This document shows positions 1 through 64,000 of a stretch of 64,000 nt of DNA, one piece after another. This DNA comes from an uncultured delta proteobacterium (GTDB lineage: Bacteria > Desulfobacterota > Binatia > Binatales > Binataceae): positions 992,001-1,056,000 of the forward strand of contig CAWJET010000001.1 of assembly GCA_963842085.1 (NCBI GenBank). The letters are read 5' to 3'. The position numbers and the translations under genes were made by a program. Below the pieces are notes generated by a model. The model ran no database searches and was not told where the DNA came from. It worked only from the letters and a program-made list of their open reading frames with translations. The stretch's first letter is position 1, and each line of letters begins with the position of its first letter.

Positions 1-1
1 C

Positions 2-148
2 AATCAGCTGGCAGTCAAGGTCCACGAAGTGCCGGTCGAGATCGAAGAGGAAATCGCCGCCGTCAAGCTGGCCGCAATGAGCATCAAGATCGACACCCTG
101 ACCGCCGAGCAGCGCAAGTACCTCGCGAGCTGGGAATCCGGCACTTAG
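2..148 (+). CDS. ahcY: Adenosylhomocysteinase, 3' end (partial)
   Basis: Own translation: ...VHEVPVEIEEEIAAVKLAAMSIKIDTLTAEQRKYLASWESGT*, the typical AhcY C-terminus. Confidence 0.85.
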   Translation, partial: NQLAVKVHEVPVEIEEEIAAVKLAAMSIKIDTLTAEQRKYLASWESGT

Positions 149-170
149 CGGGCGGTCATCCAGCACCGCG

Positions 171-950
171 ATGAAGCCGGAGCGAATCGACCTCGAACAG
201 GCCCGGCGCGCCAGCGGACTCCGAATCGTCACGCTTGCGTACGTACCCAGCCCGTGGGGAGAAGCGCTCAAGGGCATCCTGTATATCAAGCAACTCCCGC
301 ACGCGCGGGTCGGCCATGTCTTCGGCTCGCCGACTCAGACCCTTCAGGAATGGACCGCGCAAGACAGCTTTCCCGTCATGGCATGGAACGACGAGCGTCC
401 GCGCACCACCTGGATCGAACAACTCTATCTCGCCGAGCGGCTGGCTCCGACCCCGTGCCTCATCCCGGAGCGCCTCGAGGACCGGATCCTGATGTTTGGC
501 TACAGCAACGAGATTTGCGGTGAGAACGGCATCGGATGGACCGAGCGCCTGCGCGGCGTGCATGAGCAAGTCACGAAACCCGGCGGCGATCCGGCCGGCG
601 TCTCGGCATACCTGGGCAAGAAGTACGGCTACACTCCGGAAATCGGGAAACGCGCGACGGAGCGAGTCGTGTCCGGTCTGATCGCGCTCGCGGCGCGTCT
701 GGAACACCAAAAAACTCGCGGCAGCCGATTCTTTGTCGGCGACTCTATCTCGGCGCTCGACGTCTACTGGGCCGCTTTCTCGAATGCGATGAAACCGCTC
801 GCGCCCGAGCTATGCCCAATGCCGGAGATGATTCGCGAGATGTTCACGACGACCGAGCCGAGCATCGTTGCCGCGACCAAACCGATACTAATCGAGCATC
901 GCGATTTCATCTTCAAGAACTACCTCGAACTGCCGGTAGATCTGTCGTGA
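171..950 (+). CDS. Glutathione S-transferase-like protein
   Basis: N-terminal SPWGE motif; C-terminal FFVGDSISALDVY resembles the GST C-domain signature. Confidence 0.65.
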   Translation: MKPERIDLEQARRASGLRIVTLAYVPSPWGEALKGILYIKQLPHARVGHVFGSPTQTLQEWTAQDSFPVMAWNDERPRTTWIEQLYLAERLAPTPCLIPERLEDRILMFGYSNEICGENGIGWTERLRGVHEQVTKPGGDPAGVSAYLGKKYGYTPEIGKRATERVVSGLIALAARLEHQKTRGSRFFVGDSISALDVYWAAFSNAMKPLAPELCPMPEMIREMFTTTEPSIVAATKPILIEHRDFIFKNYLELPVDLS

Positions 951-1010
951 CGCGACGAACTGCCGCGCCTTGAGGTCTGCATCAGGCGGCGACTGATCCG
1001 TAATCCGCCG

Positions 1011-1715
1011 CTACTCGTCGATTTTGACGCGCGACCAGCGGCGGTAGATCTCGCCGCATCCGACCGACGTGCCGATCAACAAGAGCGCAAGGAAGAACTT
1101 TGGCGACAGCGGATGCCAGAGCGCGTCGCCCAAAAAGGCGAACAGAATCGTGCCCGGAATCATGCCGATCATCGTCGCCCAGAAATAATCGTTAAAGGTA
1201 ATCGGAGAGGCGCCCGCCAGCAGGTTCAGCGCGTTGTACGGAATCACCGGGACCATCCGCAGGTAGAGGATTATCTGGAAGCCGTGTTTCGCGATTCGGT
1301 GCAGCATCGCATGGAATCGCTCGCCGACGATCCGCTCGACGAACGACTTGCCGAGAAATCTTCCCGCCGCAAATGCAACCATCGCGCCGACATCGCCGCC
1401 GATGAGCGAGTACACCGAGCCCCATTTGGTGCCGAATGCCAGACCGCCCGCAATCGTCATCACCGCGCCGGGCACTAGGAACGACGGACCCACGGCGTAC
1501 AGCAGCATATAGACGACGGGTCCCCACGCGCCCCACTGAATCACCTGGGCTTTGACCGTCGCGGGATCGGAGAACCAATTCCAATGCTCAATCAGAAGCC
1601 AGATTGAGCCGCCAACCAGGATCGCGATGATCGCGATCTTCACGACGTTCATCAGCCGCGAGCCGTTGGTGCCGGGCTTTCCTGCTTGAGTTCCGATTGG
1701 ATTCACGGCGGCCAT
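1011..1715 (-). CDS. TVP38/TMEM64 (DedA/VTT) membrane protein
   Basis: PGAVMTIAGGLAFG and LRMVPVIPYNALNLLAG motifs; start placed at ATG 1715 (ORF is open to 1754). Confidence 0.85.
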   Translation of the reverse strand: MAAVNPIGTQAGKPGTNGSRLMNVVKIAIIAILVGGSIWLLIEHWNWFSDPATVKAQVIQWGAWGPVVYMLLYAVGPSFLVPGAVMTIAGGLAFGTKWGSVYSLIGGDVGAMVAFAAGRFLGKSFVERIVGERFHAMLHRIAKHGFQIILYLRMVPVIPYNALNLLAGASPITFNDYFWATMIGMIPGTILFAFLGDALWHPLSPKFFLALLLIGTSVGCGEIYRRWSRVKIDE

Positions 1716-1842
1716 GAGCCCCCAATGATATTGGGCGTCGGCGGACTGAGACAAGGCTTCGCGGCGCGTTGTCGGCGCGTCGCGTTGCTATTAAAGTCGG
1801 CGCAGTGCTCAACCTCGCGAAATCTCCAAGGAAACCATCTCC

Positions 1843-2625
1843 ATGAACGAACTCTCGGATAAAGTCGCAATCATCACCGGCGGCGGCTACGGCATCGGCA
1901 AACAGATCGCGCTGAAGTATGGCGCGGCCGGCGCGAAGATTGTCATCGCGGCGCGTTCGCTCGAACCGATGAAGCAGACCTGCGCCGAGCTCGAGCGCGC
2001 CGGCGCCCAGGCGATTTACGTGAGCACCGACGTCAGCAAGGAAGCCGACTGCGCCAAGATGGCCGCCGAGACGGTCAAGGCATTCGGCCGCATCGACATC
2101 CTCGTCAACAACGCCGGCATCTCGGGACCGACCAAGCGGATCACCGACATGTCGCTCGCCGAATGGCAGGAGACGCTCGACATCGACCTGACCGGGACGT
2201 GGCTGGCGACTCGCGCCGTGCTGCCGGCGATGGACAAGCAGCGCTCCGGCAACATCATCAACATCTCATCGGGCGCGGGTCGGCGCGGCTATCCGATGCG
2301 CTCGCCGTACGCGGCGGCGAAATGGGCAATGATCGGGCTCACGCAAACGATAGCCGGCGAATGGGGCCAGCGCGGGATCCGATGCAACTGCATTTGCCCG
2401 GGCGCGATCGAGGGCGAACGAATCGAGCGCGTGATGCGCGCGCGCGCCGACGCGCTGAAGCAGCCGTACGAACAGATTCGCGGCCAGTTCCTGTCGCAGG
2501 CCGCGATGAACAGAATGGCGACGGAGGAGGAGGTCGCGCGCGTGGCGCTGTTCCTGGCGCTCGACGCGTCGGCCGGAGTCACCGGTCAGACGATGAACGT
2601 CGATTGCGGCAGCATCATGAACTAA
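1843..2625 (+). CDS. Short-chain dehydrogenase/reductase
   Basis: TGGGYGIG, NNAG and YAAAK motifs. Confidence 0.93.
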   Translation: MNELSDKVAIITGGGYGIGKQIALKYGAAGAKIVIAARSLEPMKQTCAELERAGAQAIYVSTDVSKEADCAKMAAETVKAFGRIDILVNNAGISGPTKRITDMSLAEWQETLDIDLTGTWLATRAVLPAMDKQRSGNIINISSGAGRRGYPMRSPYAAAKWAMIGLTQTIAGEWGQRGIRCNCICPGAIEGERIERVMRARADALKQPYEQIRGQFLSQAAMNRMATEEEVARVALFLALDASAGVTGQTMNVDCGSIMN

Positions 2626-2672
2626 CGGCGGCTTCTGTGCGGAGACAGAGTCCCGAACCGCGCGCGCAACGA

Positions 2673-3404
2673 TTGCCGCATCACCAAGTTCTGATTGCTG
2701 GCCTGGAGAAACATCGGCGGAACCGCGCGCACTCCCAGACGAACGACAGCTACCTGAGCAGCGGACATCACTATTACGACGTCTCGATTCCGACCCTCAG
2801 GATGCTCGCGAAAGTGTGGCTCAAGGAAAACGGCGGCATCCCGGACGCAGAGTTCCTGGTGGTTCTCGATGGTCTCTATAGCGGGAAATCATACGAGGAG
2901 AAGGTGCTCGCGAGCATCCTGCTCTCCTATCATCGAACTCTTCCTCGAACGATCGGGCCAAAGCTTCTCGATGGCTGGCTCAATCATCTTGTTGGATGGG
3001 CAGAAATCGATTCGCTTTGCGTATGCTTGGCGTCGGATGCGAGACGCAATTTCACGGAGGACGAGATCCTCGCAGGCTGGACCGAATGGGCGCGATTCAT
3101 ACGAACACTCTCGCGCGACAAGAACATCAACAAGCGCCGCGCGGCCTTGGTCTTCTTGACCGTCCCGCTCCGCTATTCGGAGGATAAAAGACTGGCTGCG
3201 CTTGGGTTCGAAGTGATCGAAAAGCTGAAGCCTGAGCGACAGATCATGATTACCAAGGCAGTATCCTGGCTACTGCGCAGTATGGTGCGGCACCACAAGC
3301 GCGCGGTCGCCGCTTACGTCCGGGAAAACAGGCAGTCGCTTCCGGCAGTTGCGGTGCGCGAAACTACCCGCAAGATCACGACGGGACGGAAAGTAAGCAA
3401 CTAA
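2673..3404 (+). CDS. DNA alkylation repair protein (AlkD-like)
   Basis: 3' part of ORF 2163..3404 has WAEIDSL, NKRRAA, KAVSWLLR and AVRE motifs; the 5' part overlaps the SDR; start uncertain. Confidence 0.7.
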   Translation: MPHHQVLIAGLEKHRRNRAHSQTNDSYLSSGHHYYDVSIPTLRMLAKVWLKENGGIPDAEFLVVLDGLYSGKSYEEKVLASILLSYHRTLPRTIGPKLLDGWLNHLVGWAEIDSLCVCLASDARRNFTEDEILAGWTEWARFIRTLSRDKNINKRRAALVFLTVPLRYSEDKRLAALGFEVIEKLKPERQIMITKAVSWLLRSMVRHHKRAVAAYVRENRQSLPAVAVRETTRKITTGRKVSN

Positions 3405-3420
3405 CAAAGCGAGGAATGAA

Positions 3421-4296
3421 CTAGCGCGCGATGTCGTTGTCGCGCACGCTGCTGACGAAACCGCCGCTCTCGAGGCGTTTCATTAGCTCGCGCGCGAGCA
3501 CGGGTGAGCGATGGCGTCCGCCGGTGCATCCGAGGCCGACCGTCAGGTAACTCTTGCCCTCGCGCTGATAGAGCGGAATCAGAAAATCGAAAAGGCGGCC
3601 GACCTCGTCGATAAAGCGCTGCGACTCCGGCTGCGCCATCACGTGCTCGCGCACGCGCGGGTCATTCCCGGTGAGCGGCCGCAGCTCGGGGACGAAAAAG
3701 GGATTCGGGATAAACCGTACGTCGAGCACGACGTCCATCCCGACCGGCAAGCCGTACTTGTAGCCGAACGAGACGATCGACACCGCCATCCGCGAGCCGG
3801 CGCCCGCGCCCAGCACGGCCGCTGTAACAACCTCGCGCAATTCGTGGACTGTGAGCGTGGTTGTGTCGATCACCCGATTGGCCCGCTCGCGCATCTCGGC
3901 CAGCGCGAGGCGTTCGGCCCGAATGCTCTCGGCGACGGTCGCTCCGCTGGCCGCCATCGGATGCGGCCGGCGGCTCTCAGAATAACGGCGGGCGAGCACG
4001 TCGTCGGACGCGTCGAGAAAGATTACTTCTGGATGGATTCCGGCCGCATCGAGTTCCGCGAATATGCGCGGCCATTGCGGGAAGAACAGCCGCTCGCGCG
4101 GATCCACTCCGAGCGCGACGCCCTTCAGCGCGGGGTCGCGTCCGGCAGCGAGCATCGCGACATTGGGCGCCAGCGCCACCGGCAGATTATCGACGCAGTA
4201 AAAGCCCAAATCCTCGAGCACGCGCATCGCAGACGCGCGTCCCGAACCTGAGACGCCGGTGACTATTATCAGGCGGGGTGGCTGAGGCGAGCTCAT
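3421..4296 (-). CDS. rapZ: RNase adapter RapZ
   Basis: GVSGSGR, VDNLP, RRPHP, SFGYKYG and GCTGGRHRS motifs. Confidence 0.95.
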   Translation of the reverse strand: MSSPQPPRLIIVTGVSGSGRASAMRVLEDLGFYCVDNLPVALAPNVAMLAAGRDPALKGVALGVDPRERLFFPQWPRIFAELDAAGIHPEVIFLDASDDVLARRYSESRRPHPMAASGATVAESIRAERLALAEMRERANRVIDTTTLTVHELREVVTAAVLGAGAGSRMAVSIVSFGYKYGLPVGMDVVLDVRFIPNPFFVPELRPLTGNDPRVREHVMAQPESQRFIDEVGRLFDFLIPLYQREGKSYLTVGLGCTGGRHRSPVLARELMKRLESGGFVSSVRDNDIAR

Positions 4297-4344
4297 CGGG
4301 CTCTGGCTCCGTGCCGCGGGGCGAAGCGGACGCGATTGGCGGTC

Positions 4345-4806
4345 TCAGTACTTGTTGTCTTCTTCCTTGATCAGGGAATAAAGCTCGGCGCTGTCTTTGG
4401 CCTCGAGCAGGCGGCTGCGAAAGGACCCGTCCTTGAGCAAGCGCGAGACGCGCGCGAGCGCTTTCAGATGCAGGCTGGCGGAATCCTCCGGCGCGACCAG
4501 CACGAAGAACAACTGCGAGGGGCCGCCGTCGAGCGAATCGAAATCGACGCCCTGCGCATGGCGGCCGAACGCGCCGATTATCTTGGTCACGCCGCGGAGC
4601 TTGCCGTGCGGAATCGCGATTCCGTCGCCAATCGCCGTCGAGCCGAGCCGCTCGCGTTCCGCGAGCACCGCCGCAAGATCGCTGAGCTTGATTTCCGTGT
4701 ACTTGGCCGCCAGCGCTTTCGCGAGTTCATTGAGGACGTCGGGCTTGGTCGCGCCCTTCAAGTCGGCAATGACCATGTCAGCGCTGAGGATGTCGGTAAT
4801 TTTCAT
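4345..4806 (-). CDS. ptsN: PTS EIIA (nitrogen-type)
   Basis: RERLGSTAIGDGIAIPHG motif; position in the rpoN operon. Confidence 0.9.
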   Translation of the reverse strand: MKITDILSADMVIADLKGATKPDVLNELAKALAAKYTEIKLSDLAAVLAERERLGSTAIGDGIAIPHGKLRGVTKIIGAFGRHAQGVDFDSLDGGPSQLFFVLVAPEDSASLHLKALARVSRLLKDGSFRSRLLEAKDSAELYSLIKEEDNKY

Positions 4807-4881
4807 CTCATCGTCCAGGTCCGGTCAAAATCCAAATACGCGAACGGATTGGCTGCCTCGCAGCGGGCAAACCGCCGCGAA

Positions 4882-5307
4882 TCAAATTTCCTCGCTGGCG
4901 CTCAAGACCTCGCCGGTCGAGGGCGATCTGACTTTCTTCGCCTTGAATTTCCCCAGATGTTTCTTCAGTTGGCGTCCGACCTTGTCCGTGAGCAGGTCGA
5001 TCACCGAGTAAAGATCCTTGGTTTCCTCTTGCGCACTCACCGACAAACGCCCTGATTTGACAGTAACTTCGCCGTGCTGCCGATATTTGTCAACCGTGAG
5101 AATCAGGTGCGCCTGACAATTGCGGTTGATCAACTTGCCAACGTGCGCGAATTTTCGTTCCGCGTACAGCCGGATCGCGTCGGTCGGCTCGACGTGTCGA
5201 AACGTCACGGTGACTTCAGTCGCCGGAGCGTCGGCGAGCCGCTCCGCGCGGCGCACTTTGCGGGCTGATGCACGGCCGCGCTTTCCCTGCCCGTGGTTTT
5301 TGTTCAT
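4882..5307 (-). CDS. hpf: Ribosome hibernation factor HPF/RaiA with Arg-rich N-terminal extension
   Basis: VTFRHVEPTDAIRLYA and DLYSVIDLLTDKVGRQLKK motifs; downstream of rpoN. Confidence 0.88.
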   Translation of the reverse strand: MNKNHGQGKRGRASARKVRRAERLADAPATEVTVTFRHVEPTDAIRLYAERKFAHVGKLINRNCQAHLILTVDKYRQHGEVTVKSGRLSVSAQEETKDLYSVIDLLTDKVGRQLKKHLGKFKAKKVRSPSTGEVLSASEEI

Positions 5308-5331
5308 CCTGCTTCGCCTGTACCCCCAGCT

Positions 5332-6897
5332 TCATCCGATCTGTTTGCGGTTTGCCGACGGGGGAATTCCCATCGCTTGACGATACTTGGCCACCGTGCG
5401 CCGGGCGATATTGATCTGCTTGGCGCGCAGCATCTCCGCGATTGCCTGATCCGAGAGCGGATTCTGCGGAGTCTCCGCCGTCACCATCCCGCGGATCTGT
5501 TCCTTGACCGTCTCGGCGCTCACGTCCTCGCCGCCGGCGCCCTTGACTCCCGAGGTGAAGAAGAACTTCAACTCGTAGATTCCCTGCGGCGTGTGCGCGT
5601 ACTTGTTGGCGGTCGCGCGGCTGATGGTGGATTCGTGCATCCCGATATCTTCGGCGACGTCCTTGAGCACCAGCGGTTTCAGCAGGCTGATGCCGTGATC
5701 GAAGAACGCGCGCTGGAATTTCACGATCGAGGTCGCAACCTTGAAGATCGTTTGCTGGCGCTGGTAGATCGATTTCACCAGCCAGCGAGCCGAGCGCAGC
5801 CGCTCCTGCAGGTACTCCTTGGTCTCGGGCGCAACGTCCACGTCTGTCAGCACGCGCTGGTAGTAACCCGCCAGGCGCAGGCGCGGGACTGCGTCGCGAT
5901 TGAGCGTGACGACGTAGTCCTCTCCAACCTTGTGGATATAAACGTCCGGCACGACGTAGGTCGGCTCGTCGCCGCCGTAGTCGCGTCCGGGCTTGGGCTC
6001 GAGCAGCGAAATTACTTTGGCCGCCTGCCCTACAGTCTCGACCGGCACGCTGAGAACCTTGGCAATCTCGGCGTAGCGATGCTTTTCGAGCAAGTCCAGA
6101 TGACCGCTGACGATTCGCGCCGCCAGCGATTCTTCCATCCCGAGGGTCTGCAGCTGCGCGAGCAGGCATTCACGTAGATCGCGTGCGGCGACGCCCGGCG
6201 GATCGAAACGCTGCACGCGCGCGAGCACGCGCTCGACTTCGGCGGGCGCAATTTCAAGCTGCGCCGCCAGCTCATCGACCGGAGTTTCGAGGTATCCGTC
6301 TTCATTGAGATTGTAGATGATAGTCGCGCCGATCTGCTGGTCCGATTCGGTCAGGTTCGAAAGCCTGAGCTGCCACATCATGTGGTCTTCGAGCGAACTT
6401 CGGCGCAGCGGCGTGTTTTCAAGCGCGCTGCGATGGTCGTCGTCGGAATCCGCCGGCGCGCTTTCCTGCCAGTTGTTCGAGTAGGTCTCGAGGTACTCGC
6501 GCCAGTCGAGCTTTTCGAGATTGTTCAGTTCCTTGATTTCGAGCGCGGCGTCACGCGCCTCGGTCTCGACGCTGGGCGCGGGTTTTTCCTCGCGCGACCC
6601 GGTTTCCCAGTCGTCATCGGAATTCGCGCTGGCGGCGCCATCGGCCTCGGGCGGCAGCGGCTCGCCGTCGGCCTGGGCGGCGGCTTCAGGCTCCGACATC
6701 TCGGATTCGGACGCGGCTTCGGCGGGACTTTGATCGAGCGGCTCGAGCATTGGATTCTGCTCGAGTTCGGACTGCACAATCGCCTCCAGTTCGGGCAGCG
6801 AAAGCTGCAGGATTTTGATCGCCTGCTGCAACTGCGGCGTCATCACCAGTTGCTGGCGAAGCCGCAGGTCCTGTCCGAGTTTTACTTCAAGCGCCAT
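5332..6897 (-). CDS. rpoN: RNA polymerase sigma-54 factor
   Basis: QQLVMTPQLQQAIKILQL, HESTISR and RpoN box ARRTVAKYR; start ATG 6897 (MALEVKL). Confidence 0.97.
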   Translation of the reverse strand: MALEVKLGQDLRLRQQLVMTPQLQQAIKILQLSLPELEAIVQSELEQNPMLEPLDQSPAEAASESEMSEPEAAAQADGEPLPPEADGAASANSDDDWETGSREEKPAPSVETEARDAALEIKELNNLEKLDWREYLETYSNNWQESAPADSDDDHRSALENTPLRRSSLEDHMMWQLRLSNLTESDQQIGATIIYNLNEDGYLETPVDELAAQLEIAPAEVERVLARVQRFDPPGVAARDLRECLLAQLQTLGMEESLAARIVSGHLDLLEKHRYAEIAKVLSVPVETVGQAAKVISLLEPKPGRDYGGDEPTYVVPDVYIHKVGEDYVVTLNRDAVPRLRLAGYYQRVLTDVDVAPETKEYLQERLRSARWLVKSIYQRQQTIFKVATSIVKFQRAFFDHGISLLKPLVLKDVAEDIGMHESTISRATANKYAHTPQGIYELKFFFTSGVKGAGGEDVSAETVKEQIRGMVTAETPQNPLSDQAIAEMLRAKQINIARRTVAKYRQAMGIPPSANRKQIG

Positions 6898-6911
6898 CGA
6901 AGAATTGTTGG

Positions 6912-8345
6912 CTAATCCGTCGCAGCGGCCGGCGCCGCACTCGCACCTGGCGATGCGTCCGAATGAGGGAAGAGCACGGCATGAGCGCAATCGACGACAC
7001 TCTGGTTGGTATTCAGATAGACCGTGATCTTGCAGCCGGTAATCTGATCGTTGCCGTCGTGCGCGACTGGGCTGCCGGTCAAGACTACCGTGCGCTTGGT
7101 CTGGTCCATGACGCCGTGCTGGCCAGTAGCCCATCGCGTGCCCTGGCTGAGCCGGACGTTCCCGTCCGCGACCATGTCCTTCATCTGCTTGAAGTCTTTG
7201 TCGAAGTAGTTCACGCGCAACTGGTCGCTGGTAAGTTGCGCGCCCGCCTGGGTAGCGTGCACATTTCCGGTCCACAGCACCGAATGATTCTGGTAGTCGA
7301 GCGACATCGATTTGGACTGAATGTAGATGGGGGCCTTGCTGTTGCCGAATTGCATCCCGGCAAACGCACCGCCTTGTTGCGGCGGATTTGATGCGAGCTT
7401 GGTCTCGCCGCCGCCGCCACCCTTAGACGCTTTGTGCGACGCTACCGCCGCCGCGGGCGCCGAAGCGCTCGCCGGCGGCGCTTCGGGCGCGGGCGCGCTG
7501 ACTGCAGAGGCGGGCGCTTCGGGCGCGACCTCTGCCGGCACCGGCGCGAGTATCATCGGCGGTGCGATCGCGCCGGGCGGAACGGTCGCCGCCGTCGTTA
7601 CCGGTGTTGAATCCGGGACAGGCGCTGCAGGAGCGGCCGCAGTGGTCGTAGCGATCGAAGGCGCCGCGGCGGGCGCGACGTCCGCCGCAGTTACTGGCAC
7701 GTCGGGAGCCGGCGGCGGCGCGGGAGCCGGCGCGGCTGCGACGGCCGGCGCAGGTGCGCTCGCGACAGGGGGCACCGACGGCGGCGCTGGCGCAGGTTCG
7801 CTGGCGACAGCAGGCGCCGACGGCAGCGGTTCGATCGGCGCGACCGCCGTCGATGGCGCCGCGGCAGGCGCCACGTCGGCCGCGGTCACCGGCACGTCGG
7901 GAGCGGTGGCCGGTGCCGGAGCAGGAGCCGTCGCGATGGCGGGCGCTGAAGGCGGCGCCGGAGCAGGTGCCGCTGCTTCGGCAGGAGCCGAAGGAGGCGC
8001 CTCTACCGGGGCAGTCGCGACGGCCGGTTGCGCCTGCGAGGTGTCCGACGCGGGTGCTGAAGGCGGCGCGCCCGGCACTCCGCCGGTCACGCTGATCGAA
8101 TCGCTGCTCAAATCGCCGCTGTCAGCCGCAGGCGGAGCGGACGCGGCCGGCGGTGCCGAATTCGCGGGCTCGTTGCGAATCGAATTACCGACCGTCCCCG
8201 AACCAGGCACTGCCGCTGCCGAATCCGGCGACGACATCGGAGTGTTGACGCCATCCTGTGCCCATGCGGGTGACGCGAGCGCGAGCGCGACTATCGCCGC
8301 CGCGACAATCCGCGACGCCCGGCTAACTTTGCTTGGGTTTTTCAC
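6912..8345 (-). CDS. lptA: LptA/OstA-domain LPS transport protein with very long Ala/Pro-rich N-terminal region
   Basis: Signal peptide (SPAWA/Q); C-terminal WTGNVHATQ..LTSDQL..ADGNVRLSQ..LTGSP..ITGCKITV pattern; follows lptC. Confidence 0.85.
   Translation of the reverse strand: MKNPSKVSRASRIVAAAIVALALASPAWAQDGVNTPMSSPDSAAAVPGSGTVGNSIRNEPANSAPPAASAPPAADSGDLSSDSISVTGGVPGAPPSAPASDTSQAQPAVATAPVEAPPSAPAEAAAPAPAPPSAPAIATAPAPAPATAPDVPVTAADVAPAAAPSTAVAPIEPLPSAPAVASEPAPAPPSVPPVASAPAPAVAAAPAPAPPPAPDVPVTAADVAPAAAPSIATTTAAAPAAPVPDSTPVTTAATVPPGAIAPPMILAPVPAEVAPEAPASAVSAPAPEAPPASASAPAAAVASHKASKGGGGGETKLASNPPQQGGAFAGMQFGNSKAPIYIQSKSMSLDYQNHSVLWTGNVHATQAGAQLTSDQLRVNYFDKDFKQMKDMVADGNVRLSQGTRWATGQHGVMDQTKRTVVLTGSPVAHDGNDQITGCKITVYLNTNQSVVDCAHAVLFPHSDASPGASAAPAAATD
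7656..7904 (-). repeat. Duplicated 18-codon unit (APDVPVTAADVAPAAAPS) in the lptA linker
   Basis: Same peptide at about 7851-7904 and 7656-7709 with synonymous DNA differences. Confidence 0.85.
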
Positions 8346-8925
8346 TCTCTTTCTTCGGCGTGACTACCGTCTCTACCTGCGTGAGAAGCTGGAAGACTCG
8401 CGTCTTGGGATGACCGGTCAATCCGACTCCGGTCACTTTCAGTCCATCGCCGACGACGGTGACCAGGCCCGGCGCTTCGACTTTGTCGTCATCGGGCATG
8501 AAGGTCGCCGAGTCGGTGGTGAGGACGTAATCGCCGAAGTGGATGATCGTGCCTCCAGTCAAATACGCGCGCGTCACGTGGTTTCCGTTCAAGGTCAAAT
8601 CCGCATGCGGTGCGTTGACGGTCACGGGCTTGCCGTCCGACGAGACCATCGTAACGACCGCCTCGGTCAGCTTCAGCGTGGTTTTGTCCGCCGAGTAGTC
8701 AGCCTCGCGCGCGGTCAGCACCCACTGCCGCTCGCCAGCCTTCATTTGCGTCCAATGAAAGTTATGCGCACGAAGGAGCGTTCCGGGGACCAGCCCGGCT
8801 GCGGTCTGCAACACTTGGGTGGCCGAGCGATGGCGCACGATCCAAACGGTCGCGACCAGCAGGACAACCAACGCGACCGCGCCGAAGCCGGCCAGCGCCT
8901 TAGCGATTCGCCTGGGACTCAACAT
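8323..8925 (-). CDS. lptC: LPS export periplasmic protein LptC
   Basis: N-terminal TM anchor, WVLTAREA and VTGVGL motifs; lies between kdsA and lptA. Confidence 0.82.
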   Translation of the reverse strand: MLSPRRIAKALAGFGAVALVVLLVATVWIVRHRSATQVLQTAAGLVPGTLLRAHNFHWTQMKAGERQWVLTAREADYSADKTTLKLTEAVVTMVSSDGKPVTVNAPHADLTLNGNHVTRAYLTGGTIIHFGDYVLTTDSATFMPDDDKVEAPGLVTVVGDGLKVTGVGLTGHPKTRVFQLLTQVETVVTPKKESEKPKQS

Positions 8926-9070
8926 CTTCGATCAATGACGGTATCAAGTGCTTTTTTTCAAGTAAACCGAGCGGCGCTTCGGCATCATACTTGCAATCCG
9001 CGGCGAACTTGCACTCACTATTTCGCAAACGGCGGGGCGCGGAACCTCGCGCAAACGCGCCTGGCTCAGG

Positions 9071-12310
<3,240 letters not shown>

Positions 12311-12641
12311 CGAGACATCGGCCAGAAACTTTCTCCGCTGTTCGAGGTTGTCGATCCGAGGGGCACATACATTGGTAACCGACCGCCGCAACCCTTGTCA
12401 ATTTCGCGCGGGACGATTGTCAACATTTCGCGGATCGCCGCGGGTTTTCTCACGTGACAAAGAAACGGGTGACCGTTAACGGCCACCCATCGAAAAACAT
12501 CACGATGACGCGCGCGAAACTACTTGCCGCGGATTCTTGTGCGGCGCATCTTGCGCAGGCGGGACTTTGCCTGATGCGGATCGCTCTTCTTCTTGCGCGC
12601 TAGTTTGCGATTGCGCCGGTTTCGCTGCTTCGAGGCTACCT

Positions 12642-13922
12642 TCATTGGTTCTCCCGGTTCGGATTGTCCGACGGCGGCGCCGACGCGTTGTAGGCCTCGC
12701 CCGGCCCTGTCTGCGCGCCCGCAAACGTGATCGGGCTTATCGCCATAACTTCCGTCATCACCTGCCCCTCGTCCTGAACGAGCACTCGACCGAGCGGTTC
12801 GCCTGCCACGACCGAGCCGTCGATTGCCGGCGGGATGTCGTACACGAGCTTGACCGCCGAGGCATCGGCCTTCGGCACTACGACTTTGAGCGCGCTCGCC
12901 GCGACCGGTTGAATGAGCGGACCCTCATGGACCTGCACCTCGACCGGAAGCGGCTGGTTCGACCTCAACAGTGACACCGCGGTGTATCGGTCAAAGCCCC
13001 ACTCCAACACTTTCGCGGCCTGCGCAAAGCGCTGCGCATTGGACGGCGCGCCGAGGATCACTGCGATCAGCCGCATATCGCCGCGCTTGGCTGTGGCGGT
13101 GACATTGAACCCGGCCATGTACGTAAAGCCGGTCTTGAGCCCGTCGCATCCTTCGAAATGGCCGATCAGGTGATTGGTGTTGTTCAGCATGCAGACGCCG
13201 TTGTCGAAATCCATCTTCTCCTGGCTCGACCACATCAGCAGGTTGGTCTCGCGGATAAGTGCGCGGCCCACTGTGGCCAGGTCGTAGGCGTCGGTGCGGT
13301 CGGCGTCATGGGTCGGGCGCGGCGGCAGTCCATCGACGGTCTGGTACTCGGTGTGCGTCATCCCCAGTGCCTGCGCCCGCTCGTTCATCATGCGCACCGT
13401 GGCCTCGACCGAGCCGCCGATCTTTTCGGCGACTGCGACCGCGGCGTCGTTGGCCGATTTGACCAGCGCCGCCTTCATCAGCTCGCGCAGCGGATAGACG
13501 TCGCCTTCCTTAAGGCCGACGCGCGAGCCGCCGGTATGCGCGGAGCGTTCGGAAATTCTGACCGGATCGTTGCCGCTAAAACGACCGGAATTGATCTGCT
13601 CCTGCGCGACCAGCAGGAGCATCATCTTGGCCATCGAGGCCGGCGGCCACTCCATGTCGGCGTTGTAGGCCATCAGCACGCGGCCGCTGTCCGCGTCCTC
13701 GAGCAGCGCGCCCTTATAGAGCGGGGTGCCGGCCGCGCTCGCCGTACGCTTTGAATGTACCACCCGATGCCGGCGCGATTGCTTGGTTGCGCCGGCGGGC
13801 GACGCGGCGAACACGACCGCCACGCTCAAGAGCGCAGCCGAGCCGAACAACGCGGCCGATTTGAAGTTAGCGCTCGCCGGACGCCACCTCGACAAATTCC
13901 ACCGCTTCCTCAATTCCACCAC
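12642..13922 (-). CDS. D-alanyl-D-alanine carboxypeptidase (peptidase S11)
   Basis: SxxK (ASMAK), SxN (SAN) and KTG motifs; start approximate. Confidence 0.92.
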   Translation of the reverse strand: MVELRKRWNLSRWRPASANFKSAALFGSAALLSVAVVFAASPAGATKQSRRHRVVHSKRTASAAGTPLYKGALLEDADSGRVLMAYNADMEWPPASMAKMMLLLVAQEQINSGRFSGNDPVRISERSAHTGGSRVGLKEGDVYPLRELMKAALVKSANDAAVAVAEKIGGSVEATVRMMNERAQALGMTHTEYQTVDGLPPRPTHDADRTDAYDLATVGRALIRETNLLMWSSQEKMDFDNGVCMLNNTNHLIGHFEGCDGLKTGFTYMAGFNVTATAKRGDMRLIAVILGAPSNAQRFAQAAKVLEWGFDRYTAVSLLRSNQPLPVEVQVHEGPLIQPVAASALKVVVPKADASAVKLVYDIPPAIDGSVVAGEPLGRVLVQDEGQVMTEVMAISPITFAGAQTGPGEAYNASAPPSDNPNRENQ

Positions 13923-13959
13923 CTGCCTTTGTCGTGTTCCGTAATCCGATACGTCGCGG

Positions 13960-14667
13960 TTAAGGAATGCGAATGAAACCAGTCGGTTCGGCCGCACCCT
14001 TCGAGCCGCTGCGCTCGACCTGTTGCAGAATCGCGAGGTTGGTCCGCGCCGGCGTGTAATCGGGTATCTCACCTACCAGCTCGTTCCATTCCTGGCTCGC
14101 TCTGATGTAGTTGCCTTCCTCGGCGTAAATTGCGCCGAGCGTGTTGCGCGCATCCGGTTGACTCGGATCGATTTGCAATGACAGTAGCGCTTCCTGCTCG
14201 GCCTGGGCGAGCGCTCCGCGCCGCTCATAAGCCAGCGCGAGGTTGAAATGCGTCTCGGGCCGCTCCGGTCCGAGCAGCGCCGCCAGCCTCAGTACCTGGG
14301 TCGCGTCACGGGTCTGCCCGTTTTCGAGGTAGAGCAAGCCGAGATTCAGGAACAACTGCCAGTCGTCGAGGCCGAGCGCGATCGCCCTTTGATACTCGGC
14401 GAGTTCCTGACGATGCTGGCCGACCACGCCGTACGCAAACCCCAAATGGTAATGCGCGAGCGCGTTGGACGGATCCTCGTCGATCACGATGCGATGACGG
14501 CGGATGGCCTCGGGGTAATCTTCCATGCCCAGGAAATAATCTGCCAGCGGGTCGCAAACCTGCTCGTCGTTGGAACTGCTGTTCGCACTGGCGCGCGCAC
14601 TGATCGGCGACTGGAGTACCAGCACGATCAGAATGACAAGACAAATGCTCGAACGCCGACAGCTCAA
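13960..14667 (-). CDS. Exported TPR protein
   Basis: Signal-like N-terminus; repeated AHYHLG, FLNLG, HFNLA and RNTLG TPR helices; GGAGA RBS before TTG. Confidence 0.85.
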   Translation of the reverse strand: MSCRRSSICLVILIVLVLQSPISARASANSSSNDEQVCDPLADYFLGMEDYPEAIRRHRIVIDEDPSNALAHYHLGFAYGVVGQHRQELAEYQRAIALGLDDWQLFLNLGLLYLENGQTRDATQVLRLAALLGPERPETHFNLALAYERRGALAQAEQEALLSLQIDPSQPDARNTLGAIYAEEGNYIRASQEWNELVGEIPDYTPARTNLAILQQVERSGSKGAAEPTGFIRIP

Positions 14668-14719
14668 CGACTAATTATCTCCCACGGCCCCGCGTTGCCC
14701 GCAGGAAGAAATACGATGC

Positions 14720-14737
14720 TAGCAGGAATTCCTGCTA
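14720..14737. promoter_or_regulatory. Perfect 18-bp palindrome, candidate operator
   Basis: TAGCAGGAATTCCTGCTA about 55 bp upstream of the TPR gene. Confidence 0.45.
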
Positions 14738-14902
14738 CAAAAAAACGCGCAATGTGGGTCGACGCCGGGCGCAAGGAAAAAAGCGTCGCGCCAGCCGCGC
14801 GCGAAATTGTGCCCGGGGTCGCGCGGCCAAGGAAACGCCGAACGCGGGAAGCATGGCCAACTCTGCCCCCCGACCCTGAATTGGATCGATCTGCCTTAGG
14901 CA

Positions 14903-14940
14903 AATCGAAACAGGGCGACCGATTCGCGCGGTCGCCCTGT
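14903..14940 (-). terminator. Intrinsic terminator of the collagen-like gene
   Basis: 12-bp stem ACAGGGCGACCG/CGGTCGCCCTGT followed by TTCGATT on the minus strand. Confidence 0.65.
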
Positions 14941-14959
14941 CCAACCGTCCGTCAAACTA

Positions 14960-15286
14960 TTACGGATTCGCAGGCGCTCCGGTTGCTCCAGGTGCGCCCG
15001 GTGCGCCCGGCGCTCCTGGTGCTCCTGGTGCTCCCGGTGCGCCAGGGGCTCCGGGAGCTCCCGTCTCACCGGTGGCTCCGGTTTCGCCGGTCGCGCCGGT
15101 TTCACCGGTAGCTGCCTTCTTGTGATGGCGGTGATGATGATGATGGGTGGTCGCGGCCGGCGATGCCTCCGCAGCCGGGGCAGCCATGCTCGACTCAGCC
15201 GCTGGCGAGGCTTCCTGGGCGAAAGCCGGCATCGCCAACGCGGCAGCGAAGAAAGCTGCGGAAAGGACGGAAAGGGTGCGCTTCAT
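14960..15286 (-). CDS. Small secreted His-rich collagen-like protein
   Basis: Signal peptide (AFA/Q), HHHHHRHHKK, 15 Gly-X-Y triplets; AGGAGA RBS and tandem stop codons. Confidence 0.85.
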   Translation of the reverse strand: MKRTLSVLSAAFFAAALAMPAFAQEASPAAESSMAAPAAEASPAATTHHHHHRHHKKAATGETGATGETGATGETGAPGAPGAPGAPGAPGAPGAPGAPGATGAPANP

Positions 15287-15348
15287 ACTCGTGGATCTCC
15301 TTGATCTCGGCGGCCCTTAATGGACCGCAATGTGACTATTGAGGGTAT

Positions 15349-15364
15349 TGCTATACCTGTGCCA
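15349..15364 (-). promoter_or_regulatory. Sigma-54 (-24/-12) promoter candidate
   Basis: Minus strand TGGCACAGGTATAGCA, i.e. GG-N10-GC, about 60 bp upstream of the ATG at 15286. Confidence 0.6.
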
Positions 15365-15497
15365 TCGGGGTGTCGGCAAGAACTTGAGGGGATATCGCGA
15401 TAATTTCTTCGGGCAGGGGCGTCGCGATGACGCAATCGGTCTATCGCCTATCCGCTTTGCGTCGGGGCTTGGCCCCCGGTCCCCGAACGCTGCGCCC

Positions 15498-16223
15498 CTA
15501 CCTTGGGCCTTGGCGCTCGGCTTTTAGCTCGCGGTATAGCGCTATCAGCTCCTTAAACGCCCGTGCGACCACCTTGAGATTGGCGCCCGACTGCTCACCG
15601 GTCAGCCGCGGCAGATGCTGCACGTCCACCTCTTTTACCTTTGCGTTACGCCCTGCCAGCCGCGCCATCAGCTCGGTCGAGATCATCGCACCATGGGCGC
15701 GCAATTCCATCCCATCGAGCTTCTCGCGCTTGAAGAGTTTGAAGCCGCAATCGATATCGCTGATCGTGATGCCGAGCAAAGCACGCACGAGAAGCGTCCA
15801 TGCCTTGCCGTTGATCCTGCGGATCAGATGGTCGGCACGACGCACGCGGTGCCCGGCAACGACGTCGTACTCGGGAACAAACGGCGTCAACCGCTCGAGA
15901 TCTGAGGGATCGAACTGTCCGTCACCGTCGCATAGCAGCGCGTAGGGCTGGGTCGCGGCCCGAATGCCGGAAATCACCGCACCGCCGTAGCCGCGGTTGA
16001 CCGGATGACGGATGACCTTGACGTGCGGGTCCTCCGCGGCGAGGCGCTCGGCGATCTCGCCGGTGCGATCGCGGCTGCCGTCGTCAACCACGATTACCTC
16101 GAAGTCATCCGCGACGCGCGGGCATTCGGTCACCCATGAGCGCACGACGCGCTCGACGTTGCCTTCTTCGTTGTGCGACGGCAGGAAAACGCTGATTCCG
16201 GGGATTCGCGCCGGGCCACTCAC
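15498..16223 (-). CDS. Family 2 glycosyltransferase (DPM1-like)
   Basis: PSHNEE, VDDGSRD, NRGYG, DGDGQ and DIDCGFKLF motifs; GTG start at 16223. Confidence 0.92.
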   Translation of the reverse strand: MSGPARIPGISVFLPSHNEEGNVERVVRSWVTECPRVADDFEVIVVDDGSRDRTGEIAERLAAEDPHVKVIRHPVNRGYGGAVISGIRAATQPYALLCDGDGQFDPSDLERLTPFVPEYDVVAGHRVRRADHLIRRINGKAWTLLVRALLGITISDIDCGFKLFKREKLDGMELRAHGAMISTELMARLAGRNAKVKEVDVQHLPRLTGEQSGANLKVVARAFKELIALYRELKAERQGPR

Positions 16224-16236
16224 ATCGGCATGCGAT

Positions 16237-16716
16237 CTAGTCGCCGATCTCGCGGTAGCCGCCGCGGAAAAACAGCAGCGGTTTGCCTTCGTGGGGAGTC
16301 TCGGCCTGCTCAATCTCGCCGACGTAGATCGTATGGTCGCCGCCGTCGAGCGAGGCCGTGACCTTGCACTCGAGGTAGGCGAGCGCGCCGTCGAGGATGG
16401 GGGCGCCGTTCGCGCCGATTTTGTAACTCACGCCCTCGAACTTGTTGCCGCCGCTGACCGCGAATCGACGCGACAGCGCTTCCTGCTCCGAGGCCAGCAC
16501 GTTGACAGTGAAGATCCTGCTCTCCTCGAAACACGGATAGCTCTCGGCCTTCTTGTCCACGCAGACCAGCGCCAGCGGAGGGACCAGTGAGACCGACGTA
16601 AACGCGTTGGCGGTCAGGCCGTGCAGCTCGCCCGAGCGGCGCAGCGACGTGATCACCGTGACGCCGGTTGCGAAATGACCCATCACGCGCCGCAGTTCGT
16701 TCTTTTCGATTGGCAT
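16237..16716 (-). CDS. Flavin reductase family protein
   Basis: HFATGVTVIT, SVSLVPP and GGDHTIYVG motifs. Confidence 0.93.
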   Translation of the reverse strand: MPIEKNELRRVMGHFATGVTVITSLRRSGELHGLTANAFTSVSLVPPLALVCVDKKAESYPCFEESRIFTVNVLASEQEALSRRFAVSGGNKFEGVSYKIGANGAPILDGALAYLECKVTASLDGGDHTIYVGEIEQAETPHEGKPLLFFRGGYREIGD

Positions 16717-16769
16717 TCAGAGACTCTCCGCGCGCGGATGCTATCAGACGATTTTGCCGACCGTCAAAG

Positions 16770-16793
16770 GCAGGGGTGACCCCTGCACCCAGT
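16770..16793. repeat. Palindromic REP-like element (type 3)
   Basis: GCAGGGGTGACCCCTGCACCCAGT is the exact reverse complement of 55059-55082. Confidence 0.8.
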
Positions 16794-16878
16794 ATCAAGA
16801 AAAAAGCAATCGGCGGGTCCGCGGAAGCGGGACTTCGTCCCGGTTAGAAAGGCTTGAGCGGGCCAAGCGCGAGGCGCG

Positions 16879-17394
16879 TCAGTCCCATCCGGAGCGATCG
16901 CGCGCGACCATCTGCCTGCCACCCAGGTAAACGTAGTCGAGCTCGAGTGAGGTCAACGGCCGATCGTTCGCGCTCACGCGTACGCCGACCGGCGACGCGA
17001 CGAAAATCGTATGGTCGCCGGCGGCGCGGCTCTCGATCACGCGGGCTTCCAGGGCGATCATGGCGAGCTTCAGCCAGGGCACGGCGAGCGTCGGAGACAG
17101 CTCGAACTCGATGGCGTCGAGATTATTGTCGCGCCGTGCGCGCGATGAATAAAAGTAGTCCTCGAGCTGCCGGCCACGGCGTCCCACGACGTTCAGTCCG
17201 AACGCACCGGTTCTCAAGATCACGCCGCTGCTGAAGTGCGCGTTGTCGACCGCCGCCGTGAACAGCACCGGCTCGCCCGAGACCTGCGCGACCCACGACG
17301 ACGACATCCCGTGGCATCGCCCATTCTCATGGGTGGTCAAAACGTATATTCCGGTGGTGAGGGCGGCCATCGCGCGGGCGAGATTGTTGTCCAT
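16879..17394 (-). CDS. Flavin reductase family protein
   Basis: GIYVLTT, SWVAQVSGEP and AGDHTIFV motifs. Confidence 0.88.
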   Translation of the reverse strand: MDNNLARAMAALTTGIYVLTTHENGRCHGMSSSWVAQVSGEPVLFTAAVDNAHFSSGVILRTGAFGLNVVGRRGRQLEDYFYSSRARRDNNLDAIEFELSPTLAVPWLKLAMIALEARVIESRAAGDHTIFVASPVGVRVSANDRPLTSLELDYVYLGGRQMVARDRSGWD

Positions 17395-17522
17395 CGAATG
17401 AATGCTCCCGGGATTAAATCGCCGACAAAATCGCAGATTGACGCTACTTTAGAATTGACCTTCGCACCAAGCGTTCACAAAATAGATAATGTGACCGCGA
17501 TGCTGGAGCTTTGCTGGAGTTG

Positions 17523-18347
17523 ATGGGCCGGATTGCCGGATCGATCGCCGCCGCATTGATTGCTGCGACAATAGTAGTGATTGGTGCCGCCGAGCCCGCG
17601 CACGCCGCACCCGCCGCGGCGGTCGCGCAGGACAACACGCCGATCACCGCGGGCGACGCGGAGAAAGCAGGCTTGCAGCCGCCGGCTCCGCGCTACGATC
17701 CAAACCAGAAGTACGTCATTTCGGGCATACCGACGCCCGAGCCCGATTACACGGCCACTCCCACTTCCACCCCGACGCCGACCGCGACGCCGACTCCACT
17801 CGCGCAGGTGAAAATCGACGGCGTCCGCACCGATCTCGTGCCGACCGCGGGTCAAATTCTGTTCGACGAGACGCGCGACATTGCATTCATGGATCCGCTC
17901 AACTGGTCGGTGATGATCTTCAAAAAGCGACATAAGCTGATCGTCTATTACAAAGGCCGGCTGTTTAAGACCTACCACGCCGTGTTCGGGCGCAGCTTCG
18001 AGCCGGGCACGAAGCTGTGGGAGGGCGACCGGCGCACGCCCGAAGGTGTCTACACGATTGTCGGGAAGCATCCGAGCCGCCGCTGGGATTGGTTCCTCAC
18101 ACTGAACTATCCCAACGCGATTGACCGCCACCGTTACGAGGAACTGCGCGACGGCGGCGAGGTGCCGATCGAGGACGGCCATCCGATCGGCGTAGGCGGC
18201 CGAATCGGAATCCACGGCACCGACGAACCGAAACTGAACAGCGGCAATATAAACTGGACCACGGGGTGCATCTCAGTGGACGACGAAGCCGTCGAGGAGC
18301 TGACGCGGCTGCTGCCCAAGGGCACGGTCGTGATAATCAACCCGTGA
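17523..18347 (+). CDS. L,D-transpeptidase (YkuD family)
   Basis: GDRRTPEG, LNYPN and IGIHG..WTTGCI (catalytic His/Cys); signal peptide and PT-rich linker. Confidence 0.92.
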   Translation: MGRIAGSIAAALIAATIVVIGAAEPAHAAPAAAVAQDNTPITAGDAEKAGLQPPAPRYDPNQKYVISGIPTPEPDYTATPTSTPTPTATPTPLAQVKIDGVRTDLVPTAGQILFDETRDIAFMDPLNWSVMIFKKRHKLIVYYKGRLFKTYHAVFGRSFEPGTKLWEGDRRTPEGVYTIVGKHPSRRWDWFLTLNYPNAIDRHRYEELRDGGEVPIEDGHPIGVGGRIGIHGTDEPKLNSGNINWTTGCISVDDEAVEELTRLLPKGTVVIINP

Positions 18348-18413
18348 GACCTTAAGCGGCGGGCGAGGCCCCGAATTTCGGTTCGTTTATTTCTTTCGTC
18401 AGGAGAAGCGAAA

Positions 18414-19592
18414 TTGGACAAGACCGCTGGCGAATATCATTTCACGCGGCTCGAGACTGTAGTCTTCGCCGCCGGCAAGGCGGAAGCGCTCGGGCGCGAA
18501 TTGTCGCGGCGCGGGGCGAAGCGCGCGCTCATCGTAACCGGCAAGACGCTCGGCGGCTCCAAATTGCTGGACAAGGTGAAGAGTGCGGCCGGGCCCGCGT
18601 TGGCCGGAGTGTTCACCGGCGCGGCGCAGCACGTACCGTCGCACACGGTCACCGAGCTGGTGGCCGAGGCGCGCCGCGTCGGCGCCGATGCGATGGTGAG
18701 TTTCGGCGGCGGCAGCCCAATCGACACCGTTAAGAACGCCGCGTGGCAGTTGATGGGCGGGCGCGCGGGCTCGCGCACGATCGATTTCAGCTCGGCGGCG
18801 ACCGAGTCGGGCGCCGGACGCGAGATTCTGCATATCGCGATGCCGACCACGTTGTCGGCCGGCGAGTTCACGCCGGCGGGCGGCGTCACCGACGAATCGA
18901 CCAGGGTGAAAGGGGGAGTTGCCGACCCGCGCCTGCAGGCCAGGGTGGTCATCCTCGATCCGGCGCTGACGGTCGAGACGCCGGCGTGGCTGTGGGCCTC
19001 GACCGGGATGCGCGCGCTCGATCACGCGGTCGAAGGCTCATACTCGACGCGCCATCAGCTGGTTACCGACACGCTCGCGACGCGGGCGATCGCGCTGCTC
19101 AATGAGCATCTGCTGCCGTCGCTGCAAACGCATGGCGAAGAAGAACTCGAGCATCGCGTGCAATGCCAGCTCGCGGCGTGGCTCTCGATTTTCGGCATGT
19201 CGAACACGCGCGGTGGTATCTCGCACGCGCTGGGGCATCAGATCGGCCCGATGTGGAACGTGCCGCACGGCATCACGTCATGCATCACGCTGCCGCACGT
19301 GATGCGCTTCATGGCCGGCGTCGCCGCGGATCGCTTCGCACCGATCGCCGACGGATTCGGCGTGCGCTTCGACGCGCGCAGTCCGCGCTCATCGGCGCTT
19401 GAATGCGCCGATCGCACGGCCAGGTTCATCGGCAAGTTCGAAGTACCGGCGCGGCTTCGCGACGTCGGCGTGCCGCGCGAGGAAATTTCGCGAATCGCAG
19501 GCACGGTGCTCGAAGAAGTGAAGCGCGCGAACACGGTGGGCGCCGACGTCGCGCTGGAACAGTTAGTGGGGATACTAGAGGCGGCCTATTGA
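18414..19592 (+). CDS. Iron-containing alcohol dehydrogenase / maleylacetate reductase-like protein
   Basis: GGGSPID, PTTLSAGE, DHAVE, HALGH and PHG motifs. Confidence 0.9.
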   Translation: MDKTAGEYHFTRLETVVFAAGKAEALGRELSRRGAKRALIVTGKTLGGSKLLDKVKSAAGPALAGVFTGAAQHVPSHTVTELVAEARRVGADAMVSFGGGSPIDTVKNAAWQLMGGRAGSRTIDFSSAATESGAGREILHIAMPTTLSAGEFTPAGGVTDESTRVKGGVADPRLQARVVILDPALTVETPAWLWASTGMRALDHAVEGSYSTRHQLVTDTLATRAIALLNEHLLPSLQTHGEEELEHRVQCQLAAWLSIFGMSNTRGGISHALGHQIGPMWNVPHGITSCITLPHVMRFMAGVAADRFAPIADGFGVRFDARSPRSSALECADRTARFIGKFEVPARLRDVGVPREEISRIAGTVLEEVKRANTVGADVALEQLVGILEAAY

Positions 19593-19606
19593 GAAACCAA
19601 TTGTAA

Positions 19607-19627
19607 TGAAACGCACCGTGGGTTTCA
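19607..19627. repeat. Short imperfect palindrome repeated at 40853
   Basis: TGAAACGCACCGTGGGTTTCA versus TGAAACCCGCCGTGGGTTTCA (19/21 identical). Confidence 0.6.
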
Positions 19628-19666
19628 CACTTCCTTGGGCAGAAGTGAGCCCTGCACTCCATGCTG

Positions 19667-20005
19667 CTACGGACCGATGGGGCCGACGTCGTGAGAATAT
19701 GGGTTTAGCTGCAGCGTGCCCCATTGCGAGCCGGGCAGAGTTGGCAAGGGCGTTTCGGATGGCGCGTCGGGGCCGTCCACGGTAATTTCGCCCCCGCCGG
19801 GAATTGGAATCGTCACGATATCCGGATTGGTGGAGTCATCCAGCGGTGGCATCGGGAGATCGGTTGGCGACTGATAGCTGTTGGCACTGTTGCCGTACGA
19901 GGAATCGGGAATCGGCACCGTGCCATCTTGCGCGCTCGCGATGCCGCTTGCGAGCAGGAGCATCGCGGCAATTGCCAACGCGGCGCTGGCGTGTCGTAAT
20001 GACAT
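19667..20005 (-). CDS. Secreted Pro/Asp-rich hypothetical protein
   Basis: Signal peptide MSLRH...ASA/QD followed by a low-complexity mature region. Confidence 0.65.
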   Translation of the reverse strand: MSLRHASAALAIAAMLLLASGIASAQDGTVPIPDSSYGNSANSYQSPTDLPMPPLDDSTNPDIVTIPIPGGGEITVDGPDAPSETPLPTLPGSQWGTLQLNPYSHDVGPIGP

Positions 20006-20307
20006 CGCGATCGATTGTTGCACGCGTCGAGCCGGAATGCATCCGCGCAGCGCGCACGGATCAGACGGATCAAAGAGCAGGCGCGATGAAATAGCTTGGA
20101 GCAGCAAATCCGACGCGAAGTGAATTTTCGGCAGCCATATTGACTTTGAGCGTCCCGGCTGTAGCTTTCATATGTGTAGACTCGTCGGTTTTGGCTTGTG
20201 CCTCGTCGCGCGGCCGACGTTTTGAGTAGGGGGAGAGACGGGGCTGCGGACAATTGGGTCTGTTCGCCGGTTCCGAGAAAATCTGGTAATGAGGTCAAGG
20301 TGATCTG

Positions 20308-21027
20308 ATGCCTGCATGCGGGCAGTGCGGCAAAGATAACCCGGAGGGCACGGTATTCTGCGGTTACTGTGCGACTCCGCTGGCGAAGCCGGCAGGCGAG
20401 CCCAAATCGCCAAAGCCGTCGAGCGGCAATCCTGCCGCTTCGCCGCCACTGCGTGGGTCGTCGCCGCAGTCCAAGCCATTTAAGGCCGAACTTCGCACGC
20501 CGGTGATCCGCACGTCGTCGCCAACCCCAAGCGGCGACGGCAAGGGCAAGGGAGGATTCGAGTGGATCCCATGGAGCGAGCTTTCAGCGGGTCAGAGAGC
20601 CGGACGCGTGATCGCCGGGGCCGTGGTGTTGCTTTTGATTTTTTTCTTCGTCAGCGAAATGTTGCGGAACCTTGCGGGGATTGGAGTGAATGGGACGGCG
20701 CCGTCGGCACAGAGTTCGGACGTTCCGATTACGCCGGGCGATCGTAAAGACGGAATCGAATCGCTGTGCAAGGTATTTCAGATATATGGGTTGCCCAAGA
20801 ACGACCACGATGCGACCGAAGCGGCGCGCAACGCGTCTGAATTATTCAAGCTCGCCGGCAATCAGTCGCCGGAGCGCAGCTCGTACATCCTGACTACTAT
20901 TGCGGGAGAGTTCCGCAGCGGCAAGCTGGGTCAACCCGACTGCGCCGAAGCGGGCGCGCCACTCGCCACCACAGACCAAAGCAGCGACAGTTCGACGCCG
21001 GACGTCAACCGAGACAGCAACCAATAG
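20308..21027 (+). CDS. Zinc-ribbon membrane protein
   Basis: CGQCG..FCGYC, Pro-rich linker, one TM segment, external domain with two Cys. Confidence 0.78.
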   Translation: MPACGQCGKDNPEGTVFCGYCATPLAKPAGEPKSPKPSSGNPAASPPLRGSSPQSKPFKAELRTPVIRTSSPTPSGDGKGKGGFEWIPWSELSAGQRAGRVIAGAVVLLLIFFFVSEMLRNLAGIGVNGTAPSAQSSDVPITPGDRKDGIESLCKVFQIYGLPKNDHDATEAARNASELFKLAGNQSPERSSYILTTIAGEFRSGKLGQPDCAEAGAPLATTDQSSDSSTPDVNRDSNQ

Positions 21028-22476
21028 CTATCGCCGCGCCGAGCGGGCGCGGGAGGTTGTCCAGTAGTAAATCGGGACGCCGCTCAGCGCGATCAGCAGT
21101 CCGGGCCAGGTATAACCTGGCTTCACGATCAACAGATCGACCATCAGGGCCGAGGCCGCGATGACGTAAAGCGCGGGCACGACGGGATAGCCCCACGCGC
21201 GGTATGGACGCGGCGCGCCGGGGAGGCGGCGGCGCAGCACGAAGACGGCGGACACCGTCAGCACGTAGAACATCAGCTGCGCGAAGATCACGTAGTCGAG
21301 CAGTTCGGAATAAGTTCCCGACAAGGTGAGGATAGCGGCCCAGACTCCCTGCATTACGAGCGCCACGGCAGGCACGCTCGCGCGATTGAGGCGGGCACCG
21401 GCGGCGAAGAAGACCCGGTCCTGTGACATCGCGTAGATGACGCGCGCGCCCGTCAGGATCAGTCCGTTGGCACATCCGAATGTGGAGATCATCACCAGAA
21501 TTGCGGTTAACCGGGCGCCCGCGCCGCCCCATACGACTTCCATCGCGGCGGCCGCGACCCGATCGCTGGCAGCATGCGCGATTCCGCTCCCCACTACCGT
21601 TGCCGCGGCCGCATTTCCCGACGCCGGCAATTCGCAGAGATAGGCGACGTTGGTGAGGAGGTAGAGCCCGATCACCACGCCGGTTCCGAACGCAAGCGCC
21701 AAGGGAAGATCGCGTTTGGGATTGCGGACCTCGGCTGCGGTGAAGGTGACGCTGGCCCATGCGTCGGCCGAGAACAGGGCGCCGACCATCGCGGCGCCGA
21801 ACACGCCCGCTCCAGCTAGCGACATGGAAGGGCTGCCGACGAAGGCGGTCGAGCTGCCGAAGTTTGCGTGAATCGCGGCGGGATTAGGTGCGATCAGGCA
21901 TCCGACCACAACAATCAAACAGAGCGATAGAATTTTTGCGCTGGTGAAGGAATTCTGCAGCCACTTGCCCATGTCCAGCCCGCGCAGATTCGCCCCGGTG
22001 AGGACCGCGATCACCGCGATGGCGCCCACGCGCTCGCCCGACAGTCCGGCGCCGCCGATTCCTACCCAGAGATTCGAGCCGAGCACCGGCCACATGACGC
22101 CGGCGAACCGCGCAAACGCAACTGCGACCGCCGCGATCGTGCCGGTCTGAATGACGAGCAGGAGCGTCCAGCCGAACATGAACGCCCACATCCCGCCGTA
22201 AGCCTCGCGCAGATAGACGTATTGTCCGCCCGCAGCCGGCATCATCGCGGCGAGCTCGCCGTACGCCAGCGCGCCCGCGATAGTCATTACGCCGGCCACC
22301 AGCCAGACCATCAGCAGCGCGGCCGGTGTGCCGACCTGGCGGGTGATATCGGCGGAAACAATGAAGATGCCCGAGCCGATCATCGAGCCGGCGACCAGGG
22401 TCGCGGAATCGAAGAGCGAAAGACCGGGCTTCAGGTGCTGGGAAGGCGCAGAAGGTTCGGGGATGGTGGCGGCCAT
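21028..22476 (-). CDS. APC family amino acid permease
   Basis: GSMIGSGIF, AGGQYVYLREAYG and EVRNPKRDLP motifs; many TM segments. Confidence 0.93.
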   Translation of the reverse strand: MAATIPEPSAPSQHLKPGLSLFDSATLVAGSMIGSGIFIVSADITRQVGTPAALLMVWLVAGVMTIAGALAYGELAAMMPAAGGQYVYLREAYGGMWAFMFGWTLLLVIQTGTIAAVAVAFARFAGVMWPVLGSNLWVGIGGAGLSGERVGAIAVIAVLTGANLRGLDMGKWLQNSFTSAKILSLCLIVVVGCLIAPNPAAIHANFGSSTAFVGSPSMSLAGAGVFGAAMVGALFSADAWASVTFTAAEVRNPKRDLPLALAFGTGVVIGLYLLTNVAYLCELPASGNAAAATVVGSGIAHAASDRVAAAAMEVVWGGAGARLTAILVMISTFGCANGLILTGARVIYAMSQDRVFFAAGARLNRASVPAVALVMQGVWAAILTLSGTYSELLDYVIFAQLMFYVLTVSAVFVLRRRLPGAPRPYRAWGYPVVPALYVIAASALMVDLLIVKPGYTWPGLLIALSGVPIYYWTTSRARSARR

Positions 22477-22600
22477 TGCGAACGCATCGTAGCAGCAGGG
22501 GCCAATCGCTGCACCTCAATCAGGAGTAGAATTGCGGGCGTAGTCAGCGTTGCGGGATAATGGAATTGGCGATGAAACGCTTTGCAACCGGAGGCGACGG

Positions 22601-23164
22601 ATGCCGACAAAGAAAAAACCAGCGAAACGGAAGAAGGCCGCGAAGCCCGCGCTCGGGCAACTCGAGCAACTGCGCAAGACCGTCAAGGCGCTGCGGGTCA
22701 AGTTCGAGCGCGAGGCCAGGGCGCGAAAGATCGAAGCGCGCTTCAGAAGCGAGGCGCAAAAGGCGCGTGCGCAACTCGCGTCGCAGATAGCGGCACTGCG
22801 CGACCAGGGACGCAAGCTCGCGTCCGAGCTAAGGTCCGCGCTGGGCGACGCTCGCAAGCGCGACGCAGCCCGTCAGCAGGCGATGGCCAGGATTGCGGAC
22901 CTCAGGGCGGAGTATTCGAAGAAGTCCGCGGAGCTGAGGTCGGAGCTATCGCGCACGACCGCGGAACTGGCGCGCAAGTCGGAGGAACTGAAGAAGCTTG
23001 CGGGCGAGGCGGCGCATCGCGCGGTCGAGATAATTCGCAGCGAAGCGCCTCACGCGGCGCCCGAGCCGTCAACCAGCGGGGGCTCAGAACCGCGTGCGGA
23101 ATCCCGGGCTACTTCGGAGCTTGAGGCCAGCGGCTATGAAAAGGAACCTGACGAAGAGCAATAG
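22601..23164 (+). CDS. Basic coiled-coil hypothetical protein
   Basis: GGAGG RBS; MPTKKKPAKRKKAAKP then a long heptad-like helix and an acidic tail. Confidence 0.7.
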   Translation: MPTKKKPAKRKKAAKPALGQLEQLRKTVKALRVKFEREARARKIEARFRSEAQKARAQLASQIAALRDQGRKLASELRSALGDARKRDAARQQAMARIADLRAEYSKKSAELRSELSRTTAELARKSEELKKLAGEAAHRAVEIIRSEAPHAAPEPSTSGGSEPRAESRATSELEASGYEKEPDEEQ

Positions 23165-23316
23165 CCGCCGAAGTGACATGAGAGGACCGGCAGCGCGCGC
23201 CCATCAGGCCCGATTCAGTGATCGGGCCGGTTCTTCCGGGGGGCGCGGTCAGCGAGTCTCCCGCGCGCCGACGGCTCTAAACGGCGCGCGGGAACCCGCC
23301 AGGAAAACGAAATGAA

Positions 23317-23511
23317 TTAGGGCGCGGCCGGGCTGGCTGCGGCAGCAGGGCTCTCGGCCTCGGCAGCGCTGGGCGCCATCGCGGGGCTGGCGGCCTCGGC
23401 AGGCGCGGCCGCCGACGCAGCAGTTTCGGGAGCGGGAGCCGTCTCTTCGGATTTACTGCAGGCCGTCGCGAAGAACATCGAAACTAGTGCCAGAAGCAGG
23501 ACCTTGCGCAT
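23317..23511 (-). CDS. Small Ala/Pro-rich lipoprotein
   Basis: AGGAGA RBS, MRKVLLL...FATAC lipobox, disordered SPAA-rich mature part. Confidence 0.75.
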   Translation of the reverse strand: MRKVLLLALVSMFFATACSKSEETAPAPETAASAAAPAEAASPAMAPSAAEAESPAAAASPAAP

Positions 23512-23720
23512 CGCTTTCTCCTTGGTTGGTCGGTGCTCAATTGAGCGCGGAAACTCGAAACGGGGCAAGAATACGATAGGTGCAGGACAACTTCAAGCGC
23601 GCGTTTTGCCCGGCGTCGGGCAGCCCTGCGCAGTTCGCTCACGGGCGGGCGAGCGAGAAATTTTTTGACTATTTCGTGGGCATCTGTATCATTCGATCAT
23701 TATTTTGCGCCTTGGGGCGG

Positions 23721-23969
23721 ATGAGTGGAGGTAGTCGGGTGGAAGAGCGGCGCGTTATTCTCGTGGGCATTGGGCTCGCAAATCGGCACAATTCTCGAAT
23801 CGTCGAGCATGAACTCGACATGGTGCGAAGCGCGGAGCGTTCGGTCGCAGGTGTGCGGCCACTGACGCGAATTCTCAACTGGCTGATGCCATCGGGACGG
23901 CTGGTAGGTCCTCCGATGCGCTCGGTGGCGCGAGAACTCGAAGAGGCGTATCCCGGCCGCGATATCTGA
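23721..23969 (+). CDS. Hypothetical protein
   Basis: ORF fills the gap before the RidA gene; no recognisable motif. Confidence 0.3.
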   Translation: MSGGSRVEERRVILVGIGLANRHNSRIVEHELDMVRSAERSVAGVRPLTRILNWLMPSGRLVGPPMRSVARELEEAYPGRDI

Positions 23970-24020
23970 GCAAAGACTCGCGCGCATATCCTGACTTCGC
24001 TCGCGGGGAGGGAGACTACG

Positions 24021-24491
24021 ATGAGCGCGATCTCGCGAATCTCGAGCAATACGCCCTGGGAACCGATCTTCGGATATTCGCGGCTGGTCAGGGCGGGCGA
24101 CATTGTCGCGGTCTCGGGCACCACGGCCACCGACGAGCGCGGGCTGATCGTCGGCGCGGGACAGATGTACGTGCAGGCGCGTCAGGCGCTGGTCAACATC
24201 CGCACGGCGCTCGAGCGCGCGGGGCTCGCGATGCATCAAGTAATTCGCACGCGGGTGTTTGTCACGGACATGGGACGCTTTGCGGAAGCAGCTCGCGCGC
24301 ACAAGGAATTCTTCGCCGACTCGCCGCCCGCATCGACCATCGTAGGAGTGCGCCGGCTAGCTAATCCCGACATGATGATCGAGATAGAGGCCGACGCATA
24401 CGCGGGTAGTCAGACGGCGAGCGCGAAGCCCAAGCCGGCGATGAAATCCGCGAAGAAGCCGGCGTCGAAAAAACCCGCGCGCCGCAAGTAA
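24021..24491 (+). CDS. RidA family protein with Lys-rich tail
   Basis: WEPIFGYSR, VSGTTA and IEIEA motifs. Confidence 0.9.
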   Translation: MSAISRISSNTPWEPIFGYSRLVRAGDIVAVSGTTATDERGLIVGAGQMYVQARQALVNIRTALERAGLAMHQVIRTRVFVTDMGRFAEAARAHKEFFADSPPASTIVGVRRLANPDMMIEIEADAYAGSQTASAKPKPAMKSAKKPASKKPARRK

Positions 24492-24511
24492 ACGCGCTCG
24501 ACAGGGCGGGG

Positions 24512-26008
24512 CTACGGATCGAGGGCGGCGGCGTGAATTCCTTCGGCGCCGCTGGCGGACTGAAATGCGTTGGCGGCGGAAGCGATATACGGCTGGGGAT
24601 AGACTCCGATCAAGATCGTAGCGAGTGCGGCCAGTCCGATCGAAGCCACCAGCGCGGGACGTGTACTCAGTCGCCGAACTTCGACGCCGCCCTCCTGCAT
24701 ATACATCGCGACCAATACATAAAAATAGTAATAGGCAGAGACTACGCTATTGAGTACAGCGATTATTACCAGTCCTACGTAGCCCTGATGCAGCGCCTCG
24801 CTGAAGATGTAGACTTTGCCGACGAAGCCGGCCATCGGCGGAACCCCGGTCAACGACAACAGGAAGACAGCCATTGCGCCCGCAAGCAAGGGTTGACGCG
24901 CCGCCAAGCCGCGAAAGTCGCTGATCTGATTGCCTACTTCGCCGCGCTTTTCGAGTGCGATTACTACCGAGAACGCGCCCAGGTTTGTGAATGCATATCC
25001 GAGTAAGTAATAAAGAATCGCCGGACCGGATTGCACTCCCGCCGCTATCCCCAGCAACAGGTAGCCCGCGTGCGCAATCGCGGAGTATGCAAGCATCCGC
25101 TTGATATTGGTCTGGACGACGGCGAGCAGATTTCCGCCCGTCATCGTCAACGCCGCAACTATCCACAGCACTGTCTGCCAGTGCGCGCCGATGGATGCGA
25201 AATCGACCAGGAAAACGCGGACAAAGGCGGCAAACGCGGCGAGCTTGACGCCCACCGCCATGAACGCGGTCACGGGAGTCGGCGCACCCTCGTAAACGTC
25301 AGGCAGCCACATATGAAATGGCACCGCGGCAACCTTGAAGCCGAAGCCGATCACCATCAGGCCGATGCCGAGCAGCAGCAGGGGATTCGATTCCATCGCG
25401 CCCGAGGCAACCGCGTCGTGAATCGGGCCGAGCTTGATCGTACCGGTCGCGCCGTACACCAGCGCGATTCCATAGAGCAGAAACCCGGTCGAGAACGCGC
25501 CCAGCAGAAAATATTTTATCGCCGCTTCATTCGATTTGGCGTTGCGGCGCATGATTCCCGCCAGCACGTACACCGTGATCGACATCGTCTCGAGACCGAG
25601 GAAGATGACTATCAGGTCGCCGGCCGCCGCCATCAGCATCATGCCAAGCGTGGAGAACAGCAGCAGCGAATAGTATTCGGCGCCGGGAATAAGGTTGTCG
25701 GCGGCGTAGTCGAGCGACATCATCACGGTGAACATCGCGGCGATCAAAATCACCAGCTCGAAAAATGCCGAGAAGCTGTCGATCGAGATCGCGCCCGCAA
25801 AGGCGAGACCGCTCTGTCCGAAGATTCCGAGTGTGAATACGAACGCCACGGCCAGCGACGCGAGCGTTATCAGGCCCAACCCTTCGCTCTCGCTATCGTC
25901 CACCTTCACGCCAACCAGCAGCACCACCATCGCGGCCACCGCAACGATGACCATCGGCAGAATTGGCAGCCACACGAAGTTGACCGCGGCCAGGTTAAAC
26001 GGACTCAT
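24512..26008 (-). CDS. nuoN: NADH-quinone oxidoreductase subunit N
   Basis: EAAIKYFLLG, FKVAAVPFHMWLPDVYEGAP and KRMLAYS motifs. Confidence 0.96.
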   Translation of the reverse strand: MSPFNLAAVNFVWLPILPMVIVAVAAMVVLLVGVKVDDSESEGLGLITLASLAVAFVFTLGIFGQSGLAFAGAISIDSFSAFFELVILIAAMFTVMMSLDYAADNLIPGAEYYSLLLFSTLGMMLMAAAGDLIVIFLGLETMSITVYVLAGIMRRNAKSNEAAIKYFLLGAFSTGFLLYGIALVYGATGTIKLGPIHDAVASGAMESNPLLLLGIGLMVIGFGFKVAAVPFHMWLPDVYEGAPTPVTAFMAVGVKLAAFAAFVRVFLVDFASIGAHWQTVLWIVAALTMTGGNLLAVVQTNIKRMLAYSAIAHAGYLLLGIAAGVQSGPAILYYLLGYAFTNLGAFSVVIALEKRGEVGNQISDFRGLAARQPLLAGAMAVFLLSLTGVPPMAGFVGKVYIFSEALHQGYVGLVIIAVLNSVVSAYYYFYVLVAMYMQEGGVEVRRLSTRPALVASIGLAALATILIGVYPQPYIASAANAFQSASGAEGIHAAALDP

Positions 26009-27588
26009 CGTGCGGCCGCCGCCATCTCGGGTTCGCGGTTTGGTAGCGGCCGAGCCGCCGCAAGAGCGGGCAGGCGATTCGGCTGTCGTTCAAGCTCGAT
26101 TTGCGCCTCGGCGAAATTCGCTCTCGCCAGCATCGCAGTCACCGACGGCTCGATCCGGCTGATGAGCGGACGCGGGAAAAGCCCCATGAACAGCATCAGC
26201 GCGATCACCGGCACCATCACGGCGATCTCGCGGGCGTTCAGATCGCGAATCGTTTCGTTCACCGCTCTGGTGATCGGTCCGAACATCACGCGCTCGTAAG
26301 TCCAGAGCATGTACAGCGCCTCCAGGATCACACCCACGACTGCTATAGCCGTCGCCAGCCTGATCCGGATAAACGCGCCGAGCATGATCAGAAACTCGCC
26401 GACGAAGCCGTTGAGTCCGGGCAGCCCGATCGACGAGAGCATCACGACCATGAAGATCGCGGCGTAGACAGGCACGCGCTTCCACAGGCCGCCGAACTCG
26501 GAAATCTCGCGCGTGTGGCGCCGCATGTACAGCATGCCGACCAACAAAAACAATCCGCCGGTGGAAACGCCGTGATTGAGCATCTGGTAAATGGCGCCGT
26601 CGATACCCTCGGGGTTGAGCGCGAAGATTCCCAACATCACGAAACCGAGGTGACTGACCGATGAGTATGCGATCAGGCGTTTGAGGTCGGGTTGCATCAT
26701 CGCGACCAGCGCGCCGTAGATGATTCCGATTATGGCCAGCGCCATGAACAGCGGGATCGCCTCGACGGCGACCGTTGGAAACAGGGGAATCGCGAAACGC
26801 AGGAATCCGTAGGTACCCATCTTGAGCATCACCCCGGCAAGGATAACCGAGCCGGCGGTGGGCGCGTTGGTGTGGGCGTCGGGCAACCAGGTATGCACCG
26901 GCCACATCGGGACCTTGATCGCGAACGCCAGCGCGAAGGCCGCGAACAGCCAACGGCCCTGGGTATGCGTGAGCGGCACCTGGTAGAGCAGCGGCAAATC
27001 GAAGCTGATGCGGTTGAAATGCACGTGCGCCTGGTACACCAGGTACAGGATCGCGACCAGCATGAGCAGCGAGCCGACCATCGTGAACAGTACGAACTTG
27101 ATGGCGGCGTAAACCTTTCGGCCGTGCCCCCAGATGCCGATCAGGAAGTACATCGGGATCAGCATGATTTCCCAGAACATGTAGAACAGGAACAAATCGA
27201 CCGCGAGCAGTGTGCCGAGCAACCCGGTTTCCAGCACCAGCATGAAGAAGCAGAATTCGCGCGGCCGCTCTTCAATATCGCCGCCGCCGGAGTAAAGGAT
27301 CGACAGAGTAATCAAAATAGTAGTCAGTAGAACGAGAAACAGGCTAATGCCGTCAATACCGATATGGTATGTAATGCCGAATGCGGGAATCCAGTCGTAT
27401 TGCTCGGCGAACTGGTAGTCCGCGAGCTGCGGGTTAAATTCAAACAGGACGTAGAAGCTCAGCGCGAGCGGAAGCAGCGAGAAGATAAACGCGGAGTTCC
27501 AGATCGCACGCTCCTCACTCTGCATCAGGATGAAGAGCGCGCCGATCAGCGGCAGGAAAATCAGAGCTGTCAGCACGCCGCCGTTCAT
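26005..27588 (-). CDS. nuoM: NADH-quinone oxidoreductase subunit M
   Basis: GIDGISL, KVPMWPVHTWLPDAH and GLPGLNGFVGE motifs. Confidence 0.96.
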   Translation of the reverse strand: MNGGVLTALIFLPLIGALFILMQSEERAIWNSAFIFSLLPLALSFYVLFEFNPQLADYQFAEQYDWIPAFGITYHIGIDGISLFLVLLTTILITLSILYSGGGDIEERPREFCFFMLVLETGLLGTLLAVDLFLFYMFWEIMLIPMYFLIGIWGHGRKVYAAIKFVLFTMVGSLLMLVAILYLVYQAHVHFNRISFDLPLLYQVPLTHTQGRWLFAAFALAFAIKVPMWPVHTWLPDAHTNAPTAGSVILAGVMLKMGTYGFLRFAIPLFPTVAVEAIPLFMALAIIGIIYGALVAMMQPDLKRLIAYSSVSHLGFVMLGIFALNPEGIDGAIYQMLNHGVSTGGLFLLVGMLYMRRHTREISEFGGLWKRVPVYAAIFMVVMLSSIGLPGLNGFVGEFLIMLGAFIRIRLATAIAVVGVILEALYMLWTYERVMFGPITRAVNETIRDLNAREIAVMVPVIALMLFMGLFPRPLISRIEPSVTAMLARANFAEAQIELERQPNRLPALAAARPLPNREPEMAAAAR

Positions 27589-29510
27589 CGGCCCGTCACC
27601 AGGAACAGGTAGTAGGCCACGATGCCCAACGCACCCAGCAGGTAAACGAATGCGTAGTGCTGGACGTTGCCCGTTTCGGCCCGGCGCGCTACCTGACCGG
27701 AAGTCTGGACGGCAAGTCCGGCGCCCTCGGCGGCGCCGTCGATCACGAAGGTGTCGATTGCGCGGTTGAGTACATTATTCGATACCCAGAACAGAGGACG
27801 CGTGACGATGAAATTGTATAGTCCGTCGATGTAGTACTTGTTGAGTAGCAAGTCGTAGCCGGCCTTGAGCCGCCACGCCAGCAGCATCGGGATTCCCGGC
27901 AGGCGCAGGTACAACACGTATGCGAGCGCTATCCCGAATGCTGAAAAGGCGCTCGCGACGAAAGAGAGGGAAGTTGGGTTCGCCTCGAAGATCGGTTTGA
28001 AGGTACCGACGGCCGGCGTGAGGAATCGCACGAACGCATTTCCCCACAGCAGTCCGCCGGGAAGGTTTATCCATCCGCCGACCGTTGCGAGAATAGCCAG
28101 TACGATCAGCGGAATAGTCATTACGGCCGGGGATTCGTGGATGTGATGCTCTTTCTCAGCATCAACGTGTGACTCGCCGAAGAACGTCATGAAGATCAGG
28201 CGGAACATGTAGAACGAAGTGAAGCCGGCGGTGATCACACCGAGAAACCAGAGCCACGAATGTCCCGAGTCGTACGCGGCTTCGAGGATCAGGTCCTTGG
28301 AAAAATAACCAGAGAAAGGAGGCACGGCAGCGATCGCGAGCGTCGCGACGAACATGGTCCAGAACGTGATCGGCACCTTGCGGCGCAACGCGCCCATCTT
28401 GTTCATGTCCTGCTCGCCGCCGAGAGCATGCATCACTGAACCGGCGCAGAGAAACAGCAGGCCCTTGAAGAACGCGTGGGTCATGAGGTGGAAAATGCCC
28501 GAGGCATACGCGCCCGAGCCGACGCCGAGAAACATGTAGCCGAGCTGGCTGATGGTAGAGTAGGCGAGCACCTTCTTGATGTCGGGCTGGACGATCGCGA
28601 TGCTCGCGGCAAACAGCGCGGTAACCGCGCCAATCGTCGCCACCAGGTCGAGCGCGCTGGGCGCCATCGCATAGATGAAGCCGAGGCGCGCGATCATGTA
28701 CACGCCGGCGGTGACCATCGTCGCTGCGTGGATCAGCGCGCTGACCGGAGTCGGGCCGACCATCGCGTCGGGCAGCCACACATAGAGCGGAATCTGCGCT
28801 GACTTGCCGGTCGCGCCGATGAAGAGCAGGAACGCCGCCGCGGTCGCCGCGGCGCCGCCGAGCAAGGCAGTGTTGTTGCGCAGCTCGACGAAGTTCAGCG
28901 TCCACACGCCGTGCGCGCCGAGGGTGGCGACGATGGTGAAGATTCCGAGCAGAAAGCCCGCGTCACCGATTCGGTTGACGACGAATGCCTTGCGGCCGTT
29001 ATAGGCGTACTGAGGATTGGTGTACCAGAATGCGATTAGCAAGTAGGAACATAGTCCGACACCCTCCCATCCCACGAACATCATTAGCAAGTTGTCCGCA
29101 AGAATGAGTATCAACATCGATAGTGCGAAGAGGTTCATGTAGGTAAAGAAGCGCGCGAAGTCCTCGTCGTGCGCCATGTACCCAACTGAGTATAGATGGA
29201 TTAGTGCGCCGACTCCGGTGACTATCATCACCATCACGCCCGATAGCGCGTCGAGGCGCAGTCCGAACTCGGTGTGGAAGCGGCCCGCCTCGATCCATCC
29301 CCACAGATGCGCGGCCAGCGCGCCGCCCGGGGGCATCGCGAGCAGCGTCACAAATGCCCACGTCGCAACGCCGAAGGCAGCGAAGATGACGCCCGGGCCG
29401 ACGATGTTGACCGCGCTGCGTCCGTACCTGGCGCCGAAGAACAGGTTGAACACGACGCCGAGCGCCGGGAACATCAGGATTAGCGCGAGTGCTGGAAACT
29501 CAACCGTCAT
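27585..29510 (-). CDS. nuoL: NADH-quinone oxidoreductase subunit L
   Basis: GWEGVG, NRIGD and KSAQIPLYVWLPDAMVGPTPVSALIHAATMV motifs. Confidence 0.96.
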   Translation of the reverse strand: MTVEFPALALILMFPALGVVFNLFFGARYGRSAVNIVGPGVIFAAFGVATWAFVTLLAMPPGGALAAHLWGWIEAGRFHTEFGLRLDALSGVMVMIVTGVGALIHLYSVGYMAHDEDFARFFTYMNLFALSMLILILADNLLMMFVGWEGVGLCSYLLIAFWYTNPQYAYNGRKAFVVNRIGDAGFLLGIFTIVATLGAHGVWTLNFVELRNNTALLGGAAATAAAFLLFIGATGKSAQIPLYVWLPDAMVGPTPVSALIHAATMVTAGVYMIARLGFIYAMAPSALDLVATIGAVTALFAASIAIVQPDIKKVLAYSTISQLGYMFLGVGSGAYASGIFHLMTHAFFKGLLFLCAGSVMHALGGEQDMNKMGALRRKVPITFWTMFVATLAIAAVPPFSGYFSKDLILEAAYDSGHSWLWFLGVITAGFTSFYMFRLIFMTFFGESHVDAEKEHHIHESPAVMTIPLIVLAILATVGGWINLPGGLLWGNAFVRFLTPAVGTFKPIFEANPTSLSFVASAFSAFGIALAYVLYLRLPGIPMLLAWRLKAGYDLLLNKYYIDGLYNFIVTRPLFWVSNNVLNRAIDTFVIDGAAEGAGLAVQTSGQVARRAETGNVQHYAFVYLLGALGIVAYYLFLVTGR

Positions 29511-29519
29511 TGATATTCG

Positions 29520-29822
29520 TCACCATCTCAACAGGGTTAGGTCGTCGGCGTGGACGGTTTCGCGATTTCGGAAAATCGAAATTATAATGCCCAGGCCAAC
29601 GGCCGCTTCGGCCGCCGCGACCGTCATTACGAAGAACACGATCACCTGACCGTCCATCGAGCCAAACCGGCTGCCGAGCGCGATGAATGCGAGATTCACG
29701 GCGTTGAGCATCAGCTCGATCGACATGAACATCACCAGAATGTTGCGGCGGATGATCACGCCGGCGACACCGATGGCGAAGATGATCGCACTCAGCGACA
29801 TCATGTAGGTGAGCGGGATCAT
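29520..29822 (-). CDS. nuoK: NADH-quinone oxidoreductase subunit K
   Basis: ELMLNAVN and VAAAEAAVGL motifs. Confidence 0.96.
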   Translation of the reverse strand: MIPLTYMMSLSAIIFAIGVAGVIIRRNILVMFMSIELMLNAVNLAFIALGSRFGSMDGQVIVFFVMTVAAAEAAVGLGIIISIFRNRETVHADDLTLLRW

Positions 29823-30355
29823 GATGCGATCTTCTTCGCCTTAGCGAGGGGATCATCGGTACCCGGCAGCCGCCGCGCCAGCGCTATCGAACCGACCACC
29901 GCCGCCAACAGCAGCACCGAGGTCACCTCGAACGCGACCAGATAGTCAGTGAACAGCTTGCCGGCGAGGCTTGCGAGCGAACCGTAGCCGACCGGCCCAT
30001 GAGTTAACTCCACCTGTAGATGAGGGGGCGCGAAGATTAACAGCAGCTCGGTCATCAGCAGAGCGGCTGCCAGCGAGCCGAAAACCTTGAGCGCGAGATG
30101 ACCCGTGGGACCGGTTTCGACCTGAAGATTCAACAGCCAGATCACGAACAGGAACAGAATCATGATCGCGCCGGCATAGACGATGATCTGCAGGAAACCG
30201 ACCACGACAGCGTTCTCGCCAATAAACAGGATGGCGATGGTCATCAGGGTTGAGATCAGGGCGAGCAGCGAATGTACCGGATTGCGCTGGACAATGACGC
30301 CGAGGGCGGAGACGATCGCCAACGCGCCAAGAAAGATGTAGAGGAACGGCGGCAT
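29819..30355 (-). CDS. nuoJ: NADH-quinone oxidoreductase subunit J
   Basis: NPVHS, QIIVYAGAIMILFLFV and FEVTSVLLL motifs; ATG overlaps the nuoH stop. Confidence 0.94.
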   Translation of the reverse strand: MPPFLYIFLGALAIVSALGVIVQRNPVHSLLALISTLMTIAILFIGENAVVVGFLQIIVYAGAIMILFLFVIWLLNLQVETGPTGHLALKVFGSLAAALLMTELLLIFAPPHLQVELTHGPVGYGSLASLAGKLFTDYLVAFEVTSVLLLAAVVGSIALARRLPGTDDPLAKAKKIAS

Positions 30356-31470
30356 CACTGGACTCTCCCGGTTGCGACCACGACGAATGCGGTCAGCAGC
30401 ACATTGAGGAGTCCGAGTGGCACCAGTCCTTTCCACCCCAGGCGCATCAATTGATCGTAGCGGAAGCGCGGCAGAGTCCATCGCACCATGGCGAGAAAGA
30501 TGCACAGCGCGACCACCTTGACCAGGAACGCGACGACGCCCAACAACGAGACTGCAAGCGCGGGAACCGCGATAAATGCGCCGCCCGGCAGGTGAAATCC
30601 ATCGAGCATCAGCCACGGAACCTGCCATCCACCGAGGAAAAACGTCGTCAGCAGCATCGCGACCAGCGACTGCTCGGCAAAGTCGGTGAGCATGAAGACC
30701 GCCTGCTTGCCGCCCGAGTATTCGGTGAAATAGCCCTGGATCAGCTCCGACTCGCTCTCGGGCAGGTCGAACGGAATGCGCTTGGATTCCGCCGCGCCCG
30801 CTACGAGCAGGAGAATGAAGGCGAGCGGCTGCGTAAAGATTCCCCACCGCGGCAGAAATCCGAACCACACGCCGCCCTGCCCGCGCACGATTTCCTGCAG
30901 GTTCAGTGTGCCGAAGGTCATGATCACCGACACGATCGCGAGTCCCATCGCCAACTCGTACGAGATCATCTGCGCGGTCGCGCGAATCCCGCCGAGCAGC
31001 GCCCATCGATTGTTCGAGGACCATCCCGCGAGCGCGATGCCGTATACGCCAAGCCCGATCGTCGCGAGCAGGTAGAGCGCGCCGGCGTTGAGGTTGGCGG
31101 CCTCGAGACCGATGCGATGGCCGGCGATCGAGATCGTGTCGCCAAACGGGATCACGACGAACGTGATCATCACCGGGAACAGCGCCAGGAACGGCGCGAG
31201 CGTGTGCAGGAATTTGTCCGCGCCGGCCGGGATGAAGTCTTCCTTGGTGAACATTTTAATGGGGTCGGCGATGGTGGTGTTGATGATGCCGAGGTTGGGC
31301 ATCCCTATGCGCTTGCCGAGGCCGGTGACGGTGACGCGATTCGAGCCGATTCGGTCCTGGATGAGCGCGCTGCCCTTGCGCTCGAAATAGAGCAGGAACA
31401 GCGACAGGCTCAATCCGAGCACGATCATCAGGATCGCTTTGATTGCGCCCGCGATTAACTCAATTGTCAC
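30355..31470 (-). CDS. nuoH: NADH-quinone oxidoreductase subunit H
   Basis: ERK..QDRIG, AQMISYE, PFDLPESESEL and PRFRYDQLM motifs; GTG start assumed. Confidence 0.96.
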   Translation of the reverse strand: MTIELIAGAIKAILMIVLGLSLSLFLLYFERKGSALIQDRIGSNRVTVTGLGKRIGMPNLGIINTTIADPIKMFTKEDFIPAGADKFLHTLAPFLALFPVMITFVVIPFGDTISIAGHRIGLEAANLNAGALYLLATIGLGVYGIALAGWSSNNRWALLGGIRATAQMISYELAMGLAIVSVIMTFGTLNLQEIVRGQGGVWFGFLPRWGIFTQPLAFILLLVAGAAESKRIPFDLPESESELIQGYFTEYSGGKQAVFMLTDFAEQSLVAMLLTTFFLGGWQVPWLMLDGFHLPGGAFIAVPALAVSLLGVVAFLVKVVALCIFLAMVRWTLPRFRYDQLMRLGWKGLVPLGLLNVLLTAFVVVATGRVQ

Positions 31471-31960
31471 GTGCGGCAAGCTCGTCGATGAGTTTGAGGG
31501 TGCTTTCTTCGGTGAGGTTTTCGACGAACGCGTCCTGGTTGAGCTGGAGCATCGGCGCGGTCCCGCACGAGGCCAGGCATTCGACCGAGGCCAGCGTGAA
31601 CTTGCCGTCAGGCGTCGTTTCGCCGAGCTCGATTTTCAGCCGGCGCCGGATGCAGTCCACGATTTTGTCGGCGCCGCGCAGCCGGCACGAGAGATTCGTG
31701 CACACGTCGAGCAGGTAGCGGCCGACGGGCTTGCGATGGTACATCGTGTAGAAGGTGACCACGGCGCGAACGTGCGCCGGCGGCAGTTCCATCAGATGTG
31801 CGACGTAGTCCTGCGTCGCATCGCTGAGCCATCCGAACTCGCGCTGCGCGATCCACAGCGTCGGCAGCAGCGCTGCCTGCCGCGTCGGATAGCGGGTGAG
31901 CATTTGGCGGTACTCGTCGAGCGCCGCGTCGGAAAACCTGGGTTGATCGTTCTCGGGCAT
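31460..31960 (-). CDS. nuoE: NADH-quinone oxidoreductase subunit E ([2Fe-2S])
   Basis: TFYTMY, CTNLSC and ECLASCGTAP motifs. Confidence 0.93.
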   Translation of the reverse strand: MPENDQPRFSDAALDEYRQMLTRYPTRQAALLPTLWIAQREFGWLSDATQDYVAHLMELPPAHVRAVVTFYTMYHRKPVGRYLLDVCTNLSCRLRGADKIVDCIRRRLKIELGETTPDGKFTLASVECLASCGTAPMLQLNQDAFVENLTEESTLKLIDELAARDN

Positions 31961-32173
31961 GGCCGGAGTATTACTGAGCCTTCAACATCGAAGTTCTTGA
32001 GTTCGGGAATCTAATGATTGCTAGCTAAAATTTCGCAAATCCGCCAGAGGCACAAGCCTCGCCCCTTGATCGATTCCCGAACTTGCGGGGTCCGGGCAGA
32101 ACGGGTTATCTATCGTCCGCGACTTCGAGGCAAGAGGCGTCGAGCGATTCAGCTTCGAAAATAAACTGGCGCG

Positions 32174-32755
32174 ATGCGAATTATTGCGGGACAAGCTCAC
32201 GGCCGGCGGCTGAAAGCACCGCGCGGCTGGCACACCCGGCCCACTTCGGCGCGGGCGCGCGAGTCGATTTTCTCGCGGCTGGCGGTGCGAATGGATCTCA
32301 GCGGGGTGCGCGTGCTCGACATTTTCGCCGGCAGCGGCTCGCTGGGAATCGAATCGCTCTCGCGCGGCGCCGCGCATGTCACGTTTGTGGATTCCTCGCG
32401 CGACGCGGCCGCAGCGATTCGCGCCAATCTTGTCCAGCTCGAGCTGGGCGATCGCGCGCGCCTGCTCATCTCAGACGTGCGTCGCGCGCTCGCCGAACTT
32501 GGGCGCGCGCACGAGTCGTTCGACCTGGTCTTCGTTGACGCGCCGTACAAGGATGACATGAGTGCGGAGGTCCTGGCGCTGCTTGCTGAACTCCATCTGG
32601 TCGCGCCCGGCGGATGGGTGGTCGTGGAACAATCGAAGCGCGCGCCCGCGGCACCAGCCGCTCCCAGAGCCCACGAGCGCGCATTTGTTGCAACTCTCGG
32701 TGATCATCGGATCGCCTTTTACCGGCGACCCAGTCCGGCGCCGAGTGCAGAGTGA
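32174..32755 (+). CDS. rsmD: 16S rRNA m2G966 methyltransferase
   Basis: MRIIAG, TRPTS, DIFAGSGSLGIESLSRGA and DAPY motifs. Confidence 0.94.
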   Translation: MRIIAGQAHGRRLKAPRGWHTRPTSARARESIFSRLAVRMDLSGVRVLDIFAGSGSLGIESLSRGAAHVTFVDSSRDAAAAIRANLVQLELGDRARLLISDVRRALAELGRAHESFDLVFVDAPYKDDMSAEVLALLAELHLVAPGGWVVVEQSKRAPAAPAAPRAHERAFVATLGDHRIAFYRRPSPAPSAE

Positions 32756-32769
32756 TGGCCTAAGGGAAA

Positions 32770-33282
32770 ATGACCAAGAGCAAAGAGCGTTCTCCGTTGA
32801 TTGCCGTCTACCCCGGCAGCTTCGACCCGATCCACAACGGGCACGTCGACGTCATCCGGCGCAGCGTCGCGATCTTCGACGAGGTGATCGTCGCGGTGAC
32901 CTACAATCCGCACAAGGACGCGGCACTGTTTACCGGCGACGAGCGCGTCGAGATGATCCGCGAGGTCATCCGCGATCTCGAGCCGCGTGCCCGCGTGGAC
33001 AAGTTCAGCGGGCTGTCGGTCGATTATGCGGAACGAATCGGCGCCAAAGTGCTGATCCGCTCGCTGCGCGCCGTGACGGATTTCGATTACGAGCTGCAGA
33101 TGGCGCAGATGAACAAGCAGATGAGCCCAAACGTCGAGACCATCTTCATGTTCTCGAATCCGCGGCTGTTCTTCAGCTCCTCGCACCTGATCAAGGAAGT
33201 CGCGGGCTACGGCAAGCGCTTGCCGGAGCTGGTGCCGGAACTCGTGATCGAGCGGCTGCGCGAAAAGCTCAAGGTCGCTTGA
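32770..33282 (+). CDS. coaD: Phosphopantetheine adenylyltransferase
   Basis: YPGSFDPIHNGH and LRAVTDFDYE motifs. Confidence 0.96.
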   Translation: MTKSKERSPLIAVYPGSFDPIHNGHVDVIRRSVAIFDEVIVAVTYNPHKDAALFTGDERVEMIREVIRDLEPRARVDKFSGLSVDYAERIGAKVLIRSLRAVTDFDYELQMAQMNKQMSPNVETIFMFSNPRLFFSSSHLIKEVAGYGKRLPELVPELVIERLREKLKVA

Positions 33283-33384
33283 GCGGTTCTTTCAAAACGC
33301 CGGGAACGATACAATCGGTCCTGTTCGCGGCGGCCGCGCGCCGTGCGTATTTCGCTGGATCATTTGCAGCCCGGACTTTAACCA

Positions 33385-34584
33385 ATGCTGAAGCTCAATC
33401 GCAGAATCGCCGCCATCAAGCCGTCCGCCACGCTGGCCGCCGACGCCCGCGCCACTGAAATGAAGCTCGCGGGCATCGACGTCATCTCGCTGGCCGCCGG
33501 CGAGCCCGACTTCGACACCCCCGAGCGCATCAAGCAGGCCGCCGACAAAGCGCTCGCCGCCGGCCAGACCAAATACACGCCGGTGGGCGGGACTGCGGCG
33601 CTCAAAAATGCGATCAAGCTCAAGCTCAAGCGCGACAACAACCTCGACTACGAGCCGGGCGAGATAATCGCGTCGGCGGGATGCAAGCAGGCCGAGGCCA
33701 ACGTAATCGCCGCGTTGTTCGACGAGGGCGACGAAGTGATCATACCGACACCCGCGTGGGTGAGTTTCGCCGCGATGGTCTCGCTGGCCGGCGCCGAGCC
33801 GAAGTTCGTGCCGTGCTCCGAGGAGTCCGGCTTCATGCTCGAGCCCGAGGCTTTGCGCCGCGCGATCACCTCGCGCACGCGCGGCATCATGCTCAACTTG
33901 CCGTCGAATCCAACCGGCGCCGTGTACGGACCCGAATCGCTCACCGCCATTGCCAGGGTGCTGGTCGACACCGACATCTGGGTGATGTCCGACGACGTTT
34001 ACGAGCACATCGTGTACGACGGACTCGCGCCGCACCTGTTCTATCTCGAACCGCGGCTCAAGTCCCACGGCATCGTTTTCAACTCGCTGTCGAAGACCTA
34101 CGCGATGACGGGATGGCGCATCGGATTTGCGGCCGGACCCAGGGAAGCGATCGCGGCCGCCGGCCGCTTGCAGAGCCAGAACAGCGGCAATCCCAATTCC
34201 ATCACGCAAGCTGCCGCGATCGAGGCGCTGACCGGTCCGCAGGACGAGCTCAAGCCGATGCTCGAGGCGTTCCGCGAACGCAACGCGCTGGTGGTCGAGC
34301 GCGTGCGGCGGATCCCGGGCTTCAAGCTGCCCAACGTACCGCAGGGCGCATTTTACGCTTTCCCCAACGTGTCGGAGTTGCTCGGCAGCCGGTTCGGCGA
34401 CAAGCAAATCACCGACGGCGACGCGCTCGCGGCATTTATCCTCGACCAGGCGCACGTCTCGCTGGTCGGCGGCAACGACTTCGGCGCGCCCGATCACGTC
34501 AGGCTTTCGTACGCCACCTCGGTGAAGAATCTGAACGAAGCATTCGATCGTATCGAGCGCGCCGTCGCGAAGCTCAAGCGCTAG
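33385..34584 (+). CDS. Class I PLP-dependent (aspartate) aminotransferase
   Basis: GEPDFDTP, PSNPTG, DDVY and SKTYAMTGWRIG motifs. Confidence 0.93.
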   Translation: MLKLNRRIAAIKPSATLAADARATEMKLAGIDVISLAAGEPDFDTPERIKQAADKALAAGQTKYTPVGGTAALKNAIKLKLKRDNNLDYEPGEIIASAGCKQAEANVIAALFDEGDEVIIPTPAWVSFAAMVSLAGAEPKFVPCSEESGFMLEPEALRRAITSRTRGIMLNLPSNPTGAVYGPESLTAIARVLVDTDIWVMSDDVYEHIVYDGLAPHLFYLEPRLKSHGIVFNSLSKTYAMTGWRIGFAAGPREAIAAAGRLQSQNSGNPNSITQAAAIEALTGPQDELKPMLEAFRERNALVVERVRRIPGFKLPNVPQGAFYAFPNVSELLGSRFGDKQITDGDALAAFILDQAHVSLVGGNDFGAPDHVRLSYATSVKNLNEAFDRIERAVAKLKR

Positions 34585-34589
34585 CAGCG

Positions 34590-35830
34590 ATGGCCGACCC
34601 GGCGGGTTCGCGCACCTCTCTGCGCCGGCTTCCGATTACCCCGATTGCGGCGGCGATCCTCGCGCTCGTAGCGGCGCTCTCATTCGTCCACCGCGTGCGC
34701 GCGGTGCAGCACCGTTACGACGACATCGATTTCGCCATCTTTTACGGCTGGTGGACCGACTATTCGACCGGCGGCGACCCCGGAGGGTGCAGGCCACAAA
34801 ACCCGAATTGCGGCCCGGCCTCGAGCGTCCGCGCTTTTGCAATTACACGCCGTTTTTCGTCGTGGAGTTTTCGCCGCTGGCCCGGCTCGCTCAGAAAACC
34901 GCGTTCTGGGTCTGGCTGTCCGGGCAGATGCTATGCCTCGTTGTCGCCGTGCTGATGCTGGCGCGCGCGAACGCTCCTCCGCTGGGAACAGCGCCGGCGA
35001 TCATCGTGCTTTCGCTGGTGATGCTGTCGCGGCAGTTCGCGGGCGCGATGGTTGCAGCCCAGGTTACGCCGATGCTGCTGGCGCTGCTGTGCGCATCATG
35101 GTTCTGCGCGCGGCGGGAGGGCCCGGCGGCCGCGGGACTGTGCCTGGCGCTCGCGGCGCTGCTCAAGCTCTACCCCGCGGCAGTTGCCGGATATCTTTTG
35201 TTTGGCCGCCGCTGGCGCGCGCTCGGCTGGACGATCGGATTCTTTGCCGCCGGCGTGTTGCTGACGAATCCCGCCCTGTGGATCGAGCTCGCGACGCAGG
35301 GAGTGCCCGTTTCCTACCATGCCGTGGCGCACGCAGAACTCACCATGCTCGCGTTTGTTCGAAAATGCGTTGCGCACTTCGCCGGCACGACGGTTATCGC
35401 CGCGCCGTTCTTCGCGGTCCTCGCAATCACCGCGCTCATCGACCTCGCGCTGCTCGCAATCGCCGCCGCTGCCACGGTCACCGGCCGCGGCCGCACCGAC
35501 CTCGACGGTCTCGTTTTCGGACTGTGGGTCGCGCTTGCGCTCCTGATGTCGCCGCTGGCGTGGATCCCTGAAACCCTGCTGCTGCCCGCGTACCTGTTCG
35601 GGACGCTCGCCGCATGGAACGGCTTCCGGCGGCGCGAGGCCGCCCATCAGATTTCGTTGATTGCCGGCGCCGCAATACTCACCGCTTGCGTCGCAACGGC
35701 CCTGATTAAAGCCGTGCCGCATCCGGGATTTCCGGTGCTGCTCGCGGCGTACCTCAGCGCCGCGCTGATCTTCCGGGCGCGGATGCGTTCGGCGTCGCCG
35801 CGCGATGAAGTTCGACGGCTCGCGCCTTAG
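34590..35830 (+). pseudogene. GT87/DUF2029 membrane glycosyltransferase, frameshifted near 34781
   Basis: 5' part (TM, DIDFAIFY..GGDP) and 3' part (NYTP, Q..P, LKLYP) are in different frames; one added base after GACCCC joins them. Confidence 0.75.
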
Positions 35831-36264
35831 CCCCGGCGCCTGCGCCAGGGAGCGGGGAATTCGCCCGTGTCGAGCCAGCGCACATAGTCGGCGAGAATTT
35901 CCGCGTGATCGAACGCGAGCGGAGTCGGCGGGTTGCGTGGATCGCACAGAGTCGCATTCTTGGCGTCATCGGCGCCGCGCGGTGTCCCCGACGCGCGCGC
36001 GACGTACACCAGTGTGATCGTCTGGCCGCGCGGATCGCGCTCGGGCCGCGAATACACGCCGAGCAGCGCGCGAAGCTTGACCTCGAGCGAAATCTCCTCG
36101 CGCGCCTCGCGCACCGCCGCATCCTCGACCGTCTCGCCAAAGTCGACGAACCCGCCGGGAATCGCCCATCCCGGTGGAAAGTTCCTGCGCTCGATCAAAA
36201 CTACTTTGTCGCCGATCTCCGTGATGATGTCGGCGGCTATCGGCGGGCATTTCGGCCGTGGCAT
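35827..36264 (-). CDS. NUDIX hydrolase
   Basis: Nudix box GGFVDFGETVEDAAVREAREE; RDPR and LAFDH motifs. Confidence 0.94.
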   Translation of the reverse strand: MPRPKCPPIAADIITEIGDKVVLIERRNFPPGWAIPGGFVDFGETVEDAAVREAREEISLEVKLRALLGVYSRPERDPRGQTITLVYVARASGTPRGADDAKNATLCDPRNPPTPLAFDHAEILADYVRWLDTGEFPAPWRRRRG

Positions 36265-36292
36265 GATGCGATTCTAACATGGCGGTAACTTT

Positions 36293-37315
36293 ATGCAGGT
36301 AGCTCGGCTCTACGATTTCGGCGACATCCGCGTCGAGGAAAGCGCCCGCCCCGTGGCCGGCGACGGCGACATCCTGGTCCGCGCCAGCGCGTGCGGCATC
36401 TGCTCGGGCGACATCATGCCCTGGTACATCAAGCGCAAGGCGCCGCTCGTGCTCGGCCACGAACCGGTTGGCGTCGTCGAGCAGACCGGCGCGGGCGTGC
36501 GCGGATTCAAGCGCGGCGACCGCGTCTTCGTGCACCATCATGCACCCTGCTTCCAATGCGCGGCGTGCCGGCGCGGCGAATACGTGCAGTGCGCGACCTG
36601 GCGCGCGACCAACATCGTGCCCGGCGGGATGGCGGAATTCTTTCTCGTGAGCGCCGCCAATCAGCGCGACACGCTGCGCCTCCCCGACTCGATTGCCGAC
36701 GCCGACGGCGTACTGATCGAGCCGGCGGCCTGCGTCGTCAAGTCGCTCAAGCGCTCCGGCCTCAAGGCCGGCGAGTCCATTCTGATCATTGGGCTGGGCA
36801 TCATGGGCATGATGCACGTGAAGCTGGCGCGGCATCTCGGCGCCGGGACGATCCTCGGCGCGGACCTGTTCCATTCGCGTGCCAACCGCGCGCTCGAGCT
36901 CGGTGCGGATCGCGCAATCGTCGTCGAGGGCGACAACCTGGTCGAGCAGGTGCGCGAAATCACCAACGGCGCGATGGCCGACGTCGTCATCGTCGGACCA
37001 GGCACCTCGAAAGCTATCGCCGCCGGCATTGCCGCCGCCGGCAAGGGCGCCACCGTCGTTCAGTTCACGGCGACACCGCCCGACGACGAACTGCTCGTCA
37101 AGCCGCACGACCTCTACTTCAACGAGACCCGGCTCGTACCCAGCTATTCATGCGGACCCGACGAAACGCGTGAGGCGTTGTCGATGGTCGAGCGCGGCGT
37201 AATCAACGCCGCCGAACTGGTGACGCATCGGTTCCCGCTGGCGCAGATCACCGAGGCGTTTGCGACCGCGCAGAAGCCCGAGTCGCTGAAGGTGATCGTT
37301 ACGTTCGCGGCTTGA
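36293..37315 (+). CDS. Zinc-dependent alcohol/sugar dehydrogenase (MDR)
   Basis: CGICSGD, GHE, CxxCxxC..C and GLGIMG motifs. Confidence 0.92.
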   Translation: MQVARLYDFGDIRVEESARPVAGDGDILVRASACGICSGDIMPWYIKRKAPLVLGHEPVGVVEQTGAGVRGFKRGDRVFVHHHAPCFQCAACRRGEYVQCATWRATNIVPGGMAEFFLVSAANQRDTLRLPDSIADADGVLIEPAACVVKSLKRSGLKAGESILIIGLGIMGMMHVKLARHLGAGTILGADLFHSRANRALELGADRAIVVEGDNLVEQVREITNGAMADVVIVGPGTSKAIAAGIAAAGKGATVVQFTATPPDDELLVKPHDLYFNETRLVPSYSCGPDETREALSMVERGVINAAELVTHRFPLAQITEAFATAQKPESLKVIVTFAA

Positions 37316-37418
37316 GATGCGCCGCGGCCGGAGCCGAGCCGTCTACGCGCGGCAACTGGGTGTCAGCAACACTGACGCCGCAACTGAGTAATCAGTCCGG
37401 CAAAAGGAACAGTAAGGC

Positions 37419-37450
37419 AAAAGAGGGCGGCTGCCGATGCAACCGCCCTC
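37419..37450 (-). terminator. Intrinsic terminator
   Basis: Minus strand GAGGGCGGTTGC-ATCG-GCAGCCGCCCTC-TTTT downstream of the lipoprotein gene. Confidence 0.75.
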
Positions 37451-37473
37451 GTCACTATCAAGCCTGAGCGAAA

Positions 37474-37878
37474 TTACGGAGTCGCAGGAGCAGGAGCGGG
37501 CGCTGGAGCCGCTTCGCCACCTCCCGACGGTGCCGCTTCAGGAGCTGCCTCCGCCGCCGCTGCCCTGTGGTGGTGATGGACGTGGACGTGGACATGATGC
37601 TCCGACATCGTCTTCGACGCGATCGCCTCTGCGCGGTCCGCAGCCGCCTTCGCATCGCTCGCCGCCTGCTCTACGCGGCTCGCCGCCGCCTGAGCCTGCG
37701 CCGCAGACGCTGCCGACTTCTGGGCCGCCGCATCGGCGCGAGCCGCAGCCTGATCAGCCTGGTTCGCCGCGTTGACGGCGCGTTGTGCTGGATCAGGCTC
37801 GTTCGACGAACATCCTGCGAGCAACGAAAGGGCCAACACAGCCCCGGCAAGACCCACCAGTTTCGAAGTTTTTCTCAT
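37474..37878 (-). CDS. Alanine-zipper lipoprotein with His/Val tract
   Basis: LAGC lipobox, Ala-rich coiled coil, HHVHVHVHHHH, Pro/Ala tail. Confidence 0.82.
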   Translation of the reverse strand: MRKTSKLVGLAGAVLALSLLAGCSSNEPDPAQRAVNAANQADQAAARADAAAQKSAASAAQAQAAASRVEQAASDAKAAADRAEAIASKTMSEHHVHVHVHHHHRAAAAEAAPEAAPSGGGEAAPAPAPAPATP

Positions 37879-38328
37879 TAACCCTTCCATTTCTTCCTCC
37901 TAAGGAATGCGCAGGAGTGTTGCTAAGTCTCGTTCACGGGCTCCTGCATTGAGACTCTCAATTTGTCTCACAAACTCCCAGCGCTATGCAAGCCTTGGTC
38001 GCGAGACGATAACCTTGATGGACTAGCTAATAGCATCTCGATCTTAGCGACGGCGCGTTCGTGAAGATGCGATTAAAACTCACTGATGAACCAGTGACGC
38101 CGAATTCATTTACGTCAACTCACAGACGGATATTCGGCATCATTGCCAATCTTCTCGCGCTCGGCAGAGTCGTATTTAGCTACTCACAACAGTTTGCCAT
38201 GTAACTATTGCGCCTGCGCGAAAACGACTATTCGATGCACGTGCCTTATGGTTCCCGTTTGATTGCTGTTTTCGTCCCCAGCGGAACCATTTTCGACTGT
38301 TTGATGATCGCCAATCTCGGGCCAGCGG

Positions 38329-40017
<1,689 letters not shown>

Positions 40018-40317
40018 TCAATAAATCTCCGTCTGGCTATCTCGTCGTGGATTTCATCCCGCACACCACCGCACCGGCGGCAGCAGGACCGTCTTGAATC
40101 TAAACATCGCGCCGTGCGATGCAAGTGGACAGGCCAAATGACACCGCATCCGCGCGCAGGCCCTTTCGATGCGGCCTGACGAGCCGCGTTTTCATTTTCG
40201 TAGCCCCCCGCTCGTTCCGCGCGAGCCGCGAGACCCAGCCTGGCGATGGAATAGAGGGCGTTTTGGAAACCGGGACAAGTATCTTTATGAAGTTCGCTCG
40301 GCATGCAAGGATGACCG

Positions 40318-40812
40318 TTGCAGGGTGGCCGGATTCGGCGGAGGCTATTCAAGGTGTATAAAATCAAAGAGCCTGGTGCGGTCAAGCGCGCGGGCGCTGC
40401 GACCGCGGTGATAGCGATAATCTGTGGAGCAATCGGGACGCTGCCGGCCTCGCTTGCGTGGCCGGCGCCGGCAGGATCAGCCGCCGGCTCCCGCCGGGTC
40501 GATTGCAAATGCCGGGAGCTGCCGCTTCAACTCGCGGCGGAGCCCGCCGCTCCGGTGACCCAGGACGAAGCCGACGACGAAGACAAGGATGTTCCGACCA
40601 GCCAGGTCGACAAGTACATCAGCGTTTACGCGGCGATGCAGAAAGACCACAACCTGACGGTCGAGCAAGCCGCTTCCCAGCAAGGTCTTACGGTTGCGCA
40701 GTTCAGGCGACTCGAGAACAAAATCGAGAACGACGACACCCTGCGCGAGCGGGTCCGCAAGGCGCTCAGGCACGCGGCGAATCCCAAAGCCTCAGACTCG
40801 TCGGACGAGTAG
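40318..40812 (+). CDS. Exported hypothetical protein, DUF4168-like C-terminus
   Basis: Signal-like segment; QQGLTVAQF...ENDDTLRERV pattern recalled from DUF4168; start uncertain. Confidence 0.55.
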   Translation: MQGGRIRRRLFKVYKIKEPGAVKRAGAATAVIAIICGAIGTLPASLAWPAPAGSAAGSRRVDCKCRELPLQLAAEPAAPVTQDEADDEDKDVPTSQVDKYISVYAAMQKDHNLTVEQAASQQGLTVAQFRRLENKIENDDTLRERVRKALRHAANPKASDSSDE

Positions 40813-40852
40813 GCGCCGCCCGAGCAAGCGAAAACGGGAACTGAATTGAACG

Positions 40853-40873
40853 TGAAACCCGCCGTGGGTTTCA
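40853..40873. repeat. Short imperfect palindrome, second copy
   Basis: TGAAACCCGCCGTGGGTTTCA; see 19607. Confidence 0.6.
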
Positions 40874-40961
40874 GCAGGGGTGATGCCTGCGCTCAATGCC
40901 AGGACGAAGATGTCGCCCGCACCCCGCTGGAAAGAATTGAGCGGGTGCGGCGGACAAGACT

Positions 40962-41001
40962 AAGCGGTGGCGAAGCGCGATTGCTCGCTCCGCCACCGCT
41001 T
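40962..41001 (-). terminator. Strong hairpin after the Lpp/OprI-like gene
   Basis: AAGCGGTGGCG...CGCCACCGCTT stem between convergent genes. Confidence 0.65.
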
Positions 41002-41029
41002 CAAATCATTAGTAACGCAGTCTGATCGA

Positions 41030-41311
41030 TTACTTCGTGACCGAGGTCGCGAACGCCGCTTCCAGCCGCGACACTGCGTCGTTGGCGCGACGGACCGCAT
41101 CCTCCGCATCGCTGGCCGCAGCATCGGACTGCTGAGCCGCGGTCGCAGCCTGATTGGCCGAAGCTTCCGCCGCGTTCGCCGACGCCTCTGCCTTGGTCGC
41201 ATCCGCCTGGGCGCGATCGGTGGCGTTATTGATCGTCTTCATGTCGGGACCGCACGCGGTCACGAGCGCTGTCACGGCCACGACACCAAGCATCTTAACG
41301 ATTGTCTTCAT
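41030..41311 (-). CDS. Lpp/OprI-like alanine-zipper lipoprotein ending in Lys
   Basis: VTAC lipobox, Ala zipper, ..RRANDAVSRLEAAFATSVTK*. Confidence 0.82.
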   Translation of the reverse strand: MKTIVKMLGVVAVTALVTACGPDMKTINNATDRAQADATKAEASANAAEASANQAATAAQQSDAAASDAEDAVRRANDAVSRLEAAFATSVTK

Positions 41312-41532
41312 CCGAGCTTTCCTCCAGTGGTTCAAGTGAACATCCAATCCAGGTACACTATCAGCACAGATTCAATAGTCAGGGCTGGACGAGTGATCGC
41401 GGTAATAGTTGCAAAACCCGTCTGCGAACGCAAGGCGATGGAATCCGAGGCGGACGCCGAACACTGCGTTCGTAACATTCTGGAAGGAAATAATCTCCGG
41501 CCGGAAGGAAGTCCGAATCGAATTCAGCGTGA

Positions 41533-41562
41533 TTGACAGGCAAAACTTTCAGCGGTTATCGT
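41533..41562 (+). promoter_or_regulatory. Sigma-70-like promoter candidate
   Basis: TTGACA-N18-TATCGT about 80 bp upstream of the ferredoxin fusion gene. Confidence 0.4.
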
Positions 41563-41641
41563 CAACTGTGGCGAGCCAGTGCGGTTGCAGGCTTTCCTGG
41601 TCAGGTTTTCCTACATCATTTTACTGAGGGCCGGTTACGAG

Positions 41642-43126
41642 ATGGCGACGACGATCACGAGCGAATGTATCAACTGCGGAGCGTGCGAGCCGGAGTGTCC
41701 GAACACGGCGATATACGCGGGCGGAGTGCCGTGGGAGCTAAATGGCGCGACCAGTGCTGCGATCGCGCAGGACATCTATTACATCGTGCCGTCGAAGTGC
41801 ACCGAATGTGTCGGCTTTTACGATCATGAAGCGTGCGCCGCGGTATGCCCGGTAGATTGTTGCATTCCCGACCCGGCTAATCTCGAGACCGAGGCCGTGT
41901 TGCTCGCGCGCGCGCGGCAGTTGCATCCCGACGAGACGTTCGCCGACGACGCGCCGTCGCGCTTTCGCAAAGAAGGCGCAGCGCCGGCACCGGCGGCGGG
42001 CGGCGCGGAAGCGAAGACCAACGGCGCAGCAGTGACGCCGGCCGCGCCCAAGCCTGCGGCTGCGGCCGCGGCGCCCGCACCCAAGCCAGCGCCGGCGGCG
42101 CCCAAGCCCGCGGCGGCCGCTCCAGCAGCGGCCGCGCCAGCGCCCATAGCGACGGTGGCGGCGGCAGGCCTCGCGATGATGCATCTGCCGAAAGACATCG
42201 GCGCGTTGCCCGGGCCGGTCGGCGAGAAACATTTCCCGGGCGAGCTCGAAACTGAATTCGACACCGTGCTGGCTGCGGTCGATGCGTCGCCGGGTCGCAC
42301 GGCGCCGGCGCCGGTGCAAATCGCGTTTCGGCTGGCGGAGCCGGTGCTCGGCGCGATGCCCGACGGCGTAAAGGCCGAGCTCGAAGAGGCGGTCGGCACG
42401 ACGGCCGGGTTCTCGCGAATCCGTTCGACCGCGCTCAACATGATTCTGAACCTGATTCTTTATCCCGCGATCCTGACCGCGCTCTCGGTTAACGTGCTCG
42501 GCGACGGGCTGTTTTCGCAACGCACCGGCGGATGGATAATGCTCGGCGTGTTGATTGCCGCAGGCGAGGCCGCGTGGCGATTGCGCGAGGGCGTGATTCA
42601 CGCCAAGCCCGCGCACGAGATGACATATCGCGGATGCTGGTACGGGCTCGCGCTAGCGCCGATCGGCTCAATCCTGGTACGGGCGGGCGGAGCGGGCCGG
42701 CGCACGGAGCGCAAGGTGGCGTTCGACGGTTTCGAAGGCACGATGCATGAGGACAAAACCGAGCGCGATCGCCGTTACGGGACCGTATACACCGTCGCCG
42801 AGTATGCCAACGCGTACCTGGTTCGGCTCGAGATGCCGCGCAAGCTGCCGCCGTCGTCGCTCAAGCGGTTGTGGAATCTGCCCGACGAGATGCCCGACTA
42901 CGATTACAACATCATGCTCGGCGACAACGTGATTACGGTCAGCGCAAGCGTGCGCGGCGAGACGATCCGGCGACTCTCCTATGTGTCGTCGTCGTTCCCG
43001 GCCGATTTCACGACCCGAATCGAGTTCGGCAAGCCGGTGGGCGCGTTCAAGCATCGGATGCGCGACAAGGTGCTCGAGGTGATCGTGCTCAGGGCGGAGG
43101 CGGACCAGTTTCAGCACGCCGCCTGA
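41642..43126 (+). CDS. YfhL-type 2[4Fe-4S] ferredoxin fused to linker, TM region and HSP20-like C-domain
   Basis: CINCGACEPECPN and KCTECVGFYDHEACAAVCPVDCC; Ala/Pro linker; 2-3 hydrophobic helices; beta-rich C-terminus. Confidence 0.8.
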   Translation: MATTITSECINCGACEPECPNTAIYAGGVPWELNGATSAAIAQDIYYIVPSKCTECVGFYDHEACAAVCPVDCCIPDPANLETEAVLLARARQLHPDETFADDAPSRFRKEGAAPAPAAGGAEAKTNGAAVTPAAPKPAAAAAAPAPKPAPAAPKPAAAAPAAAAPAPIATVAAAGLAMMHLPKDIGALPGPVGEKHFPGELETEFDTVLAAVDASPGRTAPAPVQIAFRLAEPVLGAMPDGVKAELEEAVGTTAGFSRIRSTALNMILNLILYPAILTALSVNVLGDGLFSQRTGGWIMLGVLIAAGEAAWRLREGVIHAKPAHEMTYRGCWYGLALAPIGSILVRAGGAGRRTERKVAFDGFEGTMHEDKTERDRRYGTVYTVAEYANAYLVRLEMPRKLPPSSLKRLWNLPDEMPDYDYNIMLGDNVITVSASVRGETIRRLSYVSSSFPADFTTRIEFGKPVGAFKHRMRDKVLEVIVLRAEADQFQHAA

Positions 43127-43208
43127 AAAGTTATCGCGAGCTCAAACCGGCGAACGAGCTTAGACCGGCGGAATTGGCCCGGCGGGATCGCAGCTGAGCT
43201 TGCTTGAG

Positions 43209-43655
43209 ATGGCGATCCACATCCGGAACGCCACAGGTCGCGACCTGCCCCGTATCATCGAGATCGAGCGGCTGGCCTTTCCCGCCCCCTGGACCCCGGC
43301 CTCTTTTCAACGTGAGCTGACCCTGCCGTTCTCGCGCATCATGGTCGCGCTGCCGTCCACAAGCCCGCAGATTTCCGGCTTCCTCTGCCGATGGCTGATT
43401 GCCGACGAATGTCATGTCCTCAATATCGCCGTCCATCCGGAGTCGCGCCGGCTGGGGATCGGGACCGTGCTGATTTCAGAGGCGATCAGCGAGGCAAGAT
43501 CGACGGGTGCTGGCGTGGTTACACTGGAAGTTCGCCGTTCGAATCTGGCTGCCAGGCAGCTTTATCGTAAGTTTGGATTTGAAGAACGGCGTTTGAGGCG
43601 CCACTACTACGGCCCCGGCGAAGACGCAATCATTATGGAGCTCCGGTTCAATTGA
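43209..43655 (+). CDS. rimI: Ribosomal protein alanine N-acetyltransferase
   Basis: FPAPW, LNIAVHP, LEVRRSN and YY..GEDA motifs. Confidence 0.92.
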   Translation: MAIHIRNATGRDLPRIIEIERLAFPAPWTPASFQRELTLPFSRIMVALPSTSPQISGFLCRWLIADECHVLNIAVHPESRRLGIGTVLISEAISEARSTGAGVVTLEVRRSNLAARQLYRKFGFEERRLRRHYYGPGEDAIIMELRFN

Positions 43656-43817
43656 TCTTTTTGTCATCTGATTACGAACGCTGTTCTACCACGGGTGAAA
43701 TCCCGGTTTCCTTTTGATACTGGGGTTACAAATCAAGTAATTTTGTGGCATAATAGTATTCACATTCTAGGCTGATCGGATCGGTGATGAACCAGTGAAC
43801 TGCGCGGTCATCAACTC

Positions 43818-44354
43818 ATGTCCGAAATCCAGAGCCTGTTATCGAGTGCCATTACCGCAATGAATTTGCCGTTCAAGAAAGGTGAAAAGGTGGTTTACCC
43901 CGCCCATGGGGTGGCCGTCATCGAAGACATCCAGATGCGAGTCATTTCCGGGACGGAGCGGCGTTTTTACATGCTCCGGATTCTCGGCACCGAGAAGATG
44001 ACCATCATGATCCCGACCGAGAACGTCGAGTCGGTGGGACTGCGGCGCGTTATCGGCAAAGATATGGTGGAAAAGATCTACCGTATCCTGCGCCAGCGCA
44101 AGGTTGAGGTCGATACGCAGACCTGGAACCGGCGCTATCGCGAATACACGGAAAAGATCAAGACCGGTTCTCCGCTGGAGATCGCCAAGGTGCTGCGCGA
44201 CCTGCTGGTGCTCAAGGGCGACAAGGAATTGTCGTTCGGCGAGCGCAAGATGCTCGACACGGCGCGATCCTTGCTGGTGAAGGAATTGTCGATCGCCAAG
44301 GCGCATCCGGAAGAAAAAATCATGGAAGAGCTGAAGACGATCTTCGCGAACTAG
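43818..44354 (+). CDS. carD: CarD/CdnL family transcription factor
   Basis: VVYPAHGV, WNRRYR and LSFGER motifs; alternative start at 43860. Confidence 0.93.
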   Translation: MSEIQSLLSSAITAMNLPFKKGEKVVYPAHGVAVIEDIQMRVISGTERRFYMLRILGTEKMTIMIPTENVESVGLRRVIGKDMVEKIYRILRQRKVEVDTQTWNRRYREYTEKIKTGSPLEIAKVLRDLLVLKGDKELSFGERKMLDTARSLLVKELSIAKAHPEEKIMEELKTIFAN

Positions 44355-44382
44355 CCGACGCGCTCCATCCAAAGGCGTGAAT

Positions 44383-44414
44383 AAGGCCGGGAATTTCTCC
44401 CGGCCTTCTCTTTT
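44383..44414 (+). terminator. Intrinsic terminator after carD
   Basis: AAGGCCGGGA-ATTTC-TCCCGGCCTT then CTCTTTT. Confidence 0.7.
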
Positions 44415-44533
44415 GGCGAAGGCGCTTGCGATTTTGTTGAAGGTGAAGATTCGGTGTGCGAGTCTCGGCGAGATGGCGAAGCAGCGAAACGGAATATTTT
44501 TGCTCGCCGCAATTCGCTGTGGGCAACAGTAAA

Positions 44534-45220
44534 TTGACGGCTTCGGCGATCATCGTTGCGGCGGGCAGCGGGGTGCGGCTTGGGTCGAGCGCGCCCAAGG
44601 CCTTTGTGAAGCTCGGCGGCCGCACGATGCTCTCGTATTCGCTCGCGGCTGTTGGTCAAGTCAGTTCGATTGGCGAAATTGTGATCGCGGTTCCCGAAGG
44701 ATTCGAAAATGCGGCGCGCGCGGAAGGCGCGGCTGCCGGGCTGGGCGTGCCGGTCAAGATTACGCCGGGCGGTATCGAGCGGCAGGATTCGGTTCGAATC
44801 GCGCTGGGACTTACCAGTTCGGAAAGCGAACTGGTGATCGTTCACGACGCGGCGCGCCCGCTGGCGACGCCGGCAATTTTCGAGGCGTGCCTGAGTGCCG
44901 CAGCGCGCGCCGGCGGTGCGATCGCGGCGATACCGATGGCCGACACTTTGAAGCGCGTCGCGGACAACGGCAGCGCGATCGTGGCGACCGTCGCGCGGGC
45001 CGGACTGTGGCAAGCGCAAACCCCGCAGGCATTTCGCCGCGCGTTGCTGGTCGCGGCGCATCAGCAGGCAGTCGGCAGCGGAATCGTCGCGACCGACGAC
45101 GCGGATTTGGTCGAACGGACGGGCGCTCGCGTCGAAGTGGTCGAAGGCTCGACCGCCAACATCAAGATCACGACGCCATCCGATCTCGCGATAGTCGAGG
45201 CAATCATCGCGGCGCGTTAA
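44534..45220 (+). CDS. ispD: MEP cytidylyltransferase
   Basis: AAGSGVR, RQDSV, HDAARP, QTPQAF, TDD and NIKIT motifs; TTG start assumed. Confidence 0.94.
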   Translation: MTASAIIVAAGSGVRLGSSAPKAFVKLGGRTMLSYSLAAVGQVSSIGEIVIAVPEGFENAARAEGAAAGLGVPVKITPGGIERQDSVRIALGLTSSESELVIVHDAARPLATPAIFEACLSAAARAGGAIAAIPMADTLKRVADNGSAIVATVARAGLWQAQTPQAFRRALLVAAHQQAVGSGIVATDDADLVERTGARVEVVEGSTANIKITTPSDLAIVEAIIAAR

Positions 45221-46884
45221 TCCCGCGGGCGGGCGGGGGGGCGGTAGATTCGCCCCTCACCCTCCTCCGCTTGCTCGACCTCCTGCCCCGGCTGGATCAC
45301 GTCAACTGATATTACCCCGGCCGGCCTGACCCTGTTCGCCGCCCCGCGCCGCCGCATCCGCGCGGCATACCCGATGCTCACGGCCAGCCGCAGCATCAGC
45401 AGGATCGTGAATATCTGGCAGAGATGGCCGAACCAGTCGTCGGTGCGCGAGTAAATTGTTCGACCGGTGCCGAGCGGCAGGTTGGCGGTTGCCAGAACGT
45501 CATCGCCATGCACGGTCGCGCCCAACGCTAGCTCGCGGCCGCGAGAATCAGTCGCCGAGACGATGCCGCCGCTGGCCGCGCGCGCGAGCGAGAAGCCCGC
45601 TTCGACGCCGCGCACCACCGCCATCCGCTGGTGAATCAGTTCCGAACCCGGCCAATCCGACGCAGGCGCCATCACCACGCGCACATCATGCGCCGCGAGT
45701 TGGCGCGCGGTATCGGGAAAATCAAGGTCCTGGGAAATCAGCACCGCGGTGCGTCCCCATGGCGCGTCGAAGATCGCGGGTTGCGAGCCGGGCTTGTAGT
45801 CCCACTCGAGGCTCGCGATCAGATGATGCTTGGCGTAGGTCGCGGCGATCTTGCCATCGGGATCGAATACGACTGCGATGTTTCTTTTGGGCGTGCGCCC
45901 GATCTGATTGAGCCCGACCACCAGCCAGACGTGCGACATGCTGGCGATTCGCTGGAATCCCTGAACGACATCCCACTCGTAGCTCGGGGCGACGCCAACG
46001 ATCTTTTCGGGCATGACGACGACTTGCGCACCATCGGCAGCCGCTTGACGCACCAGCCTGGCGTACTGCCCGACGACTTCGGCGGCGTCGCTCACGTCGG
46101 TGGACTCGGACTCCGGCGTCAGGCCCTTGCTGGCAACCATTGCGACCCGCACCGACGGGGTGGTGGGCGTGGCAATCATGCGAATCAACCCCAGCAGGAC
46201 CGCCAGCGCGAAAACGCCCACTCCCATGATCGCGGGATACCGTCCGCCCATGTTCCATCGCCGCCGATACCACGCGACCGCCAGCCCCGACGGCAACAGC
46301 GACATTATGAACATCACGCCGCACAAGCCGAGCCACGACGCCGTCTGCAGCAACGGGATGAAATCGACTTGCGAGTAGGCGGGGCTGCCCCAGGTGCCGT
46401 GGGGAGATACTCCGGCGAGGGCAAAATAAAAGGCGGTTTCAAAGGTCGGGAAGACCAGCGCGGCAAGCACCCCCGACCATCGCCGCGTCGCCTCGGCCGC
46501 GCACGCCACGAAGGTCGCAAACACGATTGCGCCGCCGATGTGCGACGCAAACATCGTCAGCAGCGGCACGGCGAAACTCTCGCCACCCCAGGTCACCAGG
46601 TTGCCGACGAAGTAGGCGATAAACGCGAGCTGCGCCGCCGTTTCGGTGCGGAATTCGGGCGCCGCCGCGAGAATCGGCAGCGACGCCAACAGCGCGCACG
46701 TCCACAGCAGCGGCTCCGCGCCAGCCAGTTCGTAGAGCAAGGCCGTGGCCACTACAGAGAGGGCGGCAACCGTGAGACCGTCCGGCGGAGCGTTCGGACC
46801 GCCGGATATGTCTTGACCGGCGAAACGAACCGACGACCTAAGGTCACGCAGCCGCGCCGAATCGAAGATAGGGCGGCCGGCCAT
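45217..46884 (-). CDS. Lnt-like membrane carbon-nitrogen hydrolase family protein
   Basis: N-terminal TM segments, WG..AYSQ, MPE, YAKHHL and RGVEAG; nucleophile motif reads ISQD. Confidence 0.85.
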   Translation of the reverse strand: MAGRPIFDSARLRDLRSSVRFAGQDISGGPNAPPDGLTVAALSVVATALLYELAGAEPLLWTCALLASLPILAAAPEFRTETAAQLAFIAYFVGNLVTWGGESFAVPLLTMFASHIGGAIVFATFVACAAEATRRWSGVLAALVFPTFETAFYFALAGVSPHGTWGSPAYSQVDFIPLLQTASWLGLCGVMFIMSLLPSGLAVAWYRRRWNMGGRYPAIMGVGVFALAVLLGLIRMIATPTTPSVRVAMVASKGLTPESESTDVSDAAEVVGQYARLVRQAAADGAQVVVMPEKIVGVAPSYEWDVVQGFQRIASMSHVWLVVGLNQIGRTPKRNIAVVFDPDGKIAATYAKHHLIASLEWDYKPGSQPAIFDAPWGRTAVLISQDLDFPDTARQLAAHDVRVVMAPASDWPGSELIHQRMAVVRGVEAGFSLARAASGGIVSATDSRGRELALGATVHGDDVLATANLPLGTGRTIYSRTDDWFGHLCQIFTILLMLRLAVSIGYAARMRRRGAANRVRPAGVISVDVIQPGQEVEQAEEGEGRIYRPPARPRD

Positions 46885-46888
46885 GCGC

Positions 46889-47761
46889 TTAGACTTGATT
46901 GCGCGGCGGGCGAATCGGATTCGCCGTCTCGACCGCGCCGGGATTCAGACCTTCGTTCAACGAACCGGAGCGAAAGCCCTTCAGATCGATCGCGACGAAC
47001 CGAAAGCCGATCGCTTTGAACTCGCGATCGATGGTTTCGCGGAGCGCGGGCTCGAAGACGCGCGCGATCTGGGTTTGCTCGAGCTCGAGCCGCGCGACGT
47101 CGCCATGGTAGCGCACGCGCGCTACGGCGAAGCCCATCGAATGCAGCAGCTTCTCACCCGCCGCCACTTTTCGAAGCCCCGCGGGCGTTATCTCGGTGCC
47201 GTACGGAAAGCGCGACGACAGGCACGGCGACGCCGGACGATCCCAGGTCGGCAATCCCATCGCGCGCGACAGCGCGCGCACATCGGCCTTGGTCATCTCG
47301 GCTTCGACAATCGGATGGCGCACGCGGTTCTCGCGGGCAGCCTGCATCCCGGGGCGATAATCGCGCAGGTCGTCGAGGTTAAGGCCGTCCACTATCTGGT
47401 CGATACCAAGCTCGGCGGCCTTGGCCTCGCAAACCGTGAACAGGTTGTGCTTGCACAGGTAGCATCGGTTGAGCGGATTCGCCGCGTAGCCGGGGATCTC
47501 GAGCTCGTTGGATTCGACGATCAGGTGGCGCGCGCCGATCAAGCGCGCCATCGCGAGCGCCGAGTCGCGATCCTCGTCGGGCATCGTGGGCGACGTGGTC
47601 GTCAGCGCGAGCACGGAATCGCCAATTGCGTCGTGCGCGACTTTGAGCACGAAGGTGGAATCGACGCCGCCGGAAAACGCGACGATAAGACTCCGCATCG
47701 GCGCAAATATCGCACGCATCCGCTCCAGCTTCGCGTCGAGAGTCTTATCCAATCGCATCAC
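46889..47761 (-). CDS. larE: ATP-dependent sulfur transferase LarE
   Basis: PP-loop SGGVDS, RCYLCK, DYRPG, SPCLSSRFPYG and GFRSGSLN motifs. Confidence 0.93.
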   Translation of the reverse strand: MMRLDKTLDAKLERMRAIFAPMRSLIVAFSGGVDSTFVLKVAHDAIGDSVLALTTTSPTMPDEDRDSALAMARLIGARHLIVESNELEIPGYAANPLNRCYLCKHNLFTVCEAKAAELGIDQIVDGLNLDDLRDYRPGMQAARENRVRHPIVEAEMTKADVRALSRAMGLPTWDRPASPCLSSRFPYGTEITPAGLRKVAAGEKLLHSMGFAVARVRYHGDVARLELEQTQIARVFEPALRETIDREFKAIGFRFVAIDLKGFRSGSLNEGLNPGAVETANPIRPPRNQV

Positions 47762-47767
47762 TCGTCG

Positions 47768-48703
47768 TCAGATCCCTTCGGCCTGGAAAAGATCGGTCGT
47801 AAGGTACCGCTCGCCGGTGTCGCAGAAAACCACCACCACGACGTTGCCCTTGCCGAGCCGCTGCGCTATCTGCAGGGCGGCGCAGCAGTGAGCGCCGGAT
47901 GAGATGCCCACCAGCAGGCCCTCTTCGCGCGCCAGACGGCGCGAGAACAGGGTCGCGTCCTCGTCGCTCACGGCGATGATCTCGTCGTAAACTTTGGTGT
48001 CGAGATTGCTCGGCACAAAGCCGGCGCCGATGCCCTGGATCTTGTGAAAGCCCGGCTCGCCGCCCGACAGCACCGGCGAGTTTTTCGGCTCGACGGCGAC
48101 GATCAAAACTCTTTTGTCGAGATGCTCGCGCAGGTAGTGGCCCGCGCCCGTGATCGTGCCGCCGGTGCCGACGCCGGCGATAAAGGCGTCGATGCGCGCG
48201 AACTGCTGGAGCAGCTCGGGCCCGGTGCATCGATAGTGGATGTCAGGATTGGCGGCGTTGCTGAATTGCTGCGGCATGAAGTAGCGGGGGTTCTCGCGGC
48301 ACAGTTCCTCGGCCTTGGCGATCGCGCCATGCATCCCGCGCGTGTCCGGCGTCAGCACCAGCTTGGCGCCGTAAGCAACCAGCAGAGAGCGCCGCTCCTC
48401 GCTCATCGTGTCGGGCATCGTGAGGATCAGGTTGTAACCCTTAACGGCGGCGACCAGCGCGAGCCCGATCCCGGTGTTGCCCGAGGTCGGCTCGACAATA
48501 GTATCGCCTGGCTTGAGCCGCCCTGACTTCTCCGCCGCCTCGACCATGGCGAGACAAATCCGGTCTTTGACGCTGCCGCCGGGATTGAAGTTTTCGAGCT
48601 TGGCCCAAATTTCAGCGTCGTTCTTGCCCGGGATGCGATTGAGCCGCACGACCGGCGTGTTACCGATAAGCTCAAGCGGCGACTGCGCAACGCTGATAGG
48701 CAT
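47768..48703 (-). CDS. cysK: Cysteine synthase A
   Basis: [22 protein letters not shown] and HKIQGIG motifs; start ATG 48703. Confidence 0.95.
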
Positions 48704-49142
48704 GGCTGCGATTGTAGCCGGAAAACGTCGGCGCTTGGAATGCGAAGTTGATCGGTTACGAGCAGGCAACCTGAGTCGCACGAGCAGGCGACCGAGCGGC
48801 GTCTGAAGAGGAGTCGCAGGTTTGGGCCGTGGCGAAAAACGACATAATTCGTCGTCCGGCAGCAGTGATGTTGGTCGAAATCGGCCCAGATCCGGTGAAA
48901 GTAGAAAAGGCGAAAACGACCGATTTCTACTATACGTAGTAGTTTGGTGATAGGGTACCCACAATCGGTGGGTTCGTTCCGTCAAAATTAGTTTTTTTCG
49001 CGGCGAGGCAGGCTCGGCGGACGATCGCGAAGGGGAAGTGAGGGCCGGGCGCGCTCGGTGAGCGGTGGCCATGGTGGAGAGTGTAGCAGGTTTGGAGATG
49101 GTCGCGTAAGGCGGAGTCGAGGGACGCCGGATCTTTTTTCTT

Positions 49143-49225
49143 CCCCTCGCCCTGCATGGGAGGGGATGAAGGTGAGGGCCCGAATACAGCGCGCGACTTC
49201 TTTTGCGCGCGATTCAAGATTCCGC
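49143..49225 (-). repeat. ~85-bp composite palindromic repeat (type 1), copy A, inverted
   Basis: Reverse complement GCGGAATCTTGAATCGCGCG..TCGCGCGCTG..CCCTCACCTTC..CCC..GGGCGAGGGG matches 51513 and 54880. Confidence 0.85.
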
Positions 49226-49258
49226 CTCCGCATTCCTAACTCTCCGCTTCTGTCTTTG

Positions 49259-49288
49259 TGTCATTCAGAGCGAAGCGAAGAATCCCGG
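49259..49288 (-). repeat. REP-like element (type 2), inverted copy
   Basis: TGTCATTCAGAGCGAAGCGAAGAATCCCGG matches the reverse complement of 54986-55015 with one mismatch. Confidence 0.85.
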
Positions 49289-49536
49289 GGCCTTCTTCCC
49301 CTCGCCCCACGAGGTGCGGAAGAGAGAAAGTGTCCCCGGATGGAATGTTGAAAAGAAGGGAATTCGGCAACGCCTAGAGTCGTACAAATTTTCTTCTGCC
49401 GTCAGCGATGCTTTGATCCGCCACGACGCAGCGTCGAAGGATTTCCCCAAATGAACTTACTAAGCTAGAACGTTCAAGGTCATGGGAGAAGAGGATTCAT
49501 ATACTCGAACTGGCCTGCCCCCCGATGCCCGTCAGA

Positions 49537-50394
49537 TTATAAGTAGAGTCGGTCGTGGTTTTGGCCCTCTCGGGGCGGTTGCTGTTGCTGTCTTTTAAGC
49601 ATGGCGAACTCGATTGGTGTCAATGCGCCGAGGCTGCTGTGTGGTCGGAGGTGATTGTAGTCGTAACGCCACGCTTCGATGGTCTCGCGCGCTTCGGCCA
49701 GGGTGAGGAAAACGTGCTCGTTGAGGCATTCGTCGCGCAGCCGGCTGTTGAACGATTCGACGAAAGCGTTCTGCACCGGCTTGCCGGGTTCGATGTATTG
49801 CCACTCCAGTCGCCCGGTGGCCCAACGCAGCACTGCGCAGCTGGTGAGCTCGGTCCCGTTGTCGCTAACCACCATCCGTGGCAGTGCGCGCTCAGCTGTT
49901 AGCCGGTCCAGTTCGCGCACCACGCGCACCCCGCCCAGTGAAGTGTCCACCACCGTGGCCAGGCATTCGCGGCTGAAGTCGTCGACCACGCATAGGATGC
50001 GGAAGCGCCGCCCGTCGCTCAGTGCGTCGGCCACGAAGTCCAGTGACCACCGTTGGTTGATCGCGCCCGGTAGCGTCATCGGCGTCCTGGTTCCCAGCGC
50101 GCGCTTGCGCCCTCTGCGCCGGCGTACCATGAGCTTTTCCTCGCGGTACAACCGATAGAGCTTCTTGCGGTTCAGCACGTGACCTTCCCTCTCCAGCAGC
50201 CAGCCCAGGCTCCGATAGCCAAAACGTCTGCGCTCAGCGGCCAGCTCGCGCAGCCGCTGCCGCAGCAGCGAATCGTCCGGCCGCCGCGGCCGATAGTGCA
50301 TGCTCGAGCGATTGAGTCCGACCAGCCTGCATGCGCGCACCTGGCTCAGCCCGCGCTGCTCGACCAGTCGAGCAACCGCCGCCTTCCGCGCCAC
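49537..50394 (-). CDS. IS3 OrfB DDE transposase
   Basis: WSLDF, SDNGTE and [10 protein letters not shown] motifs; probably fused to OrfA by a -1 frameshift at GGAAAAAAC (about 50406-50414). Confidence 0.95.
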
Positions 50395-50399
50395 AGGCT

Positions 50400-50666
50400 T
50401 CAGACGTTTTTTCCGAGCAGGTCCTTCAGCGCTGAGTTGTCCAGCATTGCTTCGGCCAGCAGCTTCTTCAGCCGCCGGTTCTCATCCTCCAGCGACTTCA
50501 GGCGGCGCGCCTCGGATACGTCGAGCCCGCCGTACTTCGCTTTCCACTTGTAAAAGGTCGCGCTTGAGATCCCGTGGCGGCGGCAAACCTCCTCGGTCTT
50601 CGCCCCCGCCTCATGTTCGCGCAGCACCCCGATGATCTGCTCCTCGCTGAATCGGCTGCCTTTCAT
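50400..50666 (-). CDS. IS3 OrfA (HTH and leucine zipper)
   Basis: [23 protein letters not shown] and [11 protein letters not shown] motifs. Confidence 0.95.
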
Positions 50667-51512
50667 TGCCCGTCTCCTTTCTGTCGACGGACTCTACCTC
50701 AAAACTGCTGGGCGTTAGGGGGTCAGGCCAGAACTATTAGCTCGCTGGAATATGCGGCTCGAGTTTATGAAAACCGACAGATTTTTCTTCTCAATTTCGG
50801 ATCTAGCTATAGATTATTCGATATTCTACTGCAGCGACTTCAGTCGGTTTGGATTCGAGTCGCTCGCGAGCGTGATAAGCAAGGGCATTCCCATCTTGGG
50901 CTGCTGATGCCCGCAACAATCCTCGAAAACCATCTTCTCCTTGGGTTCGACCACTTGGCCAGCTATCAGAGTTTTTTTGCGTGGCCGGCCTTCCGTCCCG
51001 GATTAGAAGCGTTACTGTTTATCGGCAAGTGGGTTGATGATCCGAGCGTTGTCCAGATTTGGAAAGATCGGCACGATCGCCGGGATCAGTATCGCCGCCT
51101 TTTCTCTGGGCGGGGACTGATCTCGCGCTCTCTTCCTCGTAGTGCGGAGTTTCGCGCGGTGCTGAATCGTATGAATGATGAATATCTGCACCCGAACTCA
51201 GATTTCGGATACAGACAAACTCGTGTTCGTTCCGCGTCACCTGAAACTATGGTGCTAGAGAGCCCCTTGTTTGATCGAGACCCCGTGATTCACGAGGCAC
51301 ATCTTCTGGCGTATCTACATCTGTCTGAATTGATATGCGCAAGCAGCGTGACTTTGCTGACGAACCTTCTAGGCAAAAGTGGGAAAGCAGAAATGAGCGA
51401 GGTCTCAGTGAACAGTAATCGCGCTAAAGAGATTGCTCGGGCGCATGAGGGCGCTAAAAGGGTGATGGAAGAACTCGGGCTATTCAGATTTTAGCCGGGC
51501 CAAAATCCGGAC

Positions 51513-51597
51513 GCAGAATCTTGAATCGCGCGCGGAAAAGAATCGCGCGCTGGACAACGACCCTCACCTTCATCCTCTCCCTTACAGGGCGAAGGGA
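51513..51597 (+). repeat. Composite palindromic repeat (type 1), copy B
   Basis: GCAGAATCTTGAATCGCGCGCGGAAAAGAATCGCGCGCTG..CCCTCACCTTCATCCTCTCCCT..AGGGCGAAGGGA. Confidence 0.85.
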
Positions 51598-51741
51598 TTA
51601 AGAGCGGAGGCGGGAAAGAAAGCTCGGGTCCCTCAGCTCGGGATGACGGAATGTCAAAGTATTCGTGTTTTGTTCTCCTGAACTAAAAGGGGATTAGTAG
51701 GTTGTTGACACCGTCATGGGAAAAATGTAATTATTGAATGC

Positions 51742-51978
51742 ATGTCGGACTACAGCGACTATAACGAGCAGTTGCGAAGGATTCGAGAACTGCTAATAGC
51801 GCTCGGCGAAGTGATAGATGACCTGACCTCAGAGGATTGGGATTCGTGGACTGAACTGAGGCGACGCCTTCCGCACGAAAAGCCAGCCGATAGTAAGCTG
51901 CTCAGGCTCAGGCACGAAACAGACGACCTGAAAAGAATGGGAGATGATTTAATTCGCATTCTCATGAGACACGAGTGA
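51742..51978 (+). CDS. Small helical hypothetical protein inside the IS1595 element
   Basis: 78-aa ORF between the left IR and the transposase, 6 bp before its start. Confidence 0.55.
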   Translation: MSDYSDYNEQLRRIRELLIALGEVIDDLTSEDWDSWTELRRRLPHEKPADSKLLRLRHETDDLKRMGDDLIRILMRHE

Positions 51979-51984
51979 ACTACG

Positions 51985-52917
51985 ATGCAAACGTTGGATG
52001 CTTTCGACAAACGGTTTCCGGACGATAACGCCTGCAAGCAGTATCTCAAAGCGATGCGCTGGCCCGATGCCGTGCGCTGCCCGCGCTGCAAGAGCGAAAA
52101 GATATTCGAGCTAAAGGCACGCCCATTCAATTGGGTCTGCAAGAGCGGCGCGACCAGCAACGATCCGCACACTGGCAAGCTGGTGCTGTGCGACAAGCAA
52201 AACGGCTATCGCTTCTCGATCATCACGCATACGATTTTTGAGAATACCAAGCGCCCGCTCCGGTCGTGGTTCAAGATCGCGTTCCTGATGCTCGTCTCGA
52301 AGAAGGGGGTATCGGCCTTGCAGCTTCATCGCATGATGTACGGCTCGAAGCATCTGAACAATTACCATACGACTTGGTATCAGTGCATGAGACTGCGCGC
52401 CGCCATGAAAGATTCCGAGTGGGAACAACTGATGGGCGTGGTCGAGATCGATGAGGTCTATCTTGGCGGTCTGGAGCGCAACAAGCACAAGAGCGAACGC
52501 ACCAACCGGCGCGGGCTTGCCGGAAAGACCGAAGTGATCGGGGCCATCGCCCGCAAAGGCAACGTGGTCTGCCAGATGGTCGAGGATGCGGATTTCCGCA
52601 CGTATGACGATTTCGTCCGAAAAACGGTTTCGGGTAGAGTCGATCTAATCGCGACTGATGAGAGTTTCCGCTATCGCCATCTGAATCGGATGGGCTTCAA
52701 GCACGATTTCGTCACGCACAAGAACGATGAGTTCGTACGGGGCAAAGTCCATACGCAGACGATTGAGTCGTTCTGGTCGTTGCTCCGGCGCGGCATCATG
52801 GGCAGCTACCATAAGGTGAGCAAGGATTATCTGCCGCTGTATTTGAGCGAGTTTACTTATCGCCACAATCGGAGAAACGCAGACGATCCGTTTGCGGAGT
52901 TAATATCAAACGCGTAG
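51985..52917 (+). CDS. IS1595-family transposase
   Basis: RWPDAVRCPRC zinc ribbon, GVSALQL HTH, VEIDEVY / IATDE / TIESFWS triad and YLSEF motif. Confidence 0.95.
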   Translation: MQTLDAFDKRFPDDNACKQYLKAMRWPDAVRCPRCKSEKIFELKARPFNWVCKSGATSNDPHTGKLVLCDKQNGYRFSIITHTIFENTKRPLRSWFKIAFLMLVSKKGVSALQLHRMMYGSKHLNNYHTTWYQCMRLRAAMKDSEWEQLMGVVEIDEVYLGGLERNKHKSERTNRRGLAGKTEVIGAIARKGNVVCQMVEDADFRTYDDFVRKTVSGRVDLIATDESFRYRHLNRMGFKHDFVTHKNDEFVRGKVHTQTIESFWSLLRRGIMGSYHKVSKDYLPLYLSEFTYRHNRRNADDPFAELISNA

Positions 52918-52956
52918 CGGTTGCGCGTGTGCCCGTCGCTTCGGTAACGTGGCGAC

Positions 52957-53130
52957 GTGGCAACAAAGTCAGATTCACCGGCAATCAAGCGAAAGACAAA
53001 AGAACTCCGCGCCGCACTCGCAAATCCCGATATGGTGGAGTTCGATCGGATGATGCGGCATTTGACTAACGTGCCGAAATCGAAGATCGACGCTAACGAG
53101 AAAAAGATGCGGGGCAAGTCTGCTAGATAG
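52957..53130 (+). CDS. Small basic ORF downstream of the transposase (57 aa)
   Basis: Own translation: MATKSDSPAIKRKTKELRAALANPDMVEFDRMMRHLTNVPKSKIDANEKKMRGKSAR*. Confidence 0.5.
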   Translation: MATKSDSPAIKRKTKELRAALANPDMVEFDRMMRHLTNVPKSKIDANEKKMRGKSAR

Positions 53131-53149
53131 AAGGACCGCTCGCTCTTTT

Positions 53150-53650
53150 TTACGGTCTAGGCTTGAACGATCCAGGTACCGGTCCAATCGATTCTGGCTC
53201 GATTAGGTTCCTTTGCTTGCTAATTATCGTCGGTTCAGTTGGAGTCACGAGCTTCGCGACTGACGAAAAGTCCCTGTCCCAAGCCTGCAATTCATCAACT
53301 TGCATTCGGATCGCGGTTGCCGCATGGACAGCATCTGCTGACCTAAGCGAATGGTCTCTCTCAAGGCCAAGGGCTCGGAATGCTATGTCCTGATCCGAGG
53401 GCACTTTCTCTACCCACGACCATCTAAACATCTTTTCGATTTCTGCAATTTCCGCTGGAGTTAGTAGTCTTGCGTTGGGGATGCTTACCTTCTTAGGTCT
53501 GACCGTTTCCACAATCGTATAGGTCGAGGTATAAATGCGACAATTGCCAGTTCTGGCGTTACGAAGAATATCCTCGCAAATCCGCCGTCGTTCTTGTTCC
53601 ACCGGGCTTAGGAAGCACAAGAAGACCGTCGTATCCCAATATAGTTTCAT
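53150..53650 (-). CDS. PIN-domain (VapC-like) nuclease
   Basis: LYWDTTVF, TIVE, LRSADAVHAATA and AWDRDF acidic catalytic pattern. Confidence 0.9.
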   Translation of the reverse strand: MKLYWDTTVFLCFLSPVEQERRRICEDILRNARTGNCRIYTSTYTIVETVRPKKVSIPNARLLTPAEIAEIEKMFRWSWVEKVPSDQDIAFRALGLERDHSLRSADAVHAATAIRMQVDELQAWDRDFSSVAKLVTPTEPTIISKQRNLIEPESIGPVPGSFKPRP

Positions 53651-53668
53651 CGCCTAAAGGAGAGAACT

Positions 53669-54475
53669 TTATTCGTCGTCGCGAATCGCCTTGATATAGT
53701 CGCGAACCGACATCCCCGCCGTTATATTCTCAATGGAGCCAGACATCCGTTCGATCGTCGGGAGTTCCTCATCCTTTGGATACGGTTCGATGTTCATTGC
53801 TTCTACGGAGACAATGTTGCCAAGCCTATTGATCCGACTCTTGCCCACCACCATTACTCTCTTTCCGAGTTCTGCCTTTGCTTTTTCCAAGAGATTGTCA
53901 CTGAAAAAACATCTCACAGCCTTTTGGTTGCGTTCATCCCAGACTCTGAATTCATTACCCTTGTGAACCGTTATCGAATCTAGACTGCCTACTATCGAGG
54001 CTTCCTCTTCACGAGCACTTCTCGTTAGGGCATCGATGTTCTCATAGACTTCTAAAGTAACTTGCGCCTCATCGTTGTCCGAAGTTACGTCGATTTCGGA
54101 GAAGCTCTTGTGACGGAAGCGCGCGAGTTTTTGCGTCCTGCTCAAAGCAGCATCCGAATAGCGCTCCGTTCTCTCGGGGCGTTCCGCTAGTAACCGAATA
54201 CCGCGAACGCATTCATGCGCTACTTCGTGCGCCCGACTTACACCCACGCTTTGAGGACGGCCTCGATATCCGATTTTGGCGGGGCTATTCTTCGACAGAA
54301 TCGATATTTCCCATTCAACGGTGCCCTGCTTATTGCCGGACACCGATGCATCCAAATCTTGAAGGAGCCAGAGGAAGTAAGTGAGCGCTTGAACAAAAGG
54401 ACGCGCCGGGATCAAATCCCCGTAGCCCGCGAGCGTCAGCACTACCGTATCTTCCATGTTCCGATTGGCGACCAT
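53669..54475 (-). CDS. Hypothetical partner of the PIN nuclease (possible OB fold plus antitoxin-like tail)
   Basis: 268-aa ORF, 18 bp upstream of and co-oriented with the PIN gene; lower GC by eye. Confidence 0.8.
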   Translation of the reverse strand: MVANRNMEDTVVLTLAGYGDLIPARPFVQALTYFLWLLQDLDASVSGNKQGTVEWEISILSKNSPAKIGYRGRPQSVGVSRAHEVAHECVRGIRLLAERPERTERYSDAALSRTQKLARFRHKSFSEIDVTSDNDEAQVTLEVYENIDALTRSAREEEASIVGSLDSITVHKGNEFRVWDERNQKAVRCFFSDNLLEKAKAELGKRVMVVGKSRINRLGNIVSVEAMNIEPYPKDEELPTIERMSGSIENITAGMSVRDYIKAIRDDE

Positions 54476-54647
54476 AACTCACTTCCTGCCAGCAATTCTA
54501 CTCGCCGATTCAGGCGGTCATTTGCTGACTGTCGTAGCGATCAAAAGGCAAATATATCACTACGCTCATGTCAACGGTGTCCGGCCTGTCACGCAAGACG
54601 AGCCTATCAGGTCCGGTGTCAACAGTCTACTAATCCCCAACTAAAAA

Positions 54648-54663
54648 CGTTTCACGTGAAACA
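54648..54663. other. parS-like site
   Basis: CGTTTCACGTGAAACA, 15/16 match to consensus TGTTTCACGTGAAACA. Confidence 0.78.
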
Positions 54664-54736
54664 TTTTTGTGAAAACCCCAGCCGGACAGCGCCATTTCTG
54701 ACCATTCTCAGAAAATCGACTGCCATTGCGCGCGGC

Positions 54737-55170
54737 GGATCCGGGATTCTTCGCTGCGCTCTGAATGACACAAAAAGTGAGCAGGCCAGCTTTTTGTGAA
54801 CCCAGCGGGGCGCCCTCACCTGCCGGCCGCGATGCGGCCGGCCGCCTCTCCCGTGAAATAACGGGCGAGGTACGGGGATGCAGAATCTTGAATCGCGCGG
54901 AAAATAATCGCGCGCTGAACAAGGACCCTCACCTTCGCCTCGCCCTGCATGGGAGAGGGGATGCAAGGACGCGGCGAGAAAAGAGCCGGGATTCTTCGCT
55001 GCGCTCTGAATGACACAAAGAAATGCCCCTCCTCGCGTAAATGCCCGTCTCCTTAAACACTGGGTGCAGGGGTCACCCCTGCACCGCAAAACCGGAACCG
55101 GCGGCGCTTGCGTGCCGCTGTCCGAGATCCTTCCTGCCGCTCGCGTTGCTCGCTGCGTCAGGATGACAGA
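54737..55170 (+). repeat. Cluster of REP-like palindromes
   Basis: Type 2 at 54737-54770 and 54986-55015; type 1 copy C at 54880-54961; type 1 variant at about 54813-54870; type 3 at 55059-55082; type 2 variant GAGATCCTTC..CAGGATGACA at about 55124-55168. Confidence 0.85.
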
Positions 55171-55207
55171 GAGTTTCAGATTCAATTGAAGTGATAGTCT
55201 CTCCCGT

Positions 55208-56227
55208 ATGACGATGGGGCCAAAGAAAGCGCGGGCGATACGGCGGGTGCTGGTTATTTTTCCCGGCGCGCTGGGAGATCTGATGTGCGTGCTGCCGGCG
55301 CTCGCCGCGATAGCGCGGCGGCATCCGGGGGCGTCGGTTGAGTTGATGGCGCGGTTCGAGCTGGCGCAGCTCGCGGTGGGGAGAACCGTCGTTGCGCGCG
55401 CGCATTCGATTGACGCTCGCGAGGTCGGCGCATTGTTCACCGAGTCCGGCGCAGATCCCGCACGCCGATTGTTTGGGGATTTCGAGCGCATTTACTCGTT
55501 CTTCGCGTCGGACGACCGGCGTTTTCGCGCGCGATTGGAAGCGGCGACCGATGGCGCGGTTTCGTTTCATCCGTTCCGCCCCGATGGCGACGGCCACGTA
55601 TCGGCGGGCTATTTGCGCGGGATCGGCGAGGAGGTTTCGCCGGTGAGTCCCGGGCTCGAACCGACCGCGGATGATCTCGCCGCGGCGGCGCATGTGCTGG
55701 CGCAATCGAAATGCGACAGCTCGAATTTGATTGTGATTTTTCCGGGCAGTGGGAGTCCGGCGAAGAATTGGCCGGCGGACAAGTTCGCGGCGCTTGCGTC
55801 GATGCTGGCGAAAGGATCCGGGATTCTTCGCTCCGCAGACTCCGCTCTGAATGACAAAGGGGCTGATCAGAACGACGAAAGGCATTCGTGCGTGGTCGTT
55901 CTCGGGCCGGCTGAAACGGCACTTGAGCCGAGCTTTCGCGCGGCTGGCCTTCCTGTGCTGACGCAGCTCGATTTGCCGACGGTCGCGGCTGTCGCGCGGC
56001 TTGCATCGGCCTTCGTCGGAGTCGATTCGGGCGTGTCGCATCTGGCGGCCGCGGCCGGCGCGTCCGGGGTGGTGCTCTTCGGGCCGACGGAGCCTGCGCG
56101 ATGGCGTCCGCTGGGGCCAGGCGGCAGCGGGCAAGTCGGCGTTCTGAGGCGGAGTCCGATCGATTCCATCGAGGTGCGCGAGGTCGCCGGCGCTTTGGCA
56201 AAATTTGTGGCGACGCATCAAAAATAA
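55208..56227 (+). CDS. Family 9 glycosyltransferase (LPS heptosyltransferase-like)
   Basis: [29 protein letters not shown] and LFGPT..W.P motifs. Confidence 0.92.
55814..55856 (+). repeat. Type 2 REP-like element inside the GT9 reading frame
   Basis: GGATCCGGGATTCTTCGCT-CCGCAGACTC-CGCTCTGAATGACA versus intergenic GGATCCGGGATTCTTCGCT-G-CGCTCTGAATGACA. Confidence 0.88.
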
Positions 56228-56285
56228 TAGACTGAGAGACCATGGATCATCGGACAACATCTGTAAGCCGCGCGAGCGAGGGGCT

Positions 56286-57143
56286 ATGAGCTTCTTCAAG
56301 ACGACGCTGCTGCTCGGGCTGATGACGGGGCTGCTGATGGTGATCGGCGGGCTGCTGGGAGGCAGGAGCGGCGTGGCGATCTTTTTCGTCATCGCGGCGG
56401 TGATGAACTTCTTCAGCTACTGGTTCTCGGACAAGATCGTGCTGCGCGCTTACGGGGCGCAGGAACTCGACGCGGCGTCGGCGCCCGAGCTCTACTCGAT
56501 CGTCAACGAGCTGGCGCATTCGGCGGGAATCCCGATGCCGCGGCTGTACCTTATCGATTCCGACACGCCCAACGCGTTTGCCACCGGCCGCAACACGCAT
56601 CATGCCGCGGTCGCGGTGACGCGCGGGATCATGCGAATCTGCACGCGCGAGGAGTTGAAGGGCGTCATCGGCCATGAACTCTCGCACGTGACCAATCACG
56701 ACATACTCACCAGCTCGATCGCGGCGACGCTGGCGGGCGCGGTGATGATGATCGGGACGATGATTCGATGGGGCGCGATTTTCGGACTTGGCAGCCGCGA
56801 CGACGAGGAAGGCGGCATCGCGGGACTGCTGATCGCGGGCATCCTCGCGCCGATCGCGGCGAGCCTGATTCAACTTGCGATCTCGCGCACGCGCGAGTAC
56901 CAGGCCGACGCGAGCGGCGCCCAGCTCACGCACAATCCCCTGTACCTGGCCAGCGCGCTGCGCAAGCTCGAGGCCGCCAACGAGCGGATGCCGCTGGACG
57001 CCAGCCCTGCGACGGCGCATCTGTTTATCGTGAATCCGCTGAGCGCGGCGGGAATCTCGCGGCTGTTCTCGACCCATCCGCCGATCGAGGAGCGAATCCA
57101 CCGGCTCGAGCAGATGGCGTCGGGACAGATCGCGCAAGGTTGA
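56286..57143 (+). CDS. htpX: Zinc metalloprotease HtpX
   Basis: [21 protein letters not shown] and STHPP motifs. Confidence 0.95.
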
Positions 57144-57154
57144 CGGTGGCATCG

Positions 57155-57634
57155 ATGGAAGAACAGGAAGACAAGCGCGGCTTCAAGGTCCAGGACCGCC
57201 GGCGTTTTTCCGCCGAGGGCGAAGCCAAAGCAGGCGTCGACAACGAAACGCCATCCGAGAGCAGTGAGGCGCTCGAGATAAAATCCAGGCCAGCCGCGTC
57301 CGGCCCCGAGCCGCTCTCCAAGCCGCAAGCCGGAGCCGCCGCGCAACCCGCGGCGAGCCGTCAATCGAGCGAGGCGCCTCCCGAGCTGACCTTCGCGGCG
57401 TTTCTATGGAGTCTGTCGGAGCAGGCGCTGGCGGCGCTTGGCGAAATACCCGACCCGGCCAGCGGCAAGGTGATGCACGACCTGATTTTGGCGCAGCAAA
57501 TGATCGACATAATCATAATGTTGCGCGACAAGACGCGGGGCAATCTCGACGGCCACGAACAAGCGATGCTCCAGGAGATTCTTTCCGGTCTGCAAATGAA
57601 GTACGTTGAATTGGCGAGACCGCCGGGCCGTTGA
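57155..57634 (+). CDS. DUF1844 domain protein
   Basis: FKVQDRRRF N-terminus; ALAALGEIPDP..A..MID..ML.DKTRGNL pattern. Confidence 0.85.
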   Translation: MEEQEDKRGFKVQDRRRFSAEGEAKAGVDNETPSESSEALEIKSRPAASGPEPLSKPQAGAAAQPAASRQSSEAPPELTFAAFLWSLSEQALAALGEIPDPASGKVMHDLILAQQMIDIIIMLRDKTRGNLDGHEQAMLQEILSGLQMKYVELARPPGR

Positions 57635-57657
57635 GCGGCGTCTTTGTTTAATCACAC

Positions 57658-59160
57658 ATGACTCAAAAGTTTTCCGGATCCATCGCTTTTCTTGCTGCCG
57701 CGATTTTTGCCGCAACCTTCACCGTGATCGCCGCTGGCTCCGACGCACGCGCGGCGGATTCCACGACGCCTGCGCCCGCACGCTTCTGGACCGAGCTGCC
57801 GGACGGCGCTCACGCCGAGAAAGCCCAGTCGATGCCGGATTTCGTCGAGCTGGCAGCCAAGCTCAGCCCGGCGGTCGTGAATATCTCGACCGAGGAAGCC
57901 GATGAGCCCGAGGAGGGTGTCGAGCCGCCGCCCGAAGACTCTCCGCACGGTCTCGGGCCGCACTCGCACGGTCCGTTGGAGGAGTTCGGCGGCACGCCGC
58001 ATTCCAAGGCGCTCGGCTCCGGCTTCATCATCACCAAGGACGGCTACATCCTGACTAACGAGCACGTCGTCGATAGTCCGGGCAAGGTCACCGTAACCAC
58101 GCAGGACGGCCACGAGTACACTGCCAAGATTATCGGGCATGACGAGAAGAGCGACATCGCGCTGCTGAAGATCGATGCGAAGCACGATCTGGCGGTGGCG
58201 CCGCTGGGCAACTCCGACGACCTGAAGGTGGGCGAATGGGTGATGGCGATCGGCAACCCGTTCGGCTTCGATCATTCGGTGACGGCCGGAATCGTCAGTG
58301 CCAAGGGACGCTTCATCCCGGGCAACTACGAGGATTTCATCCAGACCGACGCTTCGATAAACCCCGGCAACTCGGGCGGTCCGCTGATCGATCTGCGCGG
58401 CAACGTGGTCGGAGTCAATTGCGCGATCTACACCCACACCGGCGCCAGCATGGGAATCGGCTTCGCGGTTCCGATCGACCTGGTCAAGGAAGAGCTGCCG
58501 CAACTCAAGGCCTCGGGCAAAGTCGTGCGCGGATGGCTCGGCGTGTACATCCAGAAGGTGACGCCGGAGCTGGCCGACTCGCTCGGTCTGGCAGATGCGC
58601 GCGGCGCGCTGGTTGCCAAGGTGCTCGACAACGGCCCGGCCAAGGCCGCGGGCGTCAAGCGCGGCGACGTGATCGTCGCGTTCGACAATCAACCAGTCGA
58701 CGACTCGCGCGAATTGCCGCTGCTGGTCGGTCGCGCCGACCTGGGCCACAAAAGCGTTCTCAAGCTGATTCGCGACAAGCAGACGATCGATCTGCCGGTC
58801 ACAATAACGCAGTCGCGCGAGCCCGAAATCGTGGCGTCCGAGGAAAAAAAGGAAGAGCCTGACCTCGGCGCTGCCTCGCGCTTCGGCCTTCACGTCAAGG
58901 ACCTGAGTCCCGATCTGGCCAAGGAGCTGGGCCTCGATACGCCCGGCGGCGTCGTGATTTCGTCGGTCCAGCCGGGGAGCCGCGCCGACGAGGCCGGCCT
59001 GCGCGCGCGCGACGTGATCATCGAGGTCAATCGCGCGGCGGTCAAGGATGTGGACGCGTATCAGAAAGCGGTCAAAGCCAGCGTCAGGGGCAAGAGCGTG
59101 CTGCTGCTAATCCGGCGCGGCGACGCCACCGTCTACGTGCCCGTCAAACCGGAGGCGTGA
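57658..59160 (+). CDS. DegP/DegQ (HtrA) serine protease with two PDZ domains
   Basis: GSGFII, TNEHV, DIAL and INPGNSGGPL motifs. Confidence 0.95.
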   Translation: MTQKFSGSIAFLAAAIFAATFTVIAAGSDARAADSTTPAPARFWTELPDGAHAEKAQSMPDFVELAAKLSPAVVNISTEEADEPEEGVEPPPEDSPHGLGPHSHGPLEEFGGTPHSKALGSGFIITKDGYILTNEHVVDSPGKVTVTTQDGHEYTAKIIGHDEKSDIALLKIDAKHDLAVAPLGNSDDLKVGEWVMAIGNPFGFDHSVTAGIVSAKGRFIPGNYEDFIQTDASINPGNSGGPLIDLRGNVVGVNCAIYTHTGASMGIGFAVPIDLVKEELPQLKASGKVVRGWLGVYIQKVTPELADSLGLADARGALVAKVLDNGPAKAAGVKRGDVIVAFDNQPVDDSRELPLLVGRADLGHKSVLKLIRDKQTIDLPVTITQSREPEIVASEEKKEEPDLGAASRFGLHVKDLSPDLAKELGLDTPGGVVISSVQPGSRADEAGLRARDVIIEVNRAAVKDVDAYQKAVKASVRGKSVLLLIRRGDATVYVPVKPEA

Positions 59161-59178
59161 GGCGGGGACGGATTTCCG

Positions 59179-61545
59179 ATGTCCCCCAAACGCCTTCTGA
59201 AATTCGCGCTCATCGGCGTGGGCGCGCTGATCCTGTTCGCCGTTCCGCCGGCGTTGTGGCTGTTCTTCAGCTACTACAATCAGCTCGAGAATGAAGTCGT
59301 CGCGCGGTTCTCGGGCAAGCGCTGGAATATCCCGTCGCGCATCTATTCCGACTCGCTGCTGATTTACCCGGGCCAGGATCTGAAGGACCTGGGTTTCTTC
59401 CAGCGCCTGGCGCGCCTGAATTACCATCCCGTCGATCCGGGCCAGGTCACCACTCGCGGCGAGTACAGCTTCGACCGCAAACGCGGCAAGCTCGACATTT
59501 TCCTGCATAGCTTTGCGTATCCCTACGACAACTTTGGCGGCAACCTGGTCGAGCTTAGTCTCAAGGGCGATACGATCGAGTCGATGAGCGATCCGGCGAT
59601 CCGTAAACCGGTATTCTCGATCGAGCTCGAACCCGAACTCATCAGCGGCATCTTCGAAGGCGCATGGGAGCAGCGCCGCCTGGTGCGGCTGAGCCAGATT
59701 CCACCGACGATGATCAATGCGATCCTGGCCGCCGAAGACCATCGCTTCTACGAGCATCACGGCATCGACCTCGTCCGCACCATCAAGGCCGCCTGGGTGG
59801 ACTTTACCTCGGGGCACGTGCGCCAGGGCGGCTCGACGCTGACCCAGCAACTGATGAAGAACTTCTTCCTGACCAACCAGCGAAGCTACAAGCGCAAGCT
59901 CAAGGAAGCGATGATGGCGTACATCGCGGAGCGCAGGTACTCCAAGGATGAGATCCTGGAGAACTATATTAACGACATCTATTTGGGGCAGCGCGGGCAG
60001 GAAGGCATCTACGGCGTCTGGGAAGCGTCTGAGTACTACTTCTCGAAGGAGCCGCGCGATCTGACTATTGGCGAAATGGCTACGATTGCCGGCCTGATCA
60101 GTTCGCCCAACCGGCTCAATCCGCTGCATCACGCCGACGCCGCGCGCCGGCGACGCGACGAAGTCCTGGCCGCGATGCTCGACGATGGCTACATCAGCAA
60201 GTTCGCGTACGACTCGGCCGTCAGCGAGCCGCTGCGTCCGCGCGAAGTTTATGCGGAAGGCAACGACGCCCCCTACTTCGTCGATTACGTCAAGAAAGAG
60301 CTGGCCGAGCGCTATCCGCCGCAGGTGCTCAGCGGCGAGGGTCTGCGCATCTTCACCTCACTCGACGTGCATATGGAAAAGCTGGCCGAGGCCGCAATCG
60401 ATCACAACCTCAGCGATTTGGAAGCCAAACATCCCAAGCTGCTCCGCCGCGAGGCCAACGATCGCCTGGAGTCGTGCCTGGTTGCGCTCGAGCCGCAGAG
60501 CGGAAAGATTCGCGCGATGGTCGGCGGGCGCGACTACCGCTCGAGCCAGTTCAATCGGGTTACTCAGTCCAAGCGTCAGCCCGGCTCGGTCTTCAAGCCG
60601 GTGACATACCTGGCGGCCTTCGACGAGACGTTGTCAGGAGGACCGGAGAAATTCCTGCCGACCACCTATATCGAGGACGCGCCATTCACCTGGCAGTACG
60701 GCGACATGAGCTGGACGCCGAATAACTATCGCGACCGATTCTTCGGCCATGTCACGCTCGAATTTGCGCTCGGCGAGTCGCTCAACTCCGCGACCGCACG
60801 GCTGGCCAACAGCGTCGGACTCGATCGAATCCGCGCGATGGCGTCGAAGCTCGGCTTTGGCGACTTGCCGGCCTACCCGTCGATCGTGCTTGGCGGGATC
60901 GAAGTCTCACCGATGCAGGTCGCGCGCGCGTACGCGATAATCGCCAACGACGGGATGGAAATCCAGCCGTACGCGGTTACCGCCGTGGTCGATGAAAACA
61001 ACAAGGTAATCGAGGGCCACGAACTGACCGCCGAACAGGTACTCTCGCCCCAGCTCGCGTACATGATGCAGTTCATGCTCGAAAACGTGATCAATCACGG
61101 CACCGGCGAGGGCGCGCGTGCGATGGGATTCACGCGGCCGGCCGCCGGCAAGACCGGGACCACCAACGACTCCAAGGACGCATGGTTCGCGGGCTTTACG
61201 CCGAACCTGCTGGCCGTGGTGTGGACCGGTTTCGATCAAAAGGAAGAGCTGGGCCTGACCGGCGCGCAGGCTTCGCTGCCGGCGTGGACCGCCTTTATGA
61301 AAGCGGCGACCGCGGCGCGCCCGCCGCTCGATTTCACCGCTCCGCCCGGAATCGTCGAGGTGAAAGTCGATCCGACTACCGGCTACCTGGCGACACCCTA
61401 TTGCCCGGTGACGACGGAAGGCGTGTATCCGGAAGGGATGGCGCCAACTCAATACTGCCCGTATCATACTTCCCCGACGTCGCTGACGTCGGCCGACCAC
61501 AAGCTTCCCGAGGAGCCGAATCCCGTAACCGATCCCAATGACTAG
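59179..61545 (+). CDS. mrcB: Class A penicillin-binding protein, PBP1B-like
   Basis: UB2H-like segment, EDHRF, GGSTLTQQL, SVFK, SLN and KTG motifs. Confidence 0.88.
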   Translation: MSPKRLLKFALIGVGALILFAVPPALWLFFSYYNQLENEVVARFSGKRWNIPSRIYSDSLLIYPGQDLKDLGFFQRLARLNYHPVDPGQVTTRGEYSFDRKRGKLDIFLHSFAYPYDNFGGNLVELSLKGDTIESMSDPAIRKPVFSIELEPELISGIFEGAWEQRRLVRLSQIPPTMINAILAAEDHRFYEHHGIDLVRTIKAAWVDFTSGHVRQGGSTLTQQLMKNFFLTNQRSYKRKLKEAMMAYIAERRYSKDEILENYINDIYLGQRGQEGIYGVWEASEYYFSKEPRDLTIGEMATIAGLISSPNRLNPLHHADAARRRRDEVLAAMLDDGYISKFAYDSAVSEPLRPREVYAEGNDAPYFVDYVKKELAERYPPQVLSGEGLRIFTSLDVHMEKLAEAAIDHNLSDLEAKHPKLLRREANDRLESCLVALEPQSGKIRAMVGGRDYRSSQFNRVTQSKRQPGSVFKPVTYLAAFDETLSGGPEKFLPTTYIEDAPFTWQYGDMSWTPNNYRDRFFGHVTLEFALGESLNSATARLANSVGLDRIRAMASKLGFGDLPAYPSIVLGGIEVSPMQVARAYAIIANDGMEIQPYAVTAVVDENNKVIEGHELTAEQVLSPQLAYMMQFMLENVINHGTGEGARAMGFTRPAAGKTGTTNDSKDAWFAGFTPNLLAVVWTGFDQKEELGLTGAQASLPAWTAFMKAATAARPPLDFTAPPGIVEVKVDPTTGYLATPYCPVTTEGVYPEGMAPTQYCPYHTSPTSLTSADHKLPEEPNPVTDPND

Positions 61546-61551
61546 TTCGCG

Positions 61552-62475
61552 ATGATGCGACTCGGTCCATTTGCTTTTGCAATATTTCTGTCGATGCTGC
61601 CGGGTTCCGCGGCCACGTCGCTTGCGGAGAGCCGTCCGATCGTACTGGCGGAACTGCAGGAGGAATCGATTCCGGCGCAGGATCTCGCGACGCCGGCAAG
61701 TTCCGCTGCGGCGCCGAGTGCGGGCGCGTCAGGATCTCCCGCCGCCGACACAAATCCCGATACAGATTCCGATTCCGGCGACTGGACCGCCGTGCCTGCC
61801 GGGAAGGCGGCGCCCGCCGCGCCCGAGGCGCCGGGCGCCAGTGCAATATCACCAGCTTCTCAGGCTAGTCCGGCAATTCCCGCCGATATCGCACCGGCGA
61901 TCGACGTCGGCTCGATCGCGACGACGCCGCAAATCAGCGACGAGTCGCTGGCGCCGCTGATCGCCACCGCGCCAACTCCCGCGCGCGCCGCATCATTGAG
62001 AATCACCGAACAGCAACGCATCGAGCTCGAGCGCGGCCACACCGACGACGCGATACGCGAGTTGGCGCACGCGATTTCGATCGACCCGAGCAATTCGTAC
62101 GCTTACTTTTACCTCGGCCGCGCGTACGTCGCTCGCAAGGATTACGGGCAGGCGCTGACGTTCTTCAAGCGCGCGGAGATCGGGCTAGCCTCGAATTCCG
62201 CGTGGCTCGGCGAGACCTACGCGTTCGAAGGGCTGAGTCTCGAGGAGGCGGGCAAATCCGCCGAGGCCGCGGCCGCCTATCAGAAGGCGCTGGCCGCAAG
62301 TCCGGGCAACCTGACCGCGCGCGTCGGCGTTACGCGGCTGTCCGCATTCCTGCCTGCCGCCGCAAGCGCGCCCGCACCAGGCACGGACCTCGATCAGCCC
62401 GCGCCCGCGGAGCCCGAAGCTGCCCCGGCTCCCGACGAAGCGCCCGCGCCCGCGCCGCCTCCTCCAACAGACTGA
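61552..62475 (+). CDS. Exported TPR protein with disordered flanks
   Basis: Signal-like N-terminus; TPR helices (AISIDP, AYFYLG, AYQKAL); directly after PBP1B. Confidence 0.8.
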   Translation: MMRLGPFAFAIFLSMLPGSAATSLAESRPIVLAELQEESIPAQDLATPASSAAAPSAGASGSPAADTNPDTDSDSGDWTAVPAGKAAPAAPEAPGASAISPASQASPAIPADIAPAIDVGSIATTPQISDESLAPLIATAPTPARAASLRITEQQRIELERGHTDDAIRELAHAISIDPSNSYAYFYLGRAYVARKDYGQALTFFKRAEIGLASNSAWLGETYAFEGLSLEEAGKSAEAAAAYQKALAASPGNLTARVGVTRLSAFLPAAASAPAPGTDLDQPAPAEPEAAPAPDEAPAPAPPPPTD

Positions 62476-62480
62476 GCGCA

Positions 62481-63485
62481 ATGCTGATACTTGGAATTGA
62501 ATCTTCATGCGACGACGCTGCCGCCGCGGTGCTCGAAACCACCGCACCGGGCATTGCCGAAGTTCGCTCGAGCACGGTCGCCAACCAGGACGATATCCAT
62601 CGCGCGTACGGCGGCATCGTGCCGGAGCTGGCGTCGCGCAATCACGTCGTCACGATCGCGCCCGTCATCGAGCGCGCGCTGGACGCTGCGGGATGCCGGC
62701 TGGCGGACGTCGAGGGAATCGCCGTCACCCGCGGCCCGGGACTGGTCGGCTCGCTGCTGGTCGGCCTGATGTTCGCCAAGGGTCTGGCGCGGGCAAGCGG
62801 CGTCGCGCTGGTCGGGGTGAACCATATCGAGGGGCATCTGCTGGCGCCCCTGCTCGAAAATCGAATCGCGATGCCGTACCTCGCGCTGGTCGTGTCGGGC
62901 GGTCACACCGCGCTGTTCGCGGTCGAGGATTTCGGGCGTTATCGTCGAATCGGACGCACACGCGACGACGCCGCCGGCGAGGCGTTCGACAAAGTCGCCA
63001 AGCTGATGGGTCTGGGCTATCCGGGCGGCCGCGCAATCGACGAGCTGTCGCGGCGCGGAAATCGAAAGCGCGTGCGAATCCCGCGTGCGCACATCAAAGG
63101 TGCACCGCTGGATTTCAGTTTCAGCGGCGTGAAGACGGCGGTTGCGACGATTCTGGCCAGCGAGAACGGCCGCGCCGAGCGGCCCGAGGATCTCGCGGCG
63201 AGCTTTCAGGAAGCGGTCGTCGAGATGCTGGTGAAGCCGACGATCGCAGCCGCGCGCGAACTTGGCGCGGACACGATCGCGCTGACCGGCGGGGTCGCGG
63301 CGAATTCGCGATTGCGCGACAGGCTGGCTGCGGCGGCGGCGGCGGACGGGCGCCGGCTGGTCGCGCCGGCGCTCAAATACTGCACCGACAACGCGGCGAT
63401 GATCGCGCTGGCGGGCAGCTACCGGCTGCTGCGCGGCGAGCGCGACGCGATGAGCATCGACGCGGAAGCGAATCTCGCGCTGTAA
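62481..63485 (+). CDS. tsaD: tRNA t6A synthesis protein TsaD
   Basis: GIESSCDD, GGIVPELASRNH, NHIEGH, SGGHT and CTDNAAMI motifs. Confidence 0.96.
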   Translation: MLILGIESSCDDAAAAVLETTAPGIAEVRSSTVANQDDIHRAYGGIVPELASRNHVVTIAPVIERALDAAGCRLADVEGIAVTRGPGLVGSLLVGLMFAKGLARASGVALVGVNHIEGHLLAPLLENRIAMPYLALVVSGGHTALFAVEDFGRYRRIGRTRDDAAGEAFDKVAKLMGLGYPGGRAIDELSRRGNRKRVRIPRAHIKGAPLDFSFSGVKTAVATILASENGRAERPEDLAASFQEAVVEMLVKPTIAAARELGADTIALTGGVAANSRLRDRLAAAAAADGRRLVAPALKYCTDNAAMIALAGSYRLLRGERDAMSIDAEANLAL

Positions 63486-63496
63486 ATTCGTAGCAG

Positions 63497-64000
63497 ATGG
63501 CAATTGCACGAAAATCGCACGGCATCGACGAAACGCCGTCGCGTCCCGCACCGGCATTGGCGAGGGCCGGCGTGCGGCCGGCCAAGTCGCGCGGCCAGAA
63601 TTTTCTCACCAGCGCCGGTGTCGCGAATCGAATCGTCGCGGCGGCGGAGCTGTCCGAATCGGACGCGGTAGTCGAGATAGGTCCCGGGCTGGGCATTCTG
63701 ACCGAAAAGATCGTGGTGCGGCCGCGACGCTCGCTGACGCTGGTGGAACTCGACTCGCGGCTTGCGGCCCGGCTCCAGGAGCGCTTCGCAGGTAGCGCGA
63801 ACGCTCGCGTCATCAACGGCGACTTTCTTGCGATCGATTTCGCGGCACTCACCGGCGATTCACCTGTCAAGGTAATCGGCAATCTTCCGTTCAATGCCGC
63901 GGCGGCTATCCTGCGGCGGCTCAGCGACAACTCGCGCCTGATTTCGAGAATGGTCCTGATGTTTCAGCGCGAGGTTGCCGCGCGTATCCGCGCCACGCCC
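63497..64000 (+). CDS. rsmA: 16S rRNA dimethyltransferase RsmA/KsgA (5' part, runs off the window)
   Basis: Own translation shows GQNFL, VEIGPGLGILT, GNLPFN and MFQREVA. Confidence 0.92.
   Translation, partial: MAIARKSHGIDETPSRPAPALARAGVRPAKSRGQNFLTSAGVANRIVAAAELSESDAVVEIGPGLGILTEKIVVRPRRSLTLVELDSRLAARLQERFAGSANARVINGDFLAIDFAALTGDSPVKVIGNLPFNAAAAILRRLSDNSRLISRMVLMFQREVAARIRATP

Follow-up and report, generated by a model that had tools for sequence, protein, structure and literature searches.

An IS1595-Family Element Carrying a PIN Nuclease Gene and a Large Partner Gene as a Candidate VapBC-Like Cargo Module

Architecture of the Element

The window, i.e. the complete stretch of 64,000 nucleotides analyzed here, originates from a soil bacterium and harbors a 2,950-bp element of the IS1595 family with the following features:

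51681..51688, no strand: left 8-bp target-site duplication (AACTAAAA), read from the sequence and identical to 54639-54646
51689..51713, plus strand: left terminal inverted repeat (IRL), from an inverted-repeat scan (25 nt, 92%)
51742..51978, plus strand: 78-aa ORF between IRL and the transposase gene, from the ORF list
51985..52917, plus strand: intact IS1595-family DDE transposase of 310 aa with an N-terminal zinc ribbon (NF033547, PF12762, PF12760)
52957..53130, plus strand: basic small ORF of 57 aa from an IS-backbone family with the motif F-D/E..R...VPK..ID (hmmsearch)
53150..53650, minus strand: VapC-like PIN-domain nuclease of 166 aa (PF01850, 2e-9)
53669..54475, minus strand: p268, 268 aa, with a predicted ferredoxin-like N-domain (1-152), a predicted OB fold (154-237) and a conserved C-terminal tail (238-268), from predicted structure and homologues
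54614..54638, minus strand: right terminal inverted repeat (IRR), from the inverted-repeat scan
54639..54646, no strand: right 8-bp target-site duplication (AACTAAAA), read from the sequence

The two terminal inverted repeats (IRs) are complementary at 23 of 25 positions (92%) and rank first among 21 inverted pairs between positions 51000 and 55500; they are essentially the same as the 24-bp repeats (22/24) described in an earlier, sequence-only reading of the locus. As also stated there, an 8-bp target-site duplication borders the element on both flanks; its two copies are identical. The transposase matches the IS1595 model NF033547 (4.6e-49, 1-215/215) and PF12762 (3.4e-35, 1-153/153) and contains a zinc ribbon at residues 12-54 (PF12760, 1.6e-11). 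Within its own genome, it is closest to further transposases of the IS1595 family (51-55% identity), with which it also clusters in a tree (SH-aLRT 98). The element itself occurs there as a single copy. Catalytic domain, zinc ribbon, terminal IRs and 8-bp duplication are those of the IS1595 family. According to the TnCentral preprint, an IS-like element with passenger genes between its IRs is termed a transporter IS (tIS); here, p268 and the PIN gene, neither of which relates to transposition, are enclosed by the IRs. The earlier description of an intact IS1595 element with passengers agrees with family domains, IRs, duplication and ORFs alike, and the observation of a cargo-bearing element that encodes a PIN nuclease and a large partner is confirmed. 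The element represents an intact, probably recently mobile tIS, in which the backbone consists of the two IRs, the transposase and the small basic ORF, and the cargo is the two-gene module.

The GC content of the element is 0.47-0.55 versus 0.62-0.66 in its flanks. In contigs from three of four soil runs, the flanks are joined within 1-3 nt of the element ends, albeit with short sides (20-26 nt) matched at 90% likeness, so that repeats or other organisms could give the same joints; insertion polymorphism at this site is possible. Element depth was about half that of the flanks in two contig-based runs, a type of depth that does not lend itself to comparison and carries no weight here. IRL contains a TTGACA hexamer that, together with positions 51729-51734, forms the promoter-like arrangement TTGACA-18-AATTAT (10/12), with such sites in the region being no more frequent than in shuffled sequence (2 found, 2.9 expected). 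The promoter scan revealed no sigma-70-like site for the cargo operon, and an Rfam search of leader and element returned no family.

Both small ORFs (51742-51978 and 52957-53130) went unmentioned in the sequence-only reading. The 78-aa ORF has no match in Pfam, NCBIfam, PADLOC or PHROGs and no tblastn match among 51 related loci, and possibly is not a gene. For the family of the 57-aa ORF, hmmsearch retrieved 18 matches among the small ORFs of all loci. Its members come after the PIN gene in co-directional elements and after the transposase gene in own-genome IS1595 copies without PIN cargo (L071, L068-70); owing to its presence in these PIN-less copies, the 57-aa protein was rejected as a candidate for the true antitoxin.

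The PIN Nuclease and its Partner

In the window, the cargo operon is convergent to the transposase gene, with p268 first and the PIN gene following after an 18-nt gap; across the loci, the two genes either share 4-11 nt or are separated by 18 nt. A PIN gene adjoins p268 in 48 of 51 loci overall, in 43 of the 45 that extend at least 450 nt downstream and in all five further loci (L074-L078), counts that cover an Acidobacteriota-centered subset of the family plus five other loci. The pairs are therefore syntenic, a point that the sequence-only reading had proposed to check. In addition, p268 and PIN co-vary in their pairwise identities (r 0.78, n 33, permutation p 0.001), and a leader box and a hairpin are conserved between transposase and p268. 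RNAalifold found no consensus structure in an 88-nt leader alignment, in which the variable hairpin is poorly aligned. No fused p268-PIN protein was detected among lengths outside 470-539 aa, a result of weak evidential value. Decayed copies of the module exist as well (L057, L059). The p268-PIN pair is a conserved unit.

The nuclease had been called intact-looking, and the catalytic acids D6, E48, D106 and D125 are indeed present and invariant across 30 homologues. Its sole Pfam match is the VapC-type model, and a sequence search against the PDB returned VapC 7by2_B alone with a weak E value of 0.011.

With its 268 aa, p268 far exceeds the size of VapB, as had been pointed out previously. Most homologues begin near the second methionine (codon 7), and the true start may therefore be 54457. 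No match to p268 was found in Pfam, NCBIfam, PADLOC or PHROGs; at E<=1, neither a known antitoxin family nor a DNA-binding domain of the HTH, RHH, AbrB or Phd type was recovered from Pfam and NCBIfam, and nothing meaningful emerged from a sequence search against the PDB. The protein belongs to an unnamed family of 3,171 cluster representatives (E<=1e-3) that has no Pfam model. The structural model (pLDDT 83-93 over residues 150-230) places a five-stranded OB-type barrel at residues 154-237, precisely where an OB fold had been anticipated from the strand pattern. This region aligns with 4dam_A at a VIA Z of 9.6 (rmsd 3.6 over 82 residues), the scores to SSB, SSBb and the MCM N-domain being 9.6, 9.3 and 8.8, a range (Z 8-10) that implies a common fold only. 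Foldseek yielded nine matches at E<=1e-3, comprising SSB and LysRS anticodon domains, with an E value of 5e-4 to 5gqo_B. Since the predicted strands of the barrel carry the conserved aromatic residues F176 and W179, p268 may bind single-stranded DNA or RNA, as would be in line with the modeled fold. The N-terminal alpha/beta domain that had been proposed is seen in the model, too. It lacks a specific structural relative (best VIA Z 5.9, best Foldseek E 0.089) and appears to be a generic ferredoxin-like arrangement, which is not evidence for a new fold. Conservation of the C-terminal tail extends over the wide family, and the model is less confident there (pLDDT 64-72). A catalytic signature was not found in p268.

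Recurrence in IS1595 Elements and Other Genomic Contexts

Upstream sequence of at least 1,000 nt is available for 32 loci; 23 of these encode an IS1595 transposase directly upstream of the pair and 9 encode no transposase. Inverted repeats and a perfect 8/8 duplication enclose transposase, p268 and PIN in 12 of the 23 loci examined, corresponding to eight distinct insertions. Together with the element in the window, the module is thus present in at least nine independent insertions, which lends the earlier notion of a module that moves with the IS more weight than the sequence alone could have given it. The transposases accompanying the pair fall into at least three groups that are interleaved with own-genome transposases bearing other cargo. 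Own-genome IS1595 relatives carry different cargo or none, one of them in three identical copies, and unrelated genes occupy the same cargo slot. A comparison of L024 with L025 is instructive: the cargo proteins share 63% and 67% identity, whereas the transposases share 38%. The cargo being far more alike than the transposases indicates cargo swapping. IS1595 elements have acquired this cargo module repeatedly.

The pair also occurs alone in chromosomes, without a transposase. In a temperate Pseudomonas phage, it resides beside an S24 (CI-like) repressor in the immunity region, where the PIN protein carries the label 'repressor protein'; this is one record out of 50,697 phage records. Viral contigs harbor the pair as well, among them L077, in which a small RHH-like ORF is located directly upstream of p268. 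Hence, a third gene resembling a classical antitoxin may perform the neutralization in some contexts. Occurrence is patchy (3 out of 301 phylum genomes), and searches with three members of the p268 family found it absent from 72,556 plasmid records, which would be odd for an addiction module.

Proposed Function and Alternative Explanations

On balance, the pair probably constitutes cargo of a VapBC-like toxin-antitoxin (TA) or abortive-infection type, the partner being large and atypical. The product of the downstream gene, PIN, would act as a Mg-dependent ribonuclease toxin, while p268, encoded upstream and co-translated, would keep it inactive through direct binding, most likely via its conserved flexible C-terminal tail. 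Nucleic acid could be bound by the OB fold and the ferredoxin/RRM-like N-domain, serving either to trigger the module or to autoregulate it. The benefit might be addiction, in that loss of the element or of host DNA frees PIN, abortive-infection defense, or both; this would account for carriage by IS1595 lineages, a temperate phage and viral contigs. Element anatomy, synteny and co-variation of the pair, its recurrence in IS1595 elements and other mobile contexts, the patchy distribution, the low GC content, the invariant active-site acids, the modeled OB fold, the conserved tail and the joined flanks in soil contigs speak for this reading. Against it count the lack of a recognizable DNA-binding antitoxin domain in p268, the absence of PADLOC matches and of fused p268-PIN forms, the housekeeping surroundings, the absence from the plasmid records searched and the RHH-like ORF of L077. 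There is also a minor chance that the pair is a selected accessory module of the IS1595 lineage and defines a class of 'armed' IS. In this scenario, p268, as a large binder of RNA or ssDNA, would gate PIN and regulate its own translation via the conserved leader hairpin, which would occlude the ribosome-binding site. Nuclease release would be linked to the element's own state or to nucleic acid invading the cell, and p268 would found a new, widespread antitoxin/sensor family of about 3,000 clusters whose mechanism differs from that of any VapB.

A role of the pair as an anti-phage abortive-infection system devoid of post-segregational killing appears rather unlikely, yet several observations would suit it. 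Here, p268 would serve as a sensor or activator instead of an antitoxin, and its OB fold would be one that detects phage ssDNA, RNA or an SSB-like protein and then switches on a latent PIN. The nearest structural neighbors of this fold are SSB, PriB and RPA chains, the pair is found in the immunity region of the Pseudomonas phage and in viral contigs, its distribution is patchy, and its absence from plasmids fits defense better than plasmid addiction. However, all five element ORFs gave zero PADLOC families at E<=1 (PADLOC-DB v2.0, 2023 library), gene order and overlaps are as in classical type II TA pairs, and carriage by a single phage record is low. Moreover, the element is surrounded by the housekeeping genes for CarD, Lnt, a PLP enzyme, a GT9 transferase, HtpX and PBP1A and thus lies outside a defense island. 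Of the sequence-only reading, the statements on the element, the PIN domain, the folds and co-mobility are supported; the PIN toxicity, neutralization by the tail, sensor role and possible anti-phage activity that it proposed are candidate functions.

Alternatively, the pair could serve the IS itself, for example, by regulation of transposase mRNA, by processing of transposition intermediates or by a retention bias, following a logic like that of accessory nucleases in other IS families or of TA pairs built into Tn3 transposition modules. The frequent proximity of an IS1595 transposase (23 of 32 loci) would be expected in this case, as would the conserved leader box and hairpin, the correlation of p268 and PIN identities with that of the transposase (r 0.61, n 16, and r 0.55, n 15, respectively) and the retention of the transposase-pair arrangement down to 22% p268 identity (L075). 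Such a dedicated role is nevertheless quite improbable in view of the nine loci, the phage and the viral contigs that lack a transposase, the same-genome relatives that transpose with other cargo or none, the unrelated genes housed in the same slot and the swapping evident from L024 and L025; in the window, furthermore, the cargo is inverted and placed past the small ORF. Numerous PIN proteins that do not belong to TA systems act as processing enzymes, which counts in favor of yet another option, namely a non-toxic two-subunit RNA-processing enzyme that merely is ordinary accessory cargo, with p268 recognizing the substrate for a PIN RNase directed at a specific cellular or element RNA. The co-variation of the pair and the two predicted p268 folds, which are typical of RNA or ssDNA binders and come without a catalytic signature, would be compatible with this assignment. 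It is deemed very improbable, as sporadic occurrence (3/301), mobile contexts and the decayed copies typify selfish or defense modules and PIN fits only the VapC-type Pfam model.

Comparison with Known Systems

Plasmids, prophages, integrons, ICEs and Tn3 transposons are documented carriers of TA modules. Under the preferred reading as a VapBC-like cargo, minimal insertion sequences would join them as regular carriers, with a repeated example of at least nine insertions. The finding also flags a large family without Pfam model (3,171 representatives) as a PIN neighbor, whose combination of predicted OB fold, ferredoxin-like domain and tail is unlike known antitoxins. If p268 were a nucleic-acid-sensing gatekeeper, VapC-type RNases would be controlled in a novel manner, and the pair would be a candidate anti-phage system that current catalogues lack. 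If it instead belongs to an ordinary TA pair, the value would mainly lie in annotation, i.e. in naming the family and in correcting the label of the phage PIN. A match to an already described system, which the sequence-only reading had named as a refuting outcome, was not found in Pfam, NCBIfam, PADLOC, PHROGs or the literature, the NetFlax supplements aside.

The element shares with the IS1595 tIS of ISfinder and TnCentral the DDE and zinc ribbon transposase, short IRs, the 8-bp duplication and the carriage of passengers. What sets it apart is the specific p268-PIN cargo with at least nine insertions and at least three transposase lineages; no paper naming this type of cargo for IS1595 was found in the literature. 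The IR ends (GGnnATTA...TTGAC) resemble the consensus of the ISNwi1 subgroup (GGGGATTAG in the window, GGCAATTAT in L018, GGTAATTAT in L025), which is a lead only. Residues 154-237 of the p268 model superpose with the OB folds of SSB, PriB and RPA and with those of anticodon-binding domains from aminoacyl-tRNA synthetases, but p268 shows no sequence relationship to these proteins and possesses extra N- and C-terminal parts.

VapBC systems are alike in the downstream or overlapping PIN gene, the four acidic residues and the location on mobile elements, and a PIN toxin domain is predicted here from the sequence (PF01850, 2e-9, acids invariant). In contrast to the small DNA-binding antitoxins of VapBC, however, the partner comprises 268 rather than fewer than 100 aa, and its model is composed of OB and ferredoxin-like folds instead of HTH, RHH, AbrB or Phd domains. 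Transposons of the Tn3 family embed TA pairs, PIN toxins included (TnCentral preprint; Lima-Mendez et al. 2020, PMC7157771), and likewise feature a TA-type pair that is located inside a transposon and co-moves with it. The present case differs in that an IS1595 element with a single DDE transposase and neither resolvase nor res site serves as the vehicle, that the partner is another protein and that the cargo slot is shared with unrelated genes.

Anatomy of the element

The region from 51689 to 54638 is delimited by inverted repeats (IRs) of 25 nt (51689–51713 and 54614–54638, 92% complementary), the top inverted pair in 51000–55500, while the 8-bp direct duplication AACTAAAA is found identically at 51681–51688 and 54639–54646, directly outside the IR arms. 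The enclosed element of 2,950 bp contains five ORFs:

51742–51978, + strand: 78-aa ORF (ORF listing)
51985–52917, + strand: transposase, 310 aa (IS1595-family matches)
52957–53130, + strand: 57-aa ORF (small-ORF family of the IS backbone)
53150–53650, − strand: PIN nuclease, 166 aa (PF01850), 18 nt after p268
53669–54475, − strand: p268, a 268-aa protein (ORF), upstream gene of the pair

The transposase is a full-length IS1595 enzyme (NF033547, 4.6e-49; PF12762, 3.4e-35; zinc ribbon PF12760, 1.6e-11). The element occurs once in its 4.93-Mb genome and has a GC content of 0.47–0.55, compared with 0.62–0.66 in the flanks. It displays every tested defining feature of a transporter IS (tIS), i.e. 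an IS1595-family element with passenger genes. The sequence-only reading had described an intact IS1595 element with IRs and an 8-bp duplication, enclosing a two-gene operon convergent with the transposase, and both descriptions are confirmed.

The two proteins

The 166-aa protein carries a PIN domain (PF01850, 2e-9), in which, among 30 homologues, D6, E48, D106 and D125 do not vary and D127 hardly does, in keeping with its earlier description as intact-looking. The partner p268 gave no match in Pfam, NCBIfam, PADLOC or PHROGs, and its ESM Atlas neighbours are all clusters of "hypothetical proteins" with no Pfam family in common. In the AF2 model (mean pLDDT 87), residues 154–237 are predicted to form an OB barrel, with small SSBs as nearest structures (4dam_A, Z 9.6; 5gqo_B, Z 9.3) and further likenesses to MCM N-domains, RPA, PriB and aaRS anticodon domains; this modelled likeness is one of common fold, not of function. 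The N-domain, modelled alone at pLDDT 93, adopts a ferredoxin/RRM-like beta-alpha-beta-beta-alpha-alpha-beta-beta-alpha arrangement, for which no specific structural relative was found (best Z 5.9, best Foldseek E 0.089). The models thus bear out the OB fold and the N-terminal alpha/beta region that had been read from the sequence.

The last ~30 residues of p268 are among its best conserved (LP...G..PD.TGG....EY.R..R in the wide family) and are modelled at a pLDDT of 64–72 only, which would be expected if this tail becomes ordered on a partner. None of the invariant residues of p268 form a set that looks catalytic, so it is probably a binding protein.

The pair as a conserved unit

A word-index search retrieved 28 p268 homologues of 261–308 aa and 29–82% identity plus one 151-aa fragment (alignment A1). 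A full HMM search gave 3,171 cluster representatives at E<=1e-3, of which 2,011 pass <=1e-10 and 284 pass <=1e-30; almost all are 255–280 aa long. Loci (numbered L) were fetched from species genomes (10, all Acidobacteriota MAGs) and metagenomes (41). By tblastn, a PIN gene lies directly downstream of p268 in 48 of these 51 loci, and in 43 of the 45 that extend 450 nt or more downstream; of the three loci without one, L015 stops at a contig end, L057 keeps only the first residues of a decayed PIN, and L059 has a p268 fragment. PIN likewise adjoins p268 in all five additional loci, i.e. two from the phylum sample (L074, L075), a phage (L076) and two viral contigs (L077, L078). The genes overlap by 4–11 nt in most loci, and pairwise identities of p268 and PIN are correlated (r 0.78, 33 loci, permutation p 0.001). 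Duplicates (L021, L027, L043, L046, L051, L054) and partial ORFs were left out of this test and of the trees. The homologous pairs are thus syntenic and co-vary.

IS1595 elements carrying the pair

Of the 32 loci that extend 1,000 nt or more upstream of p268, 23 have an IS1595 transposase, in some cases a remnant, 135–636 nt upstream on the same strand. A search for IRs and duplications covered 23 loci, and in 12 of them IRs of 15/20 or better, together with a duplication that is perfect (8/8), surround transposase, p268 and PIN; the remaining 11 gave no call, owing to contig ends or weaker matches. The 12 loci represent eight distinct insertions of 2.55–3.29 kb (L017; L018=L051; L025=L027=L054; L031; L032; L033; L045=L046; L052), which substantiates the proposal that the pair moves with the IS. 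All eight are co-directional (transposase, p268, PIN), whereas the cargo in the window is convergent.

The family of the 57-aa ORF counts 18 matches in the examined loci. Its members lie 3' of PIN in co-directional elements; in the window, and in those own-genome IS1595 copies that lack the PIN/p268 cargo (L071, L068–L070), they lie 3' of the transposase. As it occurs with or without this cargo, the small ORF belongs to the IS backbone. Cargo usually occupies the slot between transposase and small ORF, while the window cargo follows the small ORF in inverted orientation. Members are basic, 43–57 aa long, adjoin the right IR and share the motif F-D/E..R...VPK..ID ahead of a K/R-rich tail (window 52957–53130; L025 5420–5575; L017 5577–5747; L071 1191–1355; L068 3244–3375); possibly, they are DNA-binding transposition accessories. 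The 3.28-kb elements L025, L027 and L054 contain an extra 175-aa ORF between small ORF and right IR (L025 5581–6108), which has hydrophobic stretches that apparently span the membrane, as judged by eye from the translation; nothing in Pfam matched it above cut-off.

The window's genome encodes about 10 more IS1595 transposases (37–55% identity), and several of the elements are tIS with different cargo:

L068–L070: 2,021-bp element, three identical copies, 317-aa ORF, perfect duplication CAAATTTG
L063/L064: 2,036-bp element, two copies, convergent 184-aa ORF
L065, L066: among these, one tIS with a 279-aa ORF and one with a P63C-domain protein

Beyond P63C, Pfam returned nothing on this cargo. 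Since its three copies are identical, the 2,021-bp tIS has recently been active.

In a quick ML tree covering 22 transposases (support by SH-aLRT only), the window enzyme groups with own-genome L062, L063 and L065 (98) and L018 plus L045 form a separate clade (100), while the other PIN-carrying transposases make up a third part, within which own-genome L068 and L071 are nested. In their own tree, the p268 sequences split into two clades. Clade A (window, L019, L020, L009–L012, L022) has short PINs of about 166–172 aa, and a transposase was seen there in the window alone; clade B (30 rows) has longer PINs, with a 35–45-residue insertion after the second strand region, and a transposase in most loci. 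L024 and L025 share 63% identity in p268 and 67% in PIN vs 38% in the transposase. On the simplest reading, the module has changed IS1595 lineage three times or more, the window being an independent capture.

Occurrence outside IS1595 elements

Nine of the 32 loci with room lack a transposase. The window's nearest relatives with flanking DNA, L020 and L021 (63% p268 identity), adjoin an SDR-like gene, and no transposase was found within 1.1–1.7 kb downstream. Among 50,697 phage records, one, Pseudomonas phage vB_PaeS_AV001, encodes a 278-aa homologue, overlapped by 11 nt by a 3' 177-aa PIN (PF01850, 2.1e-8); the pair directly follows an S24 CI-like repressor. The record (PQ349086.1; L076 4728–5261) calls the PIN a "repressor protein", probably a misannotation, and the overlapping p268 homologue "hypothetical". 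On a 41.6-kb viral contig (L077), p268 and PIN follow a small RHH/CopG-like ORF of 74 aa located immediately upstream (3754–3978); by its sequence, this may be a three-gene variant with a classical regulator or antitoxin added. The family was not found in PLSDB plasmids. It is present in 3/301 sampled genomes of the phylum, the window's included, and missing there from the genus mate (0/1) and family mates (0/2).

Leader, flanks and possible empty sites

In clade B as well as L010 and L022, a conserved box AGTGTAYCAC followed by GGAGG lies within 40 nt 5' of the p268 start (e.g. L044 3960–4003 and L025 3960–4003, plus 23 other loci; alignments A7, A8); it is absent from the window's own leader. 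The box flanks are predicted to pair, enclosing the ribosome-binding site, and self-pairing was stronger than cross-locus pairing (−10.9 vs −9.5 kcal/mol, permutation p 0.0004) across 25 loci of related sequence. RNAalifold found no consensus structure in the leaders and Rfam no match. Further upstream, clade B has a variable hairpin.

Contigs from four soil runs were compared with 50900–55400. In three runs, one contig connects 51685 with 54643 (2,957 nt skipped, 3 ambiguous letters), and in three runs another connects 51687 with 54648, four other letters standing in between. The joints, two sequence variants in 3/4 runs, both fall within a few bases of the tIS ends, and other contigs cross the left junction (from 51659 onward). 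The pattern fits an insertion polymorphism, with genomes lacking the insertion alongside carriers, and therefore recent mobility of the tIS; it is a hint only, because the sides measure just 20–26 nt in an area rich in dispersed repeat.

The tIS sits in a cluster of such short repeats (51505–51575, 54876–54936; also 54738–54774, 54983–55019). The ~65-nt repeat on its left has 40 matches of 78–100% identity, spread over the genome's two contigs; its summed depth in the soil runs is very high, and it looks like a REP-like intergenic family. At a distance of 1 kb to the left of the tIS is an IS3-family element (49537–50666, −) with orfA (HTH_Tnp_1, 88 aa) and orfB (rve, 285 aa); an orfB copy of the same length and the same first 50 residues is found beside an IS1595 remnant in own-genome L067. 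Between IS3 element and tIS, a 306-aa ORF (50574–51494, +) without Pfam match, in a stretch of reduced GC (0.51–0.55), is either another foreign remnant or a non-gene.

Possible function and comparison with known systems

With moderate confidence, the pair is best read as a VapBC-like toxin-antitoxin (TA) or abortive-infection module. PIN would act as RNase effector, and the co-translated p268 would presumably bind and inhibit it via the C-terminal tail, while its OB and N-domains could be nucleic-acid-binding parts that sense a trigger or serve autoregulation. Of the rival readings, a sensor-activated defence system without antitoxin logic appears unlikely, and a transposition-linked accessory and a non-toxic processing enzyme are each less likely still. 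Of the sequence-only reading as a whole, the observation of element and pair stands, and its interpretation finds partial support, with sensor, antitoxin and anti-phage roles as candidate functions.

The toxin-antitoxin or abortive-infection reading is closest to VapBC, which has the same gene order and toxin type. VapB, however, is small with a DNA-binding domain; p268, at 268 aa, is far larger, as had been pointed out, and matched no such domain in Pfam or NCBIfam, so that the pair is not filed as VapBC. The nearest precedent for transposon-borne TA systems, in the available parts of the sources, are TA pairs in Tn3 transposons (PMC7157771; TnCentral preprint). In the accessible text of a review from 2025 (PMC12548467), the TA carriers listed are ICEs, prophages, integrons and transposons, with IS clusters brought up for type VII only. 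In NetFlax, PIN toxins are paired with PanA, RHH and other antitoxins, and the available portion of the main text does not use the term OB fold (PMC10440598). Searches on IS1595 passengers, ISNwi1 and PIN plus OB fold with antitoxin or defence, covering few subscription journals, returned no description of the pair. New, if not categorically so, is hence a PIN–partner family, undescribed in the literature searched, as cargo of a tIS. It offers a clean, testable system together with a large unnamed protein family.
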